A stretch of 64,000 nucleotides of DNA, taken from positions 13,235 through 77,234 of the IMG/VR virus record IMGVR_UViG_3300023184_000086. The stretch is one strand, 5' to 3'. Numbering within the stretch: the stretch's first letter is position 1; each line of letters opens with the position of its first letter. Position numbers and translations under genes: made by a program. The notes beneath the pieces are model-generated. The model saw nothing but the letters and a program-made list of their open reading frames with translations. It made no database searches and had not been told where the DNA came from. Shown piece after piece: positions 1 through 64,000 of the stretch. The stretch comes from a virus.

Positions 1-1932
1 TTCCATGGGCATTTCAATACCATTGGTACTGTTTAATACAACACTACTAGATTCAACGGGAGCAACTGCCATAAGTGTAGCATTACGTATGCCATATTTC
101 TTCATACGTTCACGCAATGGTTCCCAATCTATACTAGGTGTAAAGTCAGTTAATTCATTAACACCTGCTGCTCTACGTTCCCAAGGAAATATTCCCTTAC
201 CGTAGTAAGTGTGTTCGCTACGCTTACATGGGCCACGCTCTTGGGCCAGTTCCACACTTGCTTCGGTAAGGTAATATGCTTGATGTTCCATCCAGCGTTT
301 GACTTCTGCCAATGCATCTGCTTCGCCATATTTAAAACTCTTACGTGCATGCCAGTATGCTAAGTTTGTAATGCCAACACCTAGCGGCTCAAAATCTTCG
401 TTGGCTAATTTACTTTGTATGCTCAGGAAGTCTTGATATTGTAACAAGTTACTTAGACTGCGAACCAATACACGACACGCTTTACGCATTTCTTGTGGGT
501 TACGGAAAGCACCCCAATTTACGGACCCAAGAGTACAAAGAGCAATGCGTCCCTCTGGATCTTCAATTCTCTGGAAAGGTTTCGTGGGTAAAAGTATTTC
601 TTGGCATAAATTTGATTGATATATTGGGTCAAGCCTAGTGTCAAACGGCCCCTGGTTGATAACGTTGTCGATATTGACAAGATAGATGCGCCCAGTATCA
701 GTACGTTCTTTAAGGATACCATTTTTGAATATCTCATCTGCCGATATGCGTTTCTTTTTAATTGTCGGATGCTTCTCATAGTTTACATACAATGTTTCAA
801 ATTCTTTACTGTCTCTGTAATAAGATTCATATAAATCAGGCACTTCTGCAGGATCAAACAATGTGATCATTTCGCCACGTTTATAACGATTCCAAAACAT
901 GGCGTTGACCACTACGCTGTAATCCATTTGACGCACACGGGTTTCGTCAGTACCTTGATTGTTTTTTAATACAATAAGATCTTCAAACTGATAATGCCAC
1001 ACAGGAAATGTTACAGTACAACTAGCATTACGAATACCACCCTGACTACAACTACGGAGGTCGGCAAACCATTTCTTCAAGAACGGAATCATACCAGTGT
1101 GTTTAATTTCACCATTACGTATTGGGGCACCTAATGGACGAATACGTCCGATCTCTAATCCTATACCAGCACGTTTACTGGCATATTTGGCCATCATTTC
1201 ACCACTTGCAAAGATACTGTCCAAAGTATCATCGCTACTGATAAGCACACAACTACTGAACTGCTTAGTAGTAGTACCGAGACCAGCAAGCACAGGTGTA
1301 GCCAACGTAAAATGACCCGCGCTAGCACATTCGTAATATTCTTTGACATATTTTAATCTTGCCTCCTTAGATTCATTATGGAATGCTGTGGCAGAAGCAA
1401 CAGCATAGCGTACCTGAGGAGTTTCAAATATCTGTCCAGTGGCACGATTCTGTACTAGATACTTTTCACATAACTGTGCTATAGCAGCATAGGTATATGT
1501 TTCATCTTTATCGTGATCAATAAAGAGATCTATAATATTCCATTCATCTTCTGTATACCACTCTAGTAGTTCAGGAGTATACATACCTAACTCTACATTT
1601 TTCTGTATAATGCTATATAATTTAGGAGGTTCATATTGTCCATATACTTCTTTACGTAGCATACTAACACGTTGTCTACCTGCTACATATTGATAGTTGA
1701 CATTATTAATTTCTGGATTTTCACTTTCATCAACTAAATCTACCATTGCTTTGAGCAATAGTTCATCAATTGTTTCAGTAGTCATACCATCATGTAGTTC
1801 AATTTGCGCTTTGATTTCGATCATACTAGGACTAACTCCGTCTATACCCTTACAAGAGTATGCTACCTGTCTTTGTATTTTTTCAATATCAATGGGGACG
1901 CGATTCCCATTACGCTTTACTACTGTAATCAT
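1..1932 (-). CDS. nrdA: Ribonucleoside-diphosphate reductase class Ia alpha subunit with N-terminal ATP cone (3' end outside window)
   Basis: Missing from the ORF track because it has no stop codon in the window. Manual translation from ATG 1932 gives MITVVKRNGNRVPIDIEKI (ATP cone), KQFSSCVLI (Cys ~228), YQSNLCQEILLP (Cys ~443), RIALCTLG and GIRNATLMAVAPVESSS..NGIE, all in one frame with E. coli-like spacing. Confidence 0.97.
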   Translation of the reverse strand, partial: MITVVKRNGNRVPIDIEKIQRQVAYSCKGIDGVSPSMIEIKAQIELHDGMTTETIDELLLKAMVDLVDESENPEINNVNYQYVAGRQRVSMLRKEVYGQYEPPKLYSIIQKNVELGMYTPELLEWYTEDEWNIIDLFIDHDKDETYTYAAIAQLCEKYLVQNRATGQIFETPQVRYAVASATAFHNESKEARLKYVKEYYECASAGHFTLATPVLAGLGTTTKQFSSCVLISSDDTLDSIFASGEMMAKYASKRAGIGLEIGRIRPLGAPIRNGEIKHTGMIPFLKKWFADLRSCSQGGIRNASCTVTFPVWHYQFEDLIVLKNNQGTDETRVRQMDYSVVVNAMFWNRYKRGEMITLFDPAEVPDLYESYYRDSKEFETLYVNYEKHPTIKKKRISADEIFKNGILKERTDTGRIYLVNIDNVINQGPFDTRLDPIYQSNLCQEILLPTKPFQRIEDPEGRIALCTLGSVNWGAFRNPQEMRKACRVLVRSLSNLLQYQDFLSIQSKLANEDFEPLGVGITNLAYWHARKSFKYGEADALAEVKRWMEHQAYYLTEASVELAQERGPCKRSEHTYYGKGIFPWERRAAGVNELTDFTPSIDWEPLRERMKKYGIRNATLMAVAPVESSSVVLNSTNGIEMPME

Positions 1933-1964
1933 TGCCTAACCTTTTTATTGTTCTTAGATGATAT

Positions 1965-2399
1965 TTACCTAGGACCTAAAACTTCTATTATATTTTCAAG
2001 TTTAAATCCGTCATTTATTTCTAATACAGAAACCGGACCATTATCATTATAATTAATAGCCCAAGTATTATCAACACATATTACATTGTACTGTCTAGTC
2101 CGATTAGAATCAACCATTGTTTTAATTTCTATTTTAGAATCTTTAAATTTTTTTGTCAATTTCAAAGTCCAACTAATCATCAATGCTTTAGTAAAATCAT
2201 CGTATAGATTAGTCTCTATGATCTCCCAGGGTGTAGGCCAACTTTTTTGATGGTACGGATCGATATTTCTATTATGTGGAATGAATGGAGCAGTTTGCCA
2301 AAATTCCCAAACTGCCTGCAATGGATCGGAACTGTTATCCAATTTTTTTCTATGTTTGATCCACTCTGTTAGTCTTTGATCAACAGGTTGGTTAAACAT
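1965..2399 (-). CDS. Hypothetical phage protein (144 aa)
   Basis: Clean ORF starting 2 nt after the upstream gene's stop; no recognised motif. Confidence 0.75.
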   Translation of the reverse strand: MFNQPVDQRLTEWIKHRKKLDNSSDPLQAVWEFWQTAPFIPHNRNIDPYHQKSWPTPWEIIETNLYDDFTKALMISWTLKLTKKFKDSKIEIKTMVDSNRTRQYNVICVDNTWAINYNDNGPVSVLEINDGFKLENIIEVLGPR

Positions 2400-2401
2400 A
2401 A

Positions 2402-4087
2402 TTAAAGCATTATTATTGGGTGTATATTCATACTAGCGCCATTAGTATATCCTGCTGGTGGTGTGTAAGTGCATTGTATATCAAAACGGCCTTTTCCATA
2501 ATCTACATACATACTCCAAATTACAAGTCCAGGGTCTACATTAAATGAATAATCATCAACTATATTACCAGTTTGTAATGTTATTCTTAGAGTTCCCATT
2601 CTGTCAACAGATGCCGTTGGTATCTTAGTGACCGGATCATACGATGCGGCAAAAATATTATATTTTATAATTATCTGTTGTGCATCAAATGATGTTGGTA
2701 ATCTTAGTATTCTGTTGAGGGCATTGTCATTAAGTGATGCTCTAAGAACTGGAAGTTCTAATATTGTTGGTCCCTGAACTAACGGTTGGTAATAAAAATC
2801 TTCAGCTATTCCGTTATTACGTTTATAAAATCTATCAAAGTAATCATTAACAGTACGATTTCCGGTTGTTTTATAATTTATAACCGGAGCGGTAGCAACC
2901 AATTCACTTTGTCCTAAATTACCTACATTATAAAATTTATTATTTGAACTAACATGGTTTGTATCACTAGTTCCATCACCTGCATAAATTGCTTCTAACT
3001 CTATATTCTTAAATAGATTATTATCAATTGTTGCATATTTTGGTCCAGTATCTGCTTGGGAATTTTTTGGGTTATTGAATATAATTCCGTAAAGTGAATT
3101 ATAAAATCTGCTATTTTGAATAGTGGTATAATACACATCATAATTTGATTGGATACTATTTCTAAGTCCAGTAAATTCGCATTCATCAATTAATATATTA
3201 CTAGCAGATACTGTGTCACCGCCGTAACATCTTATATCAATCCCCACGTATGTTGATGTAGTTTGTCCACCCTGAGCACGATTTCCTAAAAATTTAACAT
3301 TTCTAATTACAGAATTATCAGCACAATCTAAACTCATAAGAGACAGTGAAGTGGAGGTATTTGTTAGACTGCTATCATACCGAATTGTTAGTCCTTCAAT
3401 ATAAATGTCAGTTGGTTGACTTCCGCCGGAATTTATTCCACCAAACGCTAGATTATCAAATGTTGTTCTACCTGGTTCGTTTACGTTGTCCGGGTCTGCA
3501 TCAATTGTTTGAAAAACATGACTAACATTAGATATTAGATTTATAATAGTTTTATCAGGACCTTCGCCTACAATTGTGGTATGTTTAGGGATAAAAATAG
3601 TAGTATCTATGTTGTATACTCCGGCAGGTAAATGTAATACCTTGGCAGAATTTTTCCCGTAATCGCTAGTTGTTTTTAAAGGATCTAAAAATAAATTATC
3701 AATGGCAACCTGCATAAGAGCAGATACTACTTCGTCACCACCCACACCGCTAACACCAAAGTCTGTGATACTAACTATATCATCGTTCTTTTTGTTTATA
3801 GGTCTTTCAAAAGGTACGCCGCCAAATGAGGGTGCTGTAATAGCAGGAGATGTGTCTCCTCTATAGGTATATCCTAAATCGGCTGTTGTTACTACATTGA
3901 ATAGATCATTCTCTGTTAATATTCTAACATTGGCATCTCTTGCCCCGCCGTCATCTCTACGTAGACCTATATATAGATGTTCAGTGTCAGCCGCCCAACC
4001 AAATTCGCCACCTGCTAATGTTGGTACGCCTGTTTGATTTTCTTGCCCACGACGGACCTGAATTCTTGAAATTTCTACTACAGCCAT
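2402..4087 (-). CDS. Virion (baseplate/tail) protein with pectate-lyase-like parallel beta-helix
   Basis: N-terminal ISRIQVRRG..LAGGEFGWA attachment motif; VSITDFG, LHLPAGVYNI and IVGEG motifs (Pectate_lyase_3-like); repeated I..N.F beta-helix rungs. Confidence 0.75.
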   Translation of the reverse strand: MAVVEISRIQVRRGQENQTGVPTLAGGEFGWAADTEHLYIGLRRDDGGARDANVRILTENDLFNVVTTADLGYTYRGDTSPAITAPSFGGVPFERPINKKNDDIVSITDFGVSGVGGDEVVSALMQVAIDNLFLDPLKTTSDYGKNSAKVLHLPAGVYNIDTTIFIPKHTTIVGEGPDKTIINLISNVSHVFQTIDADPDNVNEPGRTTFDNLAFGGINSGGSQPTDIYIEGLTIRYDSSLTNTSTSLSLMSLDCADNSVIRNVKFLGNRAQGGQTTSTYVGIDIRCYGGDTVSASNILIDECEFTGLRNSIQSNYDVYYTTIQNSRFYNSLYGIIFNNPKNSQADTGPKYATIDNNLFKNIELEAIYAGDGTSDTNHVSSNNKFYNVGNLGQSELVATAPVINYKTTGNRTVNDYFDRFYKRNNGIAEDFYYQPLVQGPTILELPVLRASLNDNALNRILRLPTSFDAQQIIIKYNIFAASYDPVTKIPTASVDRMGTLRITLQTGNIVDDYSFNVDPGLVIWSMYVDYGKGRFDIQCTYTPPAGYTNGASMNIHPIIML

Positions 4088-4090
4088 AAT

Positions 4091-4114
4091 AATATCCCCT
4101 ATATAGGATATTTA
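4091..4114 (-). promoter_or_regulatory. Late promoter TAAATA overlapping a hairpin that sequesters the Shine-Dalgarno
   Basis: Minus strand reads TAAATATCCTATATAGGGGATATTATTATG; the AATATCC/GGATATT stem overlaps SD AGGGGA. Confidence 0.6.
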
Positions 4115-4125
4115 TCATAACTGGA

Positions 4126-4827
4126 TTACTTAATTAAGGCGTAATACTCTTCAACTTTGTTTAACCAAGCATCTTGCCATTTGTTAAAGTCTTTAGGTTC
4201 TAGTGTAAATTGTTGATATTGTAAATCTCTGCTACACATGAATATAACACCCTTGCGTATGTCGGTTTTATATACTTCATTATGTGCTAGTATATAGGCC
4301 ATGAGTTGTATATAGTAGTCATCAACCCATTCTAGTTTTTTAGGTTTATTAGTTTGCTTGTGGTCGCAAACTGCTGGCTCGCCTTCGTGTATACCAATTA
4401 GGTCAGTAGTACCACTATATAGTCCGGGAAAGTAAAGACTTTGTTCCATAGCCCAAACTTCACTCATTTTACTAAGACCGTTTTCAATAATGATGTCAGC
4501 CATTTTGTTAGCCTGTACATGTACTGGATTGCTGCCGGGTTGACGTTGTTCACCAATTAAAAAACGTTCTAAATTGGCATGCATTGCTGTTCCAACTCCC
4601 GCCGCTTCAGAAGTAATTTGTTGTGCCTTATCGTGTCCAACACGATCTCTCCATGCATTAAGATGAGTTTGATCTTTAGTAGCACCTAGGATGGTAGTTA
4701 CGCTAGGTAACTTTTCTCCATCGGGTGTGCGATACACTCTTTTTCGAGTTACCGGGTCGTTAATTTGAACACAGTTTTTATATTGGAAACGTTCAACGAA
4801 CGCAGGAGGAGTATAGGTTGTTGTCAT
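4126..4827 (-). CDS. PD-(D/E)XK exonuclease (MGME1/phage exonuclease-like)
   Basis: YRTPDGEKLPSVTTIL, GTAMH, E..LY, GTTD, DHKQ and Y.IQL.AY motifs. Confidence 0.88.
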   Translation of the reverse strand: MTTTYTPPAFVERFQYKNCVQINDPVTRKRVYRTPDGEKLPSVTTILGATKDQTHLNAWRDRVGHDKAQQITSEAAGVGTAMHANLERFLIGEQRQPGSNPVHVQANKMADIIIENGLSKMSEVWAMEQSLYFPGLYSGTTDLIGIHEGEPAVCDHKQTNKPKKLEWVDDYYIQLMAYILAHNEVYKTDIRKGVIFMCSRDLQYQQFTLEPKDFNKWQDAWLNKVEEYYALIK

Positions 4828-4836
4828 ATAGTGTTA

Positions 4837-4865
4837 ATTATAACACTACAGATTATAAAGGTCAA
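4837..4865 (-). promoter_or_regulatory. Sigma70-type promoter for the exonuclease gene
   Basis: TTGACC (4865-4860), 17-nt spacer, TATAAT (4842-4837); ATG only 9 nt downstream. Confidence 0.7.
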
Positions 4866-5209
4866 ATATCTGGCTTTAAATTCTTAGCATTTCTTGATGC
4901 CATAGCATCTACTGTTGAACTTGTTCCGCCTGCTTGTGCGGCTTTATCTTTATTTGGATTTTCTGTTTTAGTTTTAAGTAATACTGTACCGTCATCTAAT
5001 ATATCAGAAATAACATCACCTGCTGGATCGACTGCATTCTTAAGTGCTATCAAACCATCAGGTGTGCTTATACCCAATCCATAGGGTTTTAAAATATTCA
5101 TTACTACAGGGAAAGGCAATGAAGAAGGTTGATCGGCTCTATTAGCCTGTCCTTGTAATACGGCTAAAACATCCCTAGCCGATCCTAGATCAACTTCAAA
5201 TAATCTCAT
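4862..5209 (-). CDS. Hypothetical protein, possible head/internal protein (starts MRLFE)
   Basis: Abuts the upstream gene; N-terminal M-R-x-x-E motif. Confidence 0.75.
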   Translation of the reverse strand: MRLFEVDLGSARDVLAVLQGQANRADQPSSLPFPVVMNILKPYGLGISTPDGLIALKNAVDPAGDVISDILDDGTVLLKTKTENPNKDKAAQAGGTSSTVDAMASRNAKNLKPDI

Positions 5210-6520
5210 TTACTTTGCCAATGAGGCCATGATGTCATGCGATTCTTTAAGTTTTTTAACAAACTTGTTTTCACGCATTTCACGTCCAGTTGTTCCCATA
5301 CCTGCTGCTGCATCTGCTGCACCAAATTCATCCCCCCCTGGTGCTGGATTCATTGCGTCAGGGGCACCGATATCCATTCCTGGTTCTGGAGGCATCTCTG
5401 GTTCCATACCCATTGCTGCATCCGGCGTGGCTTCTCCTGCTAATGCTGCAACTGCTCCACTCACCGCTTCACGTTGTTGAGTTAGTGTCTCAAGTGTAGC
5501 GGATAGTGCCGGACCAACTGCGGCTTTAAATGCTTCTGCTTCTTGCGCTCCAAAGTCTGCTTTAATCGCGTCTGCTAATTCAATCATAGTTTTAGTTTGA
5601 TATTGGCCAACACGTTGCATCCAACTTGTGAAATCATTAACCATATCACCTGCGCTTGTAATGGCCTTTGCCTTACCTTCTTCATCTTCCGCTAATAGAT
5701 AGCCTAAACTTTCATTAACAAATTGAACATTGTGTTTAAAGGTATTGAAAGCCTCTTTAACTTTCTTTTTAGCACGTAGTTTTGCAAAATCGCTTTTCTC
5801 TAATTTGCCGTCATGATCAGCGTCAAGTTTACCCTGCTTGCCTTTTAAGCCTTCCATTGTACCCATGCACTCTTTGCAATCGCAGCCCTTAGGATGTTTA
5901 CCTGTTTCACCTAGTGGCTTCTTATCTTTTTTAGCAGGCATTGTCTTTGCTGGACGACGTGCATCTTCCGGTGGCTTCTTGTAATCAGATTGATTACCAT
6001 ATGAACTGCCTTTAACTGTTCTACTTGGTAGATCAGCCATCTTAACTTCTTTAATATTATCAGAGGTTGCTTTGGCAATAGCCTTCTTTTTAGGAACACC
6101 TCCTGCTGTCATACGAGCAACTTGAACATCGTCAAAGTTTTTCTTACCATCGCCGGTCTTGTCGTCGCCTGAGCCTTTGGCTTTTTTAGTATGTTTAACA
6201 TCACGAACACCTTTTTTAGCCTCGCTCAATTGATCCATTTTGTCACGTAGTTTTTTAATGTCTTCGCCTAGCATTTCTTTAATCCTTGTATTAAGCAAGT
6301 CCAACATGGCCTTGTCTTTTTGATATGTTTCGTTGGTTAGCAAATCATTGATACCTGCTGAACCCTCTTGTTGGAAAACCCGGGTACGTAATTTGTTACG
6401 CATGTCTTCTAGTTGTTCTCTAGAATAATTCTCTAACTTAACTCTTACACCGAACATCTTGTTCATGTTTTCGTTTAGTTTTTTGCTTGTTAGCGGAGAT
6501 GTAAAATCAGTTGTTTTCAT
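5210..6520 (-). CDS. Probable prohead core/scaffold-like protein
   Basis: Charged, helical and low-complexity, with many L/I/V-x-E sites, an acidic Pro/Gly/Met C-terminal linker and two EF-hand-like loops; late TAAATA at 6548-6553. Confidence 0.55.
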   Translation of the reverse strand: MKTTDFTSPLTSKKLNENMNKMFGVRVKLENYSREQLEDMRNKLRTRVFQQEGSAGINDLLTNETYQKDKAMLDLLNTRIKEMLGEDIKKLRDKMDQLSEAKKGVRDVKHTKKAKGSGDDKTGDGKKNFDDVQVARMTAGGVPKKKAIAKATSDNIKEVKMADLPSRTVKGSSYGNQSDYKKPPEDARRPAKTMPAKKDKKPLGETGKHPKGCDCKECMGTMEGLKGKQGKLDADHDGKLEKSDFAKLRAKKKVKEAFNTFKHNVQFVNESLGYLLAEDEEGKAKAITSAGDMVNDFTSWMQRVGQYQTKTMIELADAIKADFGAQEAEAFKAAVGPALSATLETLTQQREAVSGAVAALAGEATPDAAMGMEPEMPPEPGMDIGAPDAMNPAPGGDEFGAADAAAGMGTTGREMRENKFVKKLKESHDIMASLAK

Positions 6521-6550
6521 AATTAATCCCAGAAAGATCGATAGTATTAT

Positions 6551-7021
6551 TTAGTTAAATCGAATAAGTTTATTAAAACTTCTCATAACAGTTTTCATAT
6601 ATTCTTCTTTCTTTTCTTTAGAAATTCTAGATTTAACCGTCATAATATCCATGCGATCTAATGATTTTGATGCCAAGTTTTTCTCTGCTAGTTTATTATG
6701 TAGTTCCTCATCAAACAATGCGTATCCGTATTTTGTATCGGCCTCAAGCAGATCATCATTTACAAATTTGCCCAATGCTAGCCTATTGGCTAGCACAGCC
6801 GCAGTTTGTGGAAGATTTATATTATCTATAATTATATCTTTTTCAAAATCTAATATACAATAAAATCCGTTTTTTTTGCGTTTAATGTAATAACGTCCTA
6901 CACTAATAGTGCCATCGTTATTTTTTACAGGAATTATTACTCCTTGTTGAAGCAATTTTTCTTTTGAATTTTTACTTAGTTCTTCTATTTTTGAATAGAG
7001 GTCATTTGGTCGTAGTTTCAT
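6551..7021 (-). CDS. Hypothetical protein (156 aa)
   Basis: ORF overlapping the upstream gene within the operon. Confidence 0.75.
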   Translation of the reverse strand: MKLRPNDLYSKIEELSKNSKEKLLQQGVIIPVKNNDGTISVGRYYIKRKKNGFYCILDFEKDIIIDNINLPQTAAVLANRLALGKFVNDDLLEADTKYGYALFDEELHNKLAEKNLASKSLDRMDIMTVKSRISKEKKEEYMKTVMRSFNKLIRFN

Positions 7022-7214
7022 CTAGTTGTTTTATTAAAGTTGTACTATCATTACTTATTGCGTAAAGTCCCTTGCGAACAAGGTTTTGAGCAAGCCATTG
7101 ATCATGCTCATCTAAACTAGTAATAGATACATTATCTTTATGTCTACGGAGGAAAGATTGTTCTTCATTGGTGAGAACAATATGCATCCCCGATAATAAC
7201 TGACCTATTTTCAT
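7002..7214 (-). CDS. Hypothetical protein (70 aa), possibly winged-helix-like
   Basis: ATGA coupling to the upstream gene; LTNEEQ...AQNLVRKGL pattern. Confidence 0.7.
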   Translation of the reverse strand: MKIGQLLSGMHIVLTNEEQSFLRRHKDNVSITSLDEHDQWLAQNLVRKGLYAISNDSTTLIKQLDETTTK

Positions 7215-7585
7215 ACTGTCGGTGGTTGCTGCATCTGCTGCTGCATCTGTTGTTGTTTTTGTTTTAGACCTACAATCTGTGCGGCAATCTTATCAAGGTC
7301 TGTCATTGTATCTTTCATACCTTGTTGCATTGCGGGAGGTTGTCCTATTGGTTGTCCTGCTGGCTGCTGATTGCCTAATGTTGGAGCAGGTTGTCCAGGA
7401 GCAGGTGGAGGTGTTTGTCCAGGTGGAGGTGTTTGTCCAGGTGGAGGTGTTTGTCCAGGTGGAGGTGTTTGTCCAGGTGGAGGTGTTTGTCCAGGTGGAG
7501 TTGATTTTGATAATCCATTAGGATTAACAGGATCAGTTGTTGTTCCTACTGGTGCTACTGCTTCAACTAACTCTGATATACGCAT
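7211..7585 (-). CDS. Pro/Gln-rich protein (starts MRISEL) with TPPPGQ repeats
   Basis: Translationally coupled on both sides; contains an 18-bp tandem repeat. Confidence 0.75.
   Translation of the reverse strand: MRISELVEAVAPVGTTTDPVNPNGLSKSTPPGQTPPPGQTPPPGQTPPPGQTPPPGQTPPPAPGQPAPTLGNQQPAGQPIGQPPAMQQGMKDTMTDLDKIAAQIVGLKQKQQQMQQQMQQPPTV
7402..7500. repeat. Perfect 18-bp tandem repeat, about 5.5 copies (CAGGTGGAGGTGTTTGTC)
   Basis: Read directly; encodes (TPPPGQ)n on the minus strand. Confidence 0.95.
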
Positions 7586-7586
7586 A

Positions 7587-7907
7587 TTATTTTAAAATGC
7601 CTAGTATTGTTTCAGCATGTGCTGTAATCCAACCTAACGCTGCTAATGCTCCTGCACCAAGATAGACCCATTTTGTTTTAAATTGCTCAAGTTCTTTAAT
7701 TTTACCGGCCATATCAGTGTGTTGATCAACATTTACTTTATGCATTACGGCAAGTTGATCCATGATACTGTCACGAGTACGATCTAGGCAATCATGCATA
7801 TCTTTGACATCTGTTTTGAGATTGTCAATCTTTTCTTCAATGTTATCTACTTTTGTTTCTAGTACGCTAACACGTTCTGGAACGGTTGCCAGTGCTGCTC
7901 GAGCCAT
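7587..7907 (-). CDS. Coiled-coil protein with C-terminal transmembrane helix (XhlA/holin-like architecture)
   Basis: Heptad-rich N-terminus, then hydrophobic WVYLGAGALAALGWI; SD AAGGAG. Confidence 0.6.
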   Translation of the reverse strand: MARAALATVPERVSVLETKVDNIEEKIDNLKTDVKDMHDCLDRTRDSIMDQLAVMHKVNVDQHTDMAGKIKELEQFKTKWVYLGAGALAALGWITAHAETILGILK

Positions 7908-7950
7908 TTAAGTCATCTCCTTTAAGGTGTACGAATTTCCGACTAGTTGC

Positions 7951-8376
7951 CTAAATTGTGCCTTTGATTGCCTTAATGACTGTATTCTTGGAAGACGCAT
8001 CTATTAGTTCGAAAATGGCCTTCTCGATATTTATCGTTTCAGTTAACTTTTTAATAATTGGAACACCCTGCATATCTTCGTACAAACATCCTAGTTCATG
8101 TAGACCATCTGAGTACACATCGGATCTGTCTGGATTAAATCTAAATGTCCATACGGCATGTTTGCCTTTGAACTTAGTTCCAAACCCTAAATCTTTAATA
8201 TCAATAACTTGCATCTCCGGAGCAAAGTCATAAGATATAATTGATCTAATTTCAATACATTGTTTTAATGTAACAAAATTTCTATACTGGTCATGTTCTA
8301 ATGTGGTACCTTGATTAGGTCTTGCAACCTTTGTATCAGTGATATCTATTAAAGTTTTAATTTCTATTGTTTGCAT
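7951..8376 (-). CDS. Hypothetical protein (start revised to MQTIEIKT)
   Basis: The track start (8436) lies at the edge of a terminator; TAAATA at 8394-8399 and AGGT precede ATG 8376. Confidence 0.75.
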   Translation of the reverse strand: MQTIEIKTLIDITDTKVARPNQGTTLEHDQYRNFVTLKQCIEIRSIISYDFAPEMQVIDIKDLGFGTKFKGKHAVWTFRFNPDRSDVYSDGLHELGCLYEDMQGVPIIKKLTETINIEKAIFELIDASSKNTVIKAIKGTI

Positions 8377-8407
8377 AATATACCTATATAATATATTTAT
8401 GTCAAAG

Positions 8408-8434
8408 AAAAAGGGAGTTAAAAAACTCCCTTTC
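8408..8434 (-). terminator. Rho-independent terminator
   Basis: AAAGGGAGTT/AACTCCCTTT stem followed by a U-tract on the minus strand, just after the 8453-8881 gene. Confidence 0.8.
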
Positions 8435-8452
8435 ATTTTCTAATAGTTTAGA

Positions 8453-8881
8453 TTAGAATGTTGTGCCGTTAACACCAAGTGCTGTAGTTACAGTACCAAG
8501 GTCAAAACCTTGCCATGTACCTTGAGCGCGGATTAAACGCTTAACGTAATCAATGAATGACTCGCTGTTTGTACCATCCCACTTGATTGTTCCAGCAAAT
8601 GCGCCGCCTGGTGCTGAAAGAGCAATTGCAAGAATTGTGTTACCAGAACTACCTAAATTGTATTGTGGTGTACCAATTAGTTCAATTGTTGCTACTTGAG
8701 TAACTGCTTCCAATGCTACTGCGATTGGGCTGCGTGATGCACTTGGATAAGTTGTTGTATCGGTATCTAACATTGCTGTCAAGTCGCTGCTTGGGAAAGT
8801 AATAGTAAGAAACTGTAAAGTTACGCCGTTCTTGTAAAACGGTGCTACTACCGTTTCATTCTTTTTTGTTAATGTTGCCAT
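8453..8881 (-). CDS. Small, probably abundant virion protein (142 aa)
   Basis: Has its own late promoter (8937-8942), a leader hairpin (8907-8927), a strong SD AGGAGA and its own terminator; Ala/Thr/Gly-rich. Confidence 0.6.
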   Translation of the reverse strand: MATLTKKNETVVAPFYKNGVTLQFLTITFPSSDLTAMLDTDTTTYPSASRSPIAVALEAVTQVATIELIGTPQYNLGSSGNTILAIALSAPGGAFAGTIKWDGTNSESFIDYVKRLIRAQGTWQGFDLGTVTTALGVNGTTF

Positions 8882-8975
8882 TTTAAATATCTCCTGATCT
8901 TGTTTTTAAGTTTCCCTATGAAACTTATTATGTTTTTATTTATCTCAATTGAAAGAAATTAAGCCAAATGCCCTA

Positions 8976-9275
8976 TTAATCGTCGTTTTTGACATCACCT
9001 TCTATGATTTTAAGATGTTTAGCGGTTTCTTTATTATCCCTTAATTTACGTATGCCACGAGTAAATTTGTTAGGATCTGATGCTTTAATACTGTTAATAA
9101 GCCTGCGTTCTAACTCATAAGCATCTTCTGGGGAGAAATTTTCTTTAATAAGTGCTAATAGATTGATAGCACTATCAATAACATGTGTAGCCCTTGATTC
9201 AATAATGGCTTCGCTATTCTTCTTTTCCGTTATGGAATTAAGTTCTTCTAACAGACTACGAGTTGTTCTTTTCAA
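8976..9275 (-). CDS. Hypothetical helical protein (start revised to TTG, MKRTTRSLLEEL)
   Basis: TAAATA at 9295-9300 and SD AAGGA precede TTG 9275. Confidence 0.7.
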   Translation of the reverse strand: MKRTTRSLLEELNSITEKKNSEAIIESRATHVIDSAINLLALIKENFSPEDAYELERRLINSIKASDPNKFTRGIRKLRDNKETAKHLKIIEGDVKNDD

Positions 9276-9336
9276 GATGTTATCCTTGTTATGGTATTTA
9301 GTAGAGTATAGCACATACCTTTGGAGAAATAAAGAC

Positions 9337-9374
9337 TTGTAAATTGTGCGGTCGCAGCATACAATGTATAAATA
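9337..9374 (+). promoter_or_regulatory. Sigma70-like promoter with a TGC-N4-GCA (PhaR-like) box in the spacer, followed by late promoter TATAAATA
   Basis: TTGTAA (9337-9342), 17 nt containing TGTGCGGTCGCAGCA, TACAAT (9360-9365), then TATAAATA (9367-9374). Confidence 0.6.
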
Positions 9375-9437
9375 CTTTACTCAGTAGAAACCATGAGAGA
9401 CTACTGAGAATATGTTATATACAAAGGAAAATAAAAT

Positions 9438-9611
9438 ATGTTAAACACAATCACTGAATACTTCCAAAAGATGTTTCAGAATTTCAGTAAGCCACAAACT
9501 TACAGTTCCGCATTAGAAGAATACATTGTTAGACACGCACCCACAGATTCTTGTGATGTAGATCGTCTAACCCGTCAATTTGATATAATACATTCACGCA
9601 GAGGATGGTAA
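9438..9611 (+). CDS. Small protein (57 aa), DUF3563-like
   Basis: Below the ORF-track cutoff; SD AAGGA; MLNTITEYFQKMFQNFSKPQTYSSALEEYIVRHAPTDSCDVDRLTRQFDIIHSRRGW. Confidence 0.7.
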   Translation: MLNTITEYFQKMFQNFSKPQTYSSALEEYIVRHAPTDSCDVDRLTRQFDIIHSRRGW

Positions 9612-9613
9612 TC

Positions 9614-9748
9614 ATGAAAATAGTAAAAGCAATCTATAACTTTTTAGGCGAGATGGGTAAGGCCCATGCTGCTTCAAATTTAGCACGTAGCGGAGATTAT
9701 AAGGGCGCAAAACGTCTTATGATGGAAGATTTTAAGGGCTGGATTTAA
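9614..9748 (+). CDS. Small amphipathic protein (44 aa)
   Basis: Below the ORF-track cutoff; SD GAGGA; MKIVKAIYNFLGEMGKAHAASNLARSGDYKGAKRLMMEDFKGWI. Confidence 0.7.
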   Translation: MKIVKAIYNFLGEMGKAHAASNLARSGDYKGAKRLMMEDFKGWI

Positions 9749-9767
9749 TTGCTCATTAAATTTGCAA

Positions 9768-9796
9768 TATAAATAACAATGCAGTACAATTACTGC
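9768..9796 (+). promoter_or_regulatory. Late promoter TATAAATA plus 5' leader hairpin
   Basis: TATAAATA at 9768-9775; GCAGTA-CAAT-TACTGC at 9781-9796. Confidence 0.6.
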
Positions 9797-9821
9797 TAGA
9801 CACATACACAAGGAAATAAAA

Positions 9822-10103
9822 ATGTTTAATAAAATGTTCGCACCATACCTAACGCTTGAAGCACATATCGAAGCGTTCCAAGAAACCAAGCGAGGCCTAA
9901 CAGATAAGATCATTACTGATCCTACGCTGAACAAGGCAGCACACGATTATATTGATGCTCAGACTGAATTTGCTAAAATGTTAGCACATAACTTTACTGA
10001 CATCGCAAAGTATTCTATGGATTCCATTGCTGGTAAATGGTTTCCTAAGAATGAAGAAGCAGTTGAGGCTAAGACTGCACGTAGCAAGACGGCTGCTGCC
10101 TAA
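9822..10103 (+). CDS. Amphipathic helical protein, phasin-like (93 aa)
   Basis: SD AAGGA; all-helical amphipathic pattern with an Ala/Lys-rich C-terminal tail. Confidence 0.55.
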   Translation: MFNKMFAPYLTLEAHIEAFQETKRGLTDKIITDPTLNKAAHDYIDAQTEFAKMLAHNFTDIAKYSMDSIAGKWFPKNEEAVEAKTARSKTAAA

Positions 10104-10128
10104 GACATACACACACAAGGAGAAAATT

Positions 10129-10404
10129 ATGTCAAACACAATTAAAGCACCTGAAGTAAAATTCAACAAGAACGGTTATGAAATCCGTACAGACATTCTA
10201 GACATGGCTAAAGGACTAGTTAGTGAACAATATCACTCTAAGTTCCGCGGCTGGGAAATGTCAGTTCAGAAAGATCCAAAGACTGGCCAAGTGGTTACTA
10301 CTGTAGCAATGCCAGAATTTCCAGGACTTGAAAAAGTTTTAGAAACAGCAGAAAAAATGTATTCATTTGTTAATGCTGGTAGTACTACCACATCTAAAAA
10401 ATAA
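10129..10404 (+). CDS. Hypothetical phage protein (start revised to MSNTIKAPEV, 91 aa)
   Basis: SD AAGGAG upstream of ATG 10129. Confidence 0.8.
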   Translation: MSNTIKAPEVKFNKNGYEIRTDILDMAKGLVSEQYHSKFRGWEMSVQKDPKTGQVVTTVAMPEFPGLEKVLETAEKMYSFVNAGSTTTSKK

Positions 10405-10434
10405 TATAATAAAAATATATAGGACGTAGTCCAG

Positions 10435-10463
10435 AAGCCCCGGCATTAGATCGGGGCTTTTTT
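10435..10463 (+). terminator. Rho-independent terminator between convergent genes
   Basis: AAGCCCCG/CGGGGCTT stem followed by a T-run. Confidence 0.85.
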
Positions 10464-10464
10464 A

Positions 10465-11196
10465 TTACCAAGTCATTTGTTTATGATATTTCCATTTAAC
10501 TATCTTCCACCCAAAGAAGTCAGATAATGCACCAGTACCGTCAATTTTAAGAGTGTTCATTAAATTAACATAATATTCTCTGTAAGATATTTTACAAAGA
10601 TATAATTTATTATGTCCCATAGCAAATGGTACAAGTGTGGGATTCATACTGTTAAATTTTACCCAACCCTCGAGCACTCCTGTCCACCAGTGGTTCATTA
10701 TATCATCTAATATAACTACACCCTCATTACTAATAATAGTATTAGCAAGTGCTAGATCATTCATTACATGGATAGGCGTATGCCCACCATCTATTGAAAA
10801 GAATTTAATTGAGCCCGGCTGAATCATTTTAGTTAATTGTAAACTAGAATCGGTGCTATCACCCTGTATGATAAGTGTATTGCGTCCTTGGTGTCTATCA
10901 AGAGTTTCTAAATTTTTTCTAAAAGAAACAAGTTGTCCTGCACCTGATTTATCTACGTTAAGATGTTGATCATTGAATATATCAATAGCATATGATTTAA
11001 AATTTTCATCTACAGTTTGATTTAACAGTAAAAATAATTTGCCATCTTGTATACCAATTTCAGCAACCCCACCTCTTTGATTTATGGGTTGTGTGGATAA
11101 TATATCAAGTGTGTTAAAAATATCATCATAACACCATCCGTGTACTGTTTCAAAATGAGGGTAATATTGTTCTATGTAGGGATTGATAAATGCCAT
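10465..11196 (-). CDS. Class I SAM-dependent methyltransferase (Methyltransf_24-like)
   Basis: GW, VAEIGIQDGK, AIDIF, IQGDS, FSIDGGH and GVVILDD motifs. Confidence 0.85.
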   Translation of the reverse strand: MAFINPYIEQYYPHFETVHGWCYDDIFNTLDILSTQPINQRGGVAEIGIQDGKLFLLLNQTVDENFKSYAIDIFNDQHLNVDKSGAGQLVSFRKNLETLDRHQGRNTLIIQGDSTDSSLQLTKMIQPGSIKFFSIDGGHTPIHVMNDLALANTIISNEGVVILDDIMNHWWTGVLEGWVKFNSMNPTLVPFAMGHNKLYLCKISYREYYVNLMNTLKIDGTGALSDFFGWKIVKWKYHKQMTW

Positions 11197-11199
11197 TTT

Positions 11200-11604
11200 T
11201 TAAATTGGGTTACTTCGAAGAAATTCAGGATGCCGTTTATTGAAGTGACGCATAATAACGCCAGCAATTTCGTGTGCTTGATTTTCTTCTGGAGATCCTG
11301 TTTCACCACTATTGTCATTTAATTCATTACGTATATCTTGTCTAAAATGTACGAGTTCGTGAGCAACAGTTCTAAGTATATCTACAGGATGACGATTAAG
11401 TATAGCAACATGTAAAGTTTTTTCATCATTAACATACATACCAAAACTAGGCTGGCCGCCCGAATCTATTTCTGATTCAAAGTTCATTTTAGGTAATCTG
11501 TTAATTTCTAATATCTGCATAGCCAAGGGAAGAAACTTCTTGAACATATCAACGAATGTTGCTTTGGATTCTCTACCTTCAACTAATAACTCAACAATTT
11601 GCAT
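11200..11604 (-). CDS. Zincin-like HExxH metalloprotein (starts MQIVEL)
   Basis: LRTVAHELVHFRQ plus a downstream E in GSPEENQA; TAAATA 4 nt upstream of the ATG. Confidence 0.75.
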   Translation of the reverse strand: MQIVELLVEGRESKATFVDMFKKFLPLAMQILEINRLPKMNFESEIDSGGQPSFGMYVNDEKTLHVAILNRHPVDILRTVAHELVHFRQDIRNELNDNSGETGSPEENQAHEIAGVIMRHFNKRHPEFLRSNPI

Positions 11605-11608
11605 ACTG

Positions 11609-11680
11609 TATTTAGTGCCGGTTACTTTATCCGGCGCACACTAACGAGGTGCAGTTCAATTGCTCGGACGCCTATAACCG
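11609..11680 (-). ncRNA. Candidate SAM-V/SAM-II-like riboswitch variant
   Basis: GC-rich intergenic segment reading GCAAUUGAACUG..UGUGCGCC..AUAAAG..GCACUAAA, the block order of SAM-V aptamers as I recall them; GUGC/GCAC pseudoknot pairing is possible. Confidence 0.55.
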
Positions 11681-11686
11681 TGACGA

Positions 11687-12346
11687 CTAACGTGCCCTAA
11701 GGTGGGTTCTTAAATATTCTTCTGTTTTATCAGTATATATACCTGTGACCTGTAAAGTTGCCCTAGGTACATGCCCTGCATTGGCAGTAGAATGCGGTAC
11801 ATTCATCCAGTCAAACGTAGTTACAGAGCCTGCTTCCCAGCGTGACCACATGTAATTACCATAACTCCAAAAGTGTCCCATTTGCCAATCTGTTAATTGT
11901 ATAAAATAACGTACCACTTGGCTAGGATCTTCCGGCATCCATTTTTCTAATTTATCTAAGTGCAGATTCCAAACTTGTCCCGGATGCTGAACATGTATGC
12001 GTGCCATACATGAATCAAGACCAAATTGATCTGCAATGTTTTGAAACACAGGTGCTAGTTCATAGTTTAGATTTGTTACTATATAATCCTTACTCATGCC
12101 GTATGATTCTAAATCATATTCTTCGCGATCGTGTTCTTCACTACTACGAACTTTAGCATCGTTGGGTTTGCCTCTTGTACGCCATGTTACAGGTTTACTA
12201 GTTTCTATTGCTTCTGCAAGTTCTACTTTCCAGTTAGGTTCTATGTGTCCAAGACGTTCAACTCTATCCCATTTTGGATTCCAACGTTCTGTATCAAAAT
12301 GATACTGGCTACGCTGTTTAGTTAATTCCCAATTTGAATCAGACAT
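11687..12346 (-). CDS. 2OG-Fe(II)/cupin-type oxygenase (AspH-like)
   Basis: RIHVQHPGQVWNLHLD (HxD) and PHSTANAG..R.TLQVTG (distal His, Arg). Confidence 0.75.
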   Translation of the reverse strand: MSDSNWELTKQRSQYHFDTERWNPKWDRVERLGHIEPNWKVELAEAIETSKPVTWRTRGKPNDAKVRSSEEHDREEYDLESYGMSKDYIVTNLNYELAPVFQNIADQFGLDSCMARIHVQHPGQVWNLHLDKLEKWMPEDPSQVVRYFIQLTDWQMGHFWSYGNYMWSRWEAGSVTTFDWMNVPHSTANAGHVPRATLQVTGIYTDKTEEYLRTHLRAR

Positions 12347-13043
12347 ATGATTTTAATCTTTCTAATGTTGATATATATTTTTGATAGAATGGGCGTATTA
12401 AATCATATTTATAATTTTCCAACTCTACAAATTCATAGCAAGTTCTCAATGAAGATTCAAACTTCTCTTCATTGAGAAAATCAGTTGAATCCCATTCAAA
12501 CTTTGAACTTGAAAATACATTTATTTTTTCACAAAGAGTTTTTTCAGAGGCTCTTAGTTTTTCAAAATTAGGAAATACTTTTAAGTGTGGATACTTTTTT
12601 TTAAGATCGAGTATATCGGTTGCTCCCCATCTCCATTTAACAAAGTTAAAATTATTTTTAAATATAAGCAATTTTGGTTGAGACCAAATATTTAAAAAAT
12701 TATCAACCATTGACGTATTATGTGCAACTACAAAAAACTTTTTATCTTCTTTTGATATCTTATCAATCGTACCAGGATATGACTCGGGAGATTCTGGGGT
12801 GTTACCATATAAAAATCTACATCCTAAATCTAAATCATTCCATATATTTCCAACTTTATCCAGTCTATTCAACAATTCTATTTGTTTTGCTTCTGGAGTA
12901 AGATTACCTAATATTTGTTTTTCAACTAATTTTACATCTTGCAAATATGCTTGATCACTTATACCTAAACAGTTTATTAAAAATCTCCCACCACTCCATT
13001 GTGGATATATTGCCATAACTAGTGAGGTAGACTGTTTGTTCAT
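12339..13043 (-). CDS. Sulfotransferase/P-loop-like protein
   Basis: N-terminal beta strand plus YPQWSGGRFLINCL loop; visibly more AT-rich than its neighbours. Confidence 0.5.
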   Translation of the reverse strand: MNKQSTSLVMAIYPQWSGGRFLINCLGISDQAYLQDVKLVEKQILGNLTPEAKQIELLNRLDKVGNIWNDLDLGCRFLYGNTPESPESYPGTIDKISKEDKKFFVVAHNTSMVDNFLNIWSQPKLLIFKNNFNFVKWRWGATDILDLKKKYPHLKVFPNFEKLRASEKTLCEKINVFSSSKFEWDSTDFLNEEKFESSLRTCYEFVELENYKYDLIRPFYQKYISTLERLKSYV

Positions 13044-13669
13044 ATTACTGTTACCCTTATATCTGATTTGATATAATCTTGATAATCATCTGGAGGGGCA
13101 TCAATGTTTAATATTGTTGCCAGTTGTTGATTAGTCTGTGGCTGCTGCCCCGGGTAGTTCAAAGTGCCTTTGACAATACCGATGTTTTGTGCTTCAATGA
13201 TCTTGGCCATGACACGTAGGTTTTGATAATTTTGATAGTTTGGATAGGTAATATCAAAATGTCCGCATTTTACCCACCACCCTAAACAAGCGTCATCGGG
13301 CCTGTGTACCAGGACCAATGGACATTCGGGCCAGGTCTTTTTTATAAACTCAATGTGTTGAGTATAACTGAACCAATGACTTTTGATTATGCGAATGCCT
13401 TCACCGCTAAATGGGCGGTCAAATTCTAATTCGTGTTCTTCTTTACTACGTTGTCCTAGTCCTGGATAATTCAAAAACCAATCGCCGAATTCCATACCCG
13501 GATCAAAGTATGCACCCATGTGCATGAGTTCTGTGCGACCAGTTGCATCATGAAAATAGGTGCGTTCAAGACTGTAGTCGCTGCGATCAATGCTGGAACT
13601 ATAGTAGATGTTTTTAACTACGCTTGACCATTTACTTCCTGGAGCGCCGGCTACAAATATATATTTCAT
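13040..13669 (-). CDS. Sulfotransferase/P-loop-like protein (start revised to MKYIFVAG)
   Basis: IFVAGAPGSKWSS loop, IIKSH and LVHR motifs; ATGA overlap with the Bug gene stop. Confidence 0.6.
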   Translation of the reverse strand: MKYIFVAGAPGSKWSSVVKNIYYSSSIDRSDYSLERTYFHDATGRTELMHMGAYFDPGMEFGDWFLNYPGLGQRSKEEHELEFDRPFSGEGIRIIKSHWFSYTQHIEFIKKTWPECPLVLVHRPDDACLGWWVKCGHFDITYPNYQNYQNLRVMAKIIEAQNIGIVKGTLNYPGQQPQTNQQLATILNIDAPPDDYQDYIKSDIRVTVI

Positions 13670-14622
13670 TCTGGTTTGAACTTTCTGGCAATAGGTTGCC
13701 AATCGTTTCTTAATTTTGTCATACTATTATTTAATCCCTCAGGAGTATGCTCTTTAGGAGTTATAAACATCATATTCTCATCAAACTTTTCTTTTGCTTC
13801 TTTGCTATTGATAGCAGGAATAAAGTTTGTTCTATACCATTCCTGTATATCTTTAGGAGTTCCTTTGGGTAATATTAAATTCCAGCAACCATATATGTTT
13901 AATCCCGGTAGGTAATCTTTCATTAAAGGAACCTTTTCCAAACCGCGTAACGGAACTTCTCCGGCAATTCCGATTAGTTTTAGTTTACCTGCTTGTAGGT
14001 GTGGATATCCTACTGCTACCGGTGTAACTCCAAATTCAACATGCCCTCCCATTACATCCATCAAAGCCTGTGCTGGGCCCTTATACATAGCAGTTTCAAC
14101 TCGATCTCCACCCGGCACATTTAGTTTAGTGGTTAAGTATTCTACAGCAAGTTTATGTCCACCCCCGCCGATAGCAAAATTAATTTGTCGTTGTTTTGAT
14201 CTAATTTCATTTATTAATTCTTCAGGTGTGTTTACTTTACTGTTAGGAGTGGCCCAAAATGCTAAAGGACTTTTAGCAATATTGGCTACAGGTTCGAAAT
14301 CAAATATGTTAAATTTAATCATTTGTGGATACCATACTTCGGCTGTTACCCATTGACTATTACAAGCAGGTACTGATATAGTATATCCATCATTTGCCAC
14401 AGTATTAAAATGGTTAGTGGCCAGATTACCATCAGCACCTGGTTTATATTCGGATACAAACTTAGCACCTGTATTCTTTTCTATCATATCCGCTACAATA
14501 CGAAAACTGATTTCGTTGCCCGCACCTGGGCCGTTTGGAAATATTACAGTAATTGGTTTGGTTGGTTGCCAAGCAAATGCTAGTGCCGGTATTAGTAATA
14601 ATATGCCTAAAATCTTCTTCAT
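13666..14622 (-). CDS. Bug/TctC tripartite tricarboxylate transporter substrate-binding protein (start revised to MKKILG)
   Basis: Signal peptide; P.KPITVI.P.GPG.G, KPGADG, DFEPVA, YKG..QAL.DVMGGHV and PKGTP motifs; SD AGGAGA. Confidence 0.92.
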   Translation of the reverse strand: MKKILGILLLIPALAFAWQPTKPITVIFPNGPGAGNEISFRIVADMIEKNTGAKFVSEYKPGADGNLATNHFNTVANDGYTISVPACNSQWVTAEVWYPQMIKFNIFDFEPVANIAKSPLAFWATPNSKVNTPEELINEIRSKQRQINFAIGGGGHKLAVEYLTTKLNVPGGDRVETAMYKGPAQALMDVMGGHVEFGVTPVAVGYPHLQAGKLKLIGIAGEVPLRGLEKVPLMKDYLPGLNIYGCWNLILPKGTPKDIQEWYRTNFIPAINSKEAKEKFDENMMFITPKEHTPEGLNNSMTKLRNDWQPIARKFKPE

Positions 14623-14635
14623 GTTGTATCTCCTA

Positions 14636-14665
14636 TATAAATATTCACAACTGCAAATATTTATA
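14636..14665. promoter_or_regulatory. Face-to-face pair of TATAAATA late promoters forming a perfect inverted repeat
   Basis: TATAAATATT-cacaactgca-AATATTTATA between divergent genes. Confidence 0.7.
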
Positions 14666-14705
14666 GCATTGCTACAAAAAAATGCTAGAATGTGAAGAAA
14701 ATTAT

Positions 14706-15434
14706 ATGAACACAAAAATTTTTAACTTAATCAAAGAAAATTTACAACTTGCTTTTAATTTACCCAAATATAGTAAAATTTCTATAGATGAATCTACTCT
14801 AGTAGATCAATTGCCTTGGACGCCTGCACGTTATTCTAAATTTAAAGATGCTATAGAAGCAGAACTTAGTTTGCCCTGCGAATACAGAGGCACACTAAAA
14901 GAGATTGTTAACGATCTATCTGAACGCTATATTCTACGTTTCTTTAGTGAGATTTGGAAACCTAGAACAGGTGATTATGAGCATACTGGTTGGGATCTTG
15001 CTGACGAGATTAACAAACTAAATCCAACTAAAGTTTTAGATGTTGGGTGCGGATATCATCCATTTAAAGGACGTATACAGAATTTGATTGGGATTGATCC
15101 GTATAACAACTGTTCTGATTACGAAGTAGATATACTAGACTATAAAGTAAAACCCAACAGTCATGATGTTATCATAGCCCTGGGCAGCATTAATTTTAAT
15201 AGTAGAGATGAAATTGAAGCACGATTTGAACACTGTGTCAATATACTGAAGGAAGGTGGGAAATTCTTTCTAAGAGCCAATCCAGGAATTCCACACAAAA
15301 CTGGTCCGTATGTTGATATATTTCCTTGGACATTTGAAGTGGTTAATGATTTTGCTGAAAAATACAATCTAAAGTTAGACACATTTAAACGTGATGCTAA
15401 TGATAGATTATACTTTGTATATACTAAACTTTAA
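14706..15434 (+). CDS. Class I SAM methyltransferase with degenerate ACP-like N-terminal domain (start revised to MNTKIF)
   Basis: VLDVGCG, GIDPY, DVIIALGSINF and LKEGG motifs. Confidence 0.85.
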   Translation: MNTKIFNLIKENLQLAFNLPKYSKISIDESTLVDQLPWTPARYSKFKDAIEAELSLPCEYRGTLKEIVNDLSERYILRFFSEIWKPRTGDYEHTGWDLADEINKLNPTKVLDVGCGYHPFKGRIQNLIGIDPYNNCSDYEVDILDYKVKPNSHDVIIALGSINFNSRDEIEARFEHCVNILKEGGKFFLRANPGIPHKTGPYVDIFPWTFEVVNDFAEKYNLKLDTFKRDANDRLYFVYTKL

Positions 15435-16246
15435 TCTGCATTCTTTCCGCATTTAGTACGTTTAGCATTTGTAAGTGCTCCGAAATCTACAGGCCATTCT
15501 TGTCCTGGATTGAGTTCTTTGTATCCCGGTGGAAGTGCATATATCACACCTGCTTCGGTTTGAATCTGTGAAACTGGAATACGAAACGCTTTGAGATCAT
15601 TACCTAAATTGGGATAAGGTGCAACATGGGGGAAACGCCAGCCTGCAACTTCTTTGGTTGTGTTATTAATAACAATTTTATAATATCCATGAGGAACAAT
15701 TACACCATTTCCTATTCTTTTATCGCCAGCACCGTAAAATGCACCAACAAAGATTGTAAATGGTTGGTTTAATTGAACTGTCCAACCACGAACACTAGTT
15801 TCTAATAGTTTCCAGATTCCTCTATTTAATGATCCTGCTTGTGGATACATATTAGTCATTAAGAAACTTTCGTACTCTACAATTTGACTCCAACTTAGAT
15901 CGCCGTCTGGAGCAGCATGTCCTTTGTCATAGCCTGTGCCAGCATAGTCATCTGGACGAGCACCGCCCTGTATGCTTTGATCTACAACAAAAGCATTTGT
16001 GCGCGGCCAGCATCCTATAGCATTTTGTGGTAGCAATGTATATGCTACATATATTGGAATCTTGACAGGAGCATCATATGCTACTAAGTATGCTTCACGG
16101 CAGATAGGCTGTGCTGCTCGTTGGGTAGTGGCAAATCCGTATGGGCTATGTACTTGACATGCGACCGGTTGTAATGGAGCACGTTGGTCCCAGGCTTGTG
16201 CCAATCCTGCTACGAATAGCAGAGCAATTATTAATAGTTTTTTCAT
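15431..16246 (-). CDS. Secreted DNA/RNA non-specific endonuclease (NucA/EndA family)
   Basis: Signal peptide ending AQA; YDKGHAAP, TNMYPQ..NRGIW..LE and VPHGYYKIV motifs. Confidence 0.92.
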   Translation of the reverse strand: MKKLLIIALLFVAGLAQAWDQRAPLQPVACQVHSPYGFATTQRAAQPICREAYLVAYDAPVKIPIYVAYTLLPQNAIGCWPRTNAFVVDQSIQGGARPDDYAGTGYDKGHAAPDGDLSWSQIVEYESFLMTNMYPQAGSLNRGIWKLLETSVRGWTVQLNQPFTIFVGAFYGAGDKRIGNGVIVPHGYYKIVINNTTKEVAGWRFPHVAPYPNLGNDLKAFRIPVSQIQTEAGVIYALPPGYKELNPGQEWPVDFGALTNAKRTKCGKNAD

Positions 16247-16273
16247 GGTAGTCCTTTAAACTACCAGTATTTA
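16246..16273 (-). promoter_or_regulatory. Late promoter plus RBS-sequestering hairpin
   Basis: Minus strand reads TAAATAC-TGGTAGT-TTAAAGG-ACTACCA-TG; the hairpin spans the SD and the A of ATG. Confidence 0.6.
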
Positions 16274-16275
16274 TG

Positions 16276-19200
16276 TTATCTACGTACAAAATGATAGTCA
16301 CCATCGGGGCCGTTGTTACTAAACAATCCTAAACAATCATATCCCAATGAATCCATATATTCTATAACAACATCTTTTAAAGGAGCACCCTTGTTATATT
16401 CTACTACCTGTAATTCTAATATAATATGTTTTGCAGTTTTAATAGTTTCCTGTGCACCTTTAAGTACATCCATTTCTGCCCCTTGCACATCCATTTTAAT
16501 CAAGTCAGGGGGTGGATATTGTTTAAGATTTACTATAGCATCTAATGTAATTGTACGTAATCTTTTACGATGTGATTCATTAAAATATTGAGGTGCTTCA
16601 GGATTAACTATTTCGTTTTCTATGTAATAACTATTCCCTCCAGGGTGATTATCATTTTGATAAAAATCTACTTCTTTACCGCTTTCGTTACTGAGCAATC
16701 CCATGTGATATTTTAAACCGCGTTCTTGATATAAGAATTCGCAACTATCCATTGCTTCAAATGCTATATATTCCGAGTCTGGCCATATACGTTGTGCTTC
16801 ATTAGTCCAATGTAATACACACGAACCAATATCAAATATAATCTTTGGTTCGAACCCTGAATTTTTTAAGTTTGCAAGATAATTAACATGATCTGCCGGA
16901 ATCAATCTTTGACTGCCTAGTTCACGTAATCTTGTTTTAATATCAATAACAACATCTTCTGTTTCTATTACTGGTATAGTACTATCCACATTAAATGTAA
17001 AACTTCCTATATGTCTGCATAATACGCTAGGATCTGCCCAAATTTTAAAACCATTGTCTTTAGCCTTTCTACAGAAATCTACATCTTCTGATACAGTTTC
17101 ATTCATGCTAATAGCACTATAATATTTAAATTGAGGATATCCTATTTTACGCATAACTTCTGCTTTGATAAGAGCACAACCAAATCCACAACCTGCTACT
17201 TCTACTAAAGGTCTACCTTTTAATTTTCCATAAGGCATATTAGTAACCCCACCTGTAGCAGTATGTTCATATATTTCTAAAATGTGTTGTCCCGGTTTAC
17301 GCTGTATATATAACCCACTTACAACATCTTTATCATGTGCTAACATCTTACTCAATGTATCGGGTGTGAATGCGATATCACTATCTACAGAAAATAGATA
17401 ATCATATCCGCTGACTACCCAATCTGCAATTAGGTTACGTATTTGATCTATATTGTATCCATAAAAATATTGAAATGTAGTTTCATAGCCTTCGGGGACA
17501 ATTAAATCGTATATACTTTTAAATGTATCGGGTTCAATATTTTTAGCAGTAGGTATTGCTATCAGTATCTTTTTTTTAGGTTGATTCATTTTATTAACTA
17601 TTTCTTTCGCATTTTTAGTTTGTTCGTCGCCATTAACCTTATAATCATTTAATGGACTTGCATCATTATAATTATATACTATATCTTGTATACATTTTAT
17701 TTTATTAGGATCTGCTGATTCTATCAGTGCATAAAATACACTACCATCTCCTCCTGCTTTATACCAGTTACCTGTTGAGTCTTGAAATTGACTATCATCG
17801 ATATTATTAAGCAGACTTTTCTTAAATGTTCTTAGATGTGTATAGGGTAATATCCAATTGAAGTGATGGCTTCTGTATGATTTATTTTGTTTTACTTCAT
17901 CCGGATAAGGTTGACTAATTAAAGGAATGCTATCAACCATACTCCAACATGACCCATAGGTAAATTCTGTTGTACCATCATATATGGAATTGTAATAGGA
18001 TAATACAGTATTATCACTGATTAAACTATCATCACCGTCAAGCAACATCACTATGCTATCATCGCTAATTAGTGATCTAATATTTTGTATCTGATTCCTA
18101 ACTGCACCTAAATTTTCACTATTAGATATAACAGTAAATTTATTTTTAACATCTGTAGGTAATAAATTTAATGTTGCTAGTATAACTTCTAAGGTGTTAT
18201 CTGTACTTGCATCATCAATGAGAATGTGTTGATAATTATCATAGTCTTGGGATGCTACACTAATTATGCAACGAGCAATATAATTAGCACAATTATAGAA
18301 TGGGCTAATTATTGCTATCTTTTGTTCGTTACCTGATTTATAATTTTCTAACTCAATTGGATTAGTAAATCTTCTATTCCAAACTTTATGTACTCTGCGA
18401 TTAATCTTTGATACTGCACGGAATTCATCTCTAGGCAAATACATGCCTAACCGCTGTACCATTAATTGTTTCCACTGTAATGCTACACTATCCCATCCTG
18501 CGATGTCTTTGACAATATTACAGTAGTATTGTTTTTGTTGATGTAGATACTTGTTATGATATGCCTGTATTGTTAAATTTACAAACTTATCAATTTGTTC
18601 AGATGTATTGATGTCGGGAAATAGCCCATTAGGTTCAATAGCGTAATCAATTAGATAGCAAGCACCTTCTAATGCAATCTCTTCCAATGCACCAAATCTA
18701 CAAGTAATAATAGGAGTATTGTATAGTAGACTTTCTAATGATGATATACCAAACGTTTCTGGAAAGAGTGCAGGATATATCATATAACTAGCAGTTGTTA
18801 GTATATCGGCAATTTCTTTTTGAGGTATAACTCCTGTATATTCTATACCTAGTTCTTGATTACGTGGATCGGCGGCCATAATACGCCAATCTTTTTCTTG
18901 TTGATCTGGTTCTGAATTTTGACTGAATCTGTAATAGCCGCCGATGACTTTTAATCTTGCACTAGGTATATGTGCTTTAACACGAGGCCATATTTGTTTG
19001 ATAAGTGGAACCATACCTTTAGTCACACTAGCATTGTAAACAAACAGATTAGGATCTTTGGCTTTTATATCAACTTCAGTTTTATAATTACGGGCACCAT
19101 TACGTGTGATAAACAATTTACGTTTTAGTACTTCAAAGTTACGTCTGCGTCCGTGATTGCAATTGGCCACATAGGTTAGATGGAAATCGCTGAGTGTGAA

Positions 19201-19647
19201 TATATCCGTGATGCGATTTTCCACAGCAAGTTCTTCTATGAGATTATCCCCAAGACAAAAGGTATCATGCATCCATAATATACGCATTTTAGCCTTGCTA
19301 ACAACCCTATCATATAAATTCATGCTTTGGAATGGCATTGCCCTACCATCACCTAATTTATGATAGTCTTCTGGTTTGGTAAATGGTATTATTGTTCTAG
19401 AACTGATAATAATATCAAACTCATGATCTAATGCTAAATCAGCAAGTAACCGATACTCTACTCCGTTATAGTTACCCGCTTGAGCATGATCTATTCCGCA
19501 GTTGTTAAAAATGGTAACAGAGAATCCAATGTTATTGAGTTCTCTGGCCATTAGGGTAACAGCACTTTCGCTGCCGCCGAGTCCTTGATTATCTACGGTA
19601 TTACCATCGTAAGGTATACCAATTATATCTATAATAGCAAGTTTCAT
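16276..19647 (-). CDS. Four-module fusion: GT4 + GT2 + GT-A glycosyltransferases + FkbM-family methyltransferase
   Basis: GGSE and ETFGISSLES (GT4); IISPFYN..IDDASTD..LDGDD (GT2); VDSD..GCGFG..SEDVDFC (GT-A); FDIGS..FEA..IKMDVQGAE..VLKG (FkbM). Confidence 0.92.
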   Translation of the reverse strand: MKLAIIDIIGIPYDGNTVDNQGLGGSESAVTLMARELNNIGFSVTIFNNCGIDHAQAGNYNGVEYRLLADLALDHEFDIIISSRTIIPFTKPEDYHKLGDGRAMPFQSMNLYDRVVSKAKMRILWMHDTFCLGDNLIEELAVENRITDIFTLSDFHLTYVANCNHGRRRNFEVLKRKLFITRNGARNYKTEVDIKAKDPNLFVYNASVTKGMVPLIKQIWPRVKAHIPSARLKVIGGYYRFSQNSEPDQQEKDWRIMAADPRNQELGIEYTGVIPQKEIADILTTASYMIYPALFPETFGISSLESLLYNTPIITCRFGALEEIALEGACYLIDYAIEPNGLFPDINTSEQIDKFVNLTIQAYHNKYLHQQKQYYCNIVKDIAGWDSVALQWKQLMVQRLGMYLPRDEFRAVSKINRRVHKVWNRRFTNPIELENYKSGNEQKIAIISPFYNCANYIARCIISVASQDYDNYQHILIDDASTDNTLEVILATLNLLPTDVKNKFTVISNSENLGAVRNQIQNIRSLISDDSIVMLLDGDDSLISDNTVLSYYNSIYDGTTEFTYGSCWSMVDSIPLISQPYPDEVKQNKSYRSHHFNWILPYTHLRTFKKSLLNNIDDSQFQDSTGNWYKAGGDGSVFYALIESADPNKIKCIQDIVYNYNDASPLNDYKVNGDEQTKNAKEIVNKMNQPKKKILIAIPTAKNIEPDTFKSIYDLIVPEGYETTFQYFYGYNIDQIRNLIADWVVSGYDYLFSVDSDIAFTPDTLSKMLAHDKDVVSGLYIQRKPGQHILEIYEHTATGGVTNMPYGKLKGRPLVEVAGCGFGCALIKAEVMRKIGYPQFKYYSAISMNETVSEDVDFCRKAKDNGFKIWADPSVLCRHIGSFTFNVDSTIPVIETEDVVIDIKTRLRELGSQRLIPADHVNYLANLKNSGFEPKIIFDIGSCVLHWTNEAQRIWPDSEYIAFEAMDSCEFLYQERGLKYHMGLLSNESGKEVDFYQNDNHPGGNSYYIENEIVNPEAPQYFNESHRKRLRTITLDAIVNLKQYPPPDLIKMDVQGAEMDVLKGAQETIKTAKHIILELQVVEYNKGAPLKDVVIEYMDSLGYDCLGLFSNNGPDGDYHFVRR

Positions 19648-19656
19648 ATGCTATTA

Positions 19657-19684
19657 ATTATACATTCTTTAATCCCAATGTCAA
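19657..19684 (-). promoter_or_regulatory. Sigma70 consensus promoter for the glycosyltransferase gene
   Basis: TTGACA (19684-19679), 16-nt spacer, TATAAT (19662-19657); ATG 9 nt downstream with no SD. Confidence 0.7.
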
Positions 19685-19685
19685 A

Positions 19686-22600
19686 TTATTTGAGTTGTGG
19701 TTTATAAGTAGGTGCGGTAAATGTAGAAGTATAACGTGCAATACCATTAGTGATTCTTAAATCATCCATATATCCATTCCAACATAAATTGTCATATGAC
19801 CCACCAACAGTTATGAACGGGCTTGTATAACCTGTAGTATTTGACGCAGTATTGTTTGATACTACACCATTAACGTACATATACATTATTCCGCTTCTTC
19901 TAACTACTGCTACATGATTCCACGCATTCGTTGTTACGGTAGCAGTTACAACATATGATGTATTTTCTTTCCAACCTATTACGGCACCTTCTGTTAAAAT
20001 AGTTCCATTATATCCAAAACGTACTAACCCTGCTCCATTTCCAGTAGTCCTTGCGTCTAACAATGCAGGAGCATTTCCTGTATTATATACTGTTGTCGGA
20101 TACATCCACATTTCTACTGTAAAATCACCACCTCCTAAACTAACTGAAGTATTGGTGCTTAAACTTATTATATCACTTGCTCCGTCAAAAAACATACTCA
20201 TATTATTATATTTTTTTACATCGGATACTAAACCAGTATCTCCGGATGTAGACATATCAATGTTTAAAGACGCATCTACAATTTTAGCATTGGTAAAATT
20301 AAGTAATAAATTAGTAGTGGTTGAACTAGCAACTACTGGTGCTGTGGGAATTGTATATGTCTGTATATTATCAACAAGTGTTCCGGATGCAAGGAATGTA
20401 TGTACAGTATATCCACTTATATTGGTTGTTACATCACCACCAACTGCTCGTTGTGGTCCTGAATAGCGTATAATAACTATACCAGAACCGCCTGACCCGC
20501 CTGCACCACCTCCTCCGGTATTTGTGCCGCCAGCAGTTGTAGCGGCGTTTCGGCCGCCGGTGCCAGGGGAGCCAAAGGAAAATCCAACACCGTATCCACC
20601 ACCTCCAATACCACCATCACCTCCCATACCGCCACCACCGGCGCCACCACCGCCACCTGAATAATAATATCCCAGGCCATCTATGTTTGAATATGCTCCA
20701 GGTCCTCCGGTGAGTCCCGATGAAACGCCACCGGCACCTCCACCTCCGCCACCTCCGTCGTATCCCTGAGCAGGAATGGTAGCAGGTGTATTACCAGCAG
20801 CACCAGATCCACCGGATCCTCCAGCAATGCCACCACCACCGCCACCTGCTGATACTATGTTTATACCGCCGCCAACTAAAGATGAATTACCACCGCTAGA
20901 AGCACCACCATTTCCCACAGTAATAGTATAAATTGCTCCTGATTGCGTAGTGATAACAGTACCTGTTCTAAATCCACCACCACCACCAGTATTACCGCCG
21001 CCGCCTGCAACTATTAGGTATTCGAAAGTTGTACCTAAACTAAGGTTAGTAGTAACAACACTATCAGATATCACACCTTTTAATACTCTTAGGTTAGACA
21101 TGTAACCTGGATAAAAATAAATAGAACTTGAACTTCCAGCCGGTTTCCCAATAGTCAATGGATAACTAGCAGATGTAGCAGTAAATGTTGCTGTAGTAGT
21201 AGCAGTGGTTGCTACCTTAACTCCATTTACATATAAATTTGTTGTCTTATTGCTGCTAGCAAATGTACATGCAATATGACTCCAGGCATTAGGTTTAATA
21301 ATACTGCCATTGCTAGACACAAAAGCATAACTACTACCGTCACCTTTGCATATTTCCCAGTAAAAACTGCCATTATTATAATAATTTAGACTTATTCCTG
21401 CACCACTAAGAACACCCGAAGTACTAATTAATGTTTTTTGACCAGAAGTTGTTAGAGGATATACCCAACCTTCTATAGTATAGTCAGTGGTGCCATCGTG
21501 TAAATATGTCCAATTTGGGGTAAGTGTATTAATAGTACTTGTACTGTTAATGGCGATCCAATCTGAACTTCCATTAAAATATGCACTGCCGCCTACCAAT
21601 GTTGGATTGTATGAACCTACATTGGCAAAGGGTGAAAATTTCTTAACAACAGGTATGCCAGACTGATTTATTTTCCAACTGTAACTACTTTTATCTATTA
21701 AATTACTACCAGCACAAGTTAATAGTAATGTGTTATTAACTAATGACAATGGAGCAATTGCTGGGGTAAAATTACTTGTATAGTATGCTGTGCCTTTTAA
21801 TATACGTATGTTTGATAAGTATCCGTTGAAATAAGTACTGGTTGATATACCTATATTTAAAGCAGTAGTGGTAGCATATATAGTAGATGCACTTGTAACA
21901 GATGCGCCTACTACACCATTTAAATAACTAGTGAATGTTGAACCATTACGTACTAATGCAATATGATACCATCTTCCAGCAGTTACATATCCAAATCCAT
22001 TACCATTAAACATATTATAACTGGTACCATTTGAACTAATATAAAAACTTAAATAACCAGATGAACTAAACGCTATTTGCCATGCATAACCACCATGTCC
22101 TATTAATTGTCCAGATGATATATCATTAAAATATACCCAACCTTCAATGGTAAAATTACTATTGCCTAAATTTAATCCCGTTGTGCCGTATGATGCACTA
22201 TTTGGTATTGATAGATTACTACTTCCATTAAAATATGTACTCCAATTTGCGGTGTATGGATTAAATGATCCTTGAGTTAGTTGAGTGGCAGGTGATGCTA
22301 TATAACTATTAGCACTGCTATCTGTCACTAGATTATTGCTCAATGATGGATTAAACACTATTCCACCTGAACCATTGAATATATAAACCCTAAAACCGCT
22401 GGTTGTAATTATAACAGGATTTCCAAGTAACGTAGGAATTGAATTAGAAACAGGTTCCCAAAGTATAGCAATACCCGAACCTCCAGCACTACTATAACCA
22501 CCACCACCATTACCTAAGTTTGCAGCAGCAGTCCCATTATAGTTTCCAACGCCACCAGCAGCATATATTTTTGTATAATCTGCACTTGGTGTATTGACGA

Positions 22601-24761
22601 ATAATCCGGCACCAGCAGCATAGTTAGCCCCGCCGGCGCCGCCAGCACCACCACCACCACCGGAATTAGAACCATTACCACCACCCGCATTGCCATATCC
22701 TCCATACACCGTGGATGGTTGTGTTGCTGCGCCGCCGGCTGCACCTGTTCGTGCATAACTCCCACCACCACCACCACCAGAACCACCTGCGCCGCCGGCG
22801 GCGCCTGTGCCACCACCTGGATCACCGTTGCCGCCCGCACCACCACCAAATGCTATTTTATTTGCATAATTACCACCAAACAATGTATTGCCACCTGTGG
22901 CAGCAACTCCGCCTCCTGCGCCCACCGTTATTGTTAATAAATTAGAAATATTTGTTATAGTAAATGTACCTGTAATGAGTCCGCCAGAACCTCCGCCACC
23001 GCCGTTCACCTGACCCGCGTAGCCGCCGCCGCCTCCACCGCCAACTAATAGATAACGTATAGGAGATGATACAATACCTGCACCTGTAACTGCACCTAAT
23101 GCACCATCAACTGGTGCAAATGTTTGCAGTACCGCAGTCGTTGTAAATGTATGATAAACATAATTTGATACTGTAGAAATAGTTCCACCTGTAGCCAGTA
23201 CATTGGTTCCAGAATAACGGACTATAACAACACCACTACCACCGGCACGTCCTGCGTAACTTGAAGGTCCACCATTATTACCACCACCGGCACCACCATT
23301 TCCTGTATTTGCGGTCCCATTTAAATTAGTAGTATCGGTATTTTGCCCAGTACCTCCAGCAGCATACGAGTTACCATCTAACCATTGCAGACCAGAACCA
23401 GGTGCGCCGCCTGTGTTATTACCACCCGCACTACCTACACTACCAGCTCCACCACCACCACCGCCTACAGCCAATGTGTAATCTGCTGGTCTATAACCGC
23501 CAGTTCCTCCAAAATTTCCTCTACTTATATCCACTGATGATACTTGGATGCTAGTTCCGGAAGTTCGATCACCGCCCCAAGAGCCGCCGCCTCCACCGCC
23601 GGAACCACCTGCTTTACCTGGTGATCCAGAACTATCATTACCAGTTCCGCTGTTTCCACCTCCACCGCCGCCATAGGCGACAATAGTTGAAGTGGTAAAA
23701 TTCCACATTCCTGAATTTACAATAGATGTGTTATTTCCAGTTACACTAGTTGTTGCGCCTCCAGCACCAATAGTAACACGAATTATATTTGTAGATGTTA
23801 ATAAAACATTAGTAATAGTTCCATAGACTAATCCGCCAGCACCACCACCACCGCCAATGTGACCAGCACCAAATGAACCTATTTGACTACTTCCCCCCGC
23901 ACCACCACCGCCTACTGCTATATATTCAATTTTTGGAATTACATTAGTACTAATTGCTGCAGGAGTGGTTACATTCAAGTCTTGATTGCTGAGTAAAAGA
24001 CTAACATAATTAAAATATGGATCATTTAGTGGAACTAGGCTAACAACTGGGGTTGGATATCTTATAACAATAATACCAGATCCACCAGATCCACCTGCAA
24101 ACGGTCCGTTAACATTAAGATCGCTGGCACCGCCACCGCCACCGCCAAAGCCGGCAGTACCATTGCTACCCGCAGTACCTCCATTGCCGCCTGTACCGCC
24201 ACCACCTAGGCCGCCGCTTCCACTTACACCATTTTTCGATCCCCCGCCACCACCACCATAATAAGTGGCAGAACCATTCAAATAATTATTAGTAATACCA
24301 TCGCCGCCCGTTGGGTTACCAACAGTTCCATATGCTCCGCTAGCACCTAATCCTGTACTACCAGATCCGCCGGTGGCGGTGGTTGCATATGAAACAGTAC
24401 TTCCTACAATAGAACTTGAACCGCCGGCAGCAAGGTTACTAGCACCGCCTGCTCCAACTGTGACTAGATATTGTCCAGATAATAAGGTAGTACTAGTTGT
24501 ACGAACTTGCCCTGCATCTCCACCTGCGCCATAAGATAGACCTCCATACGATGTGGTTCCACCTTGGCCGCCGCCTACTAATAATATATCAGCCTGTATC
24601 GGAGCAAATATTGTTAAAAGACTGCTGGCATATGTTGATAAAAAAGAATGTACAGTATAAGAAATACCACCACTGGTGTAATAGGAGATAGTTCCACCTA
24701 TGGCAGAATAGGTGGGATATGTATATCGTTGCCGTTTAATTACACCAAGGTCGAACGTCAT
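19686..24761 (-). CDS. Tail fibre/adhesin with four glycine-rich domains and three LamG/ConA-like domains
   Basis: Repeated L.VGGGG.GG...GSGIV..RY modules; FTIEGW/WxH.A.VR/GY.SN.R LamG motifs. Confidence 0.85.
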   Translation of the reverse strand: MTFDLGVIKRQRYTYPTYSAIGGTISYYTSGGISYTVHSFLSTYASSLLTIFAPIQADILLVGGGQGGTTSYGGLSYGAGGDAGQVRTTSTTLLSGQYLVTVGAGGASNLAAGGSSSIVGSTVSYATTATGGSGSTGLGASGAYGTVGNPTGGDGITNNYLNGSATYYGGGGGGSKNGVSGSGGLGGGGTGGNGGTAGSNGTAGFGGGGGGASDLNVNGPFAGGSGGSGIIVIRYPTPVVSLVPLNDPYFNYVSLLLSNQDLNVTTPAAISTNVIPKIEYIAVGGGGAGGSSQIGSFGAGHIGGGGGAGGLVYGTITNVLLTSTNIIRVTIGAGGATTSVTGNNTSIVNSGMWNFTTSTIVAYGGGGGGNSGTGNDSSGSPGKAGGSGGGGGGSWGGDRTSGTSIQVSSVDISRGNFGGTGGYRPADYTLAVGGGGGGAGSVGSAGGNNTGGAPGSGLQWLDGNSYAAGGTGQNTDTTNLNGTANTGNGGAGGGNNGGPSSYAGRAGGSGVVIVRYSGTNVLATGGTISTVSNYVYHTFTTTAVLQTFAPVDGALGAVTGAGIVSSPIRYLLVGGGGGGGYAGQVNGGGGGSGGLITGTFTITNISNLLTITVGAGGGVAATGGNTLFGGNYANKIAFGGGAGGNGDPGGGTGAAGGAGGSGGGGGGSYARTGAAGGAATQPSTVYGGYGNAGGGNGSNSGGGGGAGGAGGANYAAGAGLFVNTPSADYTKIYAAGGVGNYNGTAAANLGNGGGGYSSAGGSGIAILWEPVSNSIPTLLGNPVIITTSGFRVYIFNGSGGIVFNPSLSNNLVTDSSANSYIASPATQLTQGSFNPYTANWSTYFNGSSNLSIPNSASYGTTGLNLGNSNFTIEGWVYFNDISSGQLIGHGGYAWQIAFSSSGYLSFYISSNGTSYNMFNGNGFGYVTAGRWYHIALVRNGSTFTSYLNGVVGASVTSASTIYATTTALNIGISTSTYFNGYLSNIRILKGTAYYTSNFTPAIAPLSLVNNTLLLTCAGSNLIDKSSYSWKINQSGIPVVKKFSPFANVGSYNPTLVGGSAYFNGSSDWIAINSTSTINTLTPNWTYLHDGTTDYTIEGWVYPLTTSGQKTLISTSGVLSGAGISLNYYNNGSFYWEICKGDGSSYAFVSSNGSIIKPNAWSHIACTFASSNKTTNLYVNGVKVATTATTTATFTATSASYPLTIGKPAGSSSSIYFYPGYMSNLRVLKGVISDSVVTTNLSLGTTFEYLIVAGGGGNTGGGGGFRTGTVITTQSGAIYTITVGNGGASSGGNSSLVGGGINIVSAGGGGGGIAGGSGGSGAAGNTPATIPAQGYDGGGGGGGAGGVSSGLTGGPGAYSNIDGLGYYYSGGGGGAGGGGMGGDGGIGGGGYGVGFSFGSPGTGGRNAATTAGGTNTGGGGAGGSGGSGIVIIRYSGPQRAVGGDVTTNISGYTVHTFLASGTLVDNIQTYTIPTAPVVASSTTTNLLLNFTNAKIVDASLNIDMSTSGDTGLVSDVKKYNNMSMFFDGASDIISLSTNTSVSLGGGDFTVEMWMYPTTVYNTGNAPALLDARTTGNGAGLVRFGYNGTILTEGAVIGWKENTSYVVTATVTTNAWNHVAVVRRSGIMYMYVNGVVSNNTASNTTGYTSPFITVGGSYDNLCWNGYMDDLRITNGIARYTSTFTAPTYKPQLK

Positions 24762-24775
24762 TATTTTTGATCGAT

Positions 24776-25150
24776 TTATTCAGTGGTGATAGTTTGCATG
24801 TCATGAGAGACCCAAGATAAATTTGGCTCGTCCCAAGTATAATACTTACCTTCAACTACGTCTGGCATAGCGACTGGCGCCGCCCATTGGCATGTTTCTT
24901 CATTCAATACCCAACTAACATATGGTTTAGGAGCATAAAAAGCATCTCGTTCTTTATCATATGTATATCCAATTCCCGCATAGTTTTTACGTAAAGGAGT
25001 TCCACCTAACTTGTGCTCACCGGCGTAGGTATTATAACTAGTTTGAACCCACATACTAGGGTCTCCCCAATATCCTGTGTTAAGCACGTCTTGTTCAATA
25101 ACAATTACCTGTGTAACTATGCCGTTTTCAACTTTTGCAAAATGACTCAT
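24776..25150 (-). CDS. Small protein typical of glycine-rich fibre loci (chaperone/assembly-like)
   Basis: MSHFAK..V..VIV, WVQTSYN, RKNYAGIGYTYD and W.AP..MP motifs. Confidence 0.75.
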   Translation of the reverse strand: MSHFAKVENGIVTQVIVIEQDVLNTGYWGDPSMWVQTSYNTYAGEHKLGGTPLRKNYAGIGYTYDKERDAFYAPKPYVSWVLNEETCQWAAPVAMPDVVEGKYYTWDEPNLSWVSHDMQTITTE

Positions 25151-25242
25151 ATTAAAATTCCTTATTATAAAATAATGTTATAGTTATTTATAACATTGTA
25201 ATTTATCCATTTGTTAATATTTAAATTCACATTTTTGAATAA

Positions 25243-28200
25243 TTAATACCACATTTGACCACCTGATGTTACTGCTGTAACAAATTGCGAATCACTTCCA
25301 GTTACACCAACAACGAAATTTTGAACACGTACAGTAATTAATCTAGGATCATTGGCAGGTGTAATTTCCTGTATAAATTGATAATTTCCAGGTTGATCCC
25401 AACTAGCAATCAATTGCGGATCACTATTTTTCAACATCATTTCGTGATCCGTAATATAAGTTGTAATTTGAATGTTACTAGCAAGTACAGATAACGATTG
25501 TGATTCTTTAGTTGCTGTTAACTCCTGTACATTATATACCACAGGTACCTTAGTTGTAATACTTTGATAGTTTAATCCTTGATATGGAGTTACAATATTA
25601 TCAATTTGATTCACTAATACTCGATTTGAAGTAGTTGAAGCCACTAACAATATACTACTAGCAGTATTAACAGTATTTGATACTAATGGCATAATATTTG
25701 GATATGAATAAGTAGATGCTGTAGTATTATATACTATCAATAAAGCACCCGATGCCCCATTTCCTGTGGTGGTATCAACTGATGATACCGCTGCACCAGC
25801 GCCACCACCACCATATAATCCACCGTTGCCACCAACTCCGGGTTTACCACCACCGTTAGAGATGAATGTTGATCCAGCAGTTCCCGGTGAATTAACAGCA
25901 CCAGCACTACCACTATTGCTTAAACCGTAGATATCTACACCACCACCACCGCTAGTAGATGTGGTAACTGATGTTCCACCACCACCACCACTACCACTCG
26001 ACCCTGGATATCCACTACCCAATGACGATCCAGGTGATCCAAGGCCACCTGAACTACCAACCCAATTCCCGCCACCGCCACCGCCACCACCGTATGGACC
26101 GCCCGGTCCTCCATTCTGTTGAGGATTTACGGGCGAGGGGTTTAATGTAAGAACATCACTTGAGAAAAATGCATGTGCTGTATAAACAGTAGTTCCAGAA
26201 GTATATGAATATACAGTTCCTCCAGTGGCTTTTTGTAGTCCTGCATAACGTATAATAACAGCACCACTACCACCACTACCACCGGGGTTAGTTAAGTTAT
26301 AGTGTGAACTACCACCGCCACCACCACCAGTATTAGCACCAGCACTACCACCTGCTACGTTTGTTTGAGCAACCAAAGTACCTGCTATTGCATTGGATCC
26401 AGCATTTATACCCTGTGTATTACCATAACCACCTCCAGTACCGGAGACGCTGCCTCCATTAAGTGGAGCACCACCACCACCTCCGCCTGCACCGCCATTA
26501 CCGGCAATATTGCTGTAGCCAGCACCACCACCACCACCTGCCCAGTAATATGTAGTTCCTAATAAAGAACTTGAAAAACCATCACCACCTTTGGCACCTG
26601 TACCTACTCCACTTGTACCGACTAAAACGGCGCCGCCACCTCCACCTGGATAATAACTACCACCTGAAGCACCACCTTGATTACCTTGACCTGTTATACC
26701 TAGTCCAAAAGTTACACTGGAAGATCCAGCAACCCCGCCACCTGATCCACCAAAAGCGGCTGGACTATTATTATTAACATATTCTGAAGCCCCACCACCA
26801 CCACCGACTACAGTATTATATGCATTAAATGGATTCCATAATAATGAGGTAGGACTTCCTGCTAACAAACCATTTGCTACTAATGCAAAACTACTGGTAC
26901 TATAATCTTTAGTATATGTACTACTTGAACATGCTAATAAAATTGTATTGGTAACAGTGGTTAATGGTATAGATGATGGAGTAAAAGTTCCTGTATATAA
27001 TGCAGTGCCATTAGTAACTCTAACATTTGAAATATAACCCTGTGTGCTACCTGAGGCTTGGACTCCTAACGCTCCTATATAGAAAATAGCATTGTATCCA
27101 AGAGTAGTTACATTTGATGCTGTTGTAGCAGAGGCAATACCGTTTAAATAAACTGAAATAATACCACTTCTACGAACTAATGCCACATGATTCCAAGTTT
27201 GAATTGCAGGGACTCTATCAGTTACAACAAGATTAGCAGTAGCATTATTTAAATAAATGTTAAAACCTGTTCCTGGGTTAACATTTATTGCAAAATACGG
27301 ACTTACGCCTTGAAGTATCATAGAAGCATCACCGGTTGCAAATCTATATAGCCAACCTTCAACAGTAAAATCTCCAGCCAATAAAAATGCCGCAGAAGCC
27401 GGCGTGCTTATTGATTGTGACCCTTGAAACATAACACTATATGAAACAGTATTAGCAGTACTAATAAGCATACTATCAGTACCATTAGTACCACGTATCT
27501 GACTAACACCTGCTGGTGCTCCACTACCTCCACTACCTACTGTTATAGCATATGTACCGGGGCTTAGATATTGATTACTAGTAGTTAGACCACCCGCGCC
27601 ACCGCCGCCACCCATATCGGATCCACCACCGCCGCCACCGGCTACCAGCAAAACATCTACTAATGCTCCATAATTTGCTAAAGGTGCTGAAGACGATACC
27701 GGTGTACCAAAATTTATGTAGCCTGATGCTGTAAAAATATATGTTGTATAAGTACCGGATGATACAGAAAAATTAGCATTAGTAATAACAGACGCAGAAG
27801 TTGTTATAGTTCTTAGTAAGACTACTCCAGTGCCACCATTACCTCCAAGTAGACCAGCAGCATTACCGCCACCACCGCCGCCGCCACCGGTATAGTTAAT
27901 TCCACTAGTTCCACTACCCCCGGCGGCACCGGCACCGCCAGCACCTCCACCACCAACACCACCGATAGCAGGAGTAGCACCTTGACTAGTACCACCGCCA
28001 CCACCACCGCCAGCAAAGTATACAGCATTAGTAGCAGTTACATATTGTCCTATACCCAATGATATCGCAGTAGTTGTACTAATTAAAGTTGTAAAAGTTC
28101 CAGTACCACCTTTACCAGATACTGAGCCGGTTCCCGCTATACCAGCAGCACCGGCACCACCACCACCCCCCGCAGGGTACGGACTTGTAACATTATTATT

Positions 28201-28569
28201 ACCACCTGCATAACCTTCAACTGGGCTATATGATCCGATATTTCCAGAACCACCTGCAAAACTACTACTTGATCCAGGACCACCTGCACCTGATCCACCA
28301 GACCCACCTGCTGCATTAAGAGATCCAGCACCACCACCCGAAGCAGATATTGTAGCAAATGTACTGGTAGAACCTGCAAAAGAAGAAACAGCAGTTGTGC
28401 CTGTACCGCCTTTTCCCACAGTAACATTATATGTTAAACCTTGTACTACGGTGGATAATGTACCTGAACGAACACCACCAGCACCACCGGGAGAACCGCC
28501 GTTGGCGCCGCCGGTGCCGCCACCGCCACCACCAACTATAAAATAATCAACATTTACATAATTAGGCAT
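25243..28569 (-). CDS. Glycine-rich adhesin with an inserted LamG domain
   Basis: Glycine-rich modules; DFTVEGW..WNHVALVRRSG LamG domain inserted within a glycine-rich module. Confidence 0.85.
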   Translation of the reverse strand: MPNYVNVDYFIVGGGGGGTGGANGGSPGGAGGVRSGTLSTVVQGLTYNVTVGKGGTGTTAVSSFAGSTSTFATISASGGGAGSLNAAGGSGGSGAGGPGSSSSFAGGSGNIGSYSPVEGYAGGNNNVTSPYPAGGGGGAGAAGIAGTGSVSGKGGTGTFTTLISTTTAISLGIGQYVTATNAVYFAGGGGGGGTSQGATPAIGGVGGGGAGGAGAAGGSGTSGINYTGGGGGGGGNAAGLLGGNGGTGVVLLRTITTSASVITNANFSVSSGTYTTYIFTASGYINFGTPVSSSAPLANYGALVDVLLVAGGGGGGSDMGGGGGAGGLTTSNQYLSPGTYAITVGSGGSGAPAGVSQIRGTNGTDSMLISTANTVSYSVMFQGSQSISTPASAAFLLAGDFTVEGWLYRFATGDASMILQGVSPYFAINVNPGTGFNIYLNNATANLVVTDRVPAIQTWNHVALVRRSGIISVYLNGIASATTASNVTTLGYNAIFYIGALGVQASGSTQGYISNVRVTNGTALYTGTFTPSSIPLTTVTNTILLACSSSTYTKDYSTSSFALVANGLLAGSPTSLLWNPFNAYNTVVGGGGGASEYVNNNSPAAFGGSGGGVAGSSSVTFGLGITGQGNQGGASGGSYYPGGGGGAVLVGTSGVGTGAKGGDGFSSSLLGTTYYWAGGGGGAGYSNIAGNGGAGGGGGGAPLNGGSVSGTGGGYGNTQGINAGSNAIAGTLVAQTNVAGGSAGANTGGGGGGSSHYNLTNPGGSGGSGAVIIRYAGLQKATGGTVYSYTSGTTVYTAHAFFSSDVLTLNPSPVNPQQNGGPGGPYGGGGGGGGNWVGSSGGLGSPGSSLGSGYPGSSGSGGGGGTSVTTSTSGGGGVDIYGLSNSGSAGAVNSPGTAGSTFISNGGGKPGVGGNGGLYGGGGAGAAVSSVDTTTGNGASGALLIVYNTTASTYSYPNIMPLVSNTVNTASSILLVASTTSNRVLVNQIDNIVTPYQGLNYQSITTKVPVVYNVQELTATKESQSLSVLASNIQITTYITDHEMMLKNSDPQLIASWDQPGNYQFIQEITPANDPRLITVRVQNFVVGVTGSDSQFVTAVTSGGQMWY
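28028..28110. repeat. 83-bp exact direct repeat, copy 1
   Basis: Identical to 28915-28997. Confidence 0.9.
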
Positions 28570-28574
28570 AATTT

Positions 28575-30392
28575 TTAATTAAATATAATTGATCCGGTAC
28601 TAGTGAAAACATATGTTCTAAACCCACCTGACACTATATATGTCGGATTCCCTAAGGGTGTTGTTGCAGCAGCCGCTGTATCAGCGTAACTAATAATAAC
28701 GATTCCACCAGCACCAGCACCCCCGCCGCCACCACCACCAGCAGTGTATCCCCCGCCGCCACCTCCGCCACCTGTATAACCCTGAGCAGCAGTACCACGC
28801 ACACCCTGTCCACCTGTTGCGTTACCTCCACCCCCTGGACCACCAACACCTGGTATTGTTCCATTACTATATTGGTATGATGCACCTCCCCCGCCGCCAG
28901 CAAAATATATAGCGTTAGTAGCAGTTACATATTGTCCTATACCCAATGATATCGCAGTAGTTGTACTAATTAAAGTTGTAAAAGTTCCAGTACCACCATT
29001 ACCACCTCTAGTACTGGCTACAGCAGGTTGTCCGACACTAAAAGCCCCACCACCACCACCTGCAACATAACCATTTACGCCTAATCCAGCACCACCATTA
29101 TTACCTTGACCAGCAGTACCACCAGCACCAGCATATGTGGTGTTAGTTTCACTTGAGCCGCCGCCGCCGCCCGAACCGCCTGATGTATTGGATCCGCCGG
29201 CATTTAGGTATGAACCACCACCACCCCCACCTAGTGCAGTTAAACCAAGCGCAGAAGAACTTTGTCCAGTTAATCCAATAGTAGAATCTGCTGCTGCTGA
29301 TTGTGCTGCGCCTCCACCGACAGTAATAGTATATGTAGCTCCAGGAGTAATATTAGCAGTACCACTTAAAAGTCCGCCAGCACCGCCACCACCACCGAAT
29401 GATGCGCCACCACTTCCACCTCCACCAACTATCAAGTAACTTGCTAGTCTTACCTTAAGAATTTTAAGAGTAAACGGTTTTGTTATAGTTTGAGTTCCAT
29501 TTGTTGCAGAAATGTTAAAAGGCGTATATTCAGTATCTGCTAATAAATTTTGAAATGTCCATGATATAGCACCTGTACTGGTATTAAAACTAGCACCGCT
29601 AGGTAATGAGCCGGAACTAATTGAATATGTAATGTTACCTCCAGCAGGATCATATGCTGATTGAGTAGTAACTATTCCGCTAGCATCTGTATATGATGCT
29701 GTACCAATACTATTTGATAGCCAATATATAGAATCCCCACCAGCACCACCTTGTGCAATAACTATGGGCACATTACTGCCCGGTAATAGCATATATGTAC
29801 TGCTACCGTTAAGTCCAAAAGTTGACCCAGTTACACCGCCGCCACCTACCACAATGGTACAAGTTGTACCTGGTGTTACTGATATTGAATTTGAATAACT
29901 TATTAAGCCTCCGCCACCACCACTTCCACCTGTTGTTTTTTGTGAGCCGCCGCCGCCCCCACCAACTCCTGCTACACTTATACTAGTAACACCCTCTGGA
30001 ACTGTCCAACTATATGTTCCAGGTGTATTGAATAATTGACTACTAAAATTAGTAGCAGTTGCGGTCAATGATCCAAAATCTGTTCCAACTTGTTTATTAA
30101 AACTTGAATAACCACTAGCGGGTGGTGTACTGTAAAATGATAAAGGGGTATCTACAGGGTTAAACAGTTGTGTTCCGCCCATGTTATCAGCAATGGATCT
30201 AGTTACATTTAATTCTGCTGATATTTGAGTGCCGACTTGTTTTATTCCAACTGATTTATTATAAACAGTAATTTGTGTATTACCAGGGGCAATATCTCCC
30301 ACCAATCTATCAGAGGGATTAATACCAACTCTTGCAAAGATAGTTACTTGATTTTGTGTTACAAGATCAATGGCACCTAAGTATGTTCCCAT
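28575..30392 (-). CDS. Glycine-rich adhesin with an Ig-like (He_PIG) domain
   Basis: YSISSGSLPSGASFNTSTGAIS Ig-like motif between glycine-rich modules. Confidence 0.8.
   Translation of the reverse strand: MGTYLGAIDLVTQNQVTIFARVGINPSDRLVGDIAPGNTQITVYNKSVGIKQVGTQISAELNVTRSIADNMGGTQLFNPVDTPLSFYSTPPASGYSSFNKQVGTDFGSLTATATNFSSQLFNTPGTYSWTVPEGVTSISVAGVGGGGGGSQKTTGGSGGGGGLISYSNSISVTPGTTCTIVVGGGGVTGSTFGLNGSSTYMLLPGSNVPIVIAQGGAGGDSIYWLSNSIGTASYTDASGIVTTQSAYDPAGGNITYSISSGSLPSGASFNTSTGAISWTFQNLLADTEYTPFNISATNGTQTITKPFTLKILKVRLASYLIVGGGGSGGASFGGGGGAGGLLSGTANITPGATYTITVGGGAAQSAAADSTIGLTGQSSSALGLTALGGGGGGSYLNAGGSNTSGGSGGGGGSSETNTTYAGAGGTAGQGNNGGAGLGVNGYVAGGGGGAFSVGQPAVASTRGGNGGTGTFTTLISTTTAISLGIGQYVTATNAIYFAGGGGGASYQYSNGTIPGVGGPGGGGNATGGQGVRGTAAQGYTGGGGGGGGYTAGGGGGGGAGAGGIVIISYADTAAAATTPLGNPTYIVSGGFRTYVFTSTGSIIFN
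28915..28997. repeat. 83-bp exact direct repeat, copy 2
   Basis: Identical to 28028-28110. Confidence 0.9.
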
Positions 30393-32557
30393 TATGAAAC
30401 TACAGCACTGGCAATGATATTGCTCACGCCGCCTCCGGTAATAGTAATAGGAACTACGGTATCGCCTGAAGCGGAAGTTGTTATAGTTTTAGTCAGGTTA
30501 CTACCAGCAAATGTCATTGCGCCGCCATCAATAACCAATTTAACTGAAGTTGCAATCCTTGCCCCACTATAACTAAATGCATTCACAGTCAAGTTTGAAC
30601 TGACAGTTGTACCTGCAAAATTATAACTAGTTGCATCAGGAGTAACTACAATTGATATAGGTACGTTTAATGTTAATAAATGTACTCTACCCCAACCTAA
30701 TCCAGTATCCTGTGCCCATATACGACCTAAATTATCTCGACCTACAGCATTAAATTGATATGGGAAGTTTCCGGTCTGTGTCCAACCGCTGCTAGAACTA
30801 AAAGTATATACATAGAAGTTAGCATGACAGAATATACCTAAAATAGTTCTATCATCGCTAAGCCATACTATATTTTTAGCAGTCGCCGGTACTTCAATTT
30901 TACCAGTGTATGTTAATGTCTTATATGTTGATGTATCAACACTATATGTAGGGAATGTACGCATTAACGGATAATTATCAAACACGCCACCAGCACCATG
31001 CAATTGCATGAATATTAGATATCTAATACCACCAGACACAAATGTTTCATTATACCAAACACGTTGCATTCCGTATTGACTATCAAGTGAAGTACCACTG
31101 AAGGTATCATTAGTCCAATAAGAACTTTGACTATTTCCTGTAGGATATACTACTGTTATGTCAGTTAAACGAGTAAAGATATCATTACTCTGATTCCATC
31201 GATAATACAATGGATTATAAAATCCTTTATTATCTACAAATGGAATATAAAATCCCAGTGTAGTAGCGGTACTAGTATCTGTAAATGTTTTACTAGCAAA
31301 CTTTGGAATATATCCACCAAAACTCGATGTTCTATCTCCTCCTGCATTAGTTCCTTGCCCTAAAGAAACAATTGTAGTACCTGTATAAGCAGGATATGAT
31401 ATAGAACCGATAGTAGTACCAGTAGAGAAATTAGCCGATATTTGAGTAATAGTCATCCCTACTGCTAATGTACCAGTAGTTGCACCAACCACGTTTAATA
31501 CACTGCCCGATACTGTAGCGGTTCCAGAAAAAGTAGAAGTATAATTGGTAGCGGTAAACACAAACCACCATGTAGATGTACTGAAGTTTAACGCAGCAGT
31601 ACTAGTAGAAGTACTAAGATTATAAGTACCAACTCCACCAACGCCTGCTGCTGTTGGTTGAGAAGTAAAACTATTTAATGTTGAGTATGTATTATTTGTA
31701 TCAAAATATTTGTAAAAATAAGAAACACCGTCATATTGTACAGACTGGTGTAATTGAATTGTAAAATTATCTAATTTACTAACACCCACTAATTGATTAG
31801 AATAATTTCTACTAACACCCACTGCTTGTCTATTTGCTGATGCGGTAAATATAGGAGCAAATGCAGCACCAACAATGGCAGTAGGAGTCCAACCATAACT
31901 AGAGGTATATTGGTCATTGTTACCCCAGTAGTCATGTGCAATCCATACTAGGTTATTAGTTGCTGGATTTCTATATACAGGAAATCCGCCACACCCAGTA
32001 CCACCTGCAACGTTTGATCCAAAATTACCACCTGACGAGTAAATGCCAGTTAGATATCCAGATGAATATAAATCCTTGCTGCTGGTATTTAATTTTGTCC
32101 AAGTTACCGGGAAACAGGCGTTATATATAGTTTGAGTAGCACCTGTAGGGTTTGCATAGTTATAATTTGATATTACAAGATTGTTAGTGCCATCTGTAAA
32201 ATATTTTACAGGAAATGGTTTATTAACGCCATCCATGACAACAAATGGTGCGAAATCTAAATTATTGGCCTGAGTGTTAACTGTATTAAATGTACTATGT
32301 CTTACATGAGTAGTTTCGCCATTTAACTGCAAAATACCACCAATTCTGTATTGGTCAGGTAAACCAGAATATCCAAAAGTATTACCAGTACCTATAGTAC
32401 CAGCGGTAGAATAAATCATTCCGATATCATGCAATGGTGCTAAAGTAGTCTTAGTATATGCATCATACTGAAAATAAAGATAATCAGATCCTGGAACAGG
32501 ATCTTCAAATACAGAATTTACATTTATTGGATTTCTAATTGTTTTAATTACAGCCAT
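30392..32557 (-). CDS. Virion/receptor-binding protein, paralog 1 of 3 (beta-rich)
   Basis: Shares EDP.PG.D, YRNP.TNN, QR.WYNE.F, FMQLHGAG and AVGRD.LGR.W with the next two large genes. Confidence 0.7.
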   Translation of the reverse strand: MAVIKTIRNPINVNSVFEDPVPGSDYLYFQYDAYTKTTLAPLHDIGMIYSTAGTIGTGNTFGYSGLPDQYRIGGILQLNGETTHVRHSTFNTVNTQANNLDFAPFVVMDGVNKPFPVKYFTDGTNNLVISNYNYANPTGATQTIYNACFPVTWTKLNTSSKDLYSSGYLTGIYSSGGNFGSNVAGGTGCGGFPVYRNPATNNLVWIAHDYWGNNDQYTSSYGWTPTAIVGAAFAPIFTASANRQAVGVSRNYSNQLVGVSKLDNFTIQLHQSVQYDGVSYFYKYFDTNNTYSTLNSFTSQPTAAGVGGVGTYNLSTSTSTAALNFSTSTWWFVFTATNYTSTFSGTATVSGSVLNVVGATTGTLAVGMTITQISANFSTGTTIGSISYPAYTGTTIVSLGQGTNAGGDRTSSFGGYIPKFASKTFTDTSTATTLGFYIPFVDNKGFYNPLYYRWNQSNDIFTRLTDITVVYPTGNSQSSYWTNDTFSGTSLDSQYGMQRVWYNETFVSGGIRYLIFMQLHGAGGVFDNYPLMRTFPTYSVDTSTYKTLTYTGKIEVPATAKNIVWLSDDRTILGIFCHANFYVYTFSSSSGWTQTGNFPYQFNAVGRDNLGRIWAQDTGLGWGRVHLLTLNVPISIVVTPDATSYNFAGTTVSSNLTVNAFSYSGARIATSVKLVIDGGAMTFAGSNLTKTITTSASGDTVVPITITGGGVSNIIASAVVS

Positions 32558-32574
32558 TTTAAGTATCTCTTAGT

Positions 32575-32829
32575 TTATGATAAGAATGAGTCTTTAACTG
32601 ATTCTAACCAAGCGGCAGCATCTTCTTCAGTAGTGAAATTTTCTCTGCTACCGTCGGGGTGGCATTTCCAAGGTTGTTGCATTATTAATACTTCAATCTC
32701 TTGCTCGGCTTCATCAGTTCTAACCTCACTGATGTTTAATACTGTTCCATTAAGTCTGGACACATATTTTTTTATATGTACTTGATTTAAAGCATCAACA
32801 TGTATAACTTTTTCAGTTGTAAACGCCAT
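32575..32829 (-). CDS. Small acidic hypothetical protein (84 aa)
   Basis: SD AAGGA; lies between the paralogs. Confidence 0.75.
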   Translation of the reverse strand: MAFTTEKVIHVDALNQVHIKKYVSRLNGTVLNISEVRTDEAEQEIEVLIMQQPWKCHPDGSRENFTTEEDAAAWLESVKDSFLS

Positions 32830-32844
32830 TTTTATTATATCCTT

Positions 32845-34977
32845 TTATATTGTTATTGTGGTTGTAATATTGCTATAACCATTAGTGATCACAGTTCCAT
32901 ATGCTACTGTACTAGTCGAATTACTAGTAACTACAGTTAGCGAATTAAAATAGTTTGTACTTCCACTACTTGTTGTTAATTTTAGAGAATTTCCTACTAC
33001 AGACAGATTAATAGTTGCAGTCATTCTGCTACCGGTTAAATCGTATGCATCAACTAAGAAAGATGTAGGAATTGCGGTACCAGCATAATTGTATGAACTT
33101 GCTGTTGATACTACAGAAACAGTTGCCGGTACCCCGGACAATAGATGCAATCTACCATAACCTGTAAATCCAGCATCGTGTGCCCATACTCTACCTAAAT
33201 TATCTCTACCTACAGCATTGTATTGATATGGGAATGTTGCTGTATTAGTCCAACCAGTGGATGTATTAAAAGTATATATATATGTTGCGCTATGACAAAT
33301 TACTGATAATAATGTACGATCATCAGTTAGCCAACATATATTTTTAGGTGTCTGAGGAATAATAAGATTGCTATGGAAAAATAATTGTCTATAACTGGAC
33401 GTATTAATAGTATACGTCATAAACGTTCTTTGTTTTTCGTTTGAATCAGCAACACCACCAGCACCATGCAATTGCATAAATGTTAGATATCTTTTATTAT
33501 CACTACCTACGAATGTTTCATTATACCAAGCACGTTGCATTCCATATTGAGTATCAACTGATGTAGCACTATAGGTATCATGTAACCAATAAGTTGCAAG
33601 ATTTGTAGTAGTATTTGTTGCAGTATAATACATTCCTATGTCTGTATAACGTGCAATAAAATCTCTAGTTTTATCCCAATTAAAATACATAGGGTGATAT
33701 CTACCAGCCGCATCAACGTATGGAACATAGAATCCCACTGAATTGGTAACTGTGGTACTGATAGTATCTGTAAATAGTTTACTGGCAAACTTCGGAATAT
33801 ACCCACCATAGTTTGTTGTTCTATCACCTGTTATAATTGTACTTGTAGTAAATGACAATACTGTAGTACCAGTGATTATTCCAGTTCCGGACAATGTTTG
33901 TCCCACAGCAATTAATCCAGAGGAAGTACTAGTAACGGTAAGAAAGTTACCATTAATAAAACCAGTCACACTGGCTGCACCTACACCTGTACCGGTAATT
34001 GTTGTGCTAGCCACAGATCCTTGGTATCTACTAACTACATAAGTACCAATACCACCTGTACCTGACGGATATGGTTGAGTAGTATAACTGTTTAATGTTG
34101 AGTATGTATTATTACTGTCATTATATTTGTAAAAGTAATGATAGTAATCATACTGTACAGAAGTATTCAATTGTAGGGTAAAGTTATCTAATACACTGGG
34201 CCCCATGAATTGCCCAGTATAATTTCTATTAACACCTACTGCTTGTCTTGAATAACTAGCGGCAAAAATAGGAGTTGTTGCGGCACCGAGAATGGCAGTC
34301 GGAGTCCAAGCATAGTTAGAAGTATATTGGTTATTGTCACCCCAGTAGTCATGTGCAATCCATACTAGGTTATTAGTTGCCGGATTTCTATATATAGGAT
34401 ATCCGCCGCACCCAGTACCACCTGCAACGGTTGATCCAAAATTACCACCACTACTGGCAATCCAAGTTAGATATCCAGAATTTGCTAGATCAGATGGGGT
34501 AGTATTTAATTTTGCCCAAGTTACTGGGTAGCAATTGTTATATATAGTTTGAGTACCTGGAGTTGGATCTATGTAATTATAATTTGCCACTACAAGATTG
34601 TTAGTACCATCTGTGAAATACTTCATCGGTGTTGGTTTATAATTTGTATCCATAGATACAAATGGTGCAAAATCTAAATTGTTTTGATGGTTATTAACTG
34701 TATTGAATAAAGAGTGACGTACATGAGTTGTTTCACCTGCAAGCATTAATATCCCACTCATTCTATAAGAAGTTATTAGGGGATTAGAATAGCCAAAACC
34801 ATTACTGGTACTTATAGTACCATTAGTAGAAAGAACAAGTCCTCCATTAAATATAGGATTCAATGTAGTTTTACTATATTGATCATGCTGTATATATATG
34901 TAATCCGATCCAGGCTGCGGATCTTCAAACATAGATGCTACATTTACTGGATTCCTAATAGTTTTAATTATAGCCAT
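32845..34977 (-). CDS. Virion/receptor-binding protein, paralog 2 of 3
   Basis: Same motifs as paralog 1; late TAAATA at 34997-35002. Confidence 0.7.
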   Translation of the reverse strand: MAIIKTIRNPVNVASMFEDPQPGSDYIYIQHDQYSKTTLNPIFNGGLVLSTNGTISTSNGFGYSNPLITSYRMSGILMLAGETTHVRHSLFNTVNNHQNNLDFAPFVSMDTNYKPTPMKYFTDGTNNLVVANYNYIDPTPGTQTIYNNCYPVTWAKLNTTPSDLANSGYLTWIASSGGNFGSTVAGGTGCGGYPIYRNPATNNLVWIAHDYWGDNNQYTSNYAWTPTAILGAATTPIFAASYSRQAVGVNRNYTGQFMGPSVLDNFTLQLNTSVQYDYYHYFYKYNDSNNTYSTLNSYTTQPYPSGTGGIGTYVVSRYQGSVASTTITGTGVGAASVTGFINGNFLTVTSTSSGLIAVGQTLSGTGIITGTTVLSFTTSTIITGDRTTNYGGYIPKFASKLFTDTISTTVTNSVGFYVPYVDAAGRYHPMYFNWDKTRDFIARYTDIGMYYTATNTTTNLATYWLHDTYSATSVDTQYGMQRAWYNETFVGSDNKRYLTFMQLHGAGGVADSNEKQRTFMTYTINTSSYRQLFFHSNLIIPQTPKNICWLTDDRTLLSVICHSATYIYTFNTSTGWTNTATFPYQYNAVGRDNLGRVWAHDAGFTGYGRLHLLSGVPATVSVVSTASSYNYAGTAIPTSFLVDAYDLTGSRMTATINLSVVGNSLKLTTSSGSTNYFNSLTVVTSNSTSTVAYGTVITNGYSNITTTITI

Positions 34978-35002
34978 TTATTTTATCTCTTTTCCATATT
35001 TA

Positions 35003-37030
35003 TCATAGAGCAATAGTGGTTGATATGCTACTCGGACCAGCAGCAATAATAGCAGCATTAATTATTGTACTTGTACTAGCACTTGTGGAAGTGGTGTACG
35101 AAGTATACTGATTATTTGCTCCATCTAATATTCTTAAAGAATTTCCAGTTACAGTTAAAGTAACCGATACCGCTATTCTAGCACTTAACGAATTGAATGC
35201 ATCTAATGTAAATGTAAATAATTGATTAGTTCCAGTGTAGTTAAACATTTGTTGACTTGGAACCAACGATATAGTAGCAGGTATTGAGGTTGCATCACTT
35301 AAAATTACATGTGCTCTACCACCACCTAGCGGGCCAGAGTCCATACCCCATACTCTACCTAAACTATCTCTACCTACAGCACTAAACGCATATGGTTCAG
35401 TTTTAACCAAAGTCCAACCGGCTGCTGTGAAACTATAAATCCAGAACGCTGTGTGACCAAATACACCAACAGATGTTCTAGTGTCATTTAACCAAACTAT
35501 ATTTTTAGGAGTAGCAGGAATTACAACACTACTATGATATGTCAATGTTTTATAAGTTGATGTATCAACCACATAGGTCATAAACGTTCTTTGTTTATCA
35601 CTTGCATCCAGGACTGTACCAGCACCATGCAACTGCATGAATGTTAGGTATCTAACATTGTTATATATAAATGATTCATTATACCAAGCACGTTGTGAAC
35701 CATACGTTACATTCACTGAAGTACCGCTGGCAGTTTCAGGTGTCCAATATGTTAACATGTTAGATGCAGTATATAATACTCTAATATCTTGATTTCTAAC
35801 AAAGTTATCAGTTATGGTATTCCATTGATAATAGAATGGTTGGAAAGTGCTATTTGTATCAAAGAAAGGAAGATAGAATCCACGGGTTGTTGAAGTAGAT
35901 AAATCAACAAATGTCGAACTAGCATATTTTGGTAGATATGCATTAGTTCTAATACCACCCGCATTAGTAGTAACATTAGTACCTGTAGAAACTATAGTAG
36001 TACCTGTAATTATACCAGTACCTGATATAGTTTGACCAACAGCTATGAATCCAGAGGTAACGCCTGTAACGCTAAGTGTTCTTCCAACTACATATCCAGT
36101 TACGCTGGCTGCGGGGCTTGTACCTGTAACTGTAATACTACCTGTAAGGGTTTGATGATAAGTGCTTATTTGATAAACACCGATACCGTTTGTACTAGTT
36201 GTTTGTATCGGAAGGTTATATGTATTAAGAGTAACAGCAGTATTAGCACTGTCATTATATCTATAAAATGTTTGAGTGTAATCATTGTTAACATCATTAA
36301 CTAATGTAAGACCCAATCCACCAACTCCGACACCGACAAATTGGCAGGATGCGTTGGTTACAGCAGTAACCCCATTAACAGTTGGAGTGGAAACAGTGAA
36401 GGCATTGTTTATATTATATCCAGCATATGCACCGGGATGATATGCACTAGCATTATAATTCCCCACACATACTATATTATTAGTTGTTGGATTTCTATAT
36501 ACAGGAAATGCTGTATTACTAGTGGAAGACGGATTTGCATTATATGTAGGATTTCCAACGTTTAAATTGAATGCGGTATTTTGTCTACGTAGCCAGACTG
36601 TATAATTATTTCCACCCGCAGTACCTTGAACATTTTGAAACGCCTGTACTAAATTATTAGTTCCATTGGTATAATATTGTATGGGTTTTATCTTATTGGT
36701 AAGATCCATTGATGCCCAGGGCGAATGATCTAAATTATTTCTATAATCATTAACTGCCACACTTAAATGTTTACAGTGAGTAACTTCGCCATTGAGTACC
36801 AGTGCGCCTTGCCAGTACCAACCATCTGTATTTTGTTGAAAGTTTGAAGTACCCCAGGTGCTATACCCGGTACCTGCTACATTATATGATATGGTAGTAT
36901 TGAAAATAGCACCTAATGTGCTTGATTTATAGCCCTCATTTTGAAAAAATATAAGATCAGCACCGGGAGTAGGATCCTCTATCACAGTAGGAAGGTTTGC
37001 TGAGTAATAATTTGTTCTTAAAATTGTCAT
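35003..37030 (-). CDS. Virion/receptor-binding protein, paralog 3 of 3
   Basis: Same motifs, more divergent; late TAAATA at 37049-37054. Confidence 0.7.
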   Translation of the reverse strand: MTILRTNYYSANLPTVIEDPTPGADLIFFQNEGYKSSTLGAIFNTTISYNVAGTGYSTWGTSNFQQNTDGWYWQGALVLNGEVTHCKHLSVAVNDYRNNLDHSPWASMDLTNKIKPIQYYTNGTNNLVQAFQNVQGTAGGNNYTVWLRRQNTAFNLNVGNPTYNANPSSTSNTAFPVYRNPTTNNIVCVGNYNASAYHPGAYAGYNINNAFTVSTPTVNGVTAVTNASCQFVGVGVGGLGLTLVNDVNNDYTQTFYRYNDSANTAVTLNTYNLPIQTTSTNGIGVYQISTYHQTLTGSITVTGTSPAASVTGYVVGRTLSVTGVTSGFIAVGQTISGTGIITGTTIVSTGTNVTTNAGGIRTNAYLPKYASSTFVDLSTSTTRGFYLPFFDTNSTFQPFYYQWNTITDNFVRNQDIRVLYTASNMLTYWTPETASGTSVNVTYGSQRAWYNESFIYNNVRYLTFMQLHGAGTVLDASDKQRTFMTYVVDTSTYKTLTYHSSVVIPATPKNIVWLNDTRTSVGVFGHTAFWIYSFTAAGWTLVKTEPYAFSAVGRDSLGRVWGMDSGPLGGGRAHVILSDATSIPATISLVPSQQMFNYTGTNQLFTFTLDAFNSLSARIAVSVTLTVTGNSLRILDGANNQYTSYTTSTSASTSTIINAAIIAAGPSSISTTIAL

Positions 37031-37060
37031 TTTGGAAGTTCTTTTAAATATTTATACCAT

Positions 37061-37768
37061 TTATGCCGCTTGATATTTAAACTGTACATACAAATTAGTT
37101 GCTGTAGTAGTCTGCGGAAGAATGGGAGTAACATCTACCGTAAGATAATCATCCTCAACCATGTATAACGGTGTTGTATAAGTTGTTCCACTAGTTGCTG
37201 CACCATTAATTGTTATATTAATAGTAGCTGTAGAGTTGCGATTTATAGTAATAAGATTAGCGTTACTACCTGCAGTTCCAACTTTGGTTTTAATAGAAGT
37301 AATATTTAAATTATAAGGTGCATACCAACGCTGTGTTCCCTGTGTAACACTTAAAAATCCAGATTGGTACATGGTTATTGAACCAGATGCCGATCCAGCA
37401 GCAGTAGCAACTGCAACACCATTTTGATAAATGGTACCTGCTACATATAAATTTTTACCAATTCCAGCCCCACCTGCAACTACCAATGCACCTGTATTAC
37501 TCGAAGTTGAACTGGCAGTATTTGTAATACTAATAGTACCTGCAACAGTGCCGCCATTAAATGTTGTACCGCTAGTTAATACAGGTAAACCACCGCTATA
37601 AATGGTATTACCATAGATAGTACCACCAACATATAAATCTTTGCCTACCCCTGCACCACCTGCTACAATTAATGCACCTGTACTAGTAGAATTACTAGCC
37701 GTGGTTGTTGTGATCGTTATCTGACCCGCAACATTATCAATAAAGGATAATTGACTGGCTTGACTCAT
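37061..37768 (-). CDS. Short fibre protein with TGALxVAGGxGIG repeats and a C-terminal beta-sandwich
   Basis: Repeat motif shared with the giant fibre genes. Confidence 0.7.
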   Translation of the reverse strand: MSQASQLSFIDNVAGQITITTTTASNSTSTGALIVAGGAGVGKDLYVGGTIYGNTIYSGGLPVLTSGTTFNGGTVAGTISITNTASSTSSNTGALVVAGGAGIGKNLYVAGTIYQNGVAVATAAGSASGSITMYQSGFLSVTQGTQRWYAPYNLNITSIKTKVGTAGSNANLITINRNSTATINITINGAATSGTTYTTPLYMVEDDYLTVDVTPILPQTTTATNLYVQFKYQAA

Positions 37769-40700
37769 TATGCTTGTGCCTCACCCCAACGTAAAACTAA
37801 GTTAGTTTGTATACTTGGACCAGAGGTTAAGTAAACATTAATAAACAATGTGTCTGGTCCGTTTGGATATGTACCTCTACCACCTAATGGTGTATTAGTT
37901 AATTCTTTCAATGATGTTAATTCTAATGTATCTTTATTAGCAGGACTGGATATGAATGAGAAAATTGTTTCTCCGGGAACTGCCCAATTATTTCGATAGA
38001 ATGTTATTGGCGTGTTATTTTGTAAAGTACTCAGCAATGGTTGTGTTAATAAAATCGTATTATTACCGATAGCCTGTACTAGGGTATTTCCTTGAATACC
38101 TGTACCACCTGGTGTTGAATTTGTAGTAACAATTGCATCACCTATAGCAATACTAGCCGTACTTGCTACAGATATTGTATATGTACCAGTTGACATAGTT
38201 TGACTTAATTGTGTACCTGTAGTAAAACTTCCATCAAAGTTAATATAATTACTAGGAGCAATTTGTGCAAAACTAGGTTGTCCTGAACCAATTTGACTAC
38301 CACCCGCTACTCCACCTTGTAATGAGTACCATGTAATATTAGTTACTGTGTTAGGAAAATTACTCGGATTTAAAACCCCTTCAATAACAATAGCCTGACT
38401 ACCTGCGGCAACACCCGCTGTATTTTCAATTGTCTGTAACAACAATTGGCTTCGATTAATTAAATCTCTTACTCCTAAATCACCTACAGTAGCATTACTT
38501 ACGCTAGGTGCTAGTCTAATTGCAAAGGCCGCTTTCTTTACAGTACTTACGGTGATGTTAGGCGACTGATAGTTAAAAATATATCCACGATCTTGATCAA
38601 ATCCGCCATCTGTTAAGAATGCACTTCCCCAATGACTAATAGTCGGACTAGCAGTTTGACTAACTAATATTACTCCAGTTCCGGCAGTATGTGATGCTGC
38701 GGTACCTGCTGTGAAATTTTGTGTACTACCATTTACCCACGGTGTTAATGCTGCTGCTCTAGTTAATCCATTTAATGTGTTAGTAGCGGTAGTTTTACTT
38801 GTGTAACTAATTAATTCATTGTCAACATAGACTGTTCCCGAAGCAGGAAAATATGTAACATTAGTCAATGTCATTGCAGTAGTCACATTGTTAATTGCTA
38901 CTGACAGCATATCACGGGCACCTTCATTGATAACTTCATAACGAACAGGTTGATTACCAGTACGCATATATGCTTCTTTATTAATATTACTATTTTTTAT
39001 ACGATGGACGGTCATGTAATTACCATCTGGGCCACGTAACATCCAATCAATAAATCCAGCACCGTACCATGTCCACTGTAATCCGATCATTTGCAATGAA
39101 TAGGGTAATAAATTATATCCGCTGGGATTAAATGCGTTATTGGTGCCATCGCAACGATCCATATTCCATTGACTCTGTGGAACTAAAATATCAGTAACTT
39201 TAACCATTTTAGCGTTAGTACTAGTAGTACTACCTCGATAATCTGGATTTACATACATATATGTTGCGCTAGTGATAGCAGATACTGTATGAGTCATGCC
39301 TTTAATAACCACGCGGTCGCCTGCAACTAATTGGTTAGTAAATTGTGTATTATATCCAGTGATCAAATTTGAATCAGGCGTAGCAGTCACTGTTCCCGTT
39401 AATTGTAATGTACTAGTTCTTAGTCCAATAGCCATTTGCATACCATCATATTGCCAATATATTCCATTCTGTTCATCAAATGTACCTGCTCTAACTGTAG
39501 ATCCATGCCATGTTGTATGAGACAAATATGTGTTAACACCAAACACTGCGGTTGTTGTACTAAGAACAGAAGTAGCGGTAACAGTAATAGAACGTTCATC
39601 TACTATACTTGCTACTGTATATATACCGTTATATCCGGTGCTAGTAATATTATTTAAAATAACACCAGACCCTGCTTGCAATCCATGATCTAAATCATCG
39701 ACTGTAACAGTGATGGTACTACCTGTAGTAAGTCCTGTTGAAATAATACTTCTAATATTATAATTAGGAGCAAAAAGAGCAGCAGTATTATAGTTAATGG
39801 CTTTGCCTGATTGATAACGTATATATTTTTTACTCATACGTGCTGCTTGACTACCGTGATTAGGACCGCCTGCACCTAAACTCACCCCGCCGTCAAATGG
39901 TCTATGTGTATAGAAACTATCTGCTCTTGAATATAAAACACCTGTTGGAGTGCCGGTAAATGCACCTACGTTTCTTGCTTTATATGTTAATGTAGTCGGA
40001 CTAGGTACTGATTGTACATAAAATGGTCCTTGAGCAAGTGTATGATTATTACTACCATTATCACTATTAATCACTGCAAGTATACCCGACCCCGGTGTTA
40101 ATCCGTGATTGTTAACAAATGTTACTGTAATAGTGGCTGTGGTACTGGAGCCGCCAGTTCCGTTATCACTAAATGTTGTTGAGCCAATAGCAGAACCGGT
40201 ATAGAATCCACCTCGACGTACAATAGTATACGCAGTTAAAATACTAGAACCCACTGTTGTTGATACCTGTGCTCTAGCATAATATGTAAATGTATAAGTA
40301 TTAATTATAGAATTTACAATAAATGAACCCTGAGCACGATCTGCTCCTGATATAGTTGCATCTAAATTTTGTATAGTTATTGCTGTTCCTGTGCTTAATT
40401 GATGTGGAACTGAAGAAGTTACTGTGATTAGACTTTCAACATTTGGATTAGAGCCACCACCACTAGCATTTGTAGTTATAGATAATATGGTTAAATCAGT
40501 ACCTGGAATTTCATAAATGCCCGGATAACCACGCACAGTACTAATGGTTTGCCATTTTGTGGGTTGTAGTCCATATTCAAAGTCAGCATCCAACATACTT
40601 TGTGGGCTAGCGGTACGTGTACGTTCAAACGCATCTGTGCCCATAGCCCACGGTCTTGTAATAGTTTCAGCACGTTCGACAAATATTTGTAGAGAATCAC

Positions 40701-40974
40701 CACTACTATAACCAGTAGTGTTTATTGCTAGATTAATTGTAGTAGTTCCATCACTACCTTGTAATGCTTGTGGAAAATTAGTGCTATTGGCACGATTAAA
40801 TGTTACACTAGTTCCAATAAAAGCAGCATCTGCAAAATTATATAAAAAAGTATTTCGTGTGACATTAGTGATCAAAGTGATCTGTTCCAGGGCCCATCTG
40901 CCCATTATTTCCACAGTTCCACTTCCGGCAATGCCTGGAGTGAATACATATGATCTTATCAATTGTTTTGACAT
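37768..40974 (-). CDS. Large virion structural protein with repeated ITVT..HGL..G beta modules
   Basis: DAFER.R...QS..DADFEYGLQPTKW and YIRYQSGK motifs, typical of large-myovirus structural proteins. Confidence 0.7.
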   Translation of the reverse strand: MSKQLIRSYVFTPGIAGSGTVEIMGRWALEQITLITNVTRNTFLYNFADAAFIGTSVTFNRANSTNFPQALQGSDGTTTINLAINTTGYSSGDSLQIFVERAETITRPWAMGTDAFERTRTASPQSMLDADFEYGLQPTKWQTISTVRGYPGIYEIPGTDLTILSITTNASGGGSNPNVESLITVTSSVPHQLSTGTAITIQNLDATISGADRAQGSFIVNSIINTYTFTYYARAQVSTTVGSSILTAYTIVRRGGFYTGSAIGSTTFSDNGTGGSSTTATITVTFVNNHGLTPGSGILAVINSDNGSNNHTLAQGPFYVQSVPSPTTLTYKARNVGAFTGTPTGVLYSRADSFYTHRPFDGGVSLGAGGPNHGSQAARMSKKYIRYQSGKAINYNTAALFAPNYNIRSIISTGLTTGSTITVTVDDLDHGLQAGSGVILNNITSTGYNGIYTVASIVDERSITVTATSVLSTTTAVFGVNTYLSHTTWHGSTVRAGTFDEQNGIYWQYDGMQMAIGLRTSTLQLTGTVTATPDSNLITGYNTQFTNQLVAGDRVVIKGMTHTVSAITSATYMYVNPDYRGSTTSTNAKMVKVTDILVPQSQWNMDRCDGTNNAFNPSGYNLLPYSLQMIGLQWTWYGAGFIDWMLRGPDGNYMTVHRIKNSNINKEAYMRTGNQPVRYEVINEGARDMLSVAINNVTTAMTLTNVTYFPASGTVYVDNELISYTSKTTATNTLNGLTRAAALTPWVNGSTQNFTAGTAASHTAGTGVILVSQTASPTISHWGSAFLTDGGFDQDRGYIFNYQSPNITVSTVKKAAFAIRLAPSVSNATVGDLGVRDLINRSQLLLQTIENTAGVAAGSQAIVIEGVLNPSNFPNTVTNITWYSLQGGVAGGSQIGSGQPSFAQIAPSNYINFDGSFTTGTQLSQTMSTGTYTISVASTASIAIGDAIVTTNSTPGGTGIQGNTLVQAIGNNTILLTQPLLSTLQNNTPITFYRNNWAVPGETIFSFISSPANKDTLELTSLKELTNTPLGGRGTYPNGPDTLFINVYLTSGPSIQTNLVLRWGEAQA

Positions 40975-41010
40975 TTTATTAGTTGTCCTCGGTTACTACT
41001 TAATTATCCA

Positions 41011-44000
41011 TTATCCGCCCATTGCTACACTCATTGCGATACTAAATGCCTTAATATTGTTAACGCCCGTGCTACTAACCCCTGCAATAACCCTAATAAT
41101 ATCACCTGTAGTTCTACCTTGATACAGAACAATAGTAGTACCATTTGATGCTGTAAAATCTCCGTTACCTAAAGCAACACCGTTAGCAAAAACTTGTACT
41201 GTTCCCACAGTATATGCGCTACTAGGAGTGAATATAGTTTGCCCGCTAGTAGCAGTAAATTCTTGTATAGTAGTTGGTATTACTTGTGAACCATTACTTA
41301 CATATAAATTATTACCTATATATACAGAACCGCCAATTCCAACTCCACCTTGTACTATCAATGCACCTGTAGTGGTTGATCCCCCAGTTGTAGTATTTAA
41401 TACACTAAACGGAGTGGTTGTAGCAGTACTATATGATCCAGTATATCCTGTAGCAGTACTAGCAGATCCAGTATAACCTACTGATCCCCAATACCCCGAT
41501 TCCCCTTGTGTACCAGTTGAACCTGTAAATCCTATTACACCTTGTGTACCAGTTGAACCAGTATAACCACTGATACCTTGTGTACCTGTTGAACCTGTGT
41601 AGCCTACAGAACCCCAATATCCTTGTGAACCAGCATAACCGGCAGTATAAGTAGCAGGTCCAGCAAATGTCCATTCATTTACTCCAATTTTTATCAAAGT
41701 ACCGATACTATACTGATTTGTTAATATAGGACTATCGCTACTATGTAATGTAACACCTGAAACTGGACTAACAATTACAGGACCTGTATTACCCTGTGTT
41801 AAATCAATACGTTGACCAACATTAAAATTAACACTACTATCCAAAGGAATAGCAACAGTGGTACCAACTGAGTTAATAAAATTAATTAAATAACCAGCAT
41901 CTGTTAATACCAAGGTATATGCGGTACCTGTTTGCGTACTAATAACCTGCGTGGCTTCAAAACCACCTCTACTGCCAGTATAACCAATTGTACCAGTTGA
42001 CCCTGTATAGCCAGCACTACCTTGGTATCCAGCAGCAGTAGCCGAAGGTCCGGCAAAGGTCCATTCATTTGCTCCGATTTTTATCAAAGTACCGATACTA
42101 TACTGATTTGTTAATATAGGACTATCGGTACTATGTAATGTAACACCGGCACCTGGACTAACAACTACGGGACCTACATTGTATTGTTCTAAATCAATAC
42201 GTTGACCAATATTAAAGTTAACACTACTATCAGCCGGTACTGTAACCGTAGTTCCTGCTGCATTAGAAAAGTTAATTAATACACCTGCATCTGCTAATGC
42301 TAGGGTATATGAGGTACCTGTCTGTGTACTAATAACTTGTGTGGCGTCAAAACCACCTCTACTTCCACTATAACCCAACGTACCAGTTGACCCTGTATAG
42401 CCAACACTACCTTGATATCCTGCTGCACTAGTTGCAGGGCCGGCAAATGTCCATTCATTTGCTCCAATTTTTATCAAAGTACCGATACTATACTGATTTG
42501 TTAATATAGGACTATCGGTACTATGTAATGTAACACCGACACTTGGACTAACAACTACGGGTCCTACATTGTATTGTTCTAGATCTACACGTTGACCAAT
42601 ATTAAAGTTAACACTACTATCGGCCGGTATTGTAACCGTAGTTCCTGCTGCGTTAGAAAAGTTAATTAAATAACCAGCATCTGTTAATGCTAGGGTATAT
42701 GAGGTACCTGTCTGTGTACTAATAACTTGTGTGGCATCAAAACCACCTCTGCTACCGGTATAACCTTGACTACCGGTATATCCAGATGCTGTACTTGCGG
42801 ACCCGGTGTATCCAGTACCTGTTGAACCTGTATAACCTTGTGTACCGGTAGAACCTGTATAACCAGCACTACCTGTCCAACCTTGAATACCTTGAGTACC
42901 AGTTGAACCAGTAAAACCGGCACCGTCTGCACCTTTACTTCCTGTGTAACCAACAAATGGGCCAGAATCTGTAAATCCTACAATGTTTCCAGCGGCTGTA
43001 GTAGTAGTATATGTCCAAAGATGTCCATTAAAGGTAACGATGATACCATCACCCTTTTTAGGGATAGGATCAATAGCATTAAATGCTCCCGAAGTTGCAG
43101 TACTAGTACTACCAACAAGATTAACACTTACGCCTTCTGGACCAGTATCGCCTTTACTACCAGTATAACCAGTTGCTGTGCTAGCACTACCAGTATAACC
43201 TGCACTACCTGTCCATCCTTTATCACCTTGAATACCTTGTGTACCTGTACTACCTGTGTACCCTAGTCCTACACTTTGTCCATTGATAAAAACTGCGGTT
43301 GCGGTAAAAGTTCCGCCAACAAATAAATTGCCGCCAATTCCAACCCCACCTGCAACTTGTAAAGCACCTGTGTTAGTTGAAGTTGCATTAACTTTACTAG
43401 TAATTGTAGCAGTATTACCAACTACTAAATTTCCACCGATTCCAACCCCACCGACTACTTGTAGGGCACCAGTTGTAGTTGAAGTTGCAGTAGTTTCTCC
43501 TGCAATTCTTAAAACACTAGTACCTGGATTATAAGTAAAGTTAGAACCAGCATCTGATATAATACCCAATTGCCCCGATGAAGTCGAAACAAAAGTTACA
43601 TAATAATTAGCATTATTACTTGCAGTAGATACTACGACATTTGTAGAAGTAACAGCATAACTTGCAGTTGATGCTAATCCAGTAAATGTTCCAACAAATG
43701 TTGTAGCAGTTATAATCCCGCCAACAACTAAATTTCCACCAATACCAACACCACCTACTATTTGTAAAGCACCTGAATTAGTTGAAGTTGCATTTAAAGT
43801 ATTAGTAATTAAAATTGTATTAGTAGTTGAATTTCCTCTATCAGTAATGCTTTGTAATGTACTGGTATTCCAAATATAAATTTGTGTACCGGAATTAGCA
43901 CTAACTGCTGTATCAGTACCTGCATAAATTGCAGTTTGATTTGCATATTGATTAACACTGGCAGTAGTTAATACTTGTTGACCATTTTGATATAAGGAGC

Positions 44001-47000
44001 CACCGAGATACAAATCGCCGCCAATACCAACTCCGCCACGTACTGTTAATGCACCAGTAGATGTGCTGATAGAAGAAGTAGTGTTAGTTAATATTATACC
44101 ACCAGTTTTGAATATTCCATATTCAGTTCCAGTAAATATGCCACCTATCTCAGTACCATTAGAATACCATTCTAAATATCCCGAATCGTTGGCTAACCCT
44201 AAGAACGCATCTTTATCTTGGCTATTTTTATAATAGTGAAAAATGTAGCCAATATCTTTACCATCATCTACTGTCCAAGTATGATCTGTAGTTGTACTAT
44301 AATCTCTAGGTGTATGTATATTGATTAAGTTATCAGTATAGGACGTATTTGTAGAATATACATAAGTAGATGTACCGGCAAAAGTTACATTATTCAAGAA
44401 CAATGCTTCGCCGGTGACCATTAATGATTTGCCAATGCCTAATCCACCTGCTATGTAAACAGCATTTTCTGTTACAGTTGCGGTGCTTGATAATGTGTTA
44501 GAAAATACAAATGTGCTAGATGTTGTGGTAGTTAGACCTTGTATACCTTGAGCGCCAGTAGCACCAGTAGCACCCCTCGGACCTTGACCACCTTGAATAG
44601 ATTTTTCAAGGGCAACATAATCAATCCAGGTTCTATGTGCAGTATTACCAAAACTAACGTGATAAATTCTAACCCAAACTTTTCCACCTGAAATATATGG
44701 TTGATCATCAATAACACCTTCGATGAATTGGAACCAACCAGTAGATCCAGAATATGAAGAAAATGTATCCCAACTTAATGTTGTCCAATTGTATAAATCA
44801 ATTTGTTGGGTATGCCCTGAATTTTGAGTATAGTTAATATTCAACACCATACGGTTAAAATCAACAATACCAGTAAATCCTATATAGGTAATTGCTCCTG
44901 GGATAGTTGCTGCATCATGAATACTATAAAATCCAGTATTAGTTGCAGTATTATAGTCATTGAAAGTTGAAATATCAGCAGCACTACCGAAATCATATGT
45001 TCCATAAATTGTACTTGTTCCGGCAACTGCTATCAATCCAGTAACTACCCCGGGATTATTTGTAATATATGCTGCTGTATACGTAATTGTTTCTAAATCT
45101 GCTGCCGTTAGTATTTTTGCCCCATTTATGTAACTGGTATTTGCTACATTTAAAGTGCCACCAATACCCACTCCGCCGTCAACTACTAATGCACCAGTAG
45201 TTGTCGATGTTGAAATTGTTGTATTAGTAATACGTACAGCATTAGTAGTAGTAGAACCTCTATTGGTAATAGTTTGTAATGTGCTAGTATTCCAAATTGT
45301 AATATTACCGGTGCTGGTGTTAATTGCTGTATCAGTACCTGCTGTAATTATTGTAGGAGTTACATAAGAAGTAATAGAAGATGTGGTAATTACCAACGAT
45401 CCGTTAATATTAACATCACCACCAACAAATAAATTGCCGCCAATACCAACACCACCTGCTACTTGTAATGCACCTGAAGTAGTTGAAATTGCACTAGTTG
45501 TGTTGGTTATTAAAATTGTATTAGTAGTTGAATTACCTCTGCCAGTTACTGATTCTAATGTGCTGGTATTCCAAATAGTAATATTACCGGTGCTAGTATT
45601 AATTGATGTATCTGTGCCTGCTACAATTGTAGTCTGATTAGCAAATTGATTAACACTGGCAGTAGTTAATACTTGTTGACCATTTTGATACAAGGCCCCA
45701 CCAATATATAAGTCACCACCAATACCAGCGCCGCCTGCGATTTGTAAAGCACCAGAATAGGTGTTACTAGCATTAGTAGTATTATATGTTTGAATTACAT
45801 CATCTGTTTTAATTAATGTAGTGGTAATTGTTGTATATTGAATAGTTAATTTTTGTGCAACTATTTCGCCACCAACAAATAAATTGCCGCCAATACCAAT
45901 ACCACCTGCTACTTGTAATGCACCTGAAGTAGTTGAAATTGCACTGGCTGTATTAGTAATTAAAATTGTATTGGTAGTTGAATTTCCTCTGCCAGTAACT
46001 GATTCTAATGTGCTGGTATTCCAAATAGTGACATTACCAATTAATGATGATACAGCAGTATCAGTACCCGCAGCAATTGATGTTACTGCTGAATTAGAAA
46101 TAGATGAAGTAGTAATTACCAACGCACCATCAACAGTTAATGATCCACCTACATATAAATTTCTTCCAATACCAACACCACCTGTAATCGTTAATGCACC
46201 TGTATTGGTTGATGTTGAATTTGTAGTATCAGTAATTGATATAGCATTAGTTGTTGTATTTCCTCTATCAGTAACTGATTGTAGTGTGCTGGTATTCCAA
46301 ACAGTAATAGCACCAGTGCTGCTGCTTATTGCAGTATCAGTTCCAGCAGTTATAGTTGTAGCAACAACACGTTGATCACCAGAGAATATTCCCCCACCAA
46401 CATATAAATCGCCACCGATGCCAGCACCACCTGCTACTTGTAATGCACCTGAAGTAGTTGAAATTGCACTAGTTGTGTTGGTTATTAAAATTGTATTAGT
46501 AGTTGAATTTCCTCTGCCAGTAACTGATTCTAATGTGCTGGTGTTCCAAACAGTAAGTTCACCGGTGCTGGTACTTACTGCTGTATCAGTACCTGCTCTA
46601 ATTAATGTTGCTGCTAACTTACTAATAGTTGCAGTAGTAACTACCAATGCACCGCCTACAATAGCACCAGTAACATTTAAGTCACCACCAATAAAAACAT
46701 TACCACCAATACCAACACCACCACCTACTTGTAACGCACCTGAAGTAGTTGAAATTGCACTAGTTGTGTTGGTTATTAAAATTGTATTAGTAGTTGAATT
46801 TCCTCTGCCAGTAACTGATTCTAATGTGCTGGTGTTCCAAATAGTAATGCTACCAGTACTAGTATTAATTGATGTATCTGTACCTGCTACAATTGTAGTC
46901 TGATTAGCAAATTGATTAACACTGGCAGTCGTTAATACTTCAGCGCCATTAATGAATATACGTTCACCAACGTTTACTGTACCACCAATACCAGCGCCAC

Positions 47001-49038
47001 CTGCTACTACTAATGCACCAGTAGTAGTTGACGTTGATGCATCAGTGCTCAATATCAATACGGCGTTGGTGGTGCTGCTGCCCCTATCAGTTACTGTTTG
47101 TAATGTACTAGTATTCCAAATCGTAATACTACCGATACTTCCAGATATTGCGGTGTCAGTGCCTGCCGTGATCGAAGTTACCGCAGATGAACTAATAGAA
47201 GCAGTGGTAACTACTAATGAACCATTTACGTTTAAATTCCCACCAATATTAACATTGCCGCCAATACCAACCCCGCCTACCACAATCAACGCACCAGTGT
47301 CAGTCGATGTGCTAGGAGTAGCATTAAATGTTTTGATTATATCATCAGTTTCAACTATAGTAGTAGTTATAGTGGTATATTCAATGGTTAACTTTTGAGC
47401 AACTATTTCTCCGCCAACAAATAGATCGCCGCCAATACCAACACCACCTGCTACTTGTAACGCACCTGAATCAGTTGAAATTGCACTAGTTGTGTTGGTT
47501 ATTAAAATTGTATTAGTAGTTGAATTACCTCTGCCAGTTACTGATTCTAATGTGCTGGTATTCCAAATAGTAATATTACCGGTGCTGGTATTAATAGCAG
47601 TATCAGTACCGGCTGTTATAATCGTGGCAAATATCTGTTTATCGTTATTAAATAAATTACCTCCAACTACTAAATTACCACCAATACCAACACTACCAAC
47701 TACTTGTAACGCACCGGAATTAGTTGAAATTGTATAGGAAGTATCGGTAATTATTATAGCATTAGTAGTTGAATTGCCCCTATCAGTAACTGATTGTAAT
47801 GTGCTAGTATTCCAAATGGTAATATTACCGGTACTGGTGCTTATTGCAGTATCAGTGCCCGCATTTATACTTGTTTGATTTGCGTATTGATTGATAGTAG
47901 CAGTAGATAATATCTGCTGGTCATTTTGATATAATATGCCACCAACATATAAATCACCACCAACGCCAACACCACCTGATATAGTCAACGCACCCGAAGT
48001 GGTTGAAATTGCACTAGTTGTATTAGTAATTGATATAGCATTGGTTGTTGAATTACCCCTATCGCTTACAGTTTGTAGTGTGCTGGTATTCCATATCGTG
48101 ATAGTTCCAGTATTGCTACTTACTGCGGTATCAGTACCAGCCGTTAAAGTTTGTACACCTAGATTAATTATTGTAAAACTAGTTGAAGTCCCAGTTGATA
48201 TTAAATCATCGATACCAATATACATTGACCCGGATGGAGTTACATTTGTAACTACTCTATTACCCAGGTCATAAATTTGATTTGCATATAATGCACCACC
48301 AACTCCTGCACCACCTATTACTTGTAATGCTCCCGAATCAGTTGAAGTTGCATCAGTTGTATTAGTAATTAAAATTATGTTAGTAGTTGAATTACCTCTG
48401 CCAGTTACTGATTCTAATGTGCTGGTATTCCAAATAGTAACTGCACCGGTGCTAGTACTAACTGCTGTATCGGTTCCAGCAGTAATTATAGTTACTGCTG
48501 ATCCTGATATTGAAGCAGTTGTAAGTACCAATGCACCATTAACAGTTAATGTACCGCCGACAAATAAATCTCTTCCAATACCGATACCACCATTAACAAT
48601 TAAAGCACCTGTATTAGTTGATGTTGAATTTGTAGTTGTACTAATTAATAATATTCGATTAATAACAGATACACCTAATATACTGTTTAATCCGCTTTGT
48701 GTAGTTAAAACTTCAGCATTATTAAAATATGCTTTACCAGCAACATTTAAATATCCACCAATGGTAACGCCACCAGATACCTGTAATGCATTACTAGAGG
48801 TAAATCCAAAATTTGATAAAGTAGATAATATGTTAACTGTTTCTGTATTAGCAGTTATTATATTCGACCAAGTGCGTATTGCAGTTGAAGTTGAGCCAGT
48901 TAATAAACTACCTTCTAGAAAAGGTAATCCCAAATCTGGTTCTGCTTGGCTTGAATCTAGATATTCGTAGCGATCAACGGTGAGATTACCACCGCTTAAT
49001 TTTTTTATCTTACCACTGAATAATCTACTTTTACTCAT
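41011..49038 (-). CDS. Giant Thr/Gly-rich fibre protein (2675 aa) with collagen-like segments
   Basis: About a dozen AGTDT..S.G.ITIWNTSTL..VT.RG..TTN / GALQV.GGVGIGG units; G-Y-T-G-S-T collagen triplets; three C-terminal domain repeats. Confidence 0.85.
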   Translation of the reverse strand: MSKSRLFSGKIKKLSGGNLTVDRYEYLDSSQAEPDLGLPFLEGSLLTGSTSTAIRTWSNIITANTETVNILSTLSNFGFTSSNALQVSGGVTIGGYLNVAGKAYFNNAEVLTTQSGLNSILGVSVINRILLISTTTNSTSTNTGALIVNGGIGIGRDLFVGGTLTVNGALVLTTASISGSAVTIITAGTDTAVSTSTGAVTIWNTSTLESVTGRGNSTTNIILITNTTDATSTDSGALQVIGGAGVGGALYANQIYDLGNRVVTNVTPSGSMYIGIDDLISTGTSTSFTIINLGVQTLTAGTDTAVSSNTGTITIWNTSTLQTVSDRGNSTTNAISITNTTSAISTTSGALTISGGVGVGGDLYVGGILYQNDQQILSTATINQYANQTSINAGTDTAISTSTGNITIWNTSTLQSVTDRGNSTTNAIIITDTSYTISTNSGALQVVGSVGIGGNLVVGGNLFNNDKQIFATIITAGTDTAINTSTGNITIWNTSTLESVTGRGNSTTNTILITNTTSAISTDSGALQVAGGVGIGGDLFVGGEIVAQKLTIEYTTITTTIVETDDIIKTFNATPSTSTDTGALIVVGGVGIGGNVNIGGNLNVNGSLVVTTASISSSAVTSITAGTDTAISGSIGSITIWNTSTLQTVTDRGSSTTNAVLILSTDASTSTTTGALVVAGGAGIGGTVNVGERIFINGAEVLTTASVNQFANQTTIVAGTDTSINTSTGSITIWNTSTLESVTGRGNSTTNTILITNTTSAISTTSGALQVGGGVGIGGNVFIGGDLNVTGAIVGGALVVTTATISKLAATLIRAGTDTAVSTSTGELTVWNTSTLESVTGRGNSTTNTILITNTTSAISTTSGALQVAGGAGIGGDLYVGGGIFSGDQRVVATTITAGTDTAISSSTGAITVWNTSTLQSVTDRGNTTTNAISITDTTNSTSTNTGALTITGGVGIGRNLYVGGSLTVDGALVITTSSISNSAVTSIAAGTDTAVSSLIGNVTIWNTSTLESVTGRGNSTTNTILITNTASAISTTSGALQVAGGIGIGGNLFVGGEIVAQKLTIQYTTITTTLIKTDDVIQTYNTTNASNTYSGALQIAGGAGIGGDLYIGGALYQNGQQVLTTASVNQFANQTTIVAGTDTSINTSTGNITIWNTSTLESVTGRGNSTTNTILITNTTSAISTTSGALQVAGGVGIGGNLFVGGDVNINGSLVITTSSITSYVTPTIITAGTDTAINTSTGNITIWNTSTLQTITNRGSTTTNAVRITNTTISTSTTTGALVVDGGVGIGGTLNVANTSYINGAKILTAADLETITYTAAYITNNPGVVTGLIAVAGTSTIYGTYDFGSAADISTFNDYNTATNTGFYSIHDAATIPGAITYIGFTGIVDFNRMVLNINYTQNSGHTQQIDLYNWTTLSWDTFSSYSGSTGWFQFIEGVIDDQPYISGGKVWVRIYHVSFGNTAHRTWIDYVALEKSIQGGQGPRGATGATGAQGIQGLTTTTSSTFVFSNTLSSTATVTENAVYIAGGLGIGKSLMVTGEALFLNNVTFAGTSTYVYSTNTSYTDNLINIHTPRDYSTTTDHTWTVDDGKDIGYIFHYYKNSQDKDAFLGLANDSGYLEWYSNGTEIGGIFTGTEYGIFKTGGIILTNTTSSISTSTGALTVRGGVGIGGDLYLGGSLYQNGQQVLTTASVNQYANQTAIYAGTDTAVSANSGTQIYIWNTSTLQSITDRGNSTTNTILITNTLNATSTNSGALQIVGGVGIGGNLVVGGIITATTFVGTFTGLASTASYAVTSTNVVVSTASNNANYYVTFVSTSSGQLGIISDAGSNFTYNPGTSVLRIAGETTATSTTTGALQVVGGVGIGGNLVVGNTATITSKVNATSTNTGALQVAGGVGIGGNLFVGGTFTATAVFINGQSVGLGYTGSTGTQGIQGDKGWTGSAGYTGSASTATGYTGSKGDTGPEGVSVNLVGSTSTATSGAFNAIDPIPKKGDGIIVTFNGHLWTYTTTTAAGNIVGFTDSGPFVGYTGSKGADGAGFTGSTGTQGIQGWTGSAGYTGSTGTQGYTGSTGTGYTGSASTASGYTGSQGYTGSRGGFDATQVISTQTGTSYTLALTDAGYLINFSNAAGTTVTIPADSSVNFNIGQRVDLEQYNVGPVVVSPSVGVTLHSTDSPILTNQYSIGTLIKIGANEWTFAGPATSAAGYQGSVGYTGSTGTLGYSGSRGGFDATQVISTQTGTSYTLALADAGVLINFSNAAGTTVTVPADSSVNFNIGQRIDLEQYNVGPVVVSPGAGVTLHSTDSPILTNQYSIGTLIKIGANEWTFAGPSATAAGYQGSAGYTGSTGTIGYTGSRGGFEATQVISTQTGTAYTLVLTDAGYLINFINSVGTTVAIPLDSSVNFNVGQRIDLTQGNTGPVIVSPVSGVTLHSSDSPILTNQYSIGTLIKIGVNEWTFAGPATYTAGYAGSQGYWGSVGYTGSTGTQGISGYTGSTGTQGVIGFTGSTGTQGESGYWGSVGYTGSASTATGYTGSYSTATTTPFSVLNTTTGGSTTTGALIVQGGVGIGGSVYIGNNLYVSNGSQVIPTTIQEFTATSGQTIFTPSSAYTVGTVQVFANGVALGNGDFTASNGTTIVLYQGRTTGDIIRVIAGVSSTGVNNIKAFSIAMSVAMGG
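41640..42780. repeat. Three near-identical copies of a 390-bp unit
   Basis: ACCGATACTATACTGATTTG recurs at 41701, 42091 and 42481. Confidence 0.9.
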
Positions 49039-49366
49039 TGCTGGTTTCTAATATGCTTAAAACTAAGTTAACACTGTTGTTTGCACCAGCACTAGCAGTA
49101 ATAGATGCACCACTTTCAATTACTAATTTTCCCGTAGTAACTTCGCAAGCATCATTAACTGGGATTTCAAAATCTTTAAGCATAACGAAATCAGTGGCAT
49201 TTTTTACCAAAGTAAATTTTACAGTAACAGGAACTGCTCCAATATTAGTAGCCTGTGCACCGAGAACAATAGTGGTAACAAGTTCAGGCGTGGTATAGAT
49301 AGTTTGAGTACTAGTAGTTAATTCAAATGCTTTAGTTTTAAACGAGTTTAAGGGTAGTGTTGCCAT
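49031..49366 (-). CDS. Small virion-associated beta protein (111 aa)
   Basis: IYT.P..T.IV...TN...GKLV.E.G...SILE pattern typical of proteins beside fibre genes. Confidence 0.7.
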   Translation of the reverse strand: MATLPLNSFKTKAFELTTSTQTIYTTPELVTTIVLGAQATNIGAVPVTVKFTLVKNATDFVMLKDFEIPVNDACEVTTGKLVIESGASITASAGANNSVNLVLSILETSNE

Positions 49367-49374
49367 ATGTTATG

Positions 49375-52300
49375 TTATCCTCCGATTGCCAAAATATAAG
49401 GTGTCATAACCGCAAATAAACTTTTTGTAAATGTTCTTCCAGAAATTGTTCCTATACTGTTATTTATAACCAAGTCATTTCCAATTCTAAAATCTCCCTG
49501 TTGGTCTGTACCTGTAAAATAAACTTTCCCGCCATTAATAGACACTGCTTGATGATCATTTAATGGTTCTCCTCCCAAGTAAGGCAATGCAGAGTTGATA
49601 TTTGTACCTGCTCCGATCCATTCAAAATTATGTGCAGAACTTTGTATTTGACTATATTGATGGAAAGTTACAACTGTATTATCATTGATGGAAGATAGAA
49701 CCGATGATTGTAATACAATAGTACTTGAATAATCGTTTTCTACTATATTAGAAACTATATCTACCAATGATTGTGCTCTTGCAGATTCAGCCGGGGTAGC
49801 AGCAGGATAAGATATAACTTGAGATAATCCACTTACTAAAGGTGATACAATTGTATTAACTACTACCTCGTCAATGATATCTTTAATGTATTCATATGCA
49901 GCAATAGTGGCTAATTTTTCGTTATTTGAAATCTGTAATACAGTTCCGTTATAATATGCATCAGCAGTCTTAGCAGTTTGACTATTGCCACCATACAATA
50001 AATCGTAACTCACAGCATCTATAATATATCCCACATCTCGCTTACATGTTGCTGTACTATAAACTAGTCCAACATAACTTGTATTAACATATGCAATAGT
50101 TTCTGCTTGTATAAATGCTCTATTGGCTAATAATAAATTAAATGCGTTTAGTACATTTGTAGTAGTATTTGGTGTAAGAGAAATAGGTATTCTAGATGGA
50201 GCAACACTTGGACCATACTTAATAATATTTGTGATCGTAGATATTTTACTATTAATTAATCCAACTTCTACATTAGTAGCAGTATTGATACTTACTGTTT
50301 GTGTAACAGTAGATTGATAGGTGCCTGTTATTAAATTACCTTTAATAATATTTGCAGAAATATCTCTAATAAAGTTGTAAGCAGCGGTAGTTTGTGGGAT
50401 TTCGTTAGCGATTACTGTAGAAGTACTGTCAAAACCATAATAATAAACGCCGCTCATTATACTTTGTCTATTACCACCATGCAAAAGATCAAATGCCACA
50501 CTATCAACAATATATCCTACATCTCTATAACAAGTTGATGTATTGTAAGTAAAATCTGGATAATTACTATCAATCCAAGAAACTGTATTACCTTGGATTG
50601 TAGATTTGTTGGCAATAATATCATTATAAGCAGCAACAATATATGTATCTGTACTAATAGCACCATTAGGAACAATTAAATCACTAACACCAGCAGTACC
50701 TGAATTTAGAATAGTTAATAGTGTATTAAAATTATCAGTAACTGAAGTAGTAGCAGGTACTCCGCCGGCCAATGTAGCAATTGAAACTGTTAGATCTCTT
50801 GCGTAAGCAATAGCATTGCTAGTAGTAGTCAGTTGTCCAGCAATTTGTGTTGGAGTACTTGTTTTATTCCAGTATTGCAATCCTGCAAATGCACTTTGAC
50901 TAGTTCCTCCGTAGAGTAAGTCAAATGCTATACTATCAACAATTAATCCAGTATCTCTATAACATTTAGCAGCATTGTAGGTAAAATTACTAGTATATTC
51001 TACGGTTCCTTCTGCTATGAAATCTTTATTTGCCTGTAGTATTGTTACCGCATTAACTGTAGAAGTACTGGCACCAGTAGGAGGATTATATGTTAAAGCA
51101 GGTACTACAACTAAACCATTTTCTATAATATCTAATATTATATCAAACAAATTAGAAATACGTGTATATGCGTCGGTAGCAGGTGTTAATAGTTCTAATA
51201 CTTTAATTTTTAAAAAATTAATTGCATTTATGGTTTGAGTTGATTCTGAGCCAGCACCATAATAAGATACTACTCTATAATAACTTGATCCTGCGCTTAC
51301 ACTTTGATAATTAGTATTCAATACCATATCATAGCATACAGCATCTATAATATATCCAACATCCCTACTACATTTGAATTGATTAAAGTCAAACCCTGGA
51401 AATGTTTCTAATATATGATTAGTGGTTAAAATTTGTAATTTTGCTTTTTCATTTAAAATAATTTGTCTGGCATTTCTTAATCCAGCATCTTCTAGTGTTA
51501 GTGTAGGATATATAACATCGGTTGATCCTGTTTTAAATGCAGTACTTGAAGCAACAGTATAATAATTTCCATCTCCAAAACTTACAGCATCCCCAATTGC
51601 TGGTTTAGTGCCACCTAAGTTATCGATAACAAATGTTCTTCCACTGGTTGCACCGTTAACTCTACCGCTATATTTAGGTGCACCTACACCATCGGCATAT
51701 AATGCATAATTACCAAAACTGCTATTACTATTTGTAATTGAACAAAATCCACCCGATTCACATAGGAATCCTATATCGCAACATATAGTAAACACTGATA
51801 CTAACGAAGTATATCCGTTGTTTAACATGTGTATACCAATACCGCCTTGATTATACTGCGTAAATGCATCAACCATCATGCTCTTTGTACCCAGAGCCAA
51901 ATTGCCATCTACACGCATACCAGTACCATCTGAGGTCATACTTGTACAATTTTGTATGTATGGACTAGTTGAAATAACACCTGCACTTCCATCAGCAGGA
52001 AATGCTATTGCTGCTGCGGGTGCTTCATGACCATGAAATGTCATATGTGCAATATATGAACCATTGTTGACATAGAATATATCATTAGTTGATGTTGTAG
52101 ATCTAACGTTAACTGATCTTAAATTATCACCTATAATAGAGACAAAATCAGGAACGGTAATGGGGGTATCTTCTACGTAATCTCCGCTTTTAACAAAGAT
52201 AGTAGTGCCTCTAGTTGCACTGGCAACGGCTGATTTAATAGTAAGTTTGCTGATATTTAAACTAGTACCGTCATTTAAATCACTGCCAGATTTACTAACG

Positions 52301-52521
52301 TATAAAACGTTAGAAACAGCCATAATAAAACTAGCGGTACTACGAGATCCTGTATAACCACGTATACCGCCGTAGTCTAAATCATCCCAGTAATCATTAC
52401 CGTTTCCAATTTTAAATAAATTGGTATCGGTTTCAATACCCATTTCGCCTTCGGCAAGTTTAGGGTTTACGGAATGCCATTCGAATGCTGTACCCCGTCT
52501 AAATTGGATTTGTATTGCCAT
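49375..52521 (-). CDS. Virion structural protein: Mtd_N-like N-terminus, beta-helix and C.RD.G helical repeats
   Basis: IQFRRGTA.EW..NP.LAEGE.G.ETDT..FKIG.G; YVSKSGSD.NDG; IIGDNLRS; four (K/T)C.RD.G.I.D...D repeats. Confidence 0.8.
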   Translation of the reverse strand: MAIQIQFRRGTAFEWHSVNPKLAEGEMGIETDTNLFKIGNGNDYWDDLDYGGIRGYTGSRSTASFIMAVSNVLYVSKSGSDLNDGTSLNISKLTIKSAVASATRGTTIFVKSGDYVEDTPITVPDFVSIIGDNLRSVNVRSTTSTNDIFYVNNGSYIAHMTFHGHEAPAAAIAFPADGSAGVISTSPYIQNCTSMTSDGTGMRVDGNLALGTKSMMVDAFTQYNQGGIGIHMLNNGYTSLVSVFTICCDIGFLCESGGFCSITNSNSSFGNYALYADGVGAPKYSGRVNGATSGRTFVIDNLGGTKPAIGDAVSFGDGNYYTVASSTAFKTGSTDVIYPTLTLEDAGLRNARQIILNEKAKLQILTTNHILETFPGFDFNQFKCSRDVGYIIDAVCYDMVLNTNYQSVSAGSSYYRVVSYYGAGSESTQTINAINFLKIKVLELLTPATDAYTRISNLFDIILDIIENGLVVVPALTYNPPTGASTSTVNAVTILQANKDFIAEGTVEYTSNFTYNAAKCYRDTGLIVDSIAFDLLYGGTSQSAFAGLQYWNKTSTPTQIAGQLTTTSNAIAYARDLTVSIATLAGGVPATTSVTDNFNTLLTILNSGTAGVSDLIVPNGAISTDTYIVAAYNDIIANKSTIQGNTVSWIDSNYPDFTYNTSTCYRDVGYIVDSVAFDLLHGGNRQSIMSGVYYYGFDSTSTVIANEIPQTTAAYNFIRDISANIIKGNLITGTYQSTVTQTVSINTATNVEVGLINSKISTITNIIKYGPSVAPSRIPISLTPNTTTNVLNAFNLLLANRAFIQAETIAYVNTSYVGLVYSTATCKRDVGYIIDAVSYDLLYGGNSQTAKTADAYYNGTVLQISNNEKLATIAAYEYIKDIIDEVVVNTIVSPLVSGLSQVISYPAATPAESARAQSLVDIVSNIVENDYSSTIVLQSSVLSSINDNTVVTFHQYSQIQSSAHNFEWIGAGTNINSALPYLGGEPLNDHQAVSINGGKVYFTGTDQQGDFRIGNDLVINNSIGTISGRTFTKSLFAVMTPYILAIGG

Positions 52522-52550
52522 TTTTGCCTTTTATAACTGCTCAGAGATAT

Positions 52551-55500
52551 TTATCCAGAAACACCCCCTGCGTTAATGCTGGTAATTCCACCGTAATTAG
52601 AGTCTGGGCGACCACCGTCAAAATTACCAATATAACCTCCCATGGCAGCAGCGGTTACTGTTAAGGTATTTCCTATTAATATCGCATTAGTACCTGTTGA
52701 AAAATTAATTGTAGATACTGTTGAAGTGGTAGACATACCCATTATTTCAACACGTATTGCTCCTTCTCCGGCACTACCAGTAAATCCAATAGCATCATAC
52801 GCACCTCGGCTACCGGTATAACCTGGTATACCTTGTGTACCGGTTGAGCCAACAAATCCTCTTGACCCTTGTGTACCTGTACTACCTGTAAAACCTCGTA
52901 TACCTTGAGTACCAGTTGAACCTGTATATCCAGTAATACCCTGTACACCTTGCGTACCTGTTGAACCAGTATAACCTATTGGACCCTGCGTACCTGTATT
53001 ACCTATAGGGCCTTGCGGACCCATATTTCCTTGTAAACCTTCTGCTCCCGCCGGCCCAACAATAGGACCAATATCTTCCCATGTAACTGTAAGTGTATTC
53101 CAGAAATATACATGTCCAGTATTAGTACCAATCCAGCCTTGCCCCGGTTGCCCAACGCCTACTGTAGATACGTCAACAGTATCAGTACTACCTATTAATA
53201 CAAGACTTACTCCCTGCTCACCTGTGTAACCTCGTGGACCTTGGTTACCTGTAGTACCTTGTAATCCTTGCTCCCCATTATAACCTCGGCTACCAGTAAA
53301 ACCAATCTCACCTTGTGTACCTGTAGAGCCTGTAAATCCAATTTCAGTACTAGCACTACCAGTGTAACCGACATCACCTTGTGTACCTGTTGAACCAGTA
53401 TATCCTGTTGCAGTACTAGCACTACCTGTAAAACCGACTTCACCTTGTGTACCTGTTGAACCAGTATAGCCAGTTGATCCAGCATAACCTGATGCAGTAC
53501 TGGCACTACCTGTAAAACCGGTAACACCTTGCGTACCTGTTGAACCAGTATATCCTGATGCAGTACTGGCACTACCTGTAAAACCGGTAACACCTTGCGT
53601 ACCTGTTGAACCAGTATATCCTGTTGCGGTACTGCGACTACCGGTATAACCAGTAGTACCTTGTGTACCTGTTGAACCAGTATACCCTCTACTACCAGTA
53701 TATCCTTTACCACTTGATGGTATTGTATATATTACAGATAATGAAAAGTCTGCACTCTTACTTTGCGGAACGTGATCAGTTACAGTAACAGTATATACTT
53801 GTACTGTGGCAGTTGTAGTAGGAGTACCTGTTATACTGCCATCTGTGTTAAATATTAATCCTGCTGGCAGCGTCGTTGGGCTTATAGCATAACTGTAAGG
53901 AGCAACTCCACCTGTGACTGTTACAGGATTAAGAACAGCAGGAAGATTAATTTCTAATGTTGTTAGACTTTCTGCTGCTACAACTACCAATGGATCTGCA
54001 ACGACGTCATTGATTTTTAATGAAAACGCACCAACATTAGTTTGTCCCAATGAATCAGTAGCCAATACTGAATATAACGTAGTTGTAGTAGTTGCTGACG
54101 GAGTTCCTGATATTTCACCAGTAGTATTATTAAATGATAAACCCGATGGTAATACATCATTTAGTTGATATGTTATTTGTCCAAAACCACCACTTGCACT
54201 AACAGGTGTAACTGGTAGTCCTTGAGAACTATATTTGGTAAAAATTAATGTACCATTATTAACAGTAATTGATACCGGCAATGGATTAACAGTAATATAA
54301 ACACCAGTACTACTAGATTGCAATAGTGAATCAGTTGCTGTTACAGTATATAATACTGCTGTACTAGTTGTAACCGGTGTACCATTAATTGTACCATTAT
54401 TACTGTCAAATGTTAATCCTGTAGTAAGTGTAGGTCCAATAATATAAGAAATTGTGCCATCGCCGCCAGTAGCAGTTACAGGATGTACGCCCAATACGCT
54501 CTGTCCAACAGTAAATGCTAATGATGATGTAGTTGCTATGGTTATTATTGGAGGTGGATCATTTACAACTATGTTTGTAGTTTTAGTGCTGGTATTTGAA
54601 TCACTATCTTTGGCTGTTATTGTGTAGGTAGTAAGTGTACTAGTAGACGCCGGTGTTCCGGATATTCTACCAGTGAATGTATCAAAAGATAAACCAGCCG
54701 GTAATGTAGGGTCTATATTAAAAGTAGTACCGCCACTACCACCTGTAGATGTAACAGGGATAAATGGTGTAATAGCCTTACTTCTTGTTAATGTAGATGT
54801 AGATACAACTTGAGTAGTTGATATTGGTACATAGGTAATTGTTAAGAAATAATTAGTGCTACTAGTTTGTCCTATACTATCAGTAGCAGAAATTACATAT
54901 GGTCTATTGCTTAACTGTGTGGGTATTCCAGATAACACACCATTTGAGCGGAATGTTAGACCAATATCTGATACACCAGGATTGATGCTAAAATTTATCG
55001 AACCATATCCACCACTAGCACTAACAGGTGCTAGATTGATATTATCAACTAATTTATAGTATGTACTACTACTAATTACAGAAGTAGTTACTATTGGAGG
55101 AGGGTCTACAACATTTAAATTAAATGTGCTAGTACCACTAACGTTTAATGTATCAGTTATGGTAACACTATATGTAGCAGTTGTGCTGGTAACAGTAGGT
55201 GTTCCGGATATTTGCCCTGTTGACGTGCTAAAAATTACTCCGCTAGGTAAACTAGTATCTATAGCATATGTATAAGTTTCAGATCCACCGGTAGCACTTA
55301 CGGGTTTATATGGTGTAGAAAGAACACTACGTATTAGTGTTTTAGATAATGTATCAGTTTTAACTACTAATGGGCGTGTATTAACAGTTAGTAAAAATGT
55401 TGCTGTGCTTATTTGTAATGCTTGGTCATTAACAGTAACTGAAAATGTAGTTGCTGTTGCTAAAAATTTTGTAGGTGTTCCGGATATTTCACCTGTACTA

Positions 55501-57359
55501 GCAGAAAAATTAAGTCCCGCAGGCAAAGTGGCCGCTGGGGAAAGCGTATACGTTAATATACCATATCCACCAGACGCTGTTACAGGAATAAATGGCGTAA
55601 CAACATCATACTGAACAAGTGTTTTACTGGGTATTGATACTATAACTATTACAGGTGGTGCTTCTACCCTTAATGTAAATATTTTACTACTTTCTTGTAG
55701 TGCTTGGTCGGTAATTTTTATAGTATACGGAGTATCACTTATTACATTAATCGGTGTTCCAGAAATATATCCAGTACTGGTATTGAATGCAAAACCTGTT
55801 TGAGCAACAATGTCCGGTGTTACAGAGAATGTATAAGCACCATCTCCGCCGCTAGCACTTACTGGTCTAAAAGCAGAATATGAAACATTTTTTACTGTTA
55901 CTTTATTTGAAATATCTAATCTAGTACTCAATGCTCCGGGCAATACTTCAATGGTAAAAGATTTACTAGAAGTTTGACTTGCTTGATCCGAAACAGTTAC
56001 AGTAAAACTAGTAGAAGATAGCAATGCATTTGGATTACCTGTTATTTGCCCAGTAGCAGTATTAAAACTCAATCCAATTGACGATAAAGTTACTGTGCCA
56101 GTGATAGCATAACTTAATGTGTTATATCCTCCGCTGCCACTAACTGGTGTAAAAGAATATGACTGAGAATTCTTTGTTAATGAAATTGCAGATTGCGATA
56201 GTGTAGAATTTAATGTCGGTAAATCTGCCACTGTAATAGTGACAGATGTGCTAGAACTTGAAGGTAATGGCGTATTTGAATCCGTTACTACTATTGAATA
56301 ACTAGTTGCGGGTGTTGTTGCAGTTGCAGGGCCGGAAATATAACCAGTACTAGTATTGATACTCATACCAGTTGGCAATGCTACCGCAGAATATCTTAAT
56401 GTACCAATGCCTCCACTACCATTTACAGGTTTAAATGCTGTAAAGGAAACATTCCTTGTAATTGATGGTACATTAGCAGGAACAGCAGTAGCAATCACTG
56501 TTGGTGCTAATATTATCAAATTAAATGTGCCTGGGCTAGTTACCCCACCGTTGTCTCTAACGGTTACCGTATAATCTGCTGCTGCATTATAAACTGACGG
56601 TGTTCCAGAGATAACGCCAGTTGATGATGTAATAGATAGCCCAGCAGGTAACGTTGGAGAAATTGTATATGCAAGCGGTGCATCGCCCCCTACACCTCTT
56701 ACTGGTTTAAAACTATCCGCAGTACCTTGTGTTAAAGTTCTTGTAGCAATATCTACAACGTTTGATAACGGGGCGGCGCCTGGATTTATTAATAAACTAA
56801 AACTTGCAGAACCTTGTTGTCCGCCTGCATCAGTAAATGTAACAGTATATGCTGTATTTGCTAATCCTGCATTTGGAGCGGTACCGGTGATAGTAACATC
56901 TACAGAATTATATAATCTTACAACACTATCACTACCTGTAACTTGTTTTACTGACAGAGTAGTAGTTGCTATTAATCCTGTAGGTAATGGATTACCCGAT
57001 GAATCAACGATAATAACATTCAATCCAGTAACTGTACCTCCAGTAACAGTATATGATGACGCAATAGCAGATCCACCATATGCAGTAACTGGTTTAAAAT
57101 TAACACTTTGTCCACCGGTTACTATAGTAGATGGAATCAAAGTTGATGCAACGACTGGAGGACCACCTGAAACTGCGCTAGAAAGTCCTGCTACTACCGG
57201 TGTTGTTGTATATTTTGTCCAAGAATTCTTTTTAGTAACCGCATTGTAGGTTAACTGCACCGGCCCGCCGTTTTGACTCACCCATATATCACCTAATTGC
57301 CATTGAGACAGGGTAGAATTTGGTTGAGCACTAGGATACGGATTAAAGTATATTGTCAT
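52551..57359 (-). CDS. Fibre/adhesin with about 12 Ig-like (He_PIG) domains and a collagen-like C-terminal stalk
   Basis: Repeated PV...GG...Y.....LP.GL.F...TG.ISGTP units, then long G-X-T/G-S-T triplet runs. Confidence 0.85.
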   Translation of the reverse strand: MTIYFNPYPSAQPNSTLSQWQLGDIWVSQNGGPVQLTYNAVTKKNSWTKYTTTPVVAGLSSAVSGGPPVVASTLIPSTIVTGGQSVNFKPVTAYGGSAIASSYTVTGGTVTGLNVIIVDSSGNPLPTGLIATTTLSVKQVTGSDSVVRLYNSVDVTITGTAPNAGLANTAYTVTFTDAGGQQGSASFSLLINPGAAPLSNVVDIATRTLTQGTADSFKPVRGVGGDAPLAYTISPTLPAGLSITSSTGVISGTPSVYNAAADYTVTVRDNGGVTSPGTFNLIILAPTVIATAVPANVPSITRNVSFTAFKPVNGSGGIGTLRYSAVALPTGMSINTSTGYISGPATATTPATSYSIVVTDSNTPLPSSSSTSVTITVADLPTLNSTLSQSAISLTKNSQSYSFTPVSGSGGYNTLSYAITGTVTLSSIGLSFNTATGQITGNPNALLSSTSFTVTVSDQASQTSSKSFTIEVLPGALSTRLDISNKVTVKNVSYSAFRPVSASGGDGAYTFSVTPDIVAQTGFAFNTSTGYISGTPINVISDTPYTIKITDQALQESSKIFTLRVEAPPVIVIVSIPSKTLVQYDVVTPFIPVTASGGYGILTYTLSPAATLPAGLNFSASTGEISGTPTKFLATATTFSVTVNDQALQISTATFLLTVNTRPLVVKTDTLSKTLIRSVLSTPYKPVSATGGSETYTYAIDTSLPSGVIFSTSTGQISGTPTVTSTTATYSVTITDTLNVSGTSTFNLNVVDPPPIVTTSVISSSTYYKLVDNINLAPVSASGGYGSINFSINPGVSDIGLTFRSNGVLSGIPTQLSNRPYVISATDSIGQTSSTNYFLTITYVPISTTQVVSTSTLTRSKAITPFIPVTSTGGSGGTTFNIDPTLPAGLSFDTFTGRISGTPASTSTLTTYTITAKDSDSNTSTKTTNIVVNDPPPIITIATTSSLAFTVGQSVLGVHPVTATGGDGTISYIIGPTLTTGLTFDSNNGTINGTPVTTSTAVLYTVTATDSLLQSSSTGVYITVNPLPVSITVNNGTLIFTKYSSQGLPVTPVSASGGFGQITYQLNDVLPSGLSFNNTTGEISGTPSATTTTTLYSVLATDSLGQTNVGAFSLKINDVVADPLVVVAAESLTTLEINLPAVLNPVTVTGGVAPYSYAISPTTLPAGLIFNTDGSITGTPTTTATVQVYTVTVTDHVPQSKSADFSLSVIYTIPSSGKGYTGSRGYTGSTGTQGTTGYTGSRSTATGYTGSTGTQGVTGFTGSASTASGYTGSTGTQGVTGFTGSASTASGYAGSTGYTGSTGTQGEVGFTGSASTATGYTGSTGTQGDVGYTGSASTEIGFTGSTGTQGEIGFTGSRGYNGEQGLQGTTGNQGPRGYTGEQGVSLVLIGSTDTVDVSTVGVGQPGQGWIGTNTGHVYFWNTLTVTWEDIGPIVGPAGAEGLQGNMGPQGPIGNTGTQGPIGYTGSTGTQGVQGITGYTGSTGTQGIRGFTGSTGTQGSRGFVGSTGTQGIPGYTGSRGAYDAIGFTGSAGEGAIRVEIMGMSTTSTVSTINFSTGTNAILIGNTLTVTAAAMGGYIGNFDGGRPDSNYGGITSINAGGVSG

Positions 57360-57372
57360 AACTTAATATTTA

Positions 57373-60300
57373 TTAGGCCGAATAAACCGTTAAATCTTGC
57401 CAATCATAATATCCACCATAGTCAACTAATATCTTAATCTGTGAGTATGCAACACTCCAATAAAAATCGCCAGGTAGTAGTGTAGCAAAAAATGCATCAT
57501 AATCAGGAGCATCAATGAAGTCTTGGTCCACCACCATCCTAGGTGCTCTACCACTTTGAATACTACCATTGGCAAATGTAATAACACCTCCGGGACCTAT
57601 TGTTACATTTCCAAATATTACACTACTTGTAGTGTCTAAAAATTGATCTGCACCTGGACCTTGGCTACCAGTATATCCAACCTCGCCTTGTGTACCAGTT
57701 GACCCTGTATATCCAACCTCGCCTTGCGTACCAGTTGAACCTGTATAGCCAACCTCACCTTGTGTACCAGTTGAACCTGTATAGCCAACCTCACCTTGCG
57801 TACCAGTTGAACCTGTATAGCCAACCTCACCTTGCGTACCAGTGCTACCTGTATAACCTACGCTACCATTATAGCCTATAACTCCGTCAGTCCCCTTACT
57901 ACCTGTGTATCCGTATCCTATAGATATATTATTTCTATATATATCCCCGTTAACATACAAATCTCCACCAATACCGGCACCCCCAGCAACTACTAATGCA
58001 CCTGTTGTTGTACTAGTAGAAGAAGTTGTATTGTAAGTTGATATTATATCATCTGTAATCAAATATGTTGTAGTAACAGTTGTGTATTCAACAGTAAATT
58101 TCTGTGCAACTATTTCACCGCTAATATATAAATCACCGCCAATACCAACACCACCACTAACTACTAATGCTCCAGTAGTTGTTGATGTCGATGCTGTAGT
58201 ATTAGTAATTGATATGGTGTTGTTAGTGGTAGCACCTCTATCGGTTACACTTTGTAATGTACTAGTTGTCCATACAGTAACTGTACCGGTGCTGCTACTA
58301 ACTGTTGTGTCAGTACCTGCTGTTAATGTTTGTACGCCAAGATTGACTATAGTAAAACTTGTTTGTGTTCCAGTTGATATTAGATCAGTAACGCCTATAT
58401 AAGTACTACCACTAGCAATTACACTTGTTATTACTCTATTATCAGAATCATATATAGGGCCTGCATAAACAGATCCACCTATACCAACTCCGCCTGCTAC
58501 TATTAATGCACCGGTTGTAGTTGAAGTTGAACTAGTTAATCCATTTACAATAATGTTAGTTGCTGTAACGGTACCGGTAGTTACTAGTCCGGCAACATTA
58601 ACTGTACTTGATTTTATTATTAAAATACCATCTACAACTGATAATGAAACGCCATCGGTTCCTGTAGTACCTAATGTTAAAGAACTTGTTGCTAATTTTT
58701 CTAAATCACTGTTGGATTTTTGTATTAAAATCCCCCCGTCTAGAGCAGTAGAAATTAAAGTCCCACCAAGGTCTATAGTTTGGCCTTCGAGATATATTTT
58801 TCCAATTCTATTACTAGGAGATCCCAAATCTTTAGCATATAAAACACCACTTGCCCATACATCTCCGCCAATTCCAACCCCACCACTAACTACTAATGCT
58901 CCAGTTGTACTTGATGTTGAAATTGTAGTATTAACAATTGATATAGCATTGGTAGTTGTAGCACCTCTATTAGTAACACTTTGTAATGTACTAGTTGTCC
59001 AAATAGTAACTTCGCCGGTACTAGTGTTAATAGCAGTATCAGTTCCTACCGTTAGTGTTTGTAAACCACGATTGACTATCGTAAAACTTGTTTGTGTTCC
59101 TGTGGATATTACATTCTCAATGCCGATATACGTTGATCCACTTGGAAGTACTGCTGTTACTACTCTATTACCATTGTCATATATAGATGGTGCAGTTATG
59201 TTACCAGTAACATCTAAGTTACTATCTATGTAGATATTGGTTAATGTACTATCTACGGTGCTAATAGTAGTACCATCTATAGTTAAATCGCCCAGATATG
59301 TACTAGTTGGCGGTACAATACTTGGACTTAGATCAACCCAGTTATTATCATATTTGATATAGGCACGACCATCTTCCGAATTAAACCATACTTGTCCGTT
59401 TACTCGAGTAGGTGCTGTGCTGGTAGTTGCTATATGTATTACAGAGCCATTAATATCTCTAATATCACCGCCAACATATAGATCGCCGTTAATACCAACT
59501 CCACCTGCAACTGTTAACGCACTGGTAGTAGTATTAGTAATATTAATAGCATTACTAGTTGTTGATCCACGGTTAGTAATACTTTGTAGTGTGCTGGTAT
59601 TGTTTATTATTACAACACCAGTGGCAGTTGAGATCGATGTATCTACCCCTGCTATTATTTCTAATACACCTGTATTAGTAACTGTTACCGTTCCGCTGTT
59701 GTTACGCAATACAGCAATACCAATACCACTACTGATATTAGTAAGAGTGCTAACCAAATAGTTATTTGTATAAATTGGTCCAGTAACATCTAATATACTG
59801 TCTATGTAGATATTTGTTAATGTACTGTCTATGGTACTAATTGTAGTACCATCTATAGTTAAGTCACCTAAGTATGTACTAATTGGTGGTACTATGGTCG
59901 GACTTAAATCAACCCAAGTACCATCATATTTGATATACGCACGGCCATCGTCTGAGTTAAACCATAGTTGCCCATTAACTCTAGTAGGTGCTGTACTAGT
60001 AGTTGCAATATGGATTACAGATCCATTGATATCTCTGATATCTTTATTGATGAATATATCACCACCGATATTAACATCTCCACCAATACCAACACCACCG
60101 GCAACTACTAATGCGCCTGTAGTCGTAGAAGTTGAATTTGTTGTATTAGATGTTTTGATTATATCATCAGTTTCAACTATTGTAGTTGTTACTGTTGTAT
60201 ATTGAATATCTAATTCTCTAGCAACAATTTTGCCGCCAACATATAAGTCACCACCGACACCAACTCCACCACTAACAATCAATCCACCTGTAGTAGTTGA

Positions 60301-61983
60301 AGTTGAATCGGTGTTATTTGTAATTCGTATGGTGTTATTAGTTGTAGCACCACGATTAGTAACGCTTTGTAATGTACTAGTTGTCCATACAGTTATAGTT
60401 CCAGTACTGCTACTAACTACTGTGTCTGTGCCTGCTGTTAATGTTTGTACACCTAAGTTAACTACAGTAAAACTTGTTTGTGTTCCTGTAGATACTACAT
60501 TCTCAACACCAATATAAGTTGACCCACTCGGAAGTACTGCTGTTACTACTCTATTGCCGTTGTCATATATAGAGGGTGCGTTTATGTTTCCAATAACATC
60601 TAAGTTACTATCTATGTAGATATTGGTTAAAGTGCTATCAATCGTACTAATTGTAGTACCATCTATAGTTAAATCACCTAGATATGTACTAACTGGTGGA
60701 ACTATACTTGGACTTAGATCAACCCAATTATCATTATATTTGATGTAAGCACGGCCGTCTTCTGAATTAAACCATAGTTGTCCATTTTGTCTATTAGGAG
60801 CAGCGTCTGTAGTTGGTATAAAAACTAGTGATCCATTAGCATTTTTAACATCACCTGCTACAAATAAATCCTTACCAACGCTAACACCACCTGCAATTTG
60901 TAAGGCACCTGTAGTAGTATTAGTAATATTAATAGCATTACTGGTTGTAGATCCACTATCGGTAACAAGTTGTAATGTTGTGGATATTTTGCCATCTAAT
61001 GCTACCTCGATACCCTTACCAATTTTAACTCCGCCTAATGTACTTGTAGTAGCAGGAAGTAATGCAGTTTGTGGATTTGCATCGACCCAATTATTATCAA
61101 ACCAAATGTAAGATCTACCACTAATAGTATCATACCATAATGTATTTGGTCCCGGGTCAATTGGTGCTGTACTACTTATGATTACATTTGATGTAGCATT
61201 TAATGTACCGTCTCTATCAATGGATAGATAGCGTCCTACTTTGATGCCACCTAATGTAGAAGTGGTAGCAGGAATTAATGCAGTTTGAGGACTTGCATCG
61301 ATCCAACTGCTATCAAACCAAACATATAATCTACCACTAACTGTATCATACCATAGTGTGTTAGGGCCTGGATCAACAGGTTCTATGTCACTTAATATAA
61401 CATTTGATGTAGCACTTAATGTACCGTCTATGCCAATAGATAGATAACGTCCTACCTTTATACCACCTATTGTGCTGGTAGTAGCAGTAGGTAATACATA
61501 TGTTGTTTGAGGACTTGCATCAATCCAATTATTGTCAAACCAAACATACATTCTGCCACTAACAGTGTCATACCACAGTGAGCCTACAGTTGGGTTTAAT
61601 GGTGGATTATCGCTTAGTCTAACACTAGCGGTAGCACTTAATGTACCATCAGCGGATATAGATAAATTTTCACCTACTTTGATACCACCGAGAGTACTGA
61701 TAGTTGCTGTTGTTAACGTATATGTAGTACTAGTGTTAACAGATATAGTACCGTCGGGGCTTACGTTAATCCCAACACCTATTCTAACACCGCCAAGTCT
61801 AGTTACTGTTGCAGTATGCAGAACATAACCGCCACCGGATCCTAATGGTATACCGCCCGGGTTACCGTCGTGTAGACGCATCTCCCCAGTTTCTTCATCA
61901 TACCATATTGTACCTTGGGTACCAATAAAAGTATCAATAGTCTGGGTTATTACCCTACCAGCTTCTATCTTTTTAATAGGCAT
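57373..61983 (-). CDS. Thr-rich fibre protein with LGG.K.G, LWYD/WFNS and collagen-like repeats
   Basis: Three LWYDT.SGR.Y.W units, three NGQ.WFNS.DGRAYIKY units, and modules shared with 41011-49038. Confidence 0.85.
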   Translation of the reverse strand: MPIKKIEAGRVITQTIDTFIGTQGTIWYDEETGEMRLHDGNPGGIPLGSGGGYVLHTATVTRLGGVRIGVGINVSPDGTISVNTSTTYTLTTATISTLGGIKVGENLSISADGTLSATASVRLSDNPPLNPTVGSLWYDTVSGRMYVWFDNNWIDASPQTTYVLPTATTSTIGGIKVGRYLSIGIDGTLSATSNVILSDIEPVDPGPNTLWYDTVSGRLYVWFDSSWIDASPQTALIPATTSTLGGIKVGRYLSIDRDGTLNATSNVIISSTAPIDPGPNTLWYDTISGRSYIWFDNNWVDANPQTALLPATTSTLGGVKIGKGIEVALDGKISTTLQLVTDSGSTTSNAINITNTTTGALQIAGGVSVGKDLFVAGDVKNANGSLVFIPTTDAAPNRQNGQLWFNSEDGRAYIKYNDNWVDLSPSIVPPVSTYLGDLTIDGTTISTIDSTLTNIYIDSNLDVIGNINAPSIYDNGNRVVTAVLPSGSTYIGVENVVSTGTQTSFTVVNLGVQTLTAGTDTVVSSSTGTITVWTTSTLQSVTNRGATTNNTIRITNNTDSTSTTTGGLIVSGGVGVGGDLYVGGKIVARELDIQYTTVTTTIVETDDIIKTSNTTNSTSTTTGALVVAGGVGIGGDVNIGGDIFINKDIRDINGSVIHIATTSTAPTRVNGQLWFNSDDGRAYIKYDGTWVDLSPTIVPPISTYLGDLTIDGTTISTIDSTLTNIYIDSILDVTGPIYTNNYLVSTLTNISSGIGIAVLRNNSGTVTVTNTGVLEIIAGVDTSISTATGVVIINNTSTLQSITNRGSTTSNAINITNTTTSALTVAGGVGINGDLYVGGDIRDINGSVIHIATTSTAPTRVNGQVWFNSEDGRAYIKYDNNWVDLSPSIVPPTSTYLGDLTIDGTTISTVDSTLTNIYIDSNLDVTGNITAPSIYDNGNRVVTAVLPSGSTYIGIENVISTGTQTSFTIVNRGLQTLTVGTDTAINTSTGEVTIWTTSTLQSVTNRGATTTNAISIVNTTISTSSTTGALVVSGGVGIGGDVWASGVLYAKDLGSPSNRIGKIYLEGQTIDLGGTLISTALDGGILIQKSNSDLEKLATSSLTLGTTGTDGVSLSVVDGILIIKSSTVNVAGLVTTGTVTATNIIVNGLTSSTSTTTGALIVAGGVGIGGSVYAGPIYDSDNRVITSVIASGSTYIGVTDLISTGTQTSFTIVNLGVQTLTAGTDTTVSSSTGTVTVWTTSTLQSVTDRGATTNNTISITNTTASTSTTTGALVVSGGVGIGGDLYISGEIVAQKFTVEYTTVTTTYLITDDIISTYNTTSSTSTTTGALVVAGGAGIGGDLYVNGDIYRNNISIGYGYTGSKGTDGVIGYNGSVGYTGSTGTQGEVGYTGSTGTQGEVGYTGSTGTQGEVGYTGSTGTQGEVGYTGSTGTQGEVGYTGSQGPGADQFLDTTSSVIFGNVTIGPGGVITFANGSIQSGRAPRMVVDQDFIDAPDYDAFFATLLPGDFYWSVAYSQIKILVDYGGYYDWQDLTVYSA
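57671..57850. repeat. 36-bp tandem repeat, 5 copies (encodes GYTGSTGTQGEV)
   Basis: Read directly. Confidence 0.9.
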
Positions 61984-62008
61984 CTGGGTCTTGCTCCCTT
62001 AGATGCCT

Positions 62009-62257
62009 TTAAGGCAACTGCTTAGTTTCTGGATCTACTTCGTCTTGTGTAAGATCTTTGATTATAGGACTAACTTTACCCGCTTCTGCTTTTTGTAGTT
62101 CTATTTGTTGTTGCAAAGGAGGTACCATAACTGGATCTTCTTTGGGAAGGCTTGGATCTATAGGAGCATCATTTTGACCCATATCAATTTCGGGTTTGCC
62201 GTCACCGTTGATCCGAATGTTTATGGGTATATTGATTGTGAATTCCCTTGCTCGCAT
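62009..62257 (-). CDS. Hypothetical protein (starts MRAREF)
   Basis: Coupled to the upstream gene; N-terminal M-R-x-x-E-F motif. Confidence 0.7.
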   Translation of the reverse strand: MRAREFTINIPINIRINGDGKPEIDMGQNDAPIDPSLPKEDPVMVPPLQQQIELQKAEAGKVSPIIKDLTQDEVDPETKQLP

Positions 62258-62258
62258 A

Positions 62259-62549
62259 TTAGGCTACCGGTGTAATTGAAATATATCCGCCGGTGCCTGC
62301 ACCTACTTGAACATAAGTAATCTTGTTTGTGTTTTCTAGAGAAAAATGTTCTGACCAATTAGGAGGAACTAAAATTCCCGTAGTTACTGTAGCAGTGGTA
62401 CTATTTCCAAAATTGATTGCGGCTGGTTGAGCGTGTGTCCCAACACGAACTTTACGAGGGGTACTACCGTTCCAATTTGTTACAGTGGTTGTTCCTGTTG
62501 TGGCACTTAATACTACTGTAATTGAATTACCTGTGGGTTTTGTTAACAT
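62259..62549 (-). CDS. Small beta-rich hypothetical virion protein
   Basis: SD AAGGA; TAAATA at 62593-62598. Confidence 0.7.
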   Translation of the reverse strand: MLTKPTGNSITVVLSATTGTTTVTNWNGSTPRKVRVGTHAQPAAINFGNSTTATVTTGILVPPNWSEHFSLENTNKITYVQVGAGTGGYISITPVA

Positions 62550-62604
62550 ATTTTTTTCCTTTTGGCGGGCCTGTGTTGTCCCTGCACATTATTATTTACC
62601 GTTT

Positions 62605-63333
62605 TTACGGAGTATAGTATACAAACTCTCCAGTAGTTGTATTGTACCAAACTTGCGATAATCCTGTAGTTGTAGTGACTGTTTTTAAGGGTTTAACAAC
62701 CATAGTGCCTGTAGTACCGGCTAATAATGAACCTGTACCATTAATAACAATACTATTAGCAGGTTGATTATAACGACCTGCATATGCACCAATAGCAACT
62801 GATCCAGCACCTTGACTGTTTTGGCCAGCATATTGACCTAAAGATACTCCCGAAGTGCTTTGATTTTGATATCCTGCACCATATCCAAGTGCTACTGCAC
62901 CAGTACCTTGGTTTGTAAGACCTGCATTTTGACCCACAGCAATAGCATGAGCAGCAGTATCTTTTATGGTAGTTCCATATAATAATGTTATAACACCATC
63001 AGCACTTAATCTAAATGTAGCGGTCCCATTGTATAATGTAGATGTAGTTACTGGGGTAATTCCAGTATATGCTGTTTGTTGTACGGTACCGTCAGCAAAT
63101 CTTATGGTTCCAGTGGAACTAAAAGTCCATGTGCCTGAATTCGTAGCAATAACAATATCAGTAGTAGATTGTGCATCTATCCTGTTATCATGATAGTAAA
63201 TTTGTCCTGTATTAAGATCTGTTTGTGTAGGGACTTCTCCCTGCCATTTAATACCGTCGTAAATGTAGGTAACGCTATTTGTACCAGTATATACTGTGCC
63301 AGTTGTTGCTGGACTTGGAAAGTTTAATTCCAT
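62605..63333 (-). CDS. Short fibre protein with YadA-head-like A.A.G..AG..NQ repeats
   Basis: NFP.P...G..Y....Y.YDG.KW N-terminus; four 14-aa repeats. Confidence 0.7.
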   Translation of the reverse strand: MELNFPSPATTGTVYTGTNSVTYIYDGIKWQGEVPTQTDLNTGQIYYHDNRIDAQSTTDIVIATNSGTWTFSSTGTIRFADGTVQQTAYTGITPVTTSTLYNGTATFRLSADGVITLLYGTTIKDTAAHAIAVGQNAGLTNQGTGAVALGYGAGYQNQSTSGVSLGQYAGQNSQGAGSVAIGAYAGRYNQPANSIVINGTGSLLAGTTGTMVVKPLKTVTTTTGLSQVWYNTTTGEFVYYTP

Positions 63334-63374
63334 TGCTAATCCTCAAATGTTCACTTGTGATGTATTTAGCGTTC

Positions 63375-64000
63375 TTACTTCTTTAGTGTCTTGACGTATT
63401 CTACAAATTTTACCTGTGCTTTGAATAATTTTTCAGTGTCACTACGTGCATCTGCACCGGTTCCGGGATCAATTATTAACTCAAGACTTAATGATTTTAC
63501 AAATTCTGGACTATTCAGCAATTTTGTCACAGCACGTTCAACTTCTCTTAATGTAGCAGTGTCTGTGGTGTTATTTGCAATTACCATAAAAAGAGGCTTA
63601 GGGGGCAAGTCTATACCAAGTTCCTTAAAAGTAGGTACATTTGGTATTAATTCATTTCTTTTAGGTGCTGTTATTGCCACTATATCAACTCTATTTTCAA
63701 ATTGAATTATACTGGCAAGATTGACCCATATAGCATCAACGTGCCCACCTATGATCTGAGTGATCATTTCACCACTACCCTTGTAGTAAATGTCAGTCCT
63801 TGGAAAACCCAGTTGATTACTAACCAACCAACTATAGTAATGATGGGCAGCACCCATGCCATTAACACCTACATTTATGGGCAGTCCTCGATGATTACGC
63901 CAAGTGTCTATGTTTTTTAATGGACTACCCTTACGAACTGCTAATACCAATCCTTGTGTGTATCCAATTTGTACAATATACTTAAAATCGTTGATATCTA
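63375..64000 (-). CDS. Second Bug/TctC substrate-binding protein (5' end outside window)
   Basis: Frame is open to the window edge (DINDFKYIVQIG..LVLAVRKGSP); YKGSGE.....IGGHVD and R....PNVPTFKELG motifs. Confidence 0.88.
   Translation of the reverse strand, partial: DINDFKYIVQIGYTQGLVLAVRKGSPLKNIDTWRNHRGLPINVGVNGMGAAHHYYSWLVSNQLGFPRTDIYYKGSGEMITQIIGGHVDAIWVNLASIIQFENRVDIVAITAPKRNELIPNVPTFKELGIDLPPKPLFMVIANNTTDTATLREVERAVTKLLNSPEFVKSLSLELIIDPGTGADARSDTEKLFKAQVKFVEYVKTLKK

What the first reader, a model, noticed from the sequence alone, without database searches (positions are those of the whole stretch)
9337..10463. Self-contained operon possibly wired to the host PHA-granule regulon (PhaR-like operator plus phasin-like proteins)
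Seen: the only plus-strand multi-gene operon in the window. TGTGCGGTCGCAGCA fills the 17-nt spacer of a sigma70 promoter (TTGTAA/TACAAT), which is followed by a late promoter, four small helical proteins (two missed by the ORF track) and a terminator. Known: PhaR represses phasin genes through TGC-N3/4-GCA boxes and is titrated away by PHA granules. Inference: the 93-aa amphipathic protein with an Ala/Lys tail is phasin-like and the 57-aa protein is DUF3563-like. The phage could therefore sense host carbon-storage state and coat or mobilise PHA granules.
Basis: partly seen in the sequence, partly recalled or inferred. Interest (0 to 1): 0.75.

Follow-up and report, generated by a model that had tools for sequence, protein, structure and literature searches.

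The report
Phage operon behind PhaR-like operator
A giant lake phage carries a four-gene cassette whose first two small genes, and the repressor-binding-like site in their promoter, resemble bacterial genes controlled by the carbon-storage (PHB) regulator PhaR, but its supposed granule-coating "phasin" protein is not one by any sequence test.

Summary
OBSERVATION: confirmed. The promoter hexamers, 15-nt GC-rich dyad, two TATAAATA boxes, four small genes and terminator lie where stated. All four genes are conserved in hundreds of uncultured lake-phage contigs.

INTERPRETATION: partly supported.
- The phage carries a betaproteobacterial tmRNA, so a betaproteobacterial (Burkholderiales) host is likely.
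- The dyad recurs at the same promoter position in 50 of 100 distinct related phage loci (3.5% expected). In 8 it is a canonical PhaR box (TGC-N3-GCA). These resemble the boxes I found upstream of Burkholderiales phasin, phaR and DUF3563 genes.
- The window's own copy is one base wider (TGC-N4-GCA), a spacing I found only once, and weakly, upstream of the host phasin genes examined. PhaR binding here is therefore unproven.
- O1 has clear homologues, each with a coupled O2-like mini-gene, in 17 of 121 genomes of one small-genome Burkholderiales genus. O1 is a plausible distant relative of DUF3563 (hhalign 12-64%).
- 23 of 34 bacterial DUF3563 genes sit behind strict PhaR boxes. I found no paper mentioning DUF3563.
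- O3 is not a detectable phasin, and O3 and O4 have no match in 201 Burkholderiales genomes.

Function on PHB granules is untested.

The parts
9337..9342 (+). -35-like hexamer TTGTAA of promoter P1
   Evidence: A cTTGnnA is kept at this position in many related loci and in bacterial DUF3563 promoters.
9345..9359 (.). Dyad TGTGCGGTCGCAGCA (TGC-N4-GCA-GCA). Operator-like, a PhaR-box relative one base wider than canonical.
   Evidence: Single copy in the contig. A dyad is present at the same place in 50 of 100 distinct related loci: 31 N4, 8 N3-GCA, 11 N3-GCC. Background in random 50-nt windows is 3.5%. It is inverted in L048. It does not fold better than shuffles as RNA (z -0.92).
9360..9365 (+). 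-10-like hexamer TACAAT of P1
   Evidence: TAnAAT-like in many relatives.
9367..9374 (+). T4-type late promoter TATAAATA (late promoter 1)
   Evidence: The TAAATA core lies 47-72 nt upstream of the O1 start in nearly all of the 100 distinct loci (5 lack it).
9380..9408 (+). 5' leader hairpin CUCAGUAG...CUACUGAG
   Evidence: Fold -9.7 kcal/mol, z -2.33. The CAGTAGAAAC motif follows TAAATA in most related loci shown.
9438..9611 (+). O1, 57 aa. Host-shared small protein, distant DUF3563-like.
   Evidence: hhalign against 19 bacterial homologues: 97.7%, E 1.7e-12. Homologues in 17 of 121 genomes of one Burkholderiales genus. Against DUF3563: Prob 12-64%.
9614..9748 (+). O2, 44 aa (47 aa from ATG 9605), coupled to O1
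   Evidence: Conserved in 29 of 80 loci. A coupled 31-33-aa ORF sits in the same position behind 15 of the 19 bacterial O1 homologues listed. Sequence support is weak: hhalign 6%.
9762..9790 (+). Second promoter region: TTGCAA-17-TACAAT, with TATAAATA (9768-9775) inside the spacer and a half-box AATGCAG
   Evidence: The same sequence lies upstream of O3 in L013. Hairpin GCAGUA/UACUGC: z -2.68.
9822..10103 (+). O3, 93 aa, phage-only protein with an Ala/Lys tail. Not a detectable phasin.
10129..10404 (+). O4, 91 aa. The most conserved gene of the cassette; phage-only; no known family.
   Evidence: Mean column identity 77% over 34 sequences. 582 IMG/VR relatives. No Pfam, PHROG, NCBIfam or PDB match. 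0 of 201 Burkholderiales genomes.
10433..10465 (+). Intrinsic terminator: GC stem followed by a T run
   Evidence: -20.8 kcal/mol, z -3.83. An RNA-library contig of run X4 ends at 10456.

Best explanation
The stretch is a mosaic expression cassette of an uncultured freshwater jumbo phage that probably infects a small-genome Burkholderiales bacterium.

ANATOMY
- O1 and O2 form a small two-gene module shared with that bacterial lineage and distantly related to DUF3563.
- The module came with, or kept, a sigma70-type promoter whose spacer holds a PhaR-type dyad.
- O3 and O4 are phage-only genes added behind a second promoter.

PROPOSED WORKING (inferred, not shown)
- Early in infection the host RNA polymerase can use P1 only when the dyad is free.
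- Host PhaR, or a protein with the same TGTGC/GCACA half-site preference, sits between -35 and -10 and blocks it.
- PhaR leaves DNA when it is titrated by nascent PHB granules.
- Early expression of the cassette would therefore follow the host's carbon-storage state.
- Late in infection the T4-type late promoters directly downstream (9367, 9768) drive the genes regardless.

SHOWN: the anatomy; the conservation; the homology of O1 to bacterial genes; the PhaR-box context of bacterial DUF3563 genes; canonical boxes in some phage relatives.

INFERRED: the host identity; PhaR binding to the one-base-wider box of this window; what the four proteins do.
For: HOST
- beta_tmRNA RF01850 on the same contig: 127 bits, E 1e-39.

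BOX FAMILY
- Published PhaR/PhbF consensus, read as passages: TGCRNYGCASMA (PMC6201568); TG[N]TGC[N]3GCAA and CTGC[N]3GCAG (PMC3206438).
- 26 of 33 Burkholderiales phasin upstream regions carry TGC-N3-GCA.
- In the candidate host genus, 5 of 5 genomes encode PhaR, and 5 of 5 phaR upstream regions carry N3 boxes such as atgtTGCATTGCAG.
- The same string stands upstream of O1 in phage loci L237, L238 and L241.

PHAGE LOCI
- A dyad is present in 50 of 100 distinct O1-upstream regions, against 3.5% of random 50-nt windows.
- 3 of the 4 strict N3 boxes in 383 kb of phage loci lie upstream of O1 homologues.
- The box is inverted in L048.
- It always overlaps a -35 or the spacer.
- Host and phage promoters are nearly colinear: L138 versus L230.

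GENES
- O1 against bacterial homologues: hhalign 97.7%, E 1.7e-12. 17 of 121 genomes of one genus.
- 23 of 34 DUF3563 loci have a strict box within 200 nt upstream, against 0.039 expected per window.
- One DUF3563 gene lies next to phaM.
- One O1 homologue lies next to a PHB depolymerase gene.

OTHER
- No PhaR DNA-binding domain in this contig or in 5 large related phage records, one of them 96% complete. A PhaR acting here would therefore be the host's.
- Late promoters.
- Contigs from 4 lake RNA libraries cover 9427-10456.
Against: - The window's own box is TGC-N4-GCA. The contig has no strict N3 box on either strand.
- In the 33 phasin upstream regions, N4 matches were rare and weak (L103, L111, L134). 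All boxes I recorded upstream of DUF3563 and phaR genes are N3. No data show that PhaR tolerates +1 spacing.
- Half of the distinct related loci (50 of 100) have no dyad at all, so it is dispensable.
- The closest bacterial O1 homologues mostly lack a canonical box. Only 2 of 19 have TGC-N3-GCA. By my count of the printed sequences, 15 of 19 share a conserved TGCTGTCATGCAA-type element instead.
- The O1-DUF3563 link is weak: Pfam 0 hits for the window protein, 2 of 37 relatives at E>=0.029; hhalign falls to 12% with the larger alignment.
- The host is inferred, not shown.
- Loci are related to one another, so counts are not independent events.
Confidence: 0.45

Rival explanations
1. Relic operator. 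The dyad is a decaying remnant of the bacterial promoter that travelled with O1-O2. The one-base insertion abolished PhaR binding. In this phage the cassette is simply transcribed early (sigma70) and late (TATAAATA) without any link to PHB.
For: N4 spacing is rare and weak upstream of the host phasin genes examined and was not recorded upstream of DUF3563 or phaR genes. 50 of 100 distinct phage loci have lost the dyad, and 11 more carry GCC instead of GCA. The late promoter core is kept in nearly all loci.
Against: The N4 form is itself conserved across loci whose flanks have diverged (31 of 100 distinct regions). It includes perfect palindromes, such as TGTGCG-AC-CGCACA in L053, and an inverted copy in L048. 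This argues for selection on a dyad-binding protein rather than drift.
Confidence: 0.25
2. Another regulator. The N4 dyad (half-sites TGTGC/GCACA) is the operator of a different dimeric DNA-binding protein. This could be phage-encoded, or a host factor other than PhaR, that took over a former PhaR site.
For: The spacing differs from every PhaR box collected here upstream of DUF3563 and phaR genes. GTGCRNNYGCASM occurs 9 times in five related phage genomes, against 1 for the reversed-pattern control.
Against: The window's contig has a single copy of the box. A phage regulator would be expected to have several operators. I did not examine the 9 N4 sites for position. No candidate regulator was identified. 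The half-sites and the 3' GCA extension are those of PhaR boxes.
Confidence: 0.15
3. O3 is a phasin-like amphipathic protein and the cassette's products coat or mobilise host PHB granules.
For: - The nearest named ESM-Atlas clusters to O3 are Phasin_2 (13% of members, score 0.86) and PHB_acc (0.84). The tool rates both as leads that are often chance.
- 3 of 108 O3 relatives give weak Phasin_2 hits, best E 0.01.
- Related cassettes carry a small alpha/beta hydrolase and a cupin.
- The PhaR-type context of O1 (see the best explanation).
Against: - No Phasin, Phasin_2, PhaP_Bmeg or PHA_gran_rgn hit for O3 at E<=1.
- hhalign 0.3-0.7%, no better than the O4 control (1.3%).
- The weak custom-HMM hits align to inconsistent regions.
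- O3 profile: 0 of 201 Burkholderiales genomes.
- The whole-library profile search found only 107 small proteins of 33-203 aa. Only 3 of the 108 sequences scanned gave weak Phasin_2 hits.
- The hydrolase's best PHA-depolymerase hit is E 0.09.
Confidence: 0.12

Closest known systems
PhaR / PhbF (AniA) operators of PHB regulons in Alpha- and Betaproteobacteria
   Same: - TGC...GCA dyad with a 3' GCA/CAA extension.
- Position overlapping the -35/-10 of a sigma70 promoter.
- Identical 12-14-mers in some phage relatives and in bacterial phaR, phasin and DUF3563 promoters.
   Different: - The window's copy has 4, not 3, bases between TGC and GCA.
- It sits on a phage genome and is followed at 7 nt by a T4-type late promoter.
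- No binding data exist.
DUF3563 (PF12086), small proteins of Burkholderiales of unknown function
   Same: - Size of 50-60 aa.
- An N-terminal hydrophobic helix followed by a ...[ED]xY[LI]...D..[DE][LV][ED].(L/R).R.[FL] block.
- Full-length hhalign register.
- Promoter with a PhaR-type box.
   Different: - Below the Pfam threshold: no hit for the window protein; 14.8 bits against a 26.9 cut-off in a relative.
- Two extra residues in the central block.
- Always coupled to a second mini-gene (O2). I saw no similar partner downstream of the 10 bacterial DUF3563 loci inspected.
Phasins (Phasin_2, PF09361)
   Same: Small, Ala/Lys/Glu-rich composition and an Ala/Lys-rich C-terminal tail in O3. A 20-column local similarity appears in hhalign.
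   Different: No significant sequence or profile similarity in any test. O3 is about half the length of the 175-200-aa Burkholderiales phasins collected.
Phage genes wired to host nutrient regulators (Pho boxes and NtcA sites in cyanophage promoters) - recalled, from no call
   Same: A host transcription-factor site inside a phage promoter, in front of host-derived genes.
   Different: Different regulator (PhaR, carbon storage), different host group, and different cargo (tiny proteins of unknown function rather than a metabolic enzyme).

Membership tests
PhaR operator | TGC-N3-GCA core (consensus TGCRNYGCASMA) | tested here: not met
   The window has TGC-GGTC-GCA-GCA (N4). The strict N3 pattern is absent from the whole contig. 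It is met in 8 of 100 distinct related phage loci.
PhaR operator | 3' extension S-M-A after GCA, and TGTGC/GCACA-type half-sites | tested here: met
   GCA-GCA in the window. The same extension occurs in host boxes.
PhaR operator | Overlaps the -35/-10 of the regulated promoter | tested here: met
   The box fills 15 of the 17 spacer bases between TTGTAA and TACAAT. The layout is the same in bacterial DUF3563 promoters L138 and L143.
PhaR operator | A PhaR protein is present in the cell | tested here: inconclusive
   No PHB_acc_N on the phage side. 5 of 5 genomes of the candidate host genus encode it. The host itself is inferred from the tmRNA and from O1 homologues.
PhaR operator | Bound by PhaR and released by PHB | not testable with these tools
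   Needs EMSA, footprinting or reporter assays.
Phasin_2 (PF09361) | Match to the family HMM at or above the gathering score | tested here: not met
   No hit at E<=1 for O3. 3 of 108 relatives give sub-threshold hits, best E 0.01.
Phasin_2 (PF09361) | Profile-profile similarity to bona fide phasins | tested here: not met
   hhalign 0.6% (A1) and 0.3% (A4) against 33 phasins; the O4 control gives 1.3%. 0.7% against PhaP2 alone.
Phasin_2 (PF09361) | Phasin-like fold and granule binding | not testable with these tools
Localisation needs experiments.
DUF3563 (PF12086) | Match to the family HMM at or above 26.9 bits | tested here: not met
   O1: 0 families. The six-frame search of the contig found none at E<=10. 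2 of 37 relatives hit, best 14.8 bits.
DUF3563 (PF12086) | Profile-profile similarity over the full length | tested here: inconclusive
   Prob 64%, E 6.5e-5 (10 sequences). Prob 12%, E 2.4e-3 (29 sequences). Host plus phage O1: 59%. Controls <=0.5%. The O1 profile also hits the DUF3563 gene in G092:C87 at E 0.029.
T4-type late promoter | TATAAATA a few tens of bases upstream of the start codon, on the coding strand | tested here: met
   Copies at 9367 and 9768. By my reading, 7 of the 8 in-window copies are so placed. The late sigma factor (gp55-like) was not searched for.

The most novel reading that the evidence does not exclude
A widespread clade of freshwater jumbo phages reads the PHB-storage state of its Burkholderiales host through the host repressor PhaR. 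It has captured a PhaR-regulated small-protein module (O1-O2, kin of DUF3563). This module, together with the phage-only O3 and O4, acts at PHB granules to tap the cell's carbon reserve during infection. As a corollary, DUF3563 would be an unrecognised member of the bacterial PhaR regulon.
Probability: 0.15. Interest if true: 0.85.

Novelty: new variant of a known kind. Interest (0 to 1): 0.6.

Why it matters
If PhaR controls this cassette, it would be the first case I could find of a phage promoter tied to the host's carbon-storage (PHB) regulon. Searches for PhaR plus polyhydroxybutyrate plus 'phage genome', and for phasin plus 'auxiliary metabolic' plus phage, each returned one unrelated paper. 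It would sit beside the recalled Pho- and NtcA-dependent cyanophage promoters.

It also gives a testable handle on three sets of orphan proteins:
- O1/O2 and their bacterial homologues.
- DUF3563, for which no paper was found. Here 23 of 34 bacterial genes sit behind PhaR boxes.
- O4, among the most conserved small proteins of an abundant lake-phage clade.

It also points to a likely host lineage for that clade.

Tried and rejected
SEARCHES THAT FOUND NOTHING
- DNA and protein searches of isolated phages: no match for the region, a 436-aa neighbour, O3 or O4.
- Only the upstream neighbour (8976-9314, phrog_11854 virion protein) links to PA5oct-like and other jumbo phages.
- PDB profile searches for O3 and O4: best E 0.3.
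- NCBIfam: nothing for O1-O4 beyond E 0.029 noise.
- Rfam on 9250-10520: nothing near gathering score.
- Cluster names: all 'hypothetical protein'.

IDEAS REJECTED
- The dyad as an RNA hairpin: z -0.92.
- A wider phage 'PhaR regulon'. Of 17 strict N3 sites in five related phage genomes (control 8), one is the O1 site. I looked at 15 others. 14 lie inside long ORFs and one (L316) is ambiguous. G107:32697 was not looked at.
- Homology between the phage cupin or hydrolase and the cupin or hydrolase next to bacterial O1 genes: BLASTP E>1.
- An O2-like partner behind bacterial DUF3563 genes: none seen in 10 loci.

WEAK OR LIMITED RESULTS
- RNA libraries. Contigs of 4 lake metatranscriptome runs from 4 studies cover the four genes. 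They are contigs of relatives (85-99% alike), cannot show starts or strands, and may contain DNA. The near-absence of cover over 9288-9419 and beyond 10475 is not evidence.
- Papers on Polynucleobacter and jumbo phages (passages only) did not bear on this clade.
- The first phasin/phage literature search matched 'phasing' and was useless.
- Supplementary files were not consulted.
Full report
WHAT THE DNA IS
- The window is bases 13235-77234 of a 77-kb IMG/VR viral contig rated 22% complete, that is, a fragment of a jumbo phage. GC is 33-47%.
- No isolated phage matches the region or its proteins.
- The upstream neighbour (8976-9314, minus strand) belongs to phrog_11854, 'virion structural protein'. 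It has 39-47% identical relatives in PA5oct-like and other 280-440-kb phages.
I confirmed it: Rfam beta_tmRNA RF01850, 127 bits, E 1e-39. This makes a betaproteobacterial host likely.

- All elements are at the stated places: TTGTAA 9337-9342; a 17-nt spacer holding TGTGCGGTCGCAGCA (9345-9359); TACAAT 9360-9365; TATAAATA 9367-9374; four ORFs (O1 57 aa, O2 44 aa, O3 93 aa, O4 91 aa); and a strong terminator hairpin at 10433-10461.
- A second TTGCAA-17-TACAAT, with TATAAATA inside its spacer, precedes O3.
- By my reading, 7 of the 8 TATAAATA copies in the window lie 26-102 nt upstream of a same-strand start. T4-type late promoters are therefore credible.
- The genes are real: O4 has 582 confirmed IMG/VR relatives; O3 has 123; the O1 family has 2796.
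- The divergent arrangement of neighbour gene, then O1, O2..., O4, recurs in related contigs.
- Related cassettes often carry a cupin and a small alpha/beta hydrolase between O2 and O4.
- Contigs from four lake RNA libraries cover the four genes. This is only a hint of expression.

THE BOX
- In print, PhaR/PhbF sites are TGCRNYGCASMA, TG[N]TGC[N]3GCAA and CTGC[N]3GCAG (passages read).
- I collected Phasin_2 genes from 101 Burkholderiales genomes, of which 66 have one. 26 of 33 usable upstream regions carry TGC-N3-GCA boxes, often two about 55 bp apart.
- In the phage clade I compared 143 O1-upstream regions, 100 of them distinct. In the 50 nt before the TAAATA core, 31 have TGC-N4-GCA, 8 have TGC-N3-GCA, 11 have TGC-N3-GCC and 50 have none. 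In random phage windows the rates are 1.8%, 0.7%, 1.1% and 96.5%.
- The N3 copies (for example atgtTGCATTGCAGCA in L237, L238 and L241, and TGCAATGCAGCA in L040) match boxes found upstream of bacterial phasin, DUF3563 and phaR genes.
- In L048 the box is inverted, as expected for a dyad-binding protein.
- The box always overlaps a sigma70-type -35 or spacer. The phage promoter is nearly colinear with bacterial DUF3563 promoters.
- The window's own copy is the N4 form. This is a spacing I found only rarely and weakly upstream of host phasin genes and not at all upstream of DUF3563 or phaR genes. The contig has no strict N3 box.
- No PhaR DNA-binding domain is encoded by this contig or by five large related phage records.

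O1 AND O2 ARE SHARED WITH BACTERIA
- Pfam gives nothing for O1, and only 2 of 37 relatives touch DUF3563 weakly.
- Profile-profile comparison with DUF3563 proteins taken from Burkholderiales genomes aligns the full length in one register. Prob is 64% with 10 sequences and 12% with 29; controls are <=0.5%.
- Searching 201 Burkholderiales genomes with the O1 profile gave its best hit in a 1.7-Mb genome (G094). It also hit a DUF3563 gene weakly.
- Within G094's genus, 17 of 121 genomes have 48-64-aa homologues, with E down to 1e-10. hhalign of phage against bacterial O1 gives 97.7%, E 1.7e-12.
- 15 of the 19 are followed by a coupled 31-33-aa ORF in the O2 position.
- These bacterial loci are low in GC (0.37-0.46). 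Four genomes have two copies.
- One locus abuts a PHB depolymerase gene (PHB_depo_C, E 5e-82).
- Five of five such genomes encode PhaR, with canonical N3 boxes at phaR.
- Against the model: only 2 of the 19 bacterial O1 promoters have TGC-N3-GCA. Most share a different conserved element.

A BY-PRODUCT
- 23 of 34 Burkholderiales DUF3563 genes have a strict PhaR box within 200 nt upstream. The expectation is 0.039 per window, from 16 sites in 87.8 kb of the same loci.
- One lies directly downstream of a PhaM gene.
- No paper in the searchable library mentions DUF3563.

O3 AND O4
- O3 fails every phasin test: Pfam; hhalign 0.3-0.7%; a custom HMM.
- A profile search of 1.84 billion proteins returned 107 small proteins. 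Of the 108 sequences scanned (these plus the window's O3), 3 gave sub-threshold Phasin_2 hits.
- The O3 profile hits 0 of 201 Burkholderiales genomes.
- The ESM-Atlas lists Phasin_2 and PHB_acc clusters as its nearest named neighbours, at 0.86 and 0.84. By the tool's own calibration these are leads only.
- O4 is extremely conserved (77% mean column identity) and has no relatives outside phages.

VERDICT
- The anatomy is right.
- The 'PhaR-like operator plus DUF3563-like gene' reading is better founded than the sequence alone could show.
- The phasin reading is not supported.
- The window's own operator is a non-canonical variant whose binding partner must be tested.

Noticed in passing
Bacterial loci L137-L152 and L260-L281 (Burkholderiales genomes): DUF3563 genes carry strict PhaR-type boxes within 200 nt upstream in 23 of 34 loci, often 15-50 nt before the start. 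One lies just downstream of phaM. This suggests DUF3563 is an undescribed member of the PhaR regulon.
   Followed up: yes
window 9375-9437 and related loci: A conserved leader follows the late promoter: the motif CTCAGTAGAAAC forms the 5' arm of a hairpin (z -2.33). The arms differ between loci in ways that keep pairing (for example CTAAGTAG...CTACTTAG in L237). A CA-rich stretch and the ribosome-binding site follow.
   Followed up: partly
window 9802-9821 and 10105-10128; G000:C1:7750-7783: The same ACATACACA...AAGGA leader precedes O3 and O4. A similar stretch (89% identity over about 35 bases) occurs elsewhere in the contig on the minus strand.
   Followed up: no
window 9272-9314 (minus strand): The listed GTG start of the upstream neighbour (9314) is probably too early. 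Homology starts near residue 17. A TTG preceded by AAGGA lies about 40 nt downstream, and a CTAAATA late-type box lies just upstream of it. This is read from the sequence only.
   Followed up: no
L015:1905-2900 and many related loci: Related cassettes hold a cupin (138 aa, Cupin_2 E 2e-7) and a 191-aa alpha/beta hydrolase (Abhydrolase_6 E 1e-5) between O2 and O4. In L214 the O2 frame runs on into the hydrolase.
   Followed up: partly
L288-L308 (genus of G094): The bacterial O1-O2 modules sit in low-GC stretches (0.37-0.41 for most) and occur twice in four genomes. They share a conserved upstream element of the TGCTGTCATGCAAT type and a TAACCCTA leader motif. Neighbours include GNAT acetyltransferases, an alpha/beta hydrolase, a CDO-like cupin and a PHB depolymerase.
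   Followed up: partly
L028 and L074 (same IMG/VR contig): One 81-kb viral contig carries two O4 paralogues about 4.3 kb apart.
   Followed up: no
G106, G107, G108 (related phage genomes): The N4 pattern GTGCRNNYGCASM occurs 9 times in five related phage genomes, against once for the reversed control. Their positions relative to genes were not examined.
   Followed up: no
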